Shown piece by piece: positions 1-64,000 of a DNA stretch of 64,000 nt. Within the stretch, counting starts at the first letter, position 1; each line of letters opens with the position of its first letter. The notes under the pieces were generated by a model. It had not been told where the DNA came from and did not search any database. It worked only from the letters and a program-made list of their open reading frames with translations. A program made the position numbers and the translations under genes. Origin of the DNA: Botryllus schlosseri (lineage: Eukaryota); the NCBI GenBank assembly GCA_051294905.1, contig CM119372.1, positions 21,638,001 through 21,702,000 of the forward strand, written 5' to 3'.

Positions 1-184
1 GTAATCAAAAGATACTGCACTCGCCCAAACGTAAGAAAATTTTCGTGAGACGCACACACAAATTGTCATGTCATCATTCTTCTGTAAGTACCCCTGCTAG
101 CATTTGCATTGTTGGGGCTCAGATTGGAGAGACCGGATTATTCGTCACGCCCACAGAGCGCGGCTACTGACAATGGACACATAC

Positions 185-305
185 CCAAAGTTTTGGCCAA
201 GGTCATTCTTTTGTAGCACACGTTGTGGAGTTGCATGTTGGCCGAAATTGCATACGTCTTTTGGTGTGTCGTACCGGGGTAATGACGGCCACCGAAATGC
301 ACATT
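185..305 (-). CDS. Possible further spectrin-repeat exon of the RhoGEF-like gene
   Basis: ATAAG|AAT ... TTG G|GTATGT, 121 nt open; GRHY...AISANMQLHNVCYKRMTL weakly resembles the H-Y-A...I...L helix of spectrin repeats. Confidence 0.4.
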
Positions 306-3300
306 CTTATGAATTATGCATGCTTTTTTTCTTGAGGGGGAGAGGTATGCATTTCAAAATCGAGCTATTTAAAGACATTATCTCGAAGAAAATTTTCAAG
401 TTAATTAACTCTCTTGCAAATACTCTATTATAATTTATGTTGATTTACGAAATACTTTTGAGTCCCCTTAGAACTCGCTCCCGGTCGTATTGGGGAGTTC
501 GGGGTGTGGCAGTTACGGACCTGACAAGAATGCAAATCGTTGGCTGCGACGAATAGTCCTGCATATAGTTGGGAAATGGGTGCATTATGACGTAACAAGC
601 AAATGACTTATCATTTATGAAGAAAGTTGGTATCTCATTAGACCTTATCTTCATCGCAAGCCTTATATTGTCTTTCAATATCTCCAATATATTAGAAGCC
701 AAACAAATGTAATCGTGAGTAATCGTGATTACTTTTGAAATGTAATCGTAATCGTAATCGACTACTTCCTGATTTTGCTGTAATCGTAATCGTAATCGTA
801 ATCGCGGGATTCACAAGTAATCGTAATCGCAATCGATTACATTCGTGAAGTAATCACCCCATGTCTGTTACCAATAACATGCAACCAATGATGGCCAACA
901 GGACCGTAACTGCCGCACCCAAGGGCGCCCAATTTCGTGAATAAACACAAATTATTGAGTATTTTATTTTGAAAAGTAATGCAAATTTTTTAAAACTCCC
1001 CGCGCTGTGCGCGATTTCATGTTTCCAAGTATCTTGAATATTTCGCTACGCATGACTATAGAAATGGGCATTTCGACGCCGGCTATTACCGCGCAACGAC
1101 GCACCAAGAAATATGAAGTTTTAGATCATGTAACATGCGACTCCGAAAAACGTGCCACACGATCGGCAGCGAGTTAACTTTGGCCCAACAGGACTGCCCT
1201 TACGCTGACCGAAAGCTTCGACTATACATATATGCATAGGCGCTTAAATAGCTGGCGCCGAATGTTCCTGTCCTGGCAATCTGAACCCCACAAGACAAAT
1301 GAGATAAGTTTGGTTTATCACCCTATAAGGGGCCCAAGACCAACGTTTTTGGAGGGGCTGACGAAGTGCTGCTTCGGTCCCGGTGGCCCGGACTAGCCTA
1401 TCATCACAAAACATATGACCAAGTCCAGTGTGAGGACACAACCTATCGCGATTGTATGTCTTTACAAAGTCCAGTTCAGCATATTGATAATTTCATCATT
1501 TCCAAATTCCACAAGATTGAGATAAAGTGAAATGATAGGAAGGAGGCGAAACGACTTAGGGTAGTCTTTCAATCAGGCCATCACCTTGGCCTAGTACGTG
1601 TAAATAAGAGGCATATGTTCAATTGTGTAGTGTTAACTGAACTGGAAGGGAAATGCAGTGAAGTGAACATTACTCATATCGTATTTAGATTATATACTTC
1701 CCCTATATATTGTCATTTTATGATACGATGTTTTGCACTATTTCACAATATAGCGTACCGTCGCTACACCACAGCTCTATCCCTAACCAGCCTCGTGGTA
1801 AGTCCGCCGAGGGGGGCATGGCGTAGGTCCGTTTATTTAATATCAACCAACAACCCATTAGCACAAACAGCGCTTACCCTGTCACACGATTCCTCGAATT
1901 GCTGCACCAAAACCCTCTTCTCCAACGACAGCAGCCTCTCGTCCGCCGACTGAACGTAACGACGGATTGAGGAACACACGCTTTCGTAGCTAGACTGAAT
2001 CTGCTCGGCATACGATCTGCGATAATCGCGAATGACGGTATCAGGAGAAGATATATTCAAAGTCAAATCCTTACATAGATTGCAACCGATGGCGGCTGAC
2101 TTAATCATCGGTGCTACTCAAAATCGAGGTAGAAGTAATATCGTAAATTTCTACTCAAATAGAAGTTGAAGTAGCGATATCCAAGGCATGCCAGAACGGC
2201 ATTCTACTTAACAAAATTCAAAGTTTAATGCAAGTAGTGTGGTTAAGTACCGATAATTACAAGTGGAAGTAGTCAAAAGTAGCCTAGTGCAAGTTTTCAA
2301 AAGCTTCTTGATTACTCCGAAAACGTAGAGGTACTTCGTTACCGACCTTTTTGTAACGCTACTCGAATATTTAAAATGTAGAACAAACAGAAGCCATTCT
2401 GGGTGAGACTTCGCAAGGCAAGGGCGATTGTCGGTAAATGTGAAATTTTAAAATCAGCGCGTAATGAGTAATGACATTGCATGTATAAAGAAGAGTTCGT
2501 AGTTCACGGAAAATGCAGGCGGACGGCGTGTGCCAATGGATAATTTTGCAATCTTTTGCAACATCTCGAATAATTTCAGCGGTAAATTGTATTTTAGGGA
2601 TTTAAGAATGTTTGACTTCTGAACAACACATACACCAACTGCATTATAGGTATCGTGATTTGTGTGCATGGTATTGTTTCGGAATTTGAATCGCAAGTTA
2701 AAAGCAATCTGAATGAAACTGAGCACAACCATAGATGTAATGTAAATCATTGCGTCTCGCATCACCCGAGAAAATATGCACAACGGTCCTGGTCGGACTC
2801 GGTTAACTTACCGGTTTTCCGGGGTACGCACTTTGCTCAGGTCCTTCATGAACCGGTGTCCCCGGTTATGCAAGTCCCGCACGCGAGGGTCGTCCAGCAA
2901 CGCGGTCATGGTAGACCTGTGCTTGCTCAAGGTCGCGTTCGTTTCTCGCGCTGACGAGGGCGCCGTGGCGGCGGCTATCGCGAGGGTGTGACTCGCGAAG
3001 TTGTGCTGGAGACGCTCACAAAGCAATACGTACGATTCGACATCCTGTGGGAGAGTTCGTGATCGTTATTTTCAATTGCTAGCGAGGCCGGAGCCTTGTA
3101 TCTATCGGGAGTTTAAATGTTTCATTTCAATTGGGAACTTGACGCAACTTGGATTTTAATCGCACGGAGTCGTTTAGGCGGAGTTGGAGTCGGTGATTTG
3201 AACCCGCGTAGGCCAACCTTGTTTAGCTCAGAAACCGGTAAAATTCAACAACAAAGTTTGCGGATCGGAATCGCAATTTAAATCGCACATGGAGTCCTAA

Positions 3301-6300
3301 GTCCGAGTCGGCCAAATCTAATATTTGAAACTAATCCCTTGAGTATTTTTCAGACATTTTAAGACAGTTTCTACGTAAACCTGGAGTATAAGTTTTGACA
3401 CGTCTTGAAAATTACTACTTCCTGTTATCGAGAAAAATGTACGCGTTAGTTCTATTTCAACTTGAGTAGAAACGCTGACTTATTTAATCAGCTCTGCCTA
3501 TATACCAACAACGAAAAAGATGGATGCAGAAATCTTCAAAGTCATACATGAATTTTTCGAATATTTAAGTGCAGGATCGATGCACCAATTTTGTCGAATC
3601 TTATTATATTATGTATATTTATAACTAAGTATTCACATCAAATAACCGCGTTCATTCGAACACCGCATTCGACGAGTGTACATAAATATACGTGGACAAC
3701 TTGAGAGCAATAATTACGCATTACACATACAAGAATATGATCTCCAATAGCGAAAACAATGCCTATTTTTACGTGTGCCTAACATTGACCGCATGCGCGT
3801 GACATCAAACCGGGCCAACGTCATCAACACAACCAGGATGGATTGGAACTCGTCTAAAAGTATCGCGTCGGGACTCACCATTCTCCGCTTGACCCAGTCG
3901 GAGTGATAGTACTCTAAGTCGCCGCCCATAACTTTCGGAATATTGTCCATCTTCACGTAACCCGGCAGCTCTGACTTTTTGCGGATAACGACGCACTGAA
4001 AACGATCGCCGTTGATGTCAACGATTTTACACACGCAATGCAGATGTCAAATTTGCGGACAGATAATCCCGCGAGCTTAGCGTCCTAAAAACAGCCTACT
4101 CTCTCCAACGCAAATTGGCACAGAAACATTTGGACCAAGAATCTGTTCCCATACGCCGCCTCCTTTATCACGATTATACTCATAGACATATCGCTGGGGC
4201 CTAAAGAGTGGCACATTTTAAGAGACGGGTATGCACGAAGCGCCGCATGACTTCTATCGATTCCATCTTGTAAGAAGTGGGGATATAGATCTCTATATTC
4301 ACAACCACATATCAAGCCTGATCGATATTCATACGTGACTGTGCCAATGACCACACAAATTTACTCCCATGAAACTTTCATCCATACAACGGAAGCAGCC
4401 GTATGGCCATGGACTCAGAGGCGGTCAGTAACGAATAGCCTCTACCTTTTCGAATTACTCAAGTAGGTTTTCGCTGCCTACATTATATACATCCAGTTGA
4501 AATAGTTTTGTCTTGTCTTAGAAAGGCTACTTCTACTTGTAATTGATTAAACATTTACAACGCTGCTTCTATACTTGAGTACCAACGCTGACCACTATGA
4601 CCACCTCGGAGCTTGGTGCAATGGTGCATTCTATATCGGGGTGAAGCATAGAAGTCGCGAATCTCTTTGCGACTGAGTATTAAATTTCCGACAGATCACA
4701 TAGAGGAATATGTCATTATTTGAAACGAACCTGGATATTTTATTATCAGTACTGCTATTGTGAGCTTGAGTATATGACTAATACCGAATCGGTCGTTGAA
4801 CACTTTGCCCGGTCAAATAGGATTGAGTAATTATCATCCACCCTAGCAACGACGGAATATTTTTGCTGCATAGCGACTGATACTGTGTATGTATGTATGA
4901 TGAATGGGTTTCAAATTGTGATCCCATCAACGTCTGCTAGATATTGTGGCGGATTCAGAAGTCAACCGTCGACATACGCAGGCCGGTGAGTGAGTCAAAT
5001 CATTACCTCCGCCATGAACTGATCGACATTCGGATGAAAGTCGTCCTTTTTCGTGATTACAACAATTTTCGATAGGGTCCCGGAGCGATTTTCCTGCAAA
5101 TACAAACGATCGAAAATCGATAATTGAATAATAAGATCAGTCTGCATTGGTCATTAACACAAAATGATCGATGACAAGTCGAGCTGACTTTATTACCCAT
5201 TTAAGGCACTTTTGCATTGCAGTGTATAGAGATTCGACATTCATCACAGGAGCGACTACCAAACACGACAACGGATGTTTTATTGAGACATAATGTGATA
5301 ACATTACATTCAGAGACGATTTATTGTTTCAAGGGGTCTTGCCGTTTCTATTCCGCACGGTATAGTGAGACGTATCATACACGGGACTCCTATCTGCATG
5401 GTATTGAGCAACAGTGATCAAGACGTACAATGCAATACCGTGTTAGTTTGACCGCGCATTCATCCAAGGATTACGTTTGCAGCTATATTTCTACCGCTTC
5501 TTCAAGATATTGAACTTGACTGGCCTCAGCGGAGAGGCATAGATTCCACCACTTTATATACGTCAGCGGCGTTATAGTATTCAGAGTGCGTCAAGGGTAT
5601 AATACGCCACTTATCGAGACGGTTCGATGAAAATCGAGAGTAAATTGCCCAAAATCGATAAGGCCGGGAGAGCGGATACCGGGCTCGATTACTCACATAT
5701 TTTCCGATACTCAAGCCGGTGTCTTTACGTGATGGTGTACTAGATAGTAGTACGTGCTCTAAAATCGACATAGTGTCGGTCAACTGCAGCATACACTTAG
5801 ATCAGAAAATTCAAGTGGGAGCATGTCGTCATATCACGGCGAAAATAAATTTGAAACGGAAGAATTCTCGACATATGATCGCCTTTGAATGTCATTCATA
5901 TTCACGGGAGGTTTCCTGAACATCTAACACGACGGCATAGCGCTAGCATTCTCAATTACTAGAAATACCCGTCAATTTATCACCATTGAGCCCCAATGAT
6001 GGTATGCAGGATTGCATTACCTAACATTACATAGAATGCCGACACTGAGAATTTTGAATATACTGTAGTTTCTGATGCCTTTGGTAAATTAAATTATAAT
6101 CGCATGGGGACAATATTCACACAATACAAATATCCTCAATCCCACTGCTCATAACCATTGTTAGATTCGCAAAATTTTGAGGATTAATGATATTCGATTT
6201 TCCGATTAGAAATACTGTGGTCACATAACATCTAAAATGTTTTCATTGACGAAGAGTTTAATTACCGATCGACTATATTTTCTTGAGGAACTCTCAGACA

Positions 6301-9300
6301 CATAACTGTTGGGAATTGTGATCCACTAATGGGAATGTGTTTCCATGCTACCATGTAGTTGACTAAGTTGAAATCCTTGACCTCTCAAATTCGAAATTCT
6401 ATACATGTTTTTACTAGCTATGTGGGAGCAAGGGACCTAATAGATAGTCATCTCAACGATTGACGCAAAATGTTGGCAGACAGTCCGGTTGCACCCGTAA
6501 AACAACGTGCAATGTCGTATGCACATTCCAAAACCATAAAGCATTACCTGAAAAAGTACGATCGACTCTTCGACGATAGACCAGCTCTTCGCGGATGCTT
6601 CACTGATGACGAGCGTCATATAGGATGCGTTTGACCTATCAGGAAAATAAAATATTTAACACTCAAAAAAAGCTAAACACAATTGACGAAAGTTGGGTGC
6701 TACATTCAGCAACAAGTGAACCCATATCACGTTCACAGATATATCCACATTCTCCAGTTATAAAACAAAGAGTTTTCTGGCACCGCAAGAGCCAATGACG
6801 CATATAACTTTGGCATATTAACATGCGGTGTAACCCGGTGTTTGAATGAACTATTTATTATATTCTATGTGGCTCTCCGAAACCGAATACTTATCAATAC
6901 TATCGTGATTTTCTGAAAATGGAGAATACGGCATCATTATAAAATAACGTGAAGATAACGATTCATCATACTGTAAACCGGCTTCGAAGATGTACATTAC
7001 GAAACGTATGGAAAATCAAAATATATTCCAGTTCATACACATACAGCAGAATTCTTAGCACATCATTTAGAAGTCATATTGAACTAGTTTAATCCAAAGG
7101 GAAATCCAAAATTGTTAACCCTTATTGCCTGATAGGGGCGACGGTATTGAAAGAAATCAGTAAGCAATCTATAATTTGATTTTGAATAATAGCTTGACTG
7201 CTTAGGCATGCTTCAAACATTTAAGATCACTACGTATATGTGATGTACACTAATGACGAAAATCTAGGATATCAACCTCATTAAGTTCAATAATACAATG
7301 AGAAACATTTTGATATTAGCAGAGTTCAATTCGCAACTTCGACCATCATAAATATGAATGCAATGTATGATGTTGCCCAAGGCGTGGGTGACACTGATAA
7401 AGAATTTCAACAATTCAGCAAGATAGGAATGCGAATTCGTAATAATATCCGTTATCCGGGCATGTTATTACTAATTATACATGGCTTATATAGTAGTCCA
7501 AAACCACTAACCCCCATTGCGGTAAGTAATAATTATAATATCACAACTACATATCATTTCTAAAGTCTTGAGACGTAGGAATCGATAGATATACAATATA
7601 CATATTACATATTCAAGAAATGGGTGGACGCTTGGAAAGGGTACGATATTTCAATCTTGGTGAAACCAATTATCAAAACCGTTGCACTGGCACCATGCAG
7701 TTTAAATTTGCAGTTATATAGATATAGCCCGTGTTTGCACTTCAATGAGGTTGGCAAATTTATCGAAAGATACGTAATGACAATCACACAATTGGCATTT
7801 TGATCTGTAATATTTATCATAACCTTGCCACGTTTCATCATTTCGTAGCACATTGTCTACAACCACGCCTTTCGAATACATATTTGTCAATAAGAAACAA
7901 TCTATTTATGAACATTGAACAACGACAAGATATATAGCTCCGCACAATAGGTGTGGACACGGCACGTACAGTTCATTAAACTACGACCGATACAAACGAT
8001 GATGATTGAGTGATGACATCGGACATCCAATAAATTTGTTTGTAGTTGAAGGCGACTACAGTCACGTTGTGATCGACCAATGCAAAATTTATTGCTTGCA
8101 TTGTAGGCTAATTATGTAATTTGACAACGTCAAGCCTTGATATTTGAAATTGAACATCTTAGCTTTTCAACGTTTTTCTATCTTTTGATTGTGACATGTT
8201 GCGTATCGCGATTTCGACTCTGATCGCGAGAAATATTAGCATGAAATGTATACCTTACGGGTAAGCTATTTTGAGAGCAAATCAAATCAGTTACACGCAT
8301 AATATATAATCACATGGGTTGTTTACCTGTTGGACGCATGGTTGGTGATAAAAAAATGACTGTGAGAAACGGTACTGAATAGAACCTATTTCTTCTGAGA
8401 AAAAGGCGTGGGACTAACGTTTGGAACAGGGATGGTAAATGCGTATAATCTCACATCATAATGGTAGTTTCATCATCATACAGCCAATATGAAACCAGTA
8501 TTTCAATATTATTCGGAGTTCCGAAGCGTCCTATACCAGGTTCGCGATATATTCGTTATACGTGAGAGTGGTTTGTTTACATACATAATCCTCCACATAT
8601 TTGTTGCGTAGCCTAAGCTCTGTATACCTATTTTTGAAAAGGTTTGTATGTTTAATTTCGTGTCACTATACGAATCAAATATACCGTACCTATGTTTACA
8701 CTAGACGTGATGCGGCGCTTTTGCCAGACACAAATTTGATCGTTTTTATTGTGACATCATGCTGCGATTTCGGGGTATGAAATGAAAGTATTTAGTAAAC
8801 TCCTCCGAAATACTACACGGTAAGTATTTCAAGTAGAACTGCCTAGTAGGAAGTCGTAGCGTGATATTGTCAAAATTAAGTCTTTGGTGCATGCTTAGTC
8901 GAAGACTGCGGCTTAATACAACTGTTTCAAGTCATTTCAAATGATTTATTTTCCCATTGCCCCTTGATCCATAATTCAATATCCACGACTATTGTCAAGC
9001 TGATAAGCTCACAATTAAGGGTGATCTGTCTATGAAAATGCATGACCCTTGTGGTTATTTTGATTAGACTAGTTGCTTGGTCAGATGAGGTTTTCATTAT
9101 TTGACTCATCGTTATACCTATACTATACATCCATTGAACATGACTAAGGACGGTACAGTCAATCTCAATATGATATCAAAATTAAAATTTTAAAACCTCT
9201 TGGTGAACCACGCTATAAATTGAGTTTCATCATCATATTTAAAATGATCGTATATGCTTGTTCTTGATTACGGTTTAAATCTAACTTCTTGCTTTTTAAA

Positions 9301-12300
9301 CATGCTTAACCAGGACTTGAACGATAACATAAAACCATCATTTCGGTTAGTGCATACATAATGAGACACAAAGTGGGTAATATTGCCGTATAATGTCCCG
9401 TCAAGTCGTGCTGGCATTATCAAATAAAAAGGCTCTTAAACAGGACGAAATTAGCAATAAAAAGTGATCAAATATATCACGGCATTGCCTTAGGGAGGTC
9501 GCATCGATGTATGCCACAAAGATAGGTCTAGCATGGAGAACTTGTCATTTAATTCAATACCATACCATCCGTAGCATGGTGTCTATTACATCGAACAATT
9601 CAGCTTTACAAATATACACATCTCACTCACAAATTATGAAAACATAATGGCGCATTGTTACGCTTCCATGTCTAATCTTCAGATGCGAGTTAAATGGATG
9701 AAACAAACATATATGTTCCATGCCAATTTCTTCGGGAACAACTCAAGAAAATACAGCTACACAAGATTGCTGGCGAGATGCGGCGTTTTTTTTCGTCACG
9801 GTTCAAGGCATCTGACTATATCAACATTATATCTAATTTTTCGGCATTACATGTGGCGACCATAACATTGGATATACACTCACGCGAGATACAGCATCAG
9901 TCTTGTGATCTCTATTTTCCCGATGTTTGGGTGTTCGTTTATTATACTGCAGCGGATGAAAAGAACAGGGCGTTGATTGATATCGCGACACCCTGAATAT
10001 ATCGATACAATGAATTGGATGACTTGAACGCACCGTATGGAATGCGCTGAAGTGTTTCGAATTGCTTGGAATTACCTGGCGATAGTACGCATCCAGAGAG
10101 TAAACTATCCTTTCGAATTTCCTTCGCACATCGAGGTCTGCTCACCTTCAGTTTTCCGTCCTCTGTGAATATATACAATATACCTGTAGGACATATGCTA
10201 TTGGACATGTGAAGGTCGTCAGATCATAATTGAAGCTTGCAGTTTGCAGTTTTCTGGCGATTCAAATGGAGTCGCTTCCGTCCGCTGGTCACCATAAACC
10301 CTGAACAGTGCTGTTTTGGTGACGAATATGTCGACTACCCATTTCTCCACAACAGTGGTCGCTCTGATCCCTATGATGAATCACAGGTGGAGTCCGACGG
10401 ATAGCGGATATTTGAGCCGACACCGATAAAGCCGATAACTAGTACCTTCACCGATAACCGCGATATATTCGGCATATATTCAAAAGATATGGAAGAAGCT
10501 TAAGGTGAATTTCCAAACTTCTGAGAATCTATTTTGACAGCTTTACCGCCATTGCTACCCTTGGATTTGAGATAAATTCGAAACATTGTATCTGGACACC
10601 GAAAAGTCATAAGTAATATATTAATATCCCCGGTTTAGCAGTCTCCAACTCCCTACTCATGTGCTTTGACGTCACAAAAAATTACCGACATTGTTTTAGC
10701 TCTTCAGGCCGATACCGATATTTCTCTCAAAGTGTAATATCGACTCGATGTTATCGGGCTCGAACAAAGGGCTGTCATATGTGAGAGCAAATTTTCTCAA
10801 CTTGAACTTACCTATATGCGTGTCTATAACAGCAGTTCTAAATCTTTTATATATCACAGAACCCCAAAATCATCATACATGTTTTCATCGAACCCTTCGA
10901 AGTTGCCAAAATAAAATGTACTTCTCTCGGCAATCTTATATCTAGATACCGAACGTGAATAAAATCTGTCGAAGTATTAAGCTATCTGTAAAACTGATTC
11001 TGAAAATGCAACTTGTAATCGGCGTTGTTCCGAAAAATTATTGCGCTGTAAAACAAAGGTTGGTAGGACTAGGAATGCGTCTGGACGAAGTTGACCAATT
11101 GCCTTTAGGGGACGATTTCAGGATTGCCCGATTTCAAATTGGTAATACCACTCACATATCGGTTATGCAACAAATTCCGCTGCTTTACTTCGTTTCATAT
11201 CTGCCATAGTCGCATATGACTGATCACCACAATATCTTGAAAGTGAAGTATGAGTATCTCAAACCACTGAGACTGGCTCACTGGACCCCAAAGGTTCAAT
11301 TGAACCCAGATTAAGAACCGCTGGTCCATATCAACGAAATTGATATTTTCTAACCTCCATGACATCCGATGATAGTATCGTCATCCGAAGGGACCAATGT
11401 TAGCGACGAAAGTTGCGTACAGAATTCAGGTTTGTACGATGAACTTGCGGACCTCGAAGAAAAGTCGCTGTCTTCGGTATCAGTGCCAGAACTGGAAGAC
11501 TCTACGTCGCTGTATGTGACGTCACAGATTACATGACGCAAGATATCATGTACTTCGTTACTAGTCGGAGAAGAGTCAGCATCGATAGACCGTGCGATTT
11601 GACTAGCACTGAATTGCAACGATTTTGGAGGTATGGTGATGCTTTGAGTGGCAAGCGATCGTTTTTGCGAGTGTGTGTTATCATCGCCCGGTATCGATCT
11701 TGATTTATCTGACGATATATAATCCATTCCACTGTTCGCTTCTAAATTCGTATGCCTGTGAGGCAAATGGCATTTATTTTGGAAATAGGTAGCCGAGTCG
11801 GAATTTTTAAGTCCCACTTTCTTAATTCCGATTACATCACTTGCAACAGGTTCGCGAAGCTTTGGGTTATTGTTGGCGTCGCTAAAATCGAACACACAAT
11901 CATTGTAAGTCGTTTTACTTTTTCGGTTATTCGTGCTGAGATATCCATTACGTCCAGGTCGATATTCCTCCGCTATATCTGATATTGTACCGTTTGCCCC
12001 CGCAGCAGATATCACGCGTGTGGGGAAGACTGAGGTCGTTTCCTCATATCGTCCTGGCGGACTCTTCGTTTCGTTGATACCTTGCAGCAAATCCTCCAAG
12101 GAAACACTCAAAGTTCGGTCAAATCGTTCCAAACGTTTTGGCGGTCGTCTCAGCGACATGCTTCCTTCGTGAAACTTGCTAGATATCTTCCTTTTACCTC
12201 TCGTGTTTTCCGTCTTAGAATCCGCGTTTAAGTCTGACATTCGAGCGCTGTACTGCCGCGAAGACTTCAGCTCACTTTTACTATCGCCCTGATAAAAGTA

Positions 12301-12375
12301 TCCGTCCTCCTTAGTGGATATTTTCCCACGCAGAGGCTTCACTGATTTGATGGTTCGCTTATCGACAATCGACAT
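185..12375 (-). CDS. Multi-exon CRAL-TRIO (SEC14) + spectrin-repeat protein, puratrophin/PLEKHG4/ARHGEF40-like RhoGEF; partial, continues past the left edge
   Basis: Phase-compatible GT-AG exons 11355-12375, 10076-10162, 9884-9992, 6548-6635, 5697-5783, 3879-3995 and 2812-3044 join into ...DSLLSGCVLSPG-CRDINQRPVLFIRC...EITRLMLYLA-SNASYMTLVISEASAKSWSIVEESIVLFQ-LTDTMSILEHVLL...-CVVIRKKSELPGYVKMDNIPKVMGGDLEYYHSDWVKRRM-DVESYVLLCERLQ...LLDDPRVRDLHNRG. This follows the SEC14 domain and following helical segment of the PLEKHG4/ARHGEF40 family as recalled. No DH/PH domain lies in the window, so the RhoGEF call is by family resemblance. Confidence 0.75.
700..866. repeat. GTAATC-array MITE-like element
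   Basis: Clusters of (GTAATC)n ending in ...GTAATCACCCCATGTCTG, whose reverse complement CAGACATGG resembles the TIR of the 60276 element. Confidence 0.6.
1878..2069 (-). CDS. RhoGEF-like exon, spectrin repeat
   Basis: Strong donor GAC AGG|GTAAGC at 1878; peptide ...SADERLLSLEKRVLVQQFEESCDR is spectrin-repeat-like. The 5' acceptor is uncertain. Confidence 0.7.
2812..3044 (-). CDS. RhoGEF-like exon, helical/spectrin-like segment after SEC14
   Basis: CCCACAG|GAT GTC ... AAC CG|GTAAGT, 233 nt, phase 0 to 2. A small bridging exon near 2630-2720 is likely but its boundaries are ambiguous. Confidence 0.85.
3879..3995 (-). CDS. RhoGEF-like exon, C-terminal end of CRAL-TRIO domain
   Basis: TTTTCAG|TGC ... 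AGA ATG|GTGAGT, 117 nt; ...IPKVMGGDLEYYHSDWVKRRM is the typical GG-x-L-x-Y-x-H-x-x-W end of SEC14 domains in Trio/Dbl/puratrophin proteins. Confidence 0.9.
5697..5783 (-). CDS. RhoGEF-like exon, CRAL-TRIO domain
   Basis: CTGCAG|TTG ACC ... AAA TAT|GTGAGT, 87 nt, phase 0 to 0; LTDTMSILEHVLLSSTPSRKDTGLSIGKY. Confidence 0.7.
6548..6635 (-). CDS. RhoGEF-like exon, CRAL-TRIO domain
   Basis: TTTTCCTGATAG|G TCA ... TTT CAG|GTAATG, 88 nt, phase 2 to 0; SYMTLVISEASAKSWSIVEESIVLFQ resembles the conserved beta-strand/W-helix of SEC14 domains in Dbl-family proteins. Confidence 0.8.
9884..9992 (-). CDS. RhoGEF-like exon, CRAL-TRIO domain
   Basis: ATTCAG|GG TGT ... CTC GC|GTGAGT, 109 nt; encodes GCRDINQRPVLFIRC...EITRLMLYLA, matching the G-x-D-x-x-G/Q-R-P-V/L motif of SEC14 domains. 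Confidence 0.85.
10076..10162 (-). CDS. RhoGEF-like exon, start of CRAL-TRIO domain
   Basis: TTCACAG|AG GAC ... CCA G|GTAATT, 87 nt, phase 1 to 1; encodes EDGKLKVSRPRCAKEIRKDSLLSGCVLSPG. Confidence 0.75.
11355..12375 (-). CDS. Large Ser-rich, low-complexity exon of the RhoGEF-like gene
   Basis: 341-aa ORF ending GGA G|GTTAGA (phase 1 donor), in phase with the acceptor at 10162. ATG at 12373-12375 with possible acceptors just upstream. Confidence 0.65.
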
Positions 12376-15072
12376 TATATCTTTACGGCCTTGGCTTACT
12401 GACTATGAATAAATCTATATGCAGAATAGGAATGGAATCATTCAGAATTATAAAGATCAAAATTTAAAGCTATTATAGAATCACACGTGACTGCGCTTAA
12501 TAAGTGTTTCGTGCCGAAATACTACAAAGAAACTCGTCACTGATACAATCGAGCGATGTCATGTAACAAATAACTCAGGCACAAAGGCTTTAAAGGCAGC
12601 CGTCGGTACGTCTTAGTCTCTGGATAATTTATTTTGTCGAATACTGTTGCAATCGTAAACGTGAAGTAGACGAATGCCAAACAAAGTCACAAAGATGTAT
12701 TCAGGTTGTAATCAATTAGCGATACAAGTGACACGATAGCAACGTAATCATGTCAATCCACGCCTTTTCCGAACGTGGGTTATCCTCATAGTTCGAGACC
12801 TGAAGTGATTGACTGAATATTATATAAAATACGACTTTCATTTATAGGACTGTGGCTCATAGTAAGTCCCGTTGCCGGTACACCTCGCCTAGGCTGCATA
12901 GGGGATTTCCAGACTTTAGAGACTTTCAACGTAAATATTTGACATAGATTACTCAATGCGTCTTAGCAGTCATATCCAAATATATTAAACCTCGCTTACT
13001 AGCAATTAGATTTCGCCTGCCTTCCTAGCAACAATTCTTACGAGCATAAAACATATCTCAGCTATACCGCAACAAGCGTATCACTGACTACTGGATAGGT
13101 GGAATGATCTGAATCTGAATAGCTTTGACCTGGATAAATTTGCGCACCACCTTTCGATGTTGCACCAGCTAGCCGACACGTTATGTATCATCACATTCAA
13201 ACAAATCACAAAGATTGAGCACACGACATCCGCGAGCTAACGATGACTTATATAGCTTTGTGGCTAACAATACGACTTCACGGTTACGTAACCATGCTCG
13301 TATAGTTCATGTTGGAACAGCATTCAACTTCGAATTTGAGGCGTTTTCTAAAAGTTAATGATCCATAAATAAAATCAAAAATTGATATAGTCCTGTTGTC
13401 TCGAAGCATATATTGTGATAACATGTCTTTGGATGTAGCAAAAAGGACATTGTGCGGTAACTATATCACTTTTCGTAATTATTAAGCAGACTCACAAACG
13501 TAATGCGCAGAAAATAAGATGGGTGCTGCAAGAATTACCGACAATCATCTCGCTTGCAATGAGCAATAGTAACAACATCAATAAACCTGTCCTCATATGA
13601 CAATACTTGGATCCGTTTTATAAGCACCGTTTCTTTAATAGAGTTCAAGATCAATCACGATCCACTACCTAATAGTAATTATGGTCACAGACATTTCTCA
13701 GCCAATGACAGCATACTCGTGATTGATTGAATAAATTAATAACTAAATATAATAGTAAGGCGTATACAATACAACAAACCTTATATATACATATATTACA
13801 TATAACTCATACCTATATTGAATTCACTGACATTCCTGACCGAAAAGCAACCATGAGATTAAACAGTGGTGCCGTAGATATACCATGACCAACTCCATAT
13901 AGTTCACAACGGTCTGATAACACAGAATCCGCGCCGATTCAGACACATAGCATATACAACACATTGTTCCGGAAAATTGGTATCGATGGCGAGATATGTT
14001 TTCAAAAATATGTGACGATAATTCTTGCCTAGGGCCATATATCTAAATACCCCGGACAAGCATGCAAACAATACTACAACTGTGATCTTCAAATCTAGAT
14101 TATATATTGATAGCCGACAGCTAATTGTCAGGATATTGCGCTGACCGCTATACCGACATCATTTAAAGGATGAAATACATCGTAACAAGGTATATGCTCC
14201 TTATCCCAAACGGCGGGATGATATGGTCATATCAAGCAATTTCCGAAAATTATCAAACGAAGAAGCTCTTGAAACTTTTATCGCGTGTAATTGTTCAGAT
14301 TCAAAACGATTATTTCTCCCACCACGCTTTGACGTTGCTGCGAGTCATAGTACCTTACCCAGATTAGTGTATCGACACCCATATATTGCTGAATGATTAT
14401 GAATAACTATTGGAGTTTGCAACAAACACAGTATGTTTGGTTCTTTTATTTTATATTCAGTGCGATATCCCGACCGCTAGATAAAATGACGTTGCTGGTG
14501 TATTTCAGCCATACAATGAACCGCAGATGTTTATTTACATCTATAGATGGACATCATCGTTCGGATAACGGAGTCTATTTTGAAGATAACGAGGTAAAGG
14601 TCAGATGTTGGATGGTTTCTTCATCAATGTCATCAATAACGAGTACGATTACCATTAACATATAAATCCAGCAGTAGTCGATTACGATGACATGGCAAAG
14701 TAATTATTAATTTTGATTGTTCACGATTACATATAGTTTGCTTGCTTGAACTTGAGATCAACACATATTCGAAAAATCCACATGAAGATTGGGTTGGGAC
14801 GGCAATGCTGCACCATTAGAAAACAATTTTTTGAACGTTGTGACGTAATTTCTTTGTAGCGTCACCGGATATGGGACAATTTTCGTTCCAGCATCGGCGA
14901 ATGCTGACCTGGTATTCGCGGGTGCTGACTGACGGCAAGTTCACATTTATATTAACGAGTGGCGAATTACCGATTGGTGCACATTTTTCATCATAGAGAA
15001 GACGCAAAATGTTTCGAAATGTTGAACGCGAAGGTCTGGGTCGGGATAACGAACACATCTTTTCGCAGGGTA

Positions 15073-15618
15073 AAAGGGTTGCATTTAAAACAAAAATCTA
15101 TTTAAAACAAACATGATTAAAACAAGGCCCTGTTTAAAACATGTTTTTTAAGCCATGACGTCACAAATATTCAGTTTGACGTCATAGTGGAATAACATTG
15201 ACAATTGAAAATATAGGATAAATATAGCTCATTTGACGAAATAGGCTTCCAACCCCTGTCATATATGGACTGAAAATACCTTTAACCAGGACTACATCGT
15301 CATGCAGCATTTTTACGGTGGGCGGTCATCATCATCAAGACATTCATTCCGTACCAATGATCTATATCTATCTATTATAGCTGTTGAACCGACCATTTAC
15401 AGGGTTTAAACCTTCCCATAGCGCATACGTCGGCTATATCGTGTGGTAACCGTTCGTAGGCTCATACAACATGATTTTGGAAGGTATTTACACAATTATG
15501 GCACAATTATACAACTTGAAAAAACACAAAATTTTTTAAAAGGTCTTTGTTTAGAACACTGTTTCAAACATGTTTTAAACAAAGTGTTTAAACAATCATT
15601 TGTTTTAAATACAACATT
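15073..15618. mobile_element. Copy of the TTTAAAAC-array MITE family
   Basis: Colinear by eye with 50847-51272 and 17910-18482. Confidence 0.8.
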
Positions 15619-16760
15619 AAGTGTAACGCTCCCCTATGCCGACAATCCACATAATACCGATATTCCGAGCCATCTCAACGAGAATGCAAGATTCACTGCT
15701 GGAGTATTATATATATCTATATTCTATATATACATTTTACAAGATTTATATACTGGTTACCACCAGTTCAAGTGATTCTATATTCATATTGACATGTTTT
15801 ATTGGTCTGTTTTGTCCGATTTTCAAACACATTCCCGGATTACAAGATCTCCAGTTCTCACCGGACAGCTACGTCCAAACTACGTGTATAGCATATCATA
15901 GCCAAATTCATTATATCATGATTATGCGATTAAATGTGATATTGCCGACATTCGACATGCATCATTCTCGAAAAAGAACTGGTTGTCATTTTCCTTCCAT
16001 AAGCTGGCTATAACTGTTGAAGGCCGGAGATACAGCAAACGTGTGGCTATTCTCGTCGAGCATCTGCCTATCAGTGATGAGCATCGGACGGACTCGGATA
16101 TGATTCGGACCGCATTTTGCACAATTTTGAGACAGTCGGATCGGATTCGGATTCTATTGCAGATTTTGTTTCGGATAGTTGTAACTTTGCTTCATATATT
16201 TTTGGATAGTTTTGACCAGACATGACTTTTGATTTCAAGTCAAAAGAATAAATCGTCAGCTCGTCAACTAAAACGGACAGTGTAATCCTTGTGACAGGAC
16301 TGATAGCATTCTAAAGGTAATATGTCAAAGGTCCAAGCAAATATAGATCAGCCAGCTCTACTAAAACTAGAAAGTCCTTATATACAACAATTGATTTACT
16401 CATGCAAAACAATCGATTACGATTACATGAACATGCTGTAATCGTCGCAATCATTTGTAATTTCAAATTACGATTATCCAACCCTATGGTAAAGTTAACA
16501 GCGATTTCTGGCCAATTAACTTGTTTCATCAGGCGTTTTGATCCAAGTCAATTTTAAATGAGAGTGGATGTCCACGATGTCAGCGCCTATTGCAAGGCGA
16601 ACCTTTCTGCACATGCACAGAGTACAATTTACACACAAACGTAGGGTACATTGTACAACCCTTTTGCTAGTAGGAATGGATTTCGTACAAAATGGGTGTC
16701 AGAGTGAATCTATACTTGGAGGCTTAAGAAATTCGATCAAATATACTCTAACTTCTAAAG

Positions 16761-16992
16761 CAGTGGTTTTCAACCTATGGGTCGTTTGCTGTATTGCTGG
16801 GGTCGCGAAGGAGCTATAGCATATATTATCAGTAATTAGCTTCTCAAATATACCACGAGTAGGTTGGGTTTGGGCGAAGGTGCTAAGCTTTATCGTTAGT
16901 TCGTCGTTAGCATCTTCAATTTAGAGATGGGTCACGGAATATTTTCAAGGATGGGAAATTGGGCCGCGACCATAAAAAGGTAGGAACCACTG
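16761..16992. mobile_element. hAT (Charlie-like) MITE
   Basis: CAGTGGTTTTCAACC ... GGTAGGAACCACTG; TSD TTCTAAAG / TACTAAAG. Confidence 0.8.
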
Positions 16993-17909
16993 TACTAAAG
17001 AGTGCGGAGAATCAAATGTGGTATAGGCCTACTGAATTTAATGTAATCCGCTTCTTCACAGTAATGTTGGCCATGGGACTTTTGATTTATGGTTGGGGAT
17101 GCAGGCCCGAAGCCACCTCGAAAACGATGACTAGAGTGACCTGGAACATAGTTGCTGTAAGCCGTGCAAGCGGCGAGGAGCTGTGGTCGGGATTGGTCGT
17201 TCAGAAAAAAGACGCCATTTATTACACATGTGCTGCCGGTATATAATTATGTATACGAGCCAGCTTGTATATTAAGAGCAACGTCAGAGCATGTAGTGTA
17301 GGCGCTAGGCTTTCTACATCTTCAACCCAAATCACACAAAAATGATAATTTAATACGAATTATGTCGATAACTACGGGTTGTATTGGTTTATTAAAAAAC
17401 GAACAGGTTGGTGCTTATCACCTGTTGGTCTTTTGCTTCACGGTCTATGTTAGTGTTTAAAGTAATGATCTACGGTTACTGATGGCGTACAACAAGACAT
17501 TGCGAGAAATAACATTTCGACACAAATATCATGCATGAGAAAATACAATCATCCCTCAAAACGATGGATATAGCGGAGTGGTAGGTTCTAAAGATGCAAC
17601 ACTATCATCCTGCGAATTCGAGTACAGCTAAGGCTCAAAATATCAAGGCGATCTGATCCGCGTATTCGGTGTCCTGTCAAAGCCTAGACTGATAGCGGGC
17701 CGTGCTCAAAACTGGCACACTTGACAATGAAGAATGTTAAGGTGAGATCATATTTGGGCAGCGGGTGAAACGTCGCCTTGGTGAAATTGTATAAACCGCT
17801 AGTCAAGTGATTCTTACAGCACTGGAGGGCGTGAAAAATATTAACGGCGGAAAGCTTCCTGAGAGATTCGTTCTTCAACTTGGAATGAGTCATCATTGCG
17901 TCGTACCTA

Positions 17910-18482
17910 CGGTAGCATTTAAAACAAAAATCAATTTAAAACAAACATGTTTAAAACAAGGCTCTTGTTTAAAACATGTTTTTTATTGTTTTTGTTTGTT
18001 TTTCAGCCATGACGTCACGAATATTTAATTGTGCCGTTACAGTGGATTGACATTGACAATTGAAAATATAGGATAAATATGGCTCTTTCGACGAAGAGGG
18101 CTTCCGACCACTGTCATAAACAGACCAAAAATATATTTAAACAGGAATACACCGTTATGCAGCATTTTTACGGTCGGCGGCAATCATCACCAGATCACCA
18201 ATTCCGTACCAATCATCTATATCTATTAGCTAAAACTGTTGGACCGACGACGATTTCGAGGATTCCAGCCACCCCACATTGTAGACGTCGACTATTATGG
18301 GTGCAAATCGTCCGTAGGCTCATACTACGTGGTTTCTCGGACGTATTTACACAATTATGGCATAATTAGACAACGTTTACAAAAAAAAAATTTTTTTTTA
18401 AAGGCATTTGTTTAAAACACCGTTTAAAACATCTTTTAAACAAAGTGTTTTAAAACACTATTTGTTTTACATGCAACCCTAG
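17910..18482. mobile_element. Copy of the TTTAAAAC-array MITE family
   Basis: Colinear with 15073-15618; right TIR ...TTTACATGCAACCCTA. Confidence 0.8.
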
Positions 18483-18499
18483 TCGTACCATTCATACAT

Positions 18500-19180
18500 A
18501 CCATAGCGGTTCTTGAACCGTCATGACCTACAGAACCCTACGCTGATCTGCAAGCCTTCGGGTTACCCTAAACTTTTGCTGGGTCACGAAAACAAAATCT
18601 AGTGCATTACACATCTCACTTCACCACTGGTTCTTAACCATTACTGACTCGCGTAACACTTACGCTAATCTATACGACTTCCCGGAACCCCAAATTTTCA
18701 CCAAGTCATAAAACAAAAATCCACCACACTACAAATCTAACTATACATCTAATACACTATGCTATAGATTGCTGGTACGCAAAATGAACTGTGCATTAAC
18801 AGAGTGTTAAAAGAACAAAACCATTAAAATATGATTTCCACAAAAAACGAAAACATTATAATGATTTATTCATTGCGACTCTACTGTTCCATTTCAGATA
18901 TCAGTTCAGAAATGCGAGGATTCACCGTGGGAGGTGTGGTCGCATTGTTCGGTCGAAACGCAAGCGTGATACGAATTGATTGATTACATATGAGCTTATA
19001 TATGTAGTTGATATAAATGACATTTCAGAAACACTAGGCTTCCATTTCGAATACCGACCCCTGCGTACGACATTGCACACGACGTATACCACCAAAACAG
19101 TCACAATTAGGAGTACTGATAAGAGGTAAATGTATGCAACCATTGATGGCCAAGACGGGCGTATCATCACTAGGGCAAGT
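18500..19180. repeat. Unclassified repeat, copy A (copies B 19416-19730 inverted; C 33897-34090 plus 35586-35950)
   Basis: Shared blocks such as TAGATTGCTGGTACGCAAAATGAACTGTGCAT, CAAGACGGGCGT and ATGAGCTTATA, seen by eye. Confidence 0.8.
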
Positions 19181-19997
19181 TGTTGCAACTTTTGCAACTT
19201 CTTTTTACAGCTTGCAGAAGATTCCCGAATACTAGGAATTAATGTAGAATGATGTTTTATGCTGTTCCTATTGTAACTTTTTTCTATTTTAATGCAACTT
19301 TTTACTGAGGCTTTCTCACAATTCTAGTGCATGCCGGGATCACTAAAGGTTCCATGAGCCAGTCTCAAGGCTTCACTGGAGGTCAAGACACACAGTAACC
19401 TCACTCATATGATTTGTGATGATACGCCCGTCTTTGCGATCTGGTTGCAGGCATTTAGGCCGAATCAGTAGTCGAATTGTGACTGATGTCGACGAACTTC
19501 ATGAGCCATGGCGTAAGCAGGGGAGGTTAGTATTCGAAATCGAAGCTAAGTCTTTCTGTAATGCCAATTCTATCTCCAATATTTATAAGCTCATTAGTAA
19601 TCAAGCAATTGATATCACGCTAGCGCTTCGTGCGAGCAATACGATGACACTGAATATGCCTATTCATTATGTTTTCGTTTAGTGTGGAAATCATATTTTA
19701 GTGATATGTTCTTTTAACAGTCTGTTGATGAAAGGAAGGAAAGGACGTAGTTCATTTTTGTCCTTGCGGCATATACACCGATTCATTATATGCAATATAC
19801 ATACATACACACGATCTGTGCATATGCAATTATGCATACCATGAGTGAATGACATGCATATGCCGCTAATTGACAAGGAAGGGCAGATATAGCCTTGTAA
19901 GGCTTTTTAAGTTTTGCACCACTCCTTCATGCTATCCCAGTAATGCATGAGCGCTAATCGCGGAAGTCATGGATACCATTGTTACCAATCAGATCTT

Positions 19998-20065
19998 TGG
20001 TCGGAGGATCGAACCCTCGACCTATACCGATCAAGAAGCCGGACGCTTTACCAATAAATGCTATC
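19998..20065 (-). pseudogene. tRNA-derived pseudogene or SINE head
   Basis: A-box-like TAGCATTTATTGG and B-box GGTTCGATCC, but a broken anticodon stem and no good acceptor stem. Confidence 0.55.
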
Positions 20066-20129
20066 TTGTCGTTTATATGACGCGCAGTTCATTTTGTACG
20101 CCATCAGTATGTAGCAGGATAAGTATTTA

Positions 20130-20952
20130 TTAGATGTGAACGTGAGGTTCCCGTTTGCGTTCTGTCCGTGAACCTCGGAAATTTAGAGGTTCACGTTCAC
20201 AAACGAACCTTGGTATGTTCTGCACTGTGAACCTTTTTCATATATTACAATTTTCACTTCATTATATTCATTGCATTTCAACTGCGGGCCACTCAATCAC
20301 ACAACATCAAGAGCGAAATACACTACATGTTGGTAGTCATGCGAATGGTGCTTATGCAACCAATCTATGAAATTGATATCGATGTCTGATGTAAAAAATC
20401 TAGCAGGCGCACGGGGTCAATCTTGATTTGATATGTTTATTGTATCGAAAAAAACAAATCCGTGCGATTGGAGTGTTGGCTACTGCTGTATAACTTGTTA
20501 AAGGGGGAGTATCGGTAGCAAGTATAGAAACCTGTTTTACACTCTGCACAATGTCAACGTAGCAATACTCAGACGCCGAATACATTGTTCGGTCTGGTCC
20601 GGACCGTTAAGGCGTAAGCTCATATTCCCTTGCAAGTCCTCGTCGAAATTGTTGACCAAGCGACGAAGGATATAGATTATATGGGATTATTATATCATTT
20701 GATTGATACAGTTGATACATTTGACGACGTTTAAAAAGTCAGTATGTGCTTCAGCATTGTGGCATTATGTGGCCCGAGTCGTCGCTAGGTATCGTGTACA
20801 CAAATATATATCACTTCATTGAAATGTAGGGTTGGAATTAGCAATATGACGTCACGTGACGTCACGAGGTTCACGTTTGCGTTCACACAGAACCTTTCAA
20901 TAAGGTTCGCGTTCACACGAACCTGAGCCTTTCAGAGGTTCACACCATCCCT
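20130..20952. mobile_element. MITE-like element with GTTCAC/GAACC arrays; second inverted copy at 63330-64000
   Basis: Right end ...GTTCACACCATCCCTA; reverse complement of about 20330-20950 aligns by eye with 63330-63990. Confidence 0.7.
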
Positions 20953-21819
20953 ACTTATTAGTGTATTAGATTTTTGTTTTCTCTGACTCAGCGAAAATTG
21001 GGGGTTCCGTGAAGATTAGCATAGGTAAGTGTTCCGCGGGTTAGTAAAGGTAAGACACACTGATATACAGTAAAAAGAACCGGCCCAAGAACTGAGTCTT
21101 GGGTGTATTATATCTATCAAACATCCATCTCAGCCTACTTATACGAATAAAAATAGGGCTCGACGTAAGATTGGGCAAATAAACCAGATGAACTTCCGCG
21201 ATCTTCCAGTTCCTAACGAGACAGCCAATGGCAATGAAAAGTATTTTCATGGTATATTTTCCGTCTCTCGCAAGATGGCGCTGCTGAGGAGTCTCGGAAT
21301 TCTGGACGTGCTGCTGGTCACGTCGCCGTTAGACGTCGCATCGCTCTCGGCGAGGAGAGAATATTCGATACACAGAACGCAGAAGAGATGTAATAGTCTT
21401 TAAATAAAACATCGACCTCAGCGTTGTTGTTGTTGTTCGTAGTATTCATGGTGCTTGTCGACTACTATCGTCATTCACACCAGGCCAATTTTCATCATTT
21501 TTATTCCATAGCTGCCGACTTGCAGCACGGCCCACTTCTAGGCCTCAGCGTACGAATATACTAATAGTAATGATGCTTCAATCAATCAGTTTTATTAATA
21601 TTTTCATCATTTCAAAACATCAATGTTAATCATAACCAGTGTTTCTATCAGTTCTATTATTAGGCGCAAGCACTGGCCAATTCAATCTCATATTATTCCA
21701 GGCTGCGATCCTATATTGATTTTCCAAGACCAATCAAAAATGATGAATACAATAGAACACAAAATAAACATTTTTGTACATTAATTATAATTAGTCAATG
21801 CATATTCAGTCTATATGTG

Positions 21820-21950
21820 ATGGTTGAGTTGTTTTTGCTCTGGTGGCGGAAAGAGCCTGCCGCATGTCATATTGCATATCCAAGACAGTGCACTGCTTTG
21901 CCAGTGACGAGTGGCCACTGCATCACAGCATCCGTAACATATGGTCCAGA
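21820..21950 (+). mobile_element. Possible degenerate hAT dimerisation-domain relic
   Basis: LLWWRKE...YPRQCTALPVTSGHC loosely resembles the WW...FP...LAIPATS motif. Confidence 0.3.
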
Positions 21951-22399
21951 GACACGCACGTAAGTGCAAATGACATTTGTGTGTAGTCGTGATCACCAAC
22001 AGCATGGCCAGCAGGAATGCCACTGGGATATTTCGGAAAAAAAACAGATGTGGACGTTAAATAAACCCAGAAAAACCCGGTTCATATATTTCACTCAAAT
22101 TGCTATGCGAGAGCTGAGAAAATGGAAACGGACAGTCATTATAATTACAGTAATACTGACATAGAACCAAATTTTAGCCCTTGATATTAAAACTATGACA
22201 ATTCATACTATACATTTGCAATGCAACCCACACAAATATATTTTGTTTTCTTTTTGACGCATTGCTACGAAAAAAATTGGTGCGCGTCGGTCCGAAAGCT
22301 CGTATAGTAAATAAAATTATTACTCTGCAAGTGGACGTTAAACAAGGTGTGAACGCAACCAAGATCTTTTTATTTATTTAGTGATATACAATAAATTTG

Positions 22400-23025
22400 T
22401 TGGAGTGATACTAGCAGTCAATCTTGAATCGATTTATATTGCAAGAAAACGTTTCTAGTGAGTCTTCCAATGACTGAACACGACATTCTGCGATCTGGAA
22501 GTTAGTATTCAACAAAGCTCCGGCCATCACATCATGTCAAGGCCGTTCATTTTAGTAGTGCAACAGTCTCTTCACCAGACTCTGCCGTAACAATACAATG
22601 AAATCCACCGACAATGCAGCAATCAAGCAGTAATTTTCGACATTATGATCTTACTAATCTAATATAATTGATTTTCGATTATAAAATTAACCTGACGAAT
22701 ATGATATTGAAAAAACTCAGATTTCAAGGACAAAAACCCGGAAACCCAGGTGATGCTCGAAAAACCCAGATCTGGTTGGAAAAACACAGGAGTGGCATGT
22801 CTGATTGCCAGTTGCCAGCCACTCAGTGAAATGCAATATGTATCGTCGAAATTATCATCTTTGTGACATAGAATTGACGTATTATGTTCTTTGGAGTCGC
22901 ATAAAAGGTACATATTTGAACCCCCACGTCATGAATACTCTTCTGACGTCAAAATGAGTGATACTCGATCATACTCGACTCATCGATTCAGAATGGAATC
23001 TGTTACTCGATTTTGCCCACCACTA
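22400..23025. mobile_element. Older, diverged copy of the same MITE family
   Basis: 22940-23020 (GACGTCA.AATGAGTGATACTCGAT...TACTCGATTTTGCCCA) matches the right end of the 23164-23678 element; the left boundary is approximate. Confidence 0.6.
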
Positions 23026-23108
23026 CCGACTATCGAAGAACTGTCATTTCATAGTATAATTAACTTTGCTCGGTAGATGGCGCTGCTGTATCGATTTTCG
23101 AGTTCGCC

Positions 23109-23128
23109 AGAAATTTCGAGAAGTCTCG
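23109..23128 (+). promoter_or_regulatory. Heat-shock element (HSF site) upstream of the sHSP gene
   Basis: aGAAa-tTTCg-aGAAg-tCTCg: three perfect and one 1-mismatch alternating nGAAn pentamers. Confidence 0.8.
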
Positions 23129-23163
23129 AACTTTGGACGTGCTACTGGTCACGTACTCACCTC

Positions 23164-23678
23164 TAGGGCTGGGCAAAATGATTCGAGTACTCGAATCTGA
23201 ATCGAGCAGTAATTCTAATGATTCGAGTCGAGTAGTAAAAGACGATTTTTTCGAGTACTGACATTATACGGTCCTCGCAACTGAAAGTTCATTTACTGAC
23301 GAGAATTATAGTTTTGATACTATTTTCCACTGAGGAAGCCGTGAAACCTTGATTGGCCGTGTTTCAGCATACCAGACACAGTTTAAAGCTACGAACGTTA
23401 CTGGAAATAACACATTTCCGAAGACATTAGCATCCAACAAAATTGTCAAGAAGTGCAATGAAATCGGTATGGTCGAAAAAATACCAAAGCATCTTTAATG
23501 TGATGGATATCAGGCATTACGTTCTTTGTGGTGACATAAAAGGTTCATATTTGGACTTGGACATAGTACATCCTGTTGTGACGTCATAATGAGTGATACT
23601 CGATTACTCGACTCGACTCGAATCATATTACGTGATTCAGAATCGAATCACTCAGGTACTCGATTTTGCCCAGCCCTA
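23164..23678. mobile_element. hAT MITE with ACTCGA arrays, inserted in the sHSP promoter
   Basis: TIRs TAGGGCTGGGCAAAAT / ATTTTGCCCAGCCCTA; perfect 8-bp TSD CTCACCTC at 23156-23163 and 23679-23686. Confidence 0.93.
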
Positions 23679-23701
23679 CTCACCTCGCTCTCGGCGAGGA
23701 G

Positions 23702-23739
23702 AGATTATTCGAGAGCTATGTCAATTCCTGTATATATAT
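23702..23739 (+). promoter_or_regulatory. Degenerate proximal HSE and TATA box of the sHSP gene
   Basis: aGATt-aTTCg-aGAGc at 23702-23716, then TATATATAT at 23731-23739, about 85 bp before the ATG. Confidence 0.6.
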
Positions 23740-23822
23740 TGACCGCGAACAATGCGGCTGGCAATCTTCATTTTTAAGGTGACTTGAGGTACTCAAGCGA
23801 ATTGTTCAGAGCGGCAGTGAAA

Positions 23823-24314
23823 ATGTATTCTCTATCGTTGGGAAGACCACTCTTGAGCTTCACGGATCATCCGGGCAGTCGCCATGGAATGCAGTTCCCA
23901 CGCGAATCGGTCGATTTCGAAGAGCCTTTGTGGATGCATCGTCTGGGAGACATAGCTGATAGGATGTTCGGCGACCAAGTTATCGACAAAGACTCTCAAA
24001 CAAACTCCGGAAAATTCGACCTGAAGCTGATGATGAGACACTTTCGGCCGGAGGACATCACAGTCAAGGTCGACGGCGATAATGTGATCGTGGAAGCCAA
24101 ACGCGAGCAGAAGAAGGAAGAAGACGGCTCGTACTCGTACAGTTGTCGCGAGGTGAAGCGATCTTATCCGATACCAAAGGGCGTGGACAAGAAAAATCTG
24201 ACGTCTGCGTTCTCAAGAAACGGCATCCTTGAGATAGAAGCCCCCATGTTGCAGATCGAAGATGAGGTGCCCGAGAAAACTTCGATTGCAGTGACACACG
24301 TTGAAGAAAGCTGA
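23823..24314 (+). CDS. Small heat-shock protein (HSP20/alpha-crystallin domain), intronless
   Basis: 163-aa ORF from ATG at 23823 (the ORF-track TTG start at 23784 is probably not used); contains HFRPEDITVKVDGDNVIVEAKREQK...VKRSYPIPKGVD...SAFSRNGILEIEAP, a clear alpha-crystallin domain. Confidence 0.95.
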   Translation: MYSLSLGRPLLSFTDHPGSRHGMQFPRESVDFEEPLWMHRLGDIADRMFGDQVIDKDSQTNSGKFDLKLMMRHFRPEDITVKVDGDNVIVEAKREQKKEEDGSYSYSCREVKRSYPIPKGVDKKNLTSAFSRNGILEIEAPMLQIEDEVPEKTSIAVTHVEES

Positions 24315-25470
24315 GTTGTCAACGCCTTGTCTTGTTCAGTGATTTGTGGTAGCGTGGACTGTTAGGCCTATATTTTGTCAAGCTGATATCGTGTTCACAA
24401 TCCAGTGCATATAATGTCACCTTGTCGTGGTTTACTCTGGTAATTCAACCCAACCCTAGGGTTTTGCCGATGCGTTCGTTTTTGCTCGCAAGATTGACGA
24501 TCTTCTTCACCGATGCTATTTGTAATATAATGGAATTTCGCCAGCAAGTTGCGGTGTTGCCTACAACGAAGTTGCTTGTGCCTTTTTGATGAACCGTGCC
24601 AGGATTCGTGTAGTGTTTGATGCTTAGGCTACTATAGTCAGTCTGGAGTATAGAATCCATTTCCGATGCTTATAACAGCCAGGATTTCGCACATCCGTGA
24701 AAGTGGCGTTTAGATATGTTAGTGCGCTCACGTAGACAACAAATCCTAGTAGGTAAAAGGTGTGCAGGACTCGCGGAGCGAGTCTGGGGTTTGCCGTCTT
24801 CATGTCCTCACCAGCGCTTGTAAGCAGTTCAGTTACGGACCATATGTGGCGATCATATAACGTTTGAAATTGTTGCCGCATGAGCATTGAGCAATGTGCT
24901 CGCCACTGCCACAATGTTATTAGAGAGGGGCATGGACCGGAGCCGGATTGGATATTCGCCTGGATTTACTCTTTTGACTGGAGCCGGATCAGTAGGCTAT
25001 ACTTTTCCAAATACGGCCGAAGTCGGATCAGTACTTTCTACTAAGAATAGGGCAGCCTTACCCTATTCCACCCTCGAGTCGATAGTTAAAGTGAAACATT
25101 CACATGGAATTAAAACACATGCTATAACGCGACAGCTTTGAAGATGCCATGATGATGCATTTGTCCTCTCGAATGATGTCTATAACCTTATTTTGACAAA
25201 ATATGCGTAGCACTAAAATGATTTTATTCAAATATTTAAAAATGTGATTTCTTTCGGGCCAAGCGTGAATAGTACAATAGTAAATTACATGTTCACGATG
25301 ATTGTGGACTGGAATGCCAGTCTACAAAGTAGCCTACTGTCAAATAAGGCCTACTTGGAATTACTTCTTGATTATTTATACTGCGGCCCGCGGCGTCATT
25401 AAAAACTAGGAAATTGGGGCGCGAGCACATCTGCGTTTGAATGCCTCGGTTTAGAGTCGGTTTGTCTAGG

Positions 25471-25496
25471 AGAGAGAGAGAGAGAGAGAGAGAGAG
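25471..25496. repeat. (AG)13 microsatellite
   Basis: Perfect dinucleotide run. Confidence 0.95.
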
Positions 25497-25687
25497 TCTT
25501 TCATTTTCACCCAACCAAAATACACAAAAAAAAACAGACAACAATGACGGTGATACAGAAAATATGCATGCACATTGCACATGCACACAGTATTCGGTAT
25601 CAGACAGGAATGATCGATACGATCCGTGACGGTCAACTATATAGTCTGACCACAGCCGCATGAAACAGGTACGCTTTGACTCTATAT

Positions 25688-26130
25688 TAGGCTTACCATA
25701 TTTTGGAAATCTAAAAAGAGGACACTTTTTCAGAAATTTGCAACTTGCAAAACCGGAGTAGAATTCTCAAAAACTGGTAAATTTTTCACACTTTGTGACC
25801 GGTTGACTAAAAAAAAAGGTCATCTTCTCCGCTCAGAGCTCAAAATACCGTTTTCCTCTCCACATTGCCAGGTGGATGACTAGAAAAAAAAAAAGTCATA
25901 TTTTCGCTCAGAGCTGGAATCACCGTTTTTCACTCCGAAGTACCCGCCGGAGCTTCCCTTCTGTGCTAATTTGCGCCATATCACTCGCAATTTGCTCTAA
26001 ATCTGCCAAAATTTTCAAAAAAGCGGACAAAATCTCAAAAAAGAGGACAAAAGGGCGTCCTCCGAGGACACTTTCAAAAAAGTCAAAAAAGAGGACAAAT
26101 CCTCTTAAAAGAGGACGTATGGTAAGCCTA
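25688..26130. mobile_element. hAT MITE with AAAAGAGGAC subterminal repeats
   Basis: TIRs TAGGCTTACCATA / TATGGTAAGCCTA; perfect TSD CTCTATAT; internal tandem duplication of about 70 bp. Confidence 0.93.
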
Positions 26131-28323
26131 CTCTATATAGTCAGGCCGTAAAAAATGTTAGTTAAAAAAGGAAAATCCAAAAGAAAATAAACGATGGTAG
26201 CAAATGATCAATGAAGCAATGCCTGGGCAAGGTAGGACAACAAAGCTGTAAAAACAGGATCGGAGTAGGAACAGAGAATTTGCCGATCCGCTCCGTACTA
26301 ATTGTTAGTAGGGTCACCATATTTAATGACCCGCTCGAACATCTGCATTACCTATTTCGCGTCATTTACGCCGATTTGCAGTTGACCATGTCAATTACCC
26401 TACCTGTCAAAGCAGTAAAGGAGAACGACATTTCGCCCACGGACAGTAGCAAGATCAGGTTGCGTTAGATTCAAACCGATATTCACGAACGAGTGCATGT
26501 GGTGCAGAGTTCAAAGAATTTGTGCGCAAAATTAAGGAACCTCAGGTATCACCTTAACTTAAGTAGCCTATCTATTGAAATACGCAACACTTCAATAAAT
26601 TCATCACGTTCTAATGTGCATCGGCTGTGGTTGCCATATTTAGTTCTAAATCTGCGCCTGGGACTTATGCTTGGAGGGTCGGTATTATCACAAATCATAT
26701 AGTAGGCCTACTCCACACCTTAAACACATGATTGGTAAATTGAGTAATCCCACCATTGCATTGAGAGTTGAGATTGTCAGATTGGCTTCGTCTATGACAG
26801 GGGCGGGCGACTTCCCTAGCCGGCGGGCCGGATATCGAAAAGTGAACTATTGGCGAGCCGGATTCCTAACTCGATGGAGTAGCCTAATCGTGTATTTATC
26901 AACCTGTACAAGGAATAGGCTACATCGTATATAACGTGTATTTCAAGTTGAAAGCATAGAGGTCAAAGACAGTATTTAAATATTTTATTAACGTGATATA
27001 CTTCAAAAGCTGTTGAAGTCAATGAGATAGGTGGTCGATCAAAGTTGTCGACGAGATCTTTGAACCCGGGACGTAAAAACCCTTGGCTATAACTGCACGT
27101 GAGCATTAGTCAGATTGGAACCCAGATTTGTCTGTTCATTTTCATGGTCGAAAATGCATGTAGACCCGAACAGAACAAGTAGTTTCGTGGCCATGCTATC
27201 ACGTAAGAGAGGAAACTCTCTGCCGGCCGCTTAAAATCTCTTCGCGGGCCGATGATGCCGGTATCATGTCTCTTCATCGCCCGTCCATTTTGATATATTG
27301 CGCTTTACGATAATTTGCCGGGATGTTGACAAGAGTTTGAGCCTGCGCTGTGTAAGATTAGGAGCAGGGGTGACCAACCTGTAGGGTTGCATTTAAAACA
27401 AAAATCAATTTAAAACAAACATGTTTTGACCAACCATTTGTTTTAAATGCAACCCTAAATGTAAGAATTGTGCGGCCATCTGAACGTAATTGAATTAGCG
27501 TGTGTTGGCGGCCGTCTATGCGATTTGAATTTACGAATTGGCTCCCAATTCTTGAAGGATTTTATTCAACTTTTAATTCAAAATTTTCATGGCCCTTCGC
27601 GCGATTCAGGGGACTTGCTATTTCATGCTAATATGGTAGTGTCAATGCAATCTCAAACTCACAGCACAAATGCGAACCGAAGAGGAAATGATGATACCGA
27701 TACAGAAATACCAATCTGGAATCGTGCGCGTCCCACGCGAAAGAAGTTTTTTTTTTCTGCTACGTTTAGACGATTCCAATGTATTTTGACTATACCGACA
27801 ATCCTGATGGGACGTCGAGAAAAAACAACATGCAACAAAGTTAGTAATAACTATGGGTCCACACGAAGATGCATTATCAATTTGGCATCTTGGTGGTCCA
27901 TTACGACCGTCTGCTGGGATGCGGCCTCCCCCCTTATATGTTATCGAAATGGAGCGGTGAATGACAAAAAAGGTAGAACACCCCTGGCTCAGAGCTAGAC
28001 ATGCAGACAAGACTGCACACTGCACAGCGTAAGAACGCGTCGTCCCAGGAAAGCAGACTACATAGCGGGGGGAGCTGCGACAACTGGAACCCATTATAAT
28101 CATATCGAACGGTGTGATAACGATTATCGCCACTCACCATTCATCACTTTCACTACAGCTGAGCAGAATCGAGTACCAAAATGAGAGACGGATGATGTGG
28201 AAAGTTCAAAGATGTACGTTTTATCTGACCACAAAAATGCCAGTTTTATACACATTGTAAAATTAATTTGGCATTTTTTCGACAAATCAATTTCACTGCA
28301 CTTGGTTTCACGGGTGTCGGGTA

Positions 28324-28826
28324 GGGGTGTTCAAAAATGACTTTCTCTCAAATTCTACTGGCTGCTTGATAAAATTGTTACGCTACCTAATTATAGAAAC
28401 GATGCTCACCTAATTTGGCTCAATTTCAACCACTGGAAGCGGAGTTATTGCCGTCGAAAAATTTTGGATTTGAATAAAATTGAATTTACGGTGACTCATT
28501 CTTTAAATATTTATTATACTTGTGCCCGCCGTAAATACTATTTTATTCAAATCCAAATTTTTCGACATCAACAACTCCTCTTCCGCTGGTTGGAATTGAG
28601 CCAAATTTGGTGAACATCGTTTCTATAGACAACCGAACAATTTCATGGGGCAAACGGAAAATTTTGAAATTTTTTTATAATAAATAAATAACTGTCTTCT
28701 CCCATAGCAATGTGACTACTGGTTGGAATTGAACCAAATTTGGTGTACAGGCTTCAATTAGGTAACCTAACAATTTTATCAAGTAACCAGTAGAAATTGA
28801 GAGAAAAAGTCATTTTTGAACACCCC
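28324..28826. mobile_element. Tc1/mariner-type foldback MITE
   Basis: TA|GGGGTGTTCAAAAATGACTTT ... AAAGTCATTTTTGAACACCCC|TA, with inverted arms over 100 bp and a second internal inverted repeat. Confidence 0.8.
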
Positions 28827-29660
28827 TACTGTCGGGTGATCACGACTACAGATAAATATCATTTCCACTAAAGTACGGAGCTTTCTGCTGCATCTTATGG
28901 ATGCTATGATCAGAGGGTTCAATCCAATGTACTGGTAGTCAAGAAAAGTATTCAAGTAGTAATGACGAAAAATTCGATCTGAGTACGAGTTGGGATAGAC
29001 CCTCCAAAAGCAGCACAAAACTGCTCTTAGTGGAAGTAGAATTTGCTCACTTTAAAACTATCAAGTAAATGAGTAGATGTGAAAATCAGTTATAAATATG
29101 CTGCGGTGGGCTGTCAAAGACTGAAAACTGACAAATGCGGACGGTGCAGAGCTGGATTTGCGTAGCTACATGCCAGTAGCTATATATTTTCGATAGTATA
29201 AGGATTTGACCACATCATGCGATACAAATAATGGCTTCGCTATAGAACAGTGGTTCTTAACAGCATTTTCATTTCAGCAATCGAGGTTTCAAATCTTTCA
29301 CAGCCGAAAACAGTGTCAAAACTCAATTCGCGCTGATAATATAATTTTCAATGGAAAGGGTTGCGTCATTTTAGTACTTCAAAAAATCGTCTGGTGCTAC
29401 TCAACTCAAACCATTACAATTAATACTGCTAATCACAATGGGTATCTCACACTTCGCTAACCGTCATTGTCACCCTTACAGCCAATACAAAATACATATA
29501 TCAAGTATTTAATGTGCAGAATATCACTAGTCGACTTCCAAATTGCAACGACCGCCAACCCAACCGATCTGGGATACACCGATTCGGCGACGTACCGTAA
29601 ACATTCGAAAATCAACAAGATAAAACCGGAACAGAGAGCCGTACGCAACATAGCCTAATC

Positions 29661-30079
29661 TAGGGGTTCTTAAACTGAGGTCCGCGGAATAGTTTCAGGG
29701 GTCCTTCAAAGGGTAATGTCGAAACTACAACTATTAGATTTGTCCTTTCACTTAGGTCTACTCTTATTTCCAGTGATCACAAGTCACAATAGCCAATCGT
29801 ATAATACGAGCACCACTAATTGCGCCCTTTGAGCTCTTTCAGTATTAATAAAGCTTTTTGGGCACTAAATAGACTAGATATCAATGAGGTCGTGATTGTC
29901 CTTTTTTCAGATTCCACGTTCTGAAATTTCAGAATTTTGGAACGCCATAAAGATTTTCATATACGTCGACCGCAGAACCCTGCTTTGTCAGTTAAATATA
30001 TTGTCTTGGGCTAGGTCACGACACGGTTTTCACACAACCGCCCAAAATACCGCGCTCACAAAAGTTTTAAGAACCCCCG
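29661..30079. mobile_element. hAT MITE immediately downstream of the DLD stop codon
   Basis: TAGGGGTTCTTAAAC ... GTTTTAAGAACCCCCG; TSD GCCTAATC / ACCTAACC (6 of 8). Confidence 0.7.
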
Positions 30080-30108
30080 ACCTAACCATAAATAATCTAT
30101 CGGTAAAA

Positions 30109-31611
30109 TCAAATCGAATTAATGCTCTTCCCGCAATATGCAGCCAAGTTCGCCTCTCGGAACGCTTCCGACAGCGTCGGGTGAGCGTGACACACCCTCG
30201 CCACGTCTTCCGCCGAAGCCCCATACTCCATTGCCAGCACGGCTTCGTTAATCATTTCGCCTGCGGCCGAACATATGATATGTGCGCCCAGAATTCTATC
30301 GGTATCTTTGTGACTCAAGATCTTGACGAAACCGTCAGTGTCCGCGTTGGTCTTGGCTCGACTGTTGGACGAAAACGGGAATTTTCCGATTTTGTACGGC
30401 ATCCCGGCCTCCTTCAGCTGTTCTTCCGTCTGACCCACCCAGGCCACTTCGGGGTGAGTGTAAATCACCGACGGCACGCAGTTGTAGTCTATATGAACCG
30501 GAGCACCAGTCATACCCTCTACGCATATCACTCCTTCGTCTTCGGCCTTGTGCGCTAGCATAGGCCCGGGTATGCAGTCTCCGATCGCGTACACGCCGGG
30601 ACACGAAGTCTCAAACTTTTCGTTGACTTGAATGATGCCTCTATTGTCAGTTGTTACGTTGATATTTTCCAACCCGAGATTTTGCGTGAACGGACGTCGA
30701 CCAACGCACACCAACAGCACATCGCATGAAAGCGATTCCCGTTTACCATTTGCTGCGTTCTCTACCTCCACAGCAACACCGTCCGATGTCTTTTGAGCAG
30801 ATATCACTTTTGTTTTTAATTTGAAATCCATTCCCTGTTTTTTCAAGGTACGTTGGAAGGTCTTCGCGACTTCGGCATCGATCCCCATGCCGCCAATATG
30901 TCCCAAAAATTCAACGGCCGTGACTTTAGAGCCTAACCGCGACCACACAGATCCCAGTTCTACACCGATCACACCGGCGCCGATTAGAATCATCCGTTCC
31001 GGAACTTTCTTCAGGCTCAAAGCGCCGGTTGAAGAAATAATGGTTTCTTCGTCTACTTCTATACCAGGAAACGGTGTGACTTCTGATCCAGTCGCGATTA
31101 ATATCCTTTTAGTGTCAATAATTTCGTGAGAGCCGTCTGCCTTTTTCACCATTACCTGAGTAGGCGACACGATAGTACCGTGACCGTTCACACTTGTGAC
31201 TTTATTAGCTTTAAACAGCATGGCGATACCGTCGGTGAGTCCTTTCACGGCTGTAGACTTTTGATTCATCATCTTCTCCAAGTTCAAAGTCAAGCCAGAG
31301 ACTTCGATGCCGCGAGACGCGAAATCAGAACCCGACGCGCATTTGTACATGTGAGAATTGTTGAGAAGCGCTTTCGAAGGTATGCAGCCCACGTTTAAAC
31401 ACGTCCCGCCCAGAGCGGACTCTTTTTCGACGCAGACTGTTTTCATGCCCAACTGGGCGGCTTTGATTGCGGCGACATAACCGCCGGGGCCAGATCCGAT
31501 GACGGTTAAATCCGCGGTGTGTGTCGTGGAGTTGAAAGCCAGCGACGTGGCAGATAAAGCCGATCTGACGTTTTTGAACAGTCCGGAGCTTCGTAGGACT
31601 AATGTGGACAT
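30109..31611 (-). CDS. DLD: Mitochondrial dihydrolipoamide dehydrogenase (E3), single coding exon
   Basis: 500-aa ORF with a basic/Ser-rich presequence, FAD-binding GSGPGGY, redox disulfide [16 protein letters not shown]-binding GAGVIGVE and catalytic HPTLSEA. Confidence 0.98.
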
Positions 31612-32151
31612 TTCAAGTTACTTTTTAACCTAAAAAATTACCGAAACCTGTCTGGAATACAGAAAAAATAAATTTTCAACAACCAACTCGTCATACAGCA
31701 AAGTTTGAATAACAGATAACAACACGATCAAGACTGCATTGTAGGCTACATTATCTACTTAGGAGATCAGCACAAACCAGATGAAAAATTGCCATGGGAA
31801 TGAAGCATTTTCGTCAAAAACACACTGAAAAACTCCGCACAAGCAAGCGTGTCATATAAAGATTGCAGATTCAATTCTCGTGCGCTCATAAGAGATCAAT
31901 CCTATCAATTACAGCGTTTTGAGACCCGGCGGGTCAACTCTCTACCGATATGAAAGCGAACAAAAAACATGGCACGAATAGGTGGGCGTTTTGTGCGGTT
32001 TGTCACAGATTATAAATGCAACATAGTAGAAATACAGCCTCTCGAAAAGAAAGTATATCCAAGAATATCTTGACGAAAACGGGACGATCGCTAAATCGTC
32101 ACGAAAAGTAAAAGAATTCACGGTCAGTCCACGCGTACCACGTTGAATCCT

Positions 32152-32478
32152 TCAATGTATCGCCAATTTGCTCTGCGAAGGTTTTCGGGCTTGTGGTAGT
32201 TCCGCCGGAGTCGGCATATGATCGCCAGTCACTTCCTCAACTTTGACCCCAATAGGAGGAGGTTTACCGCTATTTTTAGCTTTCGCCATATTGTAGTCGC
32301 CCGAATCGAAGTATTTCTTGTTTTGACGAGCTAACCGCTGCTGCAGGAAGGATCCGCCTTTAGTCGGGAGACCCTTGTATTTCGATTTCAACATCTCTTC
32401 CTGCTGCTTCTCGACGGCAATAGAAGGCACCGGGTTATCGGGCTTTTTGAACTCTCCGTCACCAGCTTGAGACGACAT
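32152..32478 (-). CDS. ENSA: Alpha-endosulfine/ARPP-19 family PP2A-B55 inhibitor, single coding exon
   Basis: 108-aa ORF containing the Greatwall phosphosite motif KYFDSGDYNMAKAK and the C-terminal P-T-P...RK-P-S motif. ENSA versus ARPP19 cannot be distinguished in an invertebrate. Confidence 0.93.
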   Translation of the reverse strand: MSSQAGDGEFKKPDNPVPSIAVEKQQEEMLKSKYKGLPTKGGSFLQQRLARQNKKYFDSGDYNMAKAKNSGKPPPIGVKVEEVTGDHMPTPAELPQARKPSQSKLAIH

Positions 32479-34090
32479 GATGCAGATTAGTTGCTAGCAA
32501 TGTACTCTCTGTCACTGTCACCATGAAAAATCGTTTGACAGTTTATCACAATAGCGAGAATATGGTAGAAGGTCAAGACTGAAAATAAAGTCACTGAGCT
32601 ACAGAGCTGACAGCCGTGCCACTTCTTGATTTTGGTAATTGCATTGTGATGCGTTTCACATGCAAATCTGCATAGTCGAGAATGCGGGCATTGAGATATA
32701 CCAACAGGAAATCGATTAACTTCCGGACAGAAAGACCGTGTCGGGTAAAGTATACATTTGTAGTGTGCTTACTGTGCTGTGTGAACACGAATCGAATATC
32801 TGTATATTGTTCATAGATGCTATGCTAAAACGTAAAACCTATAAGCCTATATCCACGAACAATGAATCTCATTACCTATACTCTGCAATTTGTATTCCAA
32901 TCTACCAGGCCAGTTGTTAACGTGTAACGTAACATTGGAATCGGCTCGTCAGATTTGACATAGTACCTGTCTAGTCACGAGCTGCAGAAAACCTTCAAAC
33001 GAATATCGTGAATAGCAACCAAGGAAATTAAAATTATAATTTAATCTGGCTCGCAGTCCCCCACTCATGGTACACGAACCTACCTCTTACAGCGAGCAAT
33101 ACAGGATCGCTGTCGAGAATTGAAAATCGAGGGTAGCCTACATAGAACAGAGCATAATTTATTATTCGCTCCTATTACATAACAAAATTATAACCGGAAT
33201 AAAAGATCTCATAACCTCTACAGAACGAAATGCGCTGGAACGATCAGAGGAGTCGATAACAAAATTGATGTCCGGTTGATATCCGGATTCAATGCCGCCA
33301 CGCTTTACTACACTGTGTCGCAATTTTTCAAAAGCTGAGGATTCCGGAGAAAGAAAAGTTCATATCTACATATTTTTGGACACTCAACCCAAAATGCGGG
33401 TTTATATTGCTGATTAGCTCTAGTTTCAAAAGAGATCTATTTCTTTTATGTTTATTTCGGAAATCTATTGCACACTTTATTGAACTGAACATATCAAAAC
33501 AGCTGTGGATCAATCGCATGCGTTATATTTCTGTATACTGGCACAATAGCATGAGCAATTGAGCATGCAGGCATGGGTCGCCAACCTTTTGTATTGCAGA
33601 AGGCTTATGTTGTTTAGCTTGCAGTGGTACACACAAGTTCCTGCGTTAGTCCTTGATCTGACAACTCAAGGGCGATGTACCATAATGAGATGTGTATCAA
33701 CTGCGAGAGGGCGGAGGGCGATCTACATGCATTATGCAGCGTGTCAAAATATGTCAATGCAAAATATTACCAAGCCAAACAGTTTTAGTTTATATTTATG
33801 GTTTCAAGCAAGGAATCCCACCAACCGCTTACTATAATCTTATACGGCATCGGTTACGCCAGAGGCTCTCAAAGGATGGGTCGTGAAGGGTTTAAATCAG
33901 TGGTTCTGGCCTTAAGTAGCCCAAGGAACACTTACGCTAATCCGCAAGCCTTCGCGGAACCCAAATTTTTGCTGAACCATAAAAACATAAGTCTATCACA
34001 ATGCATATCTAACTGGACATCTACACTACTATAGATTGCTGGTACGCAAAATGAACTGTGCATCAACATATAGTGTTAAAACAACAAAAC

Positions 34091-35585
34091 ATCTCCCGCA
34101 TATATTCGTTCCTCGCCAAGATGTCTATCATTTCTCCACAACAATTCGGCTTCCGCAAAAAGCATCAATCCTCGCATGCCCTGCTAACAGTGGCTGAACA
34201 GTAGACATCTTGAAGAAACGAAGTGTGGGATGTAGCATTTTTCTTGATCTAAAAAAGCGTTTGACTGCGTCGATCACAATATTCTTCTCTCGAAATTGGC
34301 GCGCTACGGGTTCCGGGGTTGACAACTAGTGCTCATGAAAAGCTACCTGACTGTGAGATATCAAATGGTTTCGATATCCAACACTTTGTCCTCCCCCCAC
34401 CTTGTTACCTTTGGTGTTCCGCAAGGCTCTGTTCTTGGACCAGTCCTTTTTATTTTATATGTCAATGATATATTTGAAACCTCATCATTGAATACCACAC
34501 TCTTCGCTGACGACACTCACCTCCTATCTCACGCACCTACTACCGCAAGCTTGAATGCCGTCACCCGTGATCCAATGCCCAGTGTGCATGAGGGACGTCC
34601 CATAATAGCCTTGAGTTAACGCTGCGAAATCCCAATTATTGGTCGTGAACTCTTGCGATAACCTAACCGTTGACATCGCTGGCCAACCAATTTCCAACAC
34701 TAAAAATGCCAAATACCTTGGTGATTTACTGGATTCGGACATGTCCTGGAGTGTCACATACAATCACTCAAACCACAACTATCGAGTATGTGGTCTATTT
34801 CGCCGCCTTAGCTACACTCTGCCAGTCAGCGTGCTCTTGATACTCTTCAACACTCTATTCCTATCAAAGTTACAATACGGAATTCTTTGATGGGGTGCTG
34901 CCTGCAACAATACAACTGACCTACTGCAAAAACTTCAACATCGGAACATCCGTATCATTGCCAAAGCCCCACGGGGGCCTGGATGTGCAACTGATAAATC
35001 GCTTCTCAAAAGATTTGGTGTTCTAAACTTAGAAAATATGATGAAGCTAGAAATTGTCAAGTTTATGTATCAGTTTCATTGCGGTCAATTTCAACGGCTT
35101 CTTCACCTTGGAGACATAAGCGCATAAGTAGGCCACAGCACACGCGCGTCAATGAAGAACAACTACCATGTGATCTGGACTGAATACAAGAAAACGCATT
35201 GCTCTAGGACCCCAATTGTGGAACAGCATCTCGCCGGCTATCCGACAGTCGTCGAGCATGTCCGCATTCAAGTCGAAATACAGGCAATTTCTTTTAAATC
35301 AATAGGCCTACTAGAGAGTCTTCAGGATTACCGGACCACAACCTAACATCGACCTCGCCCTCCGCCTCATGCCACCTCATTTTGTCGCTTGCGTCTTATA
35401 TTCTTCTCTGCATTACTTTTAATTCAATGTGCATGCCTCTTATATACTTCGCTTAGGCTAAGGTGGGTGTCTGATCTTAAAGGCTACTACGAGTTGTTTC
35501 GACACCTTCCTATCTCTTCATTGTTTCGCAGTCTTGTGATGTTTTGAAACGATAAAAATATTAATAAACCTGATTGATTGATTGA
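34091..35585 (+). mobile_element. 5'-truncated CR1/L2-type LINE
   Basis: KKAFDCVDHNILLSKLARYG, GVPQGSVLGPVLFILYVND and LFADDT in broken frames; 3' (GATT)n tail; interrupts a sequence that is continuous in the paralogous copy at 18820-18830. Confidence 0.9.
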
Positions 35586-36269
35586 AGCATTAAAATATGA
35601 TTTCCATACAAACGAAAGCATTGCAATGAACATCTATTATTATAGATCTGATGTTCCATTTCAGTTACCAGTTCAGAAATACGATGCATCACCCACATTA
35701 GTGTCATCGTATTGTTTGGTCGCAACTGTGTGATACCAAATTTGCTCCATTACAAATGAGCTTATAAATATTGGAGATAAAATTTGCATTTCAGAAAGAT
35801 TTCGATTTCGATTTCGAATCCCAACGTCCCCTGCGTTCGCCATGCACGTACACAATCCGCCACCACAACAGGCACAATTTGGCTACTGATCGGGTCTAAT
35901 AAACTGCAACCAATCATGGTCAAGACGGGCGTGTGATTACAAATCATATGTGTGTGACCAATGACCATAGTGTGCTGCAATGGTTTGGACACAAGCAAAT
36001 CTCACGGTTCACTGCGATTGCGTTACGTCATAATTTCCATTTAGCCAAAGGCAATTTTACGGTAATTTTTGACCGGCTTGCCGAGCGCGAAAATTAATAA
36101 TATTGGCGTCAATTGAAAGCTACCGCGGTCGGCAAGTCAGTCTAAAATATGCCGCTCCATAACGTTTGACCAGACGTTTAGCAGGGTCTTGCTACTGGAA
36201 AAGAGTAAAGAAAGCAGATGACATTAAACAAATGAAACCTTTCAACAAAAGACAATACAAAAAACCCTT

Positions 36270-36742
36270 GGGTCGAGTCCGAGTCATGGTATAATGACTC
36301 GAGTCCAAGTCCAAGTCAATGTGTTGACTGCTCAGTTTCCAGTTAAAGTCTTGTTAAACCCACTTTTTATGACTCTGTTTGGTGACATCGAATGGTTCGC
36401 ATTTATAATATACTAACTTACTTACTCAATTTTAGCAGTTTCTGGACGCATTTTAAAGTATCAGTACCGATAGACGTAATCCCAATAGTGTTGTTACTTT
36501 ACTATTCTTCGAAAGTACAGTGAAATAACGGTCTTGTCCGTCTGAGTCTCGAGTCATATGACTTGGTTCGAGTCATGCACAATGACTCGAGTCCAAGTCA
36601 AATCAATACACAGATTGACTCGAGTCGAGTCGAGTCCTTTTCTTATTTTGAGAAAATGACTCGAATCAAGTCAAGTCATCAGAAAATCGTGACTCGAGTC
36701 GGACTCTAGTCGAGTCATGACTCGAGTCATTATACAACCCTG
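36270..36742. mobile_element. GACTC-array MITE, uninterrupted copy
   Basis: Many GACTCGAGTC units; right end ATTATACAACCCTG; left end degenerate. Confidence 0.75.
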
Positions 36743-37049
36743 CTGCTAGATTACAATATGATAGTTAATTGCGAGATTGCGAAACGGTAGTTTCAGACGT
36801 TATGGTGGGCCATATATACTGTGATGAAATATTTGATATGGGCGACAATGCGGTATGAGGTGCCACGCAATCCGGTACATAAATTATATTCACTGACACT
36901 TTCGTGAAAACATATTTGTCAGTCCATAACTACTGTGCGCGAAGCGCAACAAAGGTTCTTGACTTTATTCCACTTTTATGAATATCAAATGTTGGTACTC
37001 CGTGAAATCAGCCCAGAAATTCCTTGGGCTATCTTTCTTATTGGGGGAT

Positions 37050-37238
37050 TAAACTACTTCTACTTGACAAACTGAAAATAGCAAAAAAGTAAGTAAGTAG
37101 ATCACAAAATATTATGGAATAGAAGTAGAAGTGGAGAAAATCAGATCTACTTGAGTAAGTAGAAGAAGAGGTAGAAGTAGAGGAAAACTACTTGAGTCCT
37201 TCCAAAAAGTAGAAGTACTTCGTTACTGACCCCCTCTG
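37050..37238. repeat. AAGTAG-array MITE-like family (also about 2110-2350, 4415-4600, 54060-54400)
   Basis: Shared terminus CAGAGG(G/C)GGTCAGTAACGAA and repeated AAGTAG/CTACTT units. Confidence 0.6.
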
Positions 37239-39572
37239 CTTGTAACGGTAATCGATCATGTGTCCCCGTAAATATGTAGACTATCCTGTATATAATGTTT
37301 CCTAAATGCGTCTATTCCCCACCAGAAACCATTGAATTTTCCACCAGTGGGGAATTCCCCACCGATTGGGAACCACTGGTAGAAACAGTGCCGTAAGTTG
37401 CCTTTGATCGAATGGAAAAAATGACCTACCCCAATTGCAGGGAACCGTGAGATTTCCTTGTGTCCACACCATTGTAGGACCAAAGTGTCTTTCGTGGTTG
37501 CTTTGATCGTTTCCAAGTCTAGTGTATTGGGTAGTTCAGTATCACATACAATAAGTGACATGTGCGCCAAGGCTACGACGCGATGACTTTAAAAATAAAA
37601 ATGCGCCCTCCCCCGTATCACACAAGTCGGTTTTATATCACATTAAGGTTTGTCTGACACTTTGGAGTGTCTGCAAAGCTCTATATAGATCGTGGTAAAT
37701 ATTTTCGCTGCTGCAAATATATTGTAATCGCTTACACGTATCAGACGAACTAAAAGAAGATCTCATTTCCTGAGACGAACAGGATTTCCAACTAGCGTAG
37801 GTCACGGGGCTCATTATTTGCTGCGTGCGGCTCAGAGTGCGGGCACAGCATTATTAGGCGCCGGTCATTTCGGTGCCTGGACATAGCAATATTGATCGTT
37901 TTGGCCAACATGCGACGAATATTTCATTTTCAAGATTTTATCAATGATTTTCATGCTACCTGAAATGTTATATGTCTTATTGTCTTCAAGAATGATGATT
38001 CTGGTTCCTAATAGTCTCGCACCAACAGACTGCACAGTCCACACCCTTAGAATAAAGCACCATCACTGCCTCATACGATGTTAGGATGCCATTATCTCAT
38101 AATTGCTAATACGATTGAGCTTATTTCAGTACATTACGAAATGCCACTAAATCGCGCGAAGCGCGTAATATTTTTGCCAGACAATTAAAATCTGCCTCAA
38201 AAGCCTCCACTTTATGTTGGTTTACGAAATGAAGTTGGGTCACTTTCGAGCTTTTTCAATTTTGATATCTTGGTTATAATAATTTGCGGGCCTATAAAAT
38301 CGTTCGGCGTGCCATGAAACATCAACTCCGCGGCGCGGAATAGTCCTGCGCTTGCTATGTGAAGTCAGCACCTCCCTCATCTCCACCAGTAAATCTGATC
38401 ACGTGGACTGGGAGACAATGAAAAATTATTGGCAGTATATACAATTACCGATATTATAGACATAATTCAATCTATGAATTTTTTTCGCGCGTTGCGCGAT
38501 CATGATCAGGCACGCACAACCCCTGATCATTGAAACCGGCATTTAGATGACGTCGTTTTACGCTTGAAATTTGGTCACTGCCGCGCCCATTTGTTTAAAA
38601 TGGGAATAGTAGACTTCCTCAGTTCATATCGCTACCCCGAAACCGTGGATCTTTTTTTTAATTAGCTGTCCAAAATATCAATTTCACTGCAGATTTCTTA
38701 TCGATAAATGTGCCCAGTTACACGGGAATTTTTGTACTGCCGATTTGCTCATTGATCCTCGTATAACTCCTTATGCCGTTGAATTTGTATTATCGTGCAT
38801 CCAAAATTTGTAATTCGAGTGTGCTATGCTATTCTGAAATTTGATTTGTGTTATCGTGTAACCGCCTTTTATGACCCTGAGTGTTTTAACTTCATTTAGA
38901 TATATTTCCTACGTGTACAATGTCATTGACCGTGTACCGAAATCCGTCAGGCGATAAACGCCAAATCCTTTCTTTTACTAAACAACAACAACAACAACAA
39001 CAATAACAACTATTGCCAAATTCACCAAGTGTCGAATTCAACACGCCGAATTCACAGGTGATCCCATGCCTGGTGAATGTGTGTGGAATGTACCATCAAT
39101 TGTGTCACAGAACGATGCCAAGATGTACGTGTACACTATACAGTGGATAAATAATTTATTTAATAGCAACACTTCCTTTCATAAACATCTCATTTCTAGG
39201 GCAACATAACTTAAACGAACACATTAGCCATTTGAATTCCAACTTACTTTTTGATGGCATTAATTTATTATATTCTTTTTCAATATATTTAAATGCTGAT
39301 ATATTGCAAGCTTTGCGTCATTACAACTTTGTGGATTGCACCGCTTCCATGCGCTGATTCCCTATTCGCACACAATTGAAGTTTGCGTCGATTTATGAGC
39401 AATATATAGAATATTTGTCGTGAAATTGAGCTTCAAACCATCATATAAGTCAGCATTCGAGTTTTTCAAGGTATATCCATATAACAAACAATTTTCGTTC
39501 ATTTGCTATAACTTAGATTAAAACACAACGTAATAAAAGTTGGGTCATTTGAGCCATAAAGACTGTATATAT

Positions 39573-40745
39573 CAGACTTGGACAACTAGATAATTCTAAT
39601 TATCTAATTTCATTACTTAGAGCAAATGCCAGTAATCTAATTCTAATCTGATGAGTGAAATGTTTCTATGCTCTAATTACAATCCTGATCTAACTTTTTG
39701 AATGTTTCTATCTCTAATTTTAATTCTAATCTAATGTATTGTTTTCCGGAAAATTCCTCTTTGTCCCGCGGCATTTTGAAGCGAGGTAACAAGAATATCC
39801 CTCTCGCGCAGAGAATCCAGTACCAAGCAGCCAAGCCATGCTAGCATAATATCTTATAATCTTTGAACAACCTTCTTCATAGCTTCGATCACAAACAGAA
39901 CAGCAGCAAAGAAAAAAAGATAGGTAACACAGGCTTCTTCACCTTCGTGCTCCATCTACATCTACATCAAGCACAAATAGGGTGATTGCTTCAGATCTAA
40001 CCGAAGAAAATATATGAGACGATGGAATGGAAGATATTTCACAGCAGACCGTGAGAGCATGCTCAGCATGGACTGTGATATTTTAAGTCACTGGAAAAAG
40101 ATAAATAATTTTCCTCATATCAAGGCGGCTTCTCGAGGACTCGTAGGCATGATTGCAACATTAGCTCCTCCGGGAAGAGTTTTCAGCGATTCAGTAGAAT
40201 TGTATAGTGCAGGGGTCTCCAACTCAAAACGCATCGCGGGACACTATTCAAATTTCGTAGAGGCCGCGGCCGCCGGAAGAATGCAATATCGAGACAAAGT
40301 AGGCCACACAGTTAAGCAACCCCGTTTTCAAAACTTTACGTTAGTACAACGCCGTACTCAGTAACATGATGGGCGATGGACATGGTTACCACAAAAAAAG
40401 TAATATTTTATTTAAAATGTACAAATACAACAAGAAATATCACGATCGAGCCAAGCTTGGTGTACAGACGTTAACCATTCTCATGCTTATCGCTTATCGG
40501 AATGCACACTGATTGGATATGAACCGAACTTGATTTTTGCTGTAGGCCTTTTTCTTTCTCATTCACAATTTCATTCAACTTCCAAGTATTTCCGAATTCC
40601 GTAATACTAATTTTAATCTAATTTGGAAAAAAAGCAGTGTAGCTTTAATTTTAATCCCAATTTAATTTCGAAAAACTTGTGTAGCTCAAATTCTAATTCT
40701 AATCTAATTTGGAAAACCTGTAAATTTTCTAGTTGTCCATTTCTG
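39573..40745 (+). mobile_element. Non-autonomous hAT element with CTAATT arrays and a transposase dimerisation-domain remnant
   Basis: TIRs CAGACTTGGACAACTA / TAGTTGTCCATTTCTG; internal DILSHWKK...FPHIKAASRGLVGMIATLAPPGRVFS resembles the hAT C-terminal domain; carries a nested CAGGGGTCTCCAAC MITE. Confidence 0.85.
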
Positions 40746-41808
40746 GACTGTATGTCTCATCAGTCCCCACGGCACGTGTCTTTAAACCCACCACGTGGGG
40801 AGCGATGATTCGTTTGAGCGACTAAGTATAAATATATTTGAGAAGGCGAAGATCCCTGCATATGTTCACGGTAGTTAACCCTTATACGACAGTACTGACA
40901 CCGAAATATATGCTGTTATCAGTTAAAATGACAAGAGAGTCTTTCACATTTTTGGGTCAATCGGCGCCACATCTGGTCTAAAAATCGACCCCGTTTCTCT
41001 CAACACACTCAAACGCGCAGTTTATAGCTATCGCCTACTTCCATTCCGTATCGCTAAACGCCTCAAGGGGGCGCAGTATGTACCCGAGTTCCACAGATTG
41101 AGAGAGACACCGAGACATATAAATCGGAGTTGATTATTAATTAGTCATTAACCCAGCCATATACACACATGGTATCTAAATATAATTTTATCGTATCGCA
41201 AATATAAGATATACCACGTGTCAGAAATTGCTATACCATACATCGCAACGTTTGGAGTGCTCATTCCCGTTAATTTGAGACGCGTTGCGAGAGTGACGCT
41301 CAGTGCCATATCATTTCAGATTAGATTCATGCGGCCCATTGAGATTGGCGTATTGACATAAATCGTATCACCGCCCGCCCAATATTATTGTGGCACCACC
41401 ACGAAGCGAAGCGACTCACGTAGATATTACACCGGGTTGTTGTTCTTGCTGTTGTTGTTGTTTATTTCACCGGCTTGTTGTTGTTGGTGTTGTTGTTTAT
41501 TTAACCCGACATTTGGCGCTTATCGCCTGACGGCCTTTTGTACCACGGTCATTCAGCATAGTACACGAATAAAGGAGGTAACACGAAATATCGATCAATA
41601 GCACAATGAATTAGGAACAATCACGTGATATATGGCGATTACAGAATAACATTACACCGGGTATAACTCAACGAATAGACAAAACAAAGATACATTGATC
41701 GGATGAGATGAATTCAATAGTTGAGTAACCTAGGTGTCAATATGAACCTCTCAATATACATATTGTTAATAAATCAAATAGCCTACATATGACTATACTA
41801 GTTTACTG

Positions 41809-42167
41809 TTACATGGGAACTGGACGTGTGCTCATTTCCGTGAATTTGGGAAGCCTGGTTCGACCGTCAGTACCGTACCATCTCATGTTAGATGAGCCAT
41901 ACAGTGCATTGAGGTTGGAGTATTCACAATTCTTGTACCACCACGCTCCTGTAAGAGATCTTGCGCAATTAGAAGAAGAATTATCGTGGTCTGCGTCCTT
42001 GGTGGTAAATTGTTGTCCGTTTAAAATGGCTCCAGAATTTGTCGGCTTGGCCATTGCGTCAGTTGCGTTTCCATAGTATCCGCCCACTTCAAGTCTGTAA
42101 TAGTCGGATGCCGGGCCGATTTTGAAATTGCTGTAAACAAGTAGTAGATAGTTTTCGTGTTGGCATC
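41809..42167 (-). CDS. Fibrinogen-related domain terminal exon
   Basis: YSNFKIGPASDYYRLEVGGYYGNATDAM...FTTKDADHD...NCARSLTGAWWYKNCEYSNLNALY...EMSTRP*. The acceptor is either 42167 (phase 1) or 42130 (phase 2). Confidence 0.9.
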
Positions 42168-45100
42168 CTATTAATACCAAGCATAACAGGAATCAAATAA
42201 CTATCGATTGAGTCGTAGTAGCCAAGATATTGAAAATCCCGCTTTCTGTGAATGTTTTGTCATGCATTTACTTTTTTACACAGTAGCCCATGTCTACATA
42301 CTGTGTGAAGAATTCAGTAATTACCGATTGAATCCCTTGCACATCCAATATATGGGACTATTTAGCAGGCATATATAACAGATGATTGACTCTACTTATG
42401 AAGACTATTTTGGTATGGAATCCAAATAATTTGACAAGGAATTTTCGAAGGTATATCGTGCTTTCCGCGATTGGCGAAATAATCTCAGTAATGGAATTGG
42501 TTATATGGACCCATTATACCGCATAATGTGCGTTATTTGACGGATTCAAAAATTCGTAAATTAAGGCTTCATATTAGCAATATATCTCCGAACGACCACT
42601 TAGGCTACTTACCACGAATACCCGTAGCAGGACTTCAAGGTCCAAATATATAATTTTCAGGATGGCTACAAGAAAATACAGACAGGCTCGTCGATAGTGA
42701 GGTAATATTGATATGATATCAAGGCCGTACGTCGCGACAATAAGTTAGGTCAATGGTTCTCAACCTCCGGTCCGCCGGATATATTGCAATTTTATACTTT
42801 ATTGGTGAAATGCAAACTATTGAGGGCTTGTTCGTTGAAAAAAGAAATAAAACGTAAAATATTAAACTGATTTAATACTTTCCCAGTTCCGCAATTTATA
42901 GCATTATGAGGTAACATTAAGCACGGTAACATGTTCGATTTTACTTGAAGTTCAAACCGTATTCGAAGACGACATGCGAGAGACAACTCCGAGCGGACTC
43001 GCTAAACCGCGCAGTTTTCAATTCAATAATTTTGGGAATGGCCGGGTGTAGCTGTTGCCAGGTAGCCTATTCTCGTGCGGCGCATTGTATTAGAAGTAGG
43101 CCTACATCTGGTGGTAATCGGAATGAGAATGGAAACGGGGCAAGGGTTTGGTCTGACTACGAAACGCTTCTCATCTCGGTATTGTCGAAGGGAAGAATAT
43201 TATTCGAGTTCGCCTAGTCCAGGGGACGGCAGCGTGTCACTTGGGGTACTCGAGATGATTTTTCATGGTACGCCGAATAAATTGACACACACAACATGTT
43301 ATAACCGTGTTTGTTGCAAAAAGCGAAACAGAAGTGTTGAAAATTGAATATTCTCGAAGGTGACCAAAATGTATTTCAAAATTTAACATAAAATAGAGTC
43401 TTCTGTGGCATATTATCCAGAAAATTTTCTCCACGCTTCGAGCGATTTAGTGGAACTGAATTCCTGGATTTTAATGTGGGTACCGCCCAAAAATATATCG
43501 ATAAAAATGCAAAATCTGCTTAATATACAGCGATGACTCCAAACGTATTAGAGATTATGAGATAACGACATCCTAATATCGTATGTGGCCGTTGGAATGC
43601 TTTATACTCAAGGCTGCGTTCGGTACAGTATGTGGGAGCGCGATTATTTGGAACCGGCGTTTCTGCTCTGGGTATTTCCAAGTTATGATGCACCCAAACA
43701 TACAACGTTTTGGGCAACATGTGGCTCCGTGAAGTACGCTTCTAAAATGATTGAAGGGTATAAAACCTTGAAATGAAATAACCGCCGCATGCCAAAGCGT
43801 TCGATATTGATAATGAAATGACCGTCGCCGAATAGTCCTATGCCCGCACCCGAGGCCACACGGGGCAAATGACACCCGCATACAAAAATAATGAGCTCCG
43901 CGAAGAAATGCGAATTATATGAATCGTATTTGTCTGACGAAAGGAGATTTTAGTTTAGTTTTGTCTGGTACGTATAAGCAATTCCAATATGTTTTGAACA
44001 GAGGCAATGTTTACCGCGATCTTAAGAGCTTTGCGAACAAGTCTATAGTGCCAGACATCAGACCGAGTTGTTGTATGATAATACAAGGGGCGGAAAATTT
44101 TCATGATAAAGCCATTGTGACAATATTGGTGGTGCGCGTGTCACTTATTGGCTATGGTACCGAACACAGTGGGTTTGGAAACGACGAAAGTAACCATGGA
44201 TGCACAGAAGATCGACCTTGCCATAAACAAACCATGCATATATTCAGGGTAGTAACCAAGTCACAAGGATCCGAGTCACACGTCAATCTCACTTTTATAG
44301 TTTTGATTCAAGTCCAGTTTGGTGATATCGAATGGTTAGCATTTATAATATACTAATCTTCTTCACTTTTAGAAGTTTCTGGTCGCATTTTCAATCCCAG
44401 TACCAATAGACGAAATCCCAACAGTGTTGCTGTTGCTGTTGTTTATTAAAAGAAAATTTTGGCGCTTTTCACCTGTTGGTCTTTTGCACCACGGTCAATA
44501 ATTGAGTAAGAAATGAAAAGCAGTCAATGATGGCATACATATTGGATGGACATAATATTTAAAAATAAAAGCATTTCAGTGAAACAAAAGAACATCAAGG
44601 CCAAAAAAAAATGAAATTCCGGAGCGGTGGAAATAAAACATTCACGGCTATTCACAAAACGGCTTTTGACAAATAATGGTTGCAGGATAACACAAATTCA
44701 ATTGTAAGAGGGATGATTTGATCCTCGATGAGGAGAATTTCAAAGTGAAAATCAACATTCAATTCAGCACATTGAGCAATGTGGAAAGTACGATGGAAAT
44801 CATATTTTGAGCAGTGTTTCCGGATACCGACAAAGAGAGCAAAGTGGAGATTCCACTGAACCTATTCATTCTAAACAAATTGCTATTGAGATGACAGTGG
44901 TTGGACTGAGGGCGAAGAAGGATACTTTCATCTACGCGGTTTCTACGTGCCGGCGGTTTGCTCGCAATGGATGGATTAAAAAGTTTTATAATGATATCCG
45001 TTGTCGAATGCTTGAAATTCTTCGTCCCATAGAACCAGACAGTGCCGCTGGATGATCTTCAGCACCCCGTGTTTTGATAACATCGGCAATTCCTGGCCGA

Positions 45101-47550
45101 TATTGGATGAGTGGGAAGAGGCTGTTTTCGCTAGCCGGTCGTCTTCCACTTTTCTGCTGATCCCGGCGTTCCCTGGAATCCACAAGAATGCCACATCGAT
45201 CCTTCGCTGTCGTAATTCGAGAAGAGATGAGAGAATTTCCTCAACCAGTCTGTAGTGGGGTCGTAAATTAGAGTTGCGCATTCACGATACAGCAGTGGAG
45301 CAGTCGGACATGATCAGGAACTTATCCGTCGTTAGAGAACTTCTATAGATCCAGTTGACAGCCCGTTGAATCGCAATCAGTTCCGTGGAAGAAAAAAAAC
45401 AGATTGCTCGCTAGGGCAAGGATGGAGTTCCGATACTGCGAGTGATGGAATATAAAAAGCTGATCCTCCTGACCCGTCGGTATAAATTGGAGTGTATCCG
45501 ACAAACTGGTCGGCCACATGACTCAGACAGATCTGGTCGAAAGATTCCGAGACATTTCGCGAAGAAGGCTCGTGCAGAAGAGACAAGTCAAGGTGTGGCT
45601 GGGGCAGAAACCAAGGTGTAATCGATAGGAAGTGGTACTTGTCCAATATGATGCCGTCAAAGAGCGACGAGTTCGTGAGCGTATTGAACGTTCGGATGTT
45701 CGGTCTCGTTAGACTGTAGATCTCATGTCAGCTGTCTTCAATGATATGTTGGACGAATTCATTTCCAGGCTCTTGATTCAAAATATGACAATGATAGTTC
45801 GTCTAGATTAGAAGGTGTCAGAGATGAAAAGGCATCCCGTGACATTTGGCTTGGAGCACACGTATTGGGGTGCTGGTCATTGCCTTGGTACAGATCCGAA
45901 GGGCTTTATTCTGGATGGATTGAAGCTTCTTGAGATGGGTGACAGGCGCAAAGAAGTATACAGGCAAACCATATTCCAAAATAGATCTTATGAGTGAACG
46001 GTAGACGCGCAAAAGGGTTCTCTGACTGGCTGTACAACTCGTGCCACTTAATACTCGCAGTAAGTTGAGCCTCTTACAACATTTGGACGAGATATATTCA
46101 ATGTGAGGTTTGTATGACAGTCTTCTGTCAAAAACAACACCAAGGTACTGGAATGTTTCCACAAACGGGATTTCCGAACCATCAAGATGCAGTGAGATGG
46201 AGGGAATGTTGCGCTTACGTATAAAGTGCATTGCTACAGTTTTTGCCTTGGATAATATCAGGCCCCACTGATTACACCAACGTTGTAAGACGTTCAAGGA
46301 ACTTTGTATCGTGTGGACAAGATGGACAAATCACTATCCCAGATTAGAAGATAATCAGCGAATAATGCGTGGGAGCAATCGGTCATTGGTGGAACATCAG
46401 ACACCATTACCGCAAAGAGAAGCGGACTTATGACACTGCCTTGGGACAGACCATTCTCCAGATAGTGTATGTTAGAAAGGGTATTCCCAACACAAACCTG
46501 GAAAGAGCGCGTTGACAAAAAGTTGTTGATCCAGTCTAGCATTTGACCTTTGACCCCATGCTTCGTCAATTTGAACAAAAGACCCTTTCTCCAGACCATA
46601 TCGTAAGCGGATTGTATGTCCAAGAACACTGCAATTACTCACTACCGATAATTATGAATACCCTTAATACATTGTCGTGTAACCCAAGAATATTGTCAAG
46701 CGTACTGCGCCCATGGCGGAAACCAGATTGCTCATCGTTGATGAGGCCATTGGATTCGAGGTACCATCTTAGGCGCTTCGTTACCATGACCTCCATGATC
46801 TTGCACACATGGCTGGTAAGAGATATGGGTCGAGAGGACTTAGCAAGGGAAGGATCTTTGTCCTTTTTTGGAATTGATAAAATGACAGAGCGCTTCACTT
46901 TTTCAGGTAGTAAACCACTACTCCATGAGGTGTTGATAATGGACAAATGCCTCATCATCGGATAACCTATTTTGTCCTGACCCTGACTAGATGTAGCTGC
47001 CTTTCAATTCAGTCACTGAAAACGCGTGGTTTATCGCAATTCGGTAACGAACTAGAGATGTAAGAGTTTACATTGTCTTCGAAGGCATTTTTCCTTGCTT
47101 GAAATTCGGCAGGGTAATTGCGATCACTACTAACCGACTGAAATCGTGCGGCTAATGCATCGGCTTTTGCTTTGTCACCACATATTATAACGTCATTCAC
47201 TCGAGGTATGGACTGATATGTTCGAACTCCTGAGAATGAGCGAACAACTTTCCAGACTTTGGAATAATTGTTCTTATCGTTGAGACGAGAGCAGATCTCT
47301 TCCCAGCTCTCCTTTTTAGAATGTATGATTGTTTCGCGGCATTCTGATCTCAGTCGTTTGAATTCGATAATATCGGCCATGGTGAAACTCCTTTTCATTT
47401 TCAAGAAGGCTGCTTTCTTACGTCTGACCGCTCTTTCACACGAATCATTCCACCAAGGCACCGATTTCTTACGATAACGTGACGGACATTCCCTCAGGAT
47501 GTGCTTGCGAGCCGCGCTGATAACACATGCCTGGAGACGGTCGTTTAGAC

Positions 47551-48356
47551 CAGGGGTCACCAACACGCGGCCCGCGGGCCGCATGCGGCCCACGAGGTCA
47601 TATTTTGCGGCCCGCGACTTGATTTGAGATTTCGGAAGAAAGCTAAGAAAAGATTTTGCAAATGCTGAAATTGACCTTCAATGGCCGAAATACTGCCAAG
47701 ACCGAGACGCTTAGAAAACGGTTTAGGGCAGTGGTTCTGAAACTGTGGGGCGTGTCGCCTTGTGGGCGCGGAGCTGAAGTCAACTGAAAACTTTTTCGCG
47801 CTCCGCGCGATTTGTCTCGTGTTCATAGTTATAGTTATTGCTCTTTGTATAGTCCCGAATTCATATTATAGAATTCTGTCATCAACACTCATAACCATCC
47901 ATGCCATTAAACTATCCGTTCGGATTGCTAGCTCTATGGATGCATTTTGTGACGTGACAATAAGGGGGGAGAGACAATTTTCAGTATCATAAAGCGGGAC
48001 ATGTCTAAAAAGGTTTCAGAACCACTGACTTAGGGCTTCTTCACAAGATCAAGCTTTACGTGGAGATGGTCTTTCATCTAGTAGCGTATATCGCTAGCCC
48101 CAAAAATCGTTTCAAGGTATCGTGCACAGCTCAGAGTTCAAAATAAAATGAAATTGATGACGGTGATATTCTAATACAATATCACTTCTTTTGTGATCAC
48201 TATGCCCATCGACTATGTTAGGTAGCACAGCGTTGTACTGACATAGAGTTTTAAAACGTGGTTGCCTACTTTATATCGATATTGAATTCATGCGGCACGC
48301 GGCCGCTACGAAATTTGAAAAGTGGCCCGCGACCCGTTTTGAGTTGGCGACCCCTG
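47551..48356. mobile_element. hAT MITE inserted in the LINE
   Basis: TIRs CAGGGGTCACCAAC / GTTGGCGACCCCTG; perfect 8-bp TSD GTTTAGAC. Confidence 0.92.
47729..48027. mobile_element. hAT MITE nested inside the 47551-48356 MITE
   Basis: TIRs CAGTGGTTCTGAAAC / GTTTCAGAACCACTG; TSD GTTTAGGG / ACTTAGGG (6 of 8). Confidence 0.85.
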
Positions 48357-50846
48357 GTTTAGACTAGTATCGACATCGGCGCAGCCATGGAAACGGAGGT
48401 AAGAGAAAGTTACACTTTCAGGGACCTTATCGCAGCGGAAGCACAAGAGAACTGATGAACACAATTCGTAACCTTCAACAGATTTTATCCTACGGCGCTT
48501 GACGGAGGAGACACCAAAGTCGCCAAAGCTGTCAAGGAGTTCCGCGTCAGGAATGTCAAGTGGGACCCCAGAAATATAACCACTCTGGCAGTGTAAGACC
48601 TAGCATGGTACAGAGAGGTTTTCATTTGAATTGACTTGCCTGAGACTTTATCTGTCAGGCAGTCGGACTGTAGAAATGCGTTGATTTGCTTCTGAGTCTT
48701 GCAAGTTACAAGGAGATCCCCCGACCAGAGAGGACGAGGCTCTTCATATTCGCCAAGTAACGCAAAGAATGCTCCATGGACTACAGTCGGGTGGAGACGT
48801 TTCATTGAAACACCCTCACTCCATACAAATACTTTCATTCCACTGCTACAATGTTTGGCGTTTTCATTATTAGATGACTTCGTTGGCGTGGATTGCCGAG
48901 TAGAAGGCTGAGTCGCCGGCTGACTAGCAAAGTCTTTAGCCGACACTTTAGCATGAGCTGTTGCACGTCCGTCGCTGTCACTATCACTGCCTAGTGAATC
49001 CGTAGCAACGTGTACCAGTTCACGCTTTCCGACGACGATGTTTCCATCAAACCCCAACCCTCGACCACTGATCAGTCTGGTAATTAACGCTCTCATATTT
49101 TACGAATTGAGCAGCTGAAAAAGACGTGCGTTCGCGACGACGTCTCAAACCGAATGCCCACCAACAGTGTGGTTACTTTACTGTTCTTCTAAATTACAAT
49201 GAAATGTCGGTCTTGGCCGTCTGAGTCTCGAGTCATATGACTTGGTGCGATTCATGCGCAATGTTCTCTCTAATTTTTCACGAGTCTGCAAGTCGCGAGT
49301 GCGTAACGACTAAAAAGCAGATCATCACTTCGGATTTTCTGTGCGCAGAGACCGTGTCAGCACTGTGCACTGGCGCAGCTCAGTGGGAACTTTGGTCATG
49401 CGCAATGACTCGAGTCCAAAGTCAGTGGAGTCGAGTCATTTCCGTATTTTGAGAAAATGACTTGAGTCAAGTCGACTCATCAGAAAATCGTGACTCGAGT
49501 CGGACTCGAATCGAGTCATGACAACCCTGTATATTACGTACATTGAATGACAGCTTTGATGCGGTTTACTTCAATCTCGACATTTTCCTTATGGGACATG
49601 TTACTCGTAGGACTATATGCGTATTTACCAGTCATACTGTGAATATTGAATATAATAAAAAATATTACAACCTGTACTTTGCTGTCCAATACGTTCCATC
49701 GCTTTCGATCATGTTTATGCGCAATTCATGCTGTCCAATTTTAGTGAGCCGGTGTAGTTTTTCAAGTCCTGTTAAATTAGAGAGGTTTACAACAGTCGTT
49801 CTCGACAGGCGGACCTTGGTGGCTCATGAGAGCATTTCCAGGGGACGGCCCTCGGCTATTTGTAAATTATCAATTTCATGAATTTCAGCTAAAAGTAGCC
49901 CACCTGCGATACTAAGAATATGCAATCCCTTGACCAAATCAACTTTTTGGAGTTACTAACATCAGTACTCTCAGGACTTTTCATTTTCTGCTTCACAGCG
50001 TATTTGCAGAGAGTCCTATTCGTATCTCATGACTATACTGACCCGCCGGTCCATCAGAATATATCAAACAATCACCGCTTATTATGGGATTTCTGTTACT
50101 ATATATTCCGTACAAACTACAAATTCCAACAATTAATAATTGCCATGCTTATGAATAATGTAAACTAACGGGACTATAGTCGCCCCGAAAACTTCGTCTC
50201 GACTTAGTAGCAATTGAAATGGACTCCTTATTTGTCGTTTATACTTCACAATGACCCAAATCGTTTCTATATTTTGAGCATACCTGCATGTGGGCCACGA
50301 AGTACATTCAAAGGTTTATATAGTCACTGTTTTACAAAGCGTAACGAATTATTAATCATATCAGAAACATTAAACGGTGGTCGGGCAATGCATTGATCAA
50401 AACAAGAAAGTGACTGTGATTATAATGTTTGTGGCACAATCACAAAAACACAGAATGCATTCCGATGGTACATACCTTTTTTAAATAACATCCTATTTAT
50501 CTCACTTCGAGACATTCATTCTTAGTCTGACCTAATCTGTGAATCTCAAATATGAAATAGTGAGCGGAGCGTATCTCAAGTACAGACACGTACCACGTCA
50601 AATAAAAGAAAAGTACGGGAATGCTCAAATTAATCAATAAATACAGTCTCGGGGTGACACGGCTAGATTATATTATCATAGTGGACAGTAAGCATGCTCG
50701 CTCCGTCTGTAACAGCAGTTAAGCATCTATCCTTCCTCTTCGGGGTGTATAGCCCTTCTGGAGGCAATATAAAACCACCACGTCCGATCAGGGCATGCTT
50801 ACAACTCCCGATGACGGGGTCGTTTGTTTGTTTGTGGTATTGCAAC

Positions 50847-51272
50847 TAGGGTTGCATTTAAAACCAAAATCAATTTAACACAAACATGTTTAAAACAAGG
50901 CCCCAATTTAATACATGTTTTTTTAAAGCCATGACGTCACGAGTATTCAATTGTGACATCATAGTGGATTGAAATTGACAATTGAAAATAAAGGGTAAAT
51001 ATAGCTCCTGTGACGAAATATCTGTACTATTAATGTTGAGCCGACTCTTGAGGGATCCAACCATCCCATATTGATATACGTCGGCTTTATCGAGTGGGAA
51101 TTGTCCGTATACTCGTACAATATGGTTTTTGGAACGTATTTACACAATTATCGCATAATTTTACAACTTAAAAAAACACAATTTTTCAAAAAAGGCTTTT
51201 GTTTAAAACACTGTTTAAAACATAATTTAAACAAAGTGTTTTAAAACACCGTTTGTTTTAAATGTAACCCTA
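50847..51272. mobile_element. hAT MITE with TTTAAAAC arrays
   Basis: TIRs TAGGGTTGCATTTAAAAC / GTTTTAAATGTAACCCTA; perfect TSD ATTGCAAC; other copies at about 15073-15618, 17910-18482, 27382-27457 and a degenerate one near 62325. Confidence 0.92.
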
Positions 51273-51969
51273 ATTGCAACAATAGGGGGGCTTGGCGGCA
51301 TTCCTGTAGTAACAATGTAACTGACCGATATATATTAGGTTATAAATATCGGTTATATATATAGGTTTGCGAGTTCTTCTATGCACAGATGTTTACTCAA
51401 ACACGGAGTATATTTAGAGAAAATAAAGACGTTGTTAGGGTAGCGGTTATAAATGAGTCTGCGAGTATTTCTCAGTTCTCGCGGAAGTAGGCTACTTGAC
51501 AAACGGATAAAATGACGTCACGGCATACATTGCGTAACGATAGCTGGGCAATAATATGACACATGTTGTACGTTGTCGAGGTATATATCGGGATAACAAT
51601 CCTAAGTCCAATTCAAGGTGACACAGTCAACTGCAGTATTCAATGTGCTTGACAAATACTACGGTCATTTACACTAGGCCAATTCTCTTCATCCTTATTC
51701 CGCAGTTGGCGACTTGTAGGGTACCAACTTCTAGTTTTATGAGGCACCAGTTACACGGATCAGATGGCGAGGAGGAGCCTAGGCAAACCTCCAACACTTA
51801 GATAGGAATTCTGGAGTCGACCTCGGTCGACCTCGAACCCGGAACTCATTGGTGTAGCAGTTGTGGATTATACTACCATACGCTACCTCGCCACGGGATC
51901 GTTGAAACAATACGTAAAGACCGAACAATACGAGATGGAACTGCGAGCGGTGTAGGCCTATGTTCCCAC

Positions 51970-52066
51970 CGAGCCATAATTCTCCATCTTTGTTTCCGAA
52001 TCCAATAGCGTAATCATTCCAACCCCGATAGAAATCTACAGATCCATCCATGCGGCGCTGAAACAC
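51970..52066 (-). CDS. Fibrinogen-related domain exon
   Basis: TTCTTCAG|GTG ... CTC G|GTGGGA, 97 nt; [33 protein letters not shown] is the canonical FReD motif. Confidence 0.92.
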
Positions 52067-52148
52067 CTGAAGAAACATTTGCCCGATATTCGTCCATGTC
52101 TCGTCGTACCAATCTTTGCGTGTACGGCGCATGCGTACCGCTCATTAC

Positions 52149-52291
52149 GTGAGGGAAGAAGATCTTGCTATTGTTTCTATGATTAGCAATGACGTCCATA
52201 CAGTATGCGTCGGACAAACACTTGAGTTTCGAAACCGTGTGGATTGTTCGAGAATCAATCGTGACGACGTCATCATAGATAATAAAATAAC
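52149..52291 (-). CDS. Probable ficolin-like internal exon (atypical linker)
   Basis: ATTTTTAG|GT TAT ... CCT CAC|GTAATG, 143 nt open, phase 1 to 0, followed by an 82-nt intron in phase with the VFQRR exon. Confidence 0.5.
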
Positions 52292-52506
52292 CTAAAAATT
52301 AAAATATATTACTTTTATGTGACCACAAAGAATTCCGTACCTCCTAGTAACTTTTAACCAAAAAAAGAACTTTGTATATGGCAACCGAAAATATACAATA
52401 TATAATAGCAGTTTATAACAATGCTTCATGCTGATCGCCACTTTACAGAATAATAATTTTGATGAAAATACGAAAGCTTCCAACTTTATTGTTGCGGAGT
52501 ACCTGG

Positions 52507-52870
52507 TAGTGCGGAGCATGGACTGGAGCCGGATTGGATATCTGGCCTAATTTTTTTCAATTTTGACCGCAGCCGGATCAATACTATTTTTATATGGCCA
52601 GAATCTTTATTGATAAGCATTACTTTTGTAACTAAATAACTACCAACCAACCACAGGCAAGTGACCGCCAAGCCAGTGCGAAAATAAACGAGCCATATTT
52701 ATAAATTCACGGAACCATCGTACCGTGTAGGGCGCAGCATGGACCGGAACCGGATTGGTTATCCGGTCGGAATTTATCATGTCTGGCCGGACTCGGATCG
52801 GAGCCGCACCAGAGAATTGAAAAACAGGATCGGAGTAGGACCGAAGAATTGGTCGACTCGCTCCGCACTA
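52507..52870. mobile_element. hAT MITE with CCGGA(T/G) arrays
   Basis: TIRs TAGTGCGGAGC / GCTCCGCACTA; perfect TSD GTACCTGG; partial relatives at about 24925-25075 and 26250-26307. Confidence 0.9.
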
Positions 52871-52964
52871 GTACCTGGAAGCAGAACTGTGGCTGAAAAA
52901 ATATCCAGCGAAACTTCATATGTGCTGGTGCTTTGTCAACACGTGACCACGAAATACATGTTCA

Positions 52965-53141
52965 ACAGCAGCAATTGTAATTGTAATTGTAATGTAATTG
53001 AAGCATGCAAGGAGTAATTGTAATTGTAATTGTAATTTGATATTTTTAGCATGGAGTAATTGTAATGTAATTGAAACATTCATGAAAGTAATTGTAATTG
53101 TAATTGTAATTGAACTGAAATAATGTAATTGATCCAACTCT
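52965..53141. repeat. GTAATT-array MITE-like element
   Basis: Clusters of (GTAATT)n ending in ...GTAATTGATCCAACTCTG. Confidence 0.6.
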
Positions 53142-55413
53142 GGTGTGCACTAAGTTTTTCCGTCGGGCACCATGTGAAGCAGAACATACGTTGGCGGGCC
53201 GAGACAAAAAGATTTTCACTGTTCTGCGGCAGGCAGTTTTATTTCAAAATTGAAAGCGATGAATGACAATGTCAAGACATTCTGCTAAGTGCATGCGTTA
53301 ATATTAGGCTGCGTCCCCAGCTCTATGTGGCTTAGTAAAATAGCCTTGCTCTTTTGCTAGCTTCGTATCGATTTTTCTCATATTCCCGAATCAAATTATA
53401 TTCCTGCTCGGAGGCCTGCTCGTTTCTCGCCATAAACTAAAAATATCGATTCGCGGCTGCAAAAAAATATTTAGTGCTCCATATCTTGTTGAAATATCGG
53501 CATTCAGTCTCATCATTCATCACTTGACATAAGTTCGTTTATGAGTGAGGATGACTGCCGATCACATGCACTGGTTGTAATATTTTACGAAATAGGATTT
53601 GGAAGCGTATGCCATATAACAGTTGAAAGCACAGACCTGGTAAGAAACAAGATTTTAACTTGAATAGGGAAACAGTGACTTGTAGCTTTAGCTGTTACGG
53701 CATGATTTGCTACATTGGCTTTATTTTGAACCTGGATTTCTCGCGACGTACGATTTTTCAGACCCGTTTCAGAGGCTGTGTTTTCATCTGTGCGAAATGC
53801 CAATATTTCCAGTAACACCAATTACCGGATAAAATGTTGCTCGTATGGAAAATAATAGAATATTACTTTTCTATAGTGTCCTGGGTAGATTAAATTTATC
53901 AAGGTGTCCTGCAAAGATGAATTCCCGTGAATTTCAACTTAACACGGACGTGTCTTATACCGGTCATGTACGTATATGTTGTCTAAGTCGGAATCGAGAT
54001 TATCCAAAATTAACCAATCGATATTTCAGGTGACTCAACATAGTGAAGTCATACATTCAGCACGCGTTTGGCAGTAACATCTTCGATTTAACGAATGTAA
54101 AAAAGCACTTCTACTTTTATGACTTCCGGTAGATTTTGCCTACTTACACCTCTTCATCAAGTGGTTGTGGTTTAGACTGGTGCTCTTCAACCGATGTACA
54201 CGGTGTATCCTGCAAAAATTATGCGGCTCATCGACCAAATCTACTTTTTTGGAATTATTTACTTGAGTAAAGTTCTGACCTTTCAGTTTCTAATTTCTCT
54301 TGAAATAGTTTTGTCATGTCTTGGAAATTGCTACTTCTACTTGTAATTGGGTAAAATTTATGGACTCAATTATATGTGTACTTGAGTAGTAACTAATGTG
54401 GAAACGTCTGTTCATGTTGCTCTTGATATTTCGAGCACGTGTTGATTATATGTGTAACTCCAAGTTAACAATATAACTCACCACCCAATCCTGATCTGTC
54501 TTTGTTTGGTTCTGAAATAGCTGCAGAGCTGTGACAACGTAAGATAATTATTTTGAAATTTCGGAAGATCATACTAGAATAATAATTTACTTCTATATCT
54601 CATACCTCCGTAAATATTTCCTGCACCTAGCATGCATAGCATTATATGAGATATATATCATTATTTAGCGTTGGCATTGGAGAATTCCGGGTGTTCGAAC
54701 TATGAAAAACAAACCTGTCAGTTTCTGTGGGCCAATGAGTGAATTCTAAAAACACTTGAGAAAACGTGATCTCTGTATATGGAACATTTTAACGGATTGC
54801 AAAATCAACGCTGTGCGCCATTACTCCACGATAATACTGCATATACAATAAATGAACTGCAAGTTTATGAAGTACAAATGACTACTATTTAACAGTAAGT
54901 GTAGATCAGTAAGTGTACTGATTTTTTTTAGGCATCCAAGGAAACATGGACTGGATATACCTATTACCAAACGATAGTATGTCATAAATATTGAAATCTA
55001 TGATAGCGAAATGAGTTATAATCATTAAGAGTTTCTCGCTCCGTTTTGTATTCATTCCAAATAATCAGCCTAACATCGCACCCTCAAAGATGATGTCTCG
55101 CAACATTCGGGCATGCAATCACCTCCTGTTCAGAACAGTGTCTTTTTCGTATGACTTGACTTGACTCGAGTCACTTTACAAAAATCACGTGACTTGACTT
55201 GGCGTTTCAGAAATTTGGATTGTCTCTTGAATTGAAACAAAATTTACGAGTCAATTCATGGTCGACAGTCTGCTATACGTGACTCCATGCATTGCCGAAA
55301 TATATGTAAGACTATTTTCGGCGATATATTAAGTAAGTGCGCTAGCCGGCTGTGTAGTCAACAACAACCGAGTTGCTATTAATGTTCTCTTAATGTTCTC
55401 TTTCCTGTTTTAC

Positions 55414-55698
55414 AATTTCTTGTATTGCAGTCTCATTCATTTCTCCCGGTGGACCCCTTGGTCCTGGCAATCCGTCTCCTGGCGGTCCTCTGGGTCCAGG
55501 GGAGCCAATTCCCGGAGGGCCTCTGGGGCCGGGAGTTCCCATCGGACCAGCCTTGCCCACTCTTGGACTGGCACCCATATCTGCACTAGGACCCAACAAG
55601 GAGGCACAATGCTGGCATACCAACTCTTGAAATGTTGTAACGTCATTGTGCGCCGTGACAAGACCCGTCAGGAAAACGAGAAAATAAGTGGGGTACAT
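55414..55698 (-). CDS. Ficolin-like gene, first coding exon: signal peptide, CxxC, short collagen repeat
   Basis: TTTCAG|[18 protein letters not shown] (hydrophobic signal), CQHC, then about 11 Gly-X-Y triplets with two interruptions ([40 protein letters not shown]). The 3' boundary is uncertain; the ORF runs to a stop at 55390. Confidence 0.75.
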
Positions 55699-56940
55699 CT
55701 GAAATTGAGACGAAGACGACTTTTTTTTTAGCACAAAATCATGTTATTAATATGACATACAGAATGATCAATTATTTCACCGATGCACGATGGATAACCC
55801 CTAACCAACGAATATACAATGCGTAACATAACCGCACGTCATCTCGCATTGCATGTGCATTGTGCATACCACACGGGTAGGTTTGGAACTGTGAAGCATC
55901 CTATGTCCTCGTTGTGGTTTTATCACCGCGATTCGTGTTGGTTTTTTTCGCATTCCTTCGGTGCATTGAAGGCCTCAATCGGCACGCTAATCAACAAAAC
56001 GCTAAACTCAAGATTGTTACGAGAGGAGCGCACGGAAGAAGACGTCACAAAATCGTTCTTGCGATTTCGACGTCATTCCGGGAATGAACGATGAGACCCC
56101 AGCAGCAAAAACGGAAACATTTTACCGCTGAATCATGTTGGGCCTAGGGTGATACTCAGTTTGATCGCATGAGTTCGAAACTTCTACGAGTCTATACCAG
56201 CTGGAGTTGGATATACTTCAAGCAGTTGCAGTAGATACATCTTGTATATTTCGAATCTCATTGTGCCTGCGCTGAGACTTATAGATTGACACTTCATACT
56301 GCAAATATAGTATAACAGCGGTATACGAATTTCTGTACAGGTGTTGTATATCAGCATTTCGATCGTATAAATTATCGGTTAACATTTCATTTGCGATATC
56401 GTAAGCAAAGTAACGACTATAGTAACACAAATTCAATATATCTTTAAAATTTTAATGACTTCATTCGATGGCTGGTAGTTGTATACAGCGGCCTACATTC
56501 TGTTCTTTAATAAAAAATATAATAATCATTTTTCTGTAATTGATCGTTAAATAAGGCGTGAATGCTACCAGGGTCCTAATTTATCTACATCGTCTGCCAT
56601 CGACGCAACGCAACGAAGATAAGAACTCACCATCAATAGTACCCAAATTATTTCTTGGGCTTCATATTATCGAGTTTTAGTATTTTTAATGTTAGTTTGG
56701 TTCTGAAATAAGTAAAAGCGTAAAATACGATAGAAAATTGCATATCTTGTTAGCATAAGGACAGGCAAAATACCATATCTCATCGCTAATAGGCAGGCAC
56801 GCGTCTCTAGTACTTAATTAATTTCGAACAAATATAGCGGTAGCCGAATGTGTGTTACCATCATGGGTATGCTATCTTTTCACAAAATCGAACAGAAATG
56901 TTGATGAGGCTATACAAGCTCGAAGCAAAAAAATGACATG

Positions 56941-56941
<1 letters not shown>

Positions 56942-56986
<45 letters not shown>
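56942..56986. repeat. (CAG)15 microsatellite
   Basis: 15 perfect CAG units. Confidence 0.97.
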
Positions 56987-56987
<1 letters not shown>

Positions 56988-57636
56988 TGTATTTGCAGGG
57001 TAATTGCTGAAAAATGCTTTGCAATTCCAGCCATGAAAAAAATGACACTCAAAAATAACAACTTCCGTAGTTAAGCAGCTGTATGGGACTATCATATTCG
57101 CTCAGGGTGTATTTTGTTACATGGATTCCGCGAAGACAAATGAGACGGAAAACGTGCTTTTGAGTTGTACCGTGACTTGGATTGACAGAACAGAAGTACA
57201 ACGTGAAAACATCTATTCACGTCAGCAGTGTTATACATCCGACCCGAAAAGCAATTCTGAGTAATTGGGAAAATGCTTGACCTATACATGTTATCCAGTA
57301 CATTTCCAATAGAAGTGGAGATTTTTGATGACATACTTTCACACAAGTCATTCGGGTTACAGAATTTGAGCATTACATTAAACAATATCGTCATATTTTT
57401 AATTTGCTCAATTTATTAAAGCTTTAAAGAGCTATCTCTCATGATAGCAACAAACAATATATTCATATTGCCAAAGTTATTTCACTCGAAGCTTTTCGAC
57501 TGACTCTAATCAGGAGAGGACGCCAGTAAATGTTGTTAACGAAGATAGAAATATGGAAATAATTTTGTTGATGTGACGTAATAATGACAGAGAGTACTCA
57601 AGCACACAGAATCGCGAACGCCAATAACAAACGTAC

Positions 57637-59261
57637 CCCAGGTAGCACGCCTACTTGGGTACCACAAGGTATCAAGGTGAGATTAATTGTGGTAACCAGC
57701 TGGTGAAACCAATCGGGAACCGTACATTTTTGGCTCCATATTACAGAGGTATTTTCTGGGGAACCATGTGGGTAACCCACCAAGCTAATATCGAAGACAA
57801 TATTACGGCCCCGGTCCTTGTGGCAGTAGCAGTGACAGTGTAAGTGGGCCTAGAATTCGATGTAGACATGTGCTATGGCGATGTTAGGTAAACCCTACAC
57901 GTTAGTTAACTTTAACATTGTATACTGTACTGTACGTACCTGCTAACAACACTCACTCACACCAAACAATATATACGGTAATCTGAGTATATAATAACCT
58001 TTACGGTGGGTGAGTGAGGCCATCATCACTGTTTAAGTGTAATCGTTAAGTTATATTTTCAACTGAACAAGACACACACAATGTACAATGCGATAAGATA
58101 CAAAGCGATGTCATGAACAGATAGGAGGATGCCGATCGATGCGCAGTTGCCTTGCCGTCTTTTAGACTGACATCTACCTCGGCTTAGAGTGCCCGCCGTC
58201 ACAGTTACTCTCGATGTTGATCATTTTCGAGGCCTCGGCCCTTGCTAGCGATTACCATAACTTGTGAGTGCATTCTTTCGTCGAGTCATTCTCGGGTCTC
58301 ATGTCGCAAGAAGAGGAGCCCGGACAAACCTCCAACGGGAGTCGAACCGAGGCCGCCCGATTCTTAGGCGCTCATCGTCACCAGTACCCGAATTCAATTC
58401 ATATGGTGGTGAAATTCAATTTGGAAATGTCCCAGCGACCAGCATCGCAAATGAATAAATCGGAAACCGATTATAATATGACTTTACTATATAGATGAAC
58501 AAACCTTGCTGTAGGAAAATATAATAGAAGCATCTATTTCGGAAAACTACTCGGTCACATGTGGGAGCCGTATGAAAAGTCGACCATTCTTCATTGACGA
58601 AAATAACAAGTTCCAATTATTTGATCACAGAAATTTTACGAGTAAAATTAATCCTAAGTTAAAAATAATAGATACAGATAAGGGATAAAGGTAATGGGAT
58701 CTACGCAAGAAAATTATACCGCACGCTGTGAGGAATTGAGTACTCTAGCAACGGAAATTTAAGTTCACTTCAGTGTGACAAACGGTCAATTTTAAATATT
58801 TCAAATCACATTGACGAAGTAAAGCATGGTAGGGGTTTTAATGTTCGAGGTTCGAGCAACCAACAGGGATAGCATGATAGCTAGAAAACTTTACTACATA
58901 TGGAACCACCTTTATTATTCGATGAAATAAACCAAATAACATTGATGGAAAATAAGGTTGGTTCCTGTGTGGGTGATATATGGGAAATCAGAGCTCCTCC
59001 ATAAGTGGATTTCTCATGTTTCAAGATGATTTGATATCAAAAACTCAACAAGTAAAACTCCCCCGAGTTCAAATTGATAGGTACGATTAGAAAAGACTTA
59101 TTGCAATCTACCTGGGATTGGTATGGTATAACCACGCATCTTTATGGATGGAAATCCCGCTTGGTTTCGATGTGGGTTGCATGTTACTAACCCATTCCGA
59201 TCATCCATCCCACCTAACCACTAAAATTCCACCTGGATACCAAGTGGGCGTGCTAGCTGGG
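57637..59261. mobile_element. Non-autonomous EnSpm/CACTA-type DNA transposon
   Basis: TIRs CCCAGGTAGCACGCCTACTTGG / CCAAGTGGGCGTGCTAGCTGGG; 2-bp TSD AC on both sides; GGTAAC/CCAC-rich subterminal repeats. Confidence 0.75.
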
Positions 59262-59562
59262 ACCCGAGCAGTAATGTAATGGTATAACATCCATAGACGA
59301 ATTAGGCTATAAATAACTGAAAGCAACAACACAACATCAATGAACTATTCCCAGGGTATACAAACGTTCATTCTGGTGTAAGAGGATAGGCTGTTGCAGC
59401 TTTACAACAGTTGTTGTTGCTGTTACTATATTGTAATATGGTGCTCGGCAGCAACGACCTTGTGCTCCAGGTCGATTGTATTTCCATTTTTCTATTAACT
59501 GTATGTTCCAGTCAGCAAAACAATTTCTATTGTTGGGGAAATTGTGGCAGGAGGGCTTAGGA

Positions 59563-60217
59563 CAGGGGTGGCCAACCTTTTCGGCCAAAAGGCCACATGC
59601 AATTGACGAACCATTGCGCGTGCCACTAATTTTGTCAATGCTTATAGGTCAATAATATTGTTACTTGAGTATATTGCGGGTCTGCTGTATATGGCTAAGG
59701 GCTCAGTTTCAAAGGAATGGACTGGAGATGTCGATTCGAAAGCTTCGGCCAACATGCGTCAATAATTTTGTGCCTATAGCTTTCATCGTAGACGGTCTTT
59801 CTGCGAGCGTAAAGGCAAGGTAGCATGTTGGATGACACTTTCTCTCGTAATTGCGAATTAAGTTCGACTCAATCTGGTACATTGGGCGTTCTTTCATTTT
59901 CAGGAGGGGGAAATAGTATTAAAAGCAAGAAATCGAGTGACAACATATTGCGGGAAGCGGGAAGAAAATCTATTCTATAGATAAATCCGCAGAATATTTT
60001 ACTTTGTTGTAATGAACGAAGGTGTACCAAAAATGTGACTGGCTCATGGATCTGCAAATGTGTCGGAACTGATATTTTAATCGTCACATCCCAAGTATTG
60101 CGGCCAGACTAATCAAATTTTTGGTTGGCCTTGCAAGTTTACAATCTGGGCAATCCATTTTTGATGATACTACTGATTCCGAAAATTAATTCGCGGGCCA
60201 CGGGTTGACCGCCCCTG
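59563..60217. mobile_element. hAT MITE
   Basis: CAGGGGTGGCCAACC ... GGTTGACCGCCCCTG; perfect TSD GCTTAGGA. Confidence 0.9.
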
Positions 60218-60275
60218 GCTTAGGATGTTTTCTATAGAGAATGACACGCCTTCTTGTCTGGCTGCACATTAAAGG

Positions 60276-61443
60276 CAGACATGGACTACTAGAAATTTTT
60301 AAGCTTTTTCAAATTAGATTGGAATTAGAATCAGAGCTACACAGTTGTTTCCAAATTGCATTAGAATTAGAATTGCTGAATTCGCAAAAACTTGGAAATT
60401 AAATGAAATTGTGAATGAGAAAGAAATACCGCAAAAATTAAATTCACTTTATATCAAATCACAGTGAATTTCGATAAGCATGAAAATGGTTAACGTCTGT
60501 ACACCAAGATTGGCTCGTTTTGCACTACAGACTACCAGGGCCACCGACACGCGGCCCGTTTATGACCATGATATTTCTTGTTGTATTTGTACTTTTTTAA
60601 TTTTGTACTTTATTAGGCCTACTTCTTTTGTGGTAACCATGCCCATCGGCCATATGTTATTGAGCATGGCGTTGTACTAACGTAAAGTTCTTAAATTGTG
60701 GTTGCTCAAGTGTGTGGCCTATTTTGTCTCGATATTGCATTTTTGCGGTCCGCGGCCTCTACGAATTCTGAAAAGCGACCCGCTACGCGTTTTGAGTATG
60801 CGACCCATGCGTTACACAGTTCCCCTGCATGTCTGGAATCCTTGAGATGAGGACCACGAGTTTCTCTTTTCCAGTTACTCAAAACATCACAGTCCATGCT
60901 CTCATGCTCTGCTGCGGAATATCTTTCCACGTCATCGTCTAATATATTTTCTTTGGTTTGATCGGAAACAATCGCCCTCTTTGTTCTTGATGTAGTTGAG
61001 GGCATGAAAGTGAACAAAGCCTGTGTTTCTTTGCTGCTGTTCTTTTGTGATTGAAACTGGAAGGCTGTTCGCAGACTACAAGCTACTATACTAGCATGGC
61101 TATTATTCGTCATAATACCTGTTATGACTGCACGGTGCAAGTAATATGATGGCGGCTTCGCATTGGCTTTCCCTACGCTTGAGGGATATTTTTGTTTACT
61201 CGCTGCAAAATGCCGCGGACAAAGGGACATTTTCCGGAAAACAATAAATTACATTACAATTAGAGTTAAAGTATAGAAATATTTAACAAATTAGATGAGA
61301 ATTAAAGCATAGGAACATTTCTCAAATAAGATTAGAATTAGAGAATAGGAACATTTCTCAAATTAGATTAGAATTAGATTACAGTCATTTTGCTATAATT
61401 TAGCGAAATTAGACTACTATAATTATATAGTTGTCCAAGTCTG
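60276..61443 (-). mobile_element. Second, inverted copy of the CTAATT-array hAT element
   Basis: Reverse complement aligns along the length of 39573-40745, including the nested MITE and MDCDVLSNWKR remnant. Confidence 0.85.
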
Positions 61444-61472
61444 ATTCCCGGTACACCCCATTCGCCCGAATA

Positions 61473-61680
61473 TCAGAGGTAGTGGATGAGGAAATGCTCA
61501 ACAGTTTCTCGTTGCTGACAAGTACGACATATATAGTCCGTCCTCGCGACTTCCAATTCGAAGCATAGGTGGTGAGCTATTAGGCGGTGCCCAATCTGTA
61601 AGCGTATACGAGGATTGACGATTGGATTCGTGACTATAGCGAAAAAAAACAGTGTTTTCGTTGCGCTGCGAGAAAACACT
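61473..61680 (-). mobile_element. LINE ORF2 C-terminal zinc-knuckle fragment
   Basis: CRTCQQRETVEHFLIHY matches the CxxC...ETxEH motif at the end of I/Jockey-type ORF2. Confidence 0.55.
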
Positions 61681-61686
61681 TTATAA

Positions 61687-61960
61687 CTTCAATCAATCAG
61701 TTATATTAATATTTTCATCATTTCAAAACACCACAAAACTGCGATACAGTGAAAATATAGGAATGTGTCGAAACGACTTGGAGTAGTCCTTGGGATCAGA
61801 CACACACATTGGCCCAGAATTGAAGAAGAGGCATGCACACTGAATGAAAAGTAAAGAAGAGAATATAAAAGGCAAGCGACAAAATGAGGTAGCATGTGGC
61901 GGAAGGCGAGATTGATGTTAGGTCGCGGTCCGGTAATCCTGAAGGCTGAGAAGTATATTG
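61687..61960 (-). mobile_element. 3' end of the same CR1/L2 family
   Basis: Reverse complement aligns by eye to 35340-35585, including the (GATT)n tail; a shorter tail copy lies at about 21575-21640. Confidence 0.75.
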
Positions 61961-62810
61961 ATTAAGAATAGTATTCAAATTATTATGCCAAGCATCAGTG
62001 GTATGTATATAAGTTATAGAGTGCCGAAAGAATATAATGTAGATATATGTGCTCGCTTTGCTATTATATAACTTAGGTCTCAGAAGGTCCCCCGGCCTTA
62101 CAAAATGATTGAATCTATTTTATTAATCAAATGTATAGTCCGAAAGTACGTCAGTTTCAGTAAAGTATTGCTTCACATCTACCGCGTTTTTTGATTTGGT
62201 GAGTTCGTTCAGGGCTGCGGCCATATAATATTATTTTATGTTGTGACTGATATGATTTGTTTTTTTACAATAACAAATTTCGGGTGTCCTCGATTTTAGC
62301 TAAATATTTTTTATTCCTCACGGGCAGGGTTGCATGTAAAAGAAGATGTATTTCAAGCACTTTGTTCAAAACCCGTTAAGATAATGTTTTAAATAAATGT
62401 CATTCGAATACAAGTCATAAGATTCGTGATGTCAAGGTGAAACAAAGTCGAAGGTCACGCCATAACATTCGTGGCGTGTCATGTTTGACGTGTTAAAACT
62501 GATGTTACGCATTAATCAACCCATTTATATTGACTTCATATTGTACCTGTGCGACTACTACGCTACATGTCGCGACGGGACTATCACAAATCTAATTTCC
62601 TCTATAATACGCAACAGGTCGAAATTCAATTCTTGTCCTCTCATAACTGTATGCCATGCGCGTGGCGACAGCGTATTGGTAGCCTATGTAGTCCACAGTT
62701 GCAACATCAATGGGTTAGAGCCTGACCGAGGTCGACTCCAGAATTCCTACCTATAAGTGCTGGAGGTTTATCTAGGCTCGTCCTGGCGATCTCCTCCGTG
62801 GAAGCGATGT

Positions 62811-62978
62811 TTGTTTGTTTGTTTTTTGGGGTATTCATGGTGTTTGTCGACTACTATGGTCATTTACACCAGGCCGATATTCTTTGTATTTTCCTTAACT
62901 GTCGACTTATAGCACGGCCCACCTCTAGGCTTTTGTAAGACACCGCTGACGCGGATGAGGTGACGAGGAGGGGCCTAG
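62811..62978 (-). mobile_element. SINE or 5'-truncated LINE 3' end with TSD
   Basis: (AAAC)n tail; 13-bp TSD GTGGAAGCGATGT at 62798-62810 and 62979-62991; sister copies at 62995-63136 (+) and 21420-21550 (-). Confidence 0.8.
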
Positions 62979-64000
62979 GTGGAAGCGATGTCTTTGTCTT
63001 ATAAAAGCCTAGAAGTGGGCTGTGCTCGGAGAAGTCGGCAGCTACGGAATAAAAATGATGAAAATTGGCCTGGTGTAAATGACCATAGTAGCCAACAAAC
63101 ATCATGAATACCACAAACAATAATAATAACAACAACTACTGTATGCCATTAGTGGTAATGGCTGAGGAGGCGGAATCTGGATACATTATAATGACATCGG
63201 TCAACCCGAAGACGTACCAAAATAAATGAACGACGAAAACCTGAAACTCTTGTGAGTCGTGTGGATTGCGTCTTCAACCTCCGTAAGAATTTGCAAATCC
63301 CTCCATGACACAGGATGATCTATTTATAATGGATGTTGCGAACCCCTGAAGGGTTCTGGTTCGTCCGAACGCGAACCTTTTTAAAGGGTTCTATGTGGAC
63401 GTGAACTCCAACACGGACCTATGACGTCACGTGAGGTTATATTTCCAATTCCAACATCACCTTAAATCAATATATGCAGTATATGTACAGAGTACACGAA
63501 ACCTAGCGACGACTCAAATGACATTATTCCACGACACTCATTGCTCGAGTACATGCTGACTTTTTAAGCATCACCAAATGTAAAATCTGTAACAATCAAA
63601 TGCTATAATTATTTCATGAGATCAATATCTTCCGTTGCATTGCCAACAATTTCGTTGAGGACTTACGCTTTAACGTTCTAGTCTAGACCGCAGGATATAT
63701 TGCTGAAGCCTCAGACTATTGCTACAGTGATATTGATCAGAGTGAAGACCCGATGTTAATATACTTGCTACGGATATACGTAAAAAAAACAAGCTTTACA
63801 GTATCTAATTCTGCAATCGGACGGAATTAGTTCCCATGATACAATAAACATATCTAATCTAGATAGATTCCGTAGGCCAGCTAGATTTTTTACATTCGGC
63901 GTCTATGCATTCTTTATATCAATTTCGTTGATGTCAATAATTGATTGGTTGAATAAGCACAATTCGATGACTACCTCATGCAGTGTTGGTGCTGTTTGTG

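What the first reader, a model, noticed from the sequence alone, without database searches (positions are those of the whole stretch)
30109..32595. Candidate trans-spliced two-gene operon: endosulfine followed by DLD
Seen: both ORFs are on the minus strand, only 540 bp apart, each with a single coding exon. I found no AATAAA or ATTAAA on the sense strand between the ENSA stop (32152) and the DLD start (31611). That interval ends in strong acceptors (TTTTTTCTGTATTCCAGACAG near 31650 and TAATTTTTTAG near 31630) 20-40 nt before the DLD ATG, and ENSA has its own acceptor (CTTTATTTTCAG, near 32580). Known: Ciona operons are resolved by SL trans-splicing, with the upstream 3' UTR abutting the downstream acceptor. 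Inferred: one precursor couples the Greatwall-ENSA-PP2A mitotic/meiotic switch to the E3 subunit shared by the PDH, OGDH, BCKDH and glycine-cleavage complexes.
Basis: partly seen in the sequence, partly recalled or inferred. Interest (0 to 1): 0.7.

Follow-up and report, generated by a model that had tools for sequence, protein, structure and literature searches.

The report
Spliced-leader operon: endosulfine then DLD
Two intronless genes (endosulfine and dihydrolipoamide dehydrogenase) in a sea squirt that is not Ciona form an ordinary tunicate two-gene operon, in which RNA reads put the first message's poly(A) tail on the exact splice site where the second message receives its spliced leader.

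Summary

- **Genes:** The endosulfine ORF (32152-32478, minus strand) and the DLD ORF (30109-31611, minus strand) are intact, intronless and 540 bp apart.
- **Leader:** Public RNA reads show the 25-nt stolidobranch spliced leader (published for Botryllus and Halocynthia, not Ciona's).
- **Boundary:** Endosulfine poly(A) tails start at 31652/31651, directly on the DLD acceptor, with no AATAAA or ATTAAA upstream. DLD ends conventionally at 29493, 20 nt after an ATTAAA.
- **Match to known operons:** This is the intercistron-less operon architecture described for Ciona in 2006, including a single-exon first gene.
- **Conservation:** The pair is conserved in Styela clava and three other relatives. 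It is absent in Ciona and Clavelina, where both genes have introns and other neighbours.
- **Not shown:** A single dicistronic precursor was not seen directly in this species. The proposed mitosis-metabolism coupling has no support.
- **Organism:** The genome is 495 Mb and is not Ciona.

Two other candidate operons in this genome were noted earlier in the scan, unchecked.

The parts
32515..32535 (-). Endosulfine trans-splice acceptor (short T-run, then AG at 32516-32515). The outron lies upstream of it.
   Evidence: 51 bulk-RNA reads (X23) carry a loose end behind 32516. Its reverse complement is a template-switch tail followed by the 25-nt SL, whose last AG overlaps the genomic AG. Base identities were checked. 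Read depth is zero from 32640 to 34018 in all four runs.
32479..32514 (-). Endosulfine 5' UTR after the leader (36 nt).
   Evidence: The depth of about 20 in bin 32443-32639 fits coverage that stops at 32514.
32152..32478 (-). Endosulfine/ARPP19 coding sequence, 108 aa, single exon, the only copy found in the genome.
   Evidence: The FDSGDY motif starts at residue 57. Nearest named relatives are Styela clava (69% identity) and Ciona (64%) cAMP-regulated phosphoprotein 19.
31652..32151 (-). Endosulfine 3' UTR (about 500 nt) with no AATAAA or ATTAAA. It holds the branch region and pyrimidine tract of the DLD acceptor.
   Evidence: bulk reads give continuous coverage. Single-cell 3' reads (X21) reach depth 150-160 over 31655-32048 and drop to 0.66 below 31654. 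RNA contigs link the CDS to at least 31880. One search shows no hexamer.
31651..31653 (-). Cistron boundary: the DLD acceptor AG (31653-31652) coincides with the endosulfine poly(A) addition site (after 31652 or 31651).
   Evidence: 12 X21 reads have a templated end at 31651 followed by a run of about 24 T on the plus strand. The next genomic bases are not A-rich. An X2 contig carries 9 nt of the SL tail behind 31653. X1 and X2 DLD contigs stop exactly at the base after the AG.
31612..31651 (-). DLD 5' UTR (40 nt). It is polymorphic, with an indel allele in the RNA runs.
   Evidence: loose ends of 27-28 nt at 31613 in X1 and X2 are a variant copy of this UTR ending at the acceptor.
30109..31611 (-). 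Dihydrolipoamide dehydrogenase (E3) coding sequence, 500 aa, single exon, the only true DLD in the genome.
   Evidence: other genomic hits are at most 32% identical. The redox-active CLNVGC motif and the HAHPT motif are present. Identity is 78% to Styela clava DLD and 75% to Ciona DLD.
29493..30108 (-). DLD 3' UTR (616 nt) ending at a conventional poly(A) site. ATTAAA lies at 29513-29508 and a T/GT-rich stretch follows the site.
   Evidence: 11 X21 reads carry a T-run before 29493. Searches give the hexamer and its context. Weaker same-strand coverage continues to about 29094, which may be a longer isoform.

Best explanation
This is an SL-resolved dicistronic operon of the intercistron-less type first described in Ciona, found here in a stolidobranch (styelid-like) ascidian.

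**Proposed mechanism**
- Transcription starts at an unmapped promoter upstream of 32516 and runs through endosulfine and DLD.
- The 25-nt leader GATTGGAGTATTTGGTTGTATTAAG is trans-spliced to endosulfine at AG 32516-32515 and to DLD at AG 31653-31652.
- The endosulfine mRNA is polyadenylated at that same DLD acceptor AG without a canonical hexamer, so there is no intercistronic DNA.
- DLD, the last gene, ends at an ordinary ATTAAA-dependent site at 29493.

**Shown:** both leader junctions, both poly(A) sites, the strand, the lack of introns, and conservation of the pair.

**Inferred:** that one precursor molecule carries both cistrons, and how the internal 3' end is made. It may be made by the splicing reaction itself or by a competing cleavage.
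For: - **Leader junctions:** 51 reads carry the full SL at the endosulfine acceptor. A 9-nt SL tail sits on a contig at the DLD acceptor, and two other DLD contigs end at the base after the AG.
- **Poly(A) sites:** 12 poly(A) reads end at 31651/31652 and 11 at 29493. 3'-biased single-cell coverage stops sharply at the boundary. No cis-splice joints were seen.
- **Leader identity:** the leader plus GT occurs 434 times in this genome against 0 for the reversed control. It equals the published Botryllus, Halocynthia and Polyandrocarpa SL.
- **Hexamers:** there is no hexamer before the internal poly(A) site, but ATTAAA lies 20 nt before the terminal one.
- **Relatives:** in a relative, mRNA contig L023 has the SL tail joined exactly after the identical TTTATTTTTTCTGTATTCCAG acceptor. 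Contig L021 starts with adapter plus SL tail, then runs through endosulfine and across the boundary into DLD.
- **Synteny:** the same order and strand, with both genes intronless, are found in Styela clava and in a fourth taxon.
- **Published Ciona operons:** they show the same four traits. Cistrons are juxtaposed, poly(A) follows the acceptor AG, 16 of 18 lack AAUAAA, and 60% of first genes are single-exon (PMC1488885, PMC2760879).
Against: - No read or contig of this species was shown to span 31652, so the dicistronic precursor is not demonstrated here.
- SL evidence on DLD in this species rests on one contig with 9 leader letters plus the contig ends.
- Bridging contigs in relatives could in principle include genomic DNA, because neither gene has introns.
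- No TSS data exist, so an internal DLD promoter is not excluded.
- In Styela clava the spacer is 2.4 kb and contains AATAAA motifs, so the abutting architecture may not hold there.
Confidence: 0.8

Rival explanations
1. These are two overlapping but independently transcribed genes. DLD has its own promoter inside the endosulfine 3' UTR or coding region, and its short outron overlaps that UTR. The match of the poly(A) site with the acceptor reflects one U-rich element serving both reactions, not a shared precursor.
For: - No boundary-spanning RNA was shown in this species.
- mRNA depth ratios differ between runs, from about 1.4:1 to about 10:1.
- Many ascidian monocistronic genes are also SL trans-spliced (PMC1488885).
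Against: - The poly(A) site and the acceptor coincide to the nucleotide within a 500-nt UTR.
- Any endosulfine transcript necessarily contains the whole DLD acceptor.
- Contigs in two relatives run across the boundary, one of them starting with the SL.
- The arrangement is kept in at least four other taxa.
Confidence: 0.12
2. The boundary poly(A) reads are by-products or artefacts, such as internal oligo-dT priming or adenylated excised outrons. On this view the real endosulfine 3' end lies elsewhere, and the two genes are merely close neighbours.
For: - Only 12 tailed reads from one single-cell run support the site.
- RNA contigs of two other runs break near 31880.
Against: - The sequence after 31651 is not A-rich, so internal priming is unlikely.
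- Depth of 150-160 in the 400 nt above the site, with a sharp stop, is the normal signature of a major 3' end in 3'-tag data.
- Bulk reads cover the UTR continuously, and the breaks coincide with indel polymorphisms.
- No other T-run end was listed inside the UTR.
Confidence: 0.04
3. The operon exists in order to co-regulate the mitotic or meiotic PP2A-B55 inhibitor with mitochondrial E3.
For: The pairing is retained across several styelid-like taxa.
Against: - The pairing is absent in Ciona and Clavelina, where endosulfine follows EFR3-MBF1 and DLD has other neighbours.
- The abundance ratio of the two mRNAs is variable.
- Ciona operon genes are reported as not tightly coordinated (PMC1488885).
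- There is no known biochemical link between the two proteins (established knowledge).
Confidence: 0.08

Closest known systems
Ciona intestinalis/robusta intercistron-less SL operons (Satou et al. 2006, PMC1488885; Satou et al. 2008, PMC2760879)
   Same: - Same-strand neighbours, with one SL type used for the first and the downstream gene.
- The upstream poly(A) tail starts right after the downstream acceptor AG.
- No AAUAAA lies before that site.
- The first gene is single-exon.
   Different: - The order of ascidians differs (Stolidobranchia) and the leader differs (25 nt rather than Ciona's 16-nt SL).
- This gene pair is not an operon, or even adjacent, in Ciona.
- The dicistronic cDNA shown for the best Ciona cases is not shown here.
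Caenorhabditis elegans SL1-type operons without intercistronic sequence
   Same: - The poly(A) site adjoins the trans-splice site.
- The operon is resolved by the general leader, not a specialised one.
- Processing of the two ends is thought to be mutually exclusive.
   Different: - The characterised nematode cases keep AAUAAA (PMC1488885), whereas this locus has none.
- The leaders are unrelated and the phyla differ.
C. elegans SL2-type and Oikopleura operons
   Same: A polycistronic precursor is resolved by SL trans-splicing.
   Different: Those have intercistronic spacers of about 100 nt and 23-30 nt, and in nematodes a dedicated SL2. Here the spacer is 0 nt and a single SL is used.
Botryllus schlosseri fuhc-sec/fuhc-tm candidate operon (Nydam et al. 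2013, PMC3691228)
   Same: It is a stolidobranch ascidian with two same-strand genes and a short gap (227 bp).
   Different: No SL was found on either fuhc message, and the authors favoured read-through. Here both messages carry the SL and the boundary is mapped.

Membership tests
Ciona-type (intercistron-less) SL-resolved operon | Adjacent genes on the same strand | tested here: met
   Strand-specific 3' reads place both transcripts on the minus strand.
Ciona-type (intercistron-less) SL-resolved operon | The downstream gene is SL trans-spliced | tested here: met
   9 nt of the SL tail on a contig at AG 31653-31652, and DLD contigs that end at the acceptor; in a relative the SL tail is joined at the identical acceptor (L023).
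Ciona-type (intercistron-less) SL-resolved operon | The upstream poly(A) site directly abuts the downstream acceptor AG (no intercistronic DNA) | tested here: met
   12 tailed reads end at 31651; the AG is at 31653-31652, and the A at 31651 is ambiguous with the tail.
Ciona-type (intercistron-less) SL-resolved operon | No AAUAAA within 40 nt of the internal poly(A) site (typical: 16 of 18 Ciona cases) | tested here: met
   none in the whole 540 nt. The terminal DLD site, by contrast, has ATTAAA 20 nt upstream.
Ciona-type (intercistron-less) SL-resolved operon | An unresolved dicistronic transcript is detectable | tested here: inconclusive
   This was not reported for this species. Contigs L021 (which starts with the SL) and L022 from relatives cross the boundary, but contigs do not prove single molecules.
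Ciona-type (intercistron-less) SL-resolved operon | No independent capped start for the downstream gene | not testable with these tools
   No CAGE or TSS-seq data were available.
Nematode SL2-type operon | An intercistronic spacer of about 100 nt, a dedicated second leader, and AAUAAA on the upstream gene | tested here: not met
   The spacer is 0 nt, both genes carry the same SL, and there is no hexamer.
Endosulfine/ARPP19 family | Pfam PF04667 above its cut-off and the FDSGDY Greatwall-site motif | tested here: met
   (43.5 bits against a cut-off of 29.8). (motif at residue 57).
Dihydrolipoamide dehydrogenase (E3) | Pyr_redox_2 plus the dimerisation domain, the redox-active CxxxxC motif, the C-terminal HxxxxE motif, and full length with an N-terminal presequence | tested here: met
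   Identity to animal DLDs is 72-86% over 93-100% of the length.

The most novel reading that the evidence does not exclude
The internal 3' end may be made by the trans-splicing reaction itself. On this reading the 3'-OH left on the acceptor AG when the leader is joined to DLD is polyadenylated directly, giving a hexamer-independent route to an mRNA 3' end. That would explain why the tail starts on the AG and why no AAUAAA is needed. This was raised as a possibility for Ciona in 2006, and I found no paper that tests it. This short, intronless, conserved locus would be a convenient test case.
Probability: 0.3. Interest if true: 0.7.

Novelty: new member of a known kind. Interest (0 to 1): 0.33.

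Why it matters
- It gives a read-supported example of the Ciona-style, spacer-less operon in a stolidobranch ascidian that uses a different spliced leader. The unusual coupling of poly(A) addition to the downstream acceptor is therefore not a Ciona peculiarity.
- Within one locus it contrasts a hexamer-less internal 3' end with a conventional ATTAAA terminal 3' end.
- The pair arose after the split from the Ciona/Clavelina lineage, together with intron loss in both genes. It is a small, tractable case for how ascidian operons form and how they are resolved.
- It does not support any special link between cell-cycle control and mitochondrial metabolism.

Tried and rejected
1. **Relic leader (retrogene origin).** I asked whether either acceptor is a decayed copy of the SL. 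Anchored alignments against 2000 shuffled leaders gave p 0.15 (window DLD), 0.04 (L022), 0.07 (L021), 0.38 (Styela) and 0.93 (window endosulfine). The local score upstream of the DLD acceptor was 8, which more than 900 other window pieces equal or beat. Not supported.
2. **Relic of an ancestral endosulfine.** I searched next to MBF1, its neighbour in Ciona and Clavelina. MBF1 is on another chromosome. Only chance-level matches lie within 10 kb, the best at E 0.76, and the translated stretch runs into a stop.
3. **Missing AATAAA as evidence on its own.** It is not significant.
4. **Looking up this species' own endosulfine protein in public assemblies,** to find boundary-spanning contigs. It is not on record.
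5. **Folding four candidate SL RNA genes.** Energies did not differ from shuffles (z from -1.5 to +0.1). Only the Sm-like site and short 3' hairpin are shared.
6. **Conservation of the last 120 nt of the 3' UTR with L022.** Identity is 70-72% against 53-65% elsewhere. This is modest, and reads show a polymorphic indel at 31700-31747 inside it, so I make no strong claim of constraint.
7. **Literature search for operons in Styela, Halocynthia or Molgula.** Nothing specific was found.
Full report
**What is in the sequence**

On the minus strand there is a 108-aa ORF at 32152-32478 and a 500-aa ORF at 30109-31611. They are separated by exactly 540 bp.
- The first ORF matches Pfam Endosulfine (E 3.3e-11, above the curated cut-off). 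It keeps the FDSGDY motif that defines ENSA/ARPP19 proteins.
- The second is a full-length dihydrolipoamide dehydrogenase. It has both pyridine-nucleotide-disulphide oxidoreductase domains, the redox-active cysteine pair and the C-terminal His motif.
- It is 72-86% identical to animal DLDs.
- Each is the only copy of its kind found in the genome.
- The 540-nt interval has no AATAAA, ATTAAA or any of 12 other variants on the sense strand. That alone means little, because half of all 540-nt pieces of this window lack both canonical hexamers.

**Which organism**

The window lies in a 495.5-Mb assembly, which is far larger than Ciona. The leader recovered from RNA reads (below) is GATTGGAGTATTTGGTTGTATTAAG.
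- That exact sequence is the published spliced leader of Botryllus schlosseri. With missing 5' letters or one change, it is also that of Halocynthia, Boltenia, Herdmania and Polyandrocarpa (PMC3795323 and its supplement).
- Followed by GT, it occurs 434 times dispersed over the chromosomes, against 0 for the reversed control.
- About 45 nt downstream of each copy examined is an Sm-like AAUUUUGG or AAUUCUGG site and a short GGACC/GGUC hairpin.
- The nearest named proteins are from Styela clava.

The host is therefore a stolidobranch, styelid-like ascidian and not Ciona. Its name is coded in the tools, so I do not assign a species.

1. *Endosulfine 5' end.* Fifty-one bulk-RNA reads end their match at 32516 and continue with letters whose reverse complement is a template-switch tail followed by the whole 25-nt leader. 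The leader's final AG overlaps the genomic AG at 32516-32515, so the exon starts at 32514 and the 5' UTR is 36 nt. Depth in the bin 32443-32639 is what coverage ending at 32514 predicts, and depth is zero from 32640 to 34018 in all runs.
2. *Endosulfine 3' end.* Strand-specific single-cell 3' reads cover 31655-32048 at depth 150-160 and fall to 0.66 below 31654. Twelve of them end at 31651 and continue with about 24 T on the plus strand, which is a poly(A) tail on the minus-strand RNA. The genomic bases that follow are not A-rich, so this is not internal priming.
One RNA contig continues behind 31653 with nine letters identical to the leader's end. Two other DLD contigs, from a variant allele of the 5' UTR, stop exactly at the base after the AG.
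4. *DLD 3' end.* Eleven tailed reads end at 29493, 20 nt after the ATTAAA at 29513 and before a T/GT-rich stretch.
5. *No cis-splicing.* No cis-splice joint was found anywhere in the 5.9 kb. Both genes are therefore single-exon, and no upstream DLD exon exists in this interval.

**The key result**

The endosulfine poly(A) tail begins on the DLD trans-splice acceptor: after G 31652, or after A 31651, which cannot be told apart from the tail. The intercistronic distance is therefore zero. The internal 3' end lacks a hexamer, while the terminal one has a conventional signal.

**Comparison with what is known**

Satou et al. 2006 (PMC1488885) described exactly this for Ciona.
- In all operons they could map precisely, the cistrons were directly juxtaposed.
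- The upstream tail followed the acceptor AG.
- Sixteen of 18 lacked AAUAAA within 40 nt.
- The same SL served monocistronic and operonic genes.
- They argued that such a layout forces transcription across the boundary for either product.
- They proposed two resolutions: trans-splicing itself makes the upstream 3' end, or the two reactions are mutually exclusive on a given precursor.

Satou et al. 2008 (PMC2760879) found about 20% of Ciona genes in operons. Single-exon genes form 60% of the 5'-most members, and endosulfine here fits that pattern.

The locus meets every defining feature I could test. It does not fit the nematode SL2 type or the Oikopleura type, both of which have spacers. The one feature not shown in this species is the dicistronic RNA itself.

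**Relatives**
- In Styela clava, endosulfine (106 aa) is followed on the same strand by DLD (504 aa). Both are single-exon and the gap is 2407 bp.
- Three public run assemblies from unnamed relatives (DLD 85-86% identical where measured; endosulfine 74%) show the same order, with gaps of 529, 547 and 631 bp.
- Contig L023 is a DLD mRNA. It has sequencing adapter, then the last 7-8 letters of the leader, then the 5' UTR. The join falls exactly after an acceptor identical over 21 nt to the window's.
- Contig L021 begins with adapter plus 11-12 letters of the leader. It continues through endosulfine, across the boundary and through DLD. This is what an unresolved SL-capped precursor would give, although a contig is not proof of one molecule.
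- In Ciona and Clavelina, endosulfine has introns and follows EFR3 and MBF1, with no DLD nearby. Clavelina DLD has introns and different neighbours.
- In this genome MBF1 sits on another chromosome, with no endosulfine remnant beside it.

The pairing and the loss of introns in both genes are therefore features of the stolidobranch side. I could not polarise the move. A test for a decayed leader at either acceptor, which a retroposed SL-mRNA would leave, was not significant.

**Function**

Nothing supports a purposeful link between the Greatwall-ENSA-PP2A switch and E3.
- The pair is lineage-restricted.
- The depth ratio of the two mRNAs ranges from roughly 1.4:1 to 10:1 between runs. Depth is a poor measure, but the ratio is not constant.
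- Ciona operon genes are reported as not tightly coordinated.

**Verdict**

This is a real, well-mapped operon of a known kind in a species other than the one assumed.
- Confidence that it is an SL-resolved operon with a shared precursor is 0.8.
- The main rival is an internal DLD promoter whose outron overlaps the endosulfine UTR (0.12). It needs cap-selective 5' data or long reads to exclude.
- The most interesting reading left open is that the splicing reaction itself creates the internal 3' end (about 0.3).
- In Botryllus, the only operon candidate I found in the literature (fuhc) lacked a leader and was attributed to read-through (PMC3691228). A search for stolidobranch operon surveys found nothing.
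- This example therefore adds a clean stolidobranch case, but it does not change the picture of tunicate gene expression.

Noticed in passing
G000 genome-wide; examples L008-L015 around position 1500: The SL plus GT occurs 434 times dispersed on all large contigs, rather than in one tandem array. The intron parts differ between copies. Subsets share both flanks (L010 with L013, L009 with L012), as if SL RNA genes ride on dispersed repeat families. An Sm-like site and a short hairpin are the only shared downstream features.
   Followed up: partly
L020:10001-13101 (Ciona intestinalis AP043576.1): Ciona has a second, single-exon endosulfine paralogue (114 aa). It is followed on the same strand, 440 bp downstream, by a PH/FYVE-domain gene. 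This looks like another single-exon-first operon candidate with a different partner.
   Followed up: no
L027:61-4689 (G000:C3:20889061-20893689): Intronless MBF1 is followed on the same strand, 1.37 kb downstream, by a 937-aa intronless ORF that is rich in acidic, Ser and Arg repeats and has a CCCH-like zinc finger. This is a possible further operon.
   Followed up: no
window 8915-8930 (-): There is an exact 11-nt copy of the leader's 3' end (GTTGTATTAAG); about 0.03 such matches are expected by chance in the window. No ORF follows it. It could be chance or the 5' end of a decayed retrocopy of a trans-spliced RNA.
   Followed up: partly
window 28700-28896: Depth is very high in both RNA-contig runs (about 150) and reads lie on both strands. 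The stretch is separated from DLD by an uncovered gap. It may be a repeat or an abundant RNA.
   Followed up: no
window 29094-29487 (-): Same-strand single-cell 3' coverage (depth 10-22) continues beyond the DLD poly(A) site at 29493. This suggests a longer 3' UTR isoform or a further downstream transcript.
   Followed up: no
window 31700-31747 and 31924: The endosulfine 3' UTR is highly polymorphic in the RNA runs. There is an indel allele between 31700 and 31747, and an extra C behind 31924 in 44 of 50 bulk reads and in both contig runs. The assembly carries the minority form at 31924.
   Followed up: no
window 34329-34619 (+): An ORF fragment resembling a reverse transcriptase of a non-LTR retrotransposon lies about 1.8 kb upstream of endosulfine. 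The low RNA-contig coverage at 34214-34600 probably comes from this repeat.
   Followed up: no
L016:8322-10728 (Styela clava OZ123514.1): The endosulfine-DLD spacer is 2407 bp at 29% GC, with AATAAA at offsets 783 and 1040 and an acceptor-like site 55 nt before the DLD ATG. The zero-spacer layout may have been broken or stretched in this species.
   Followed up: partly
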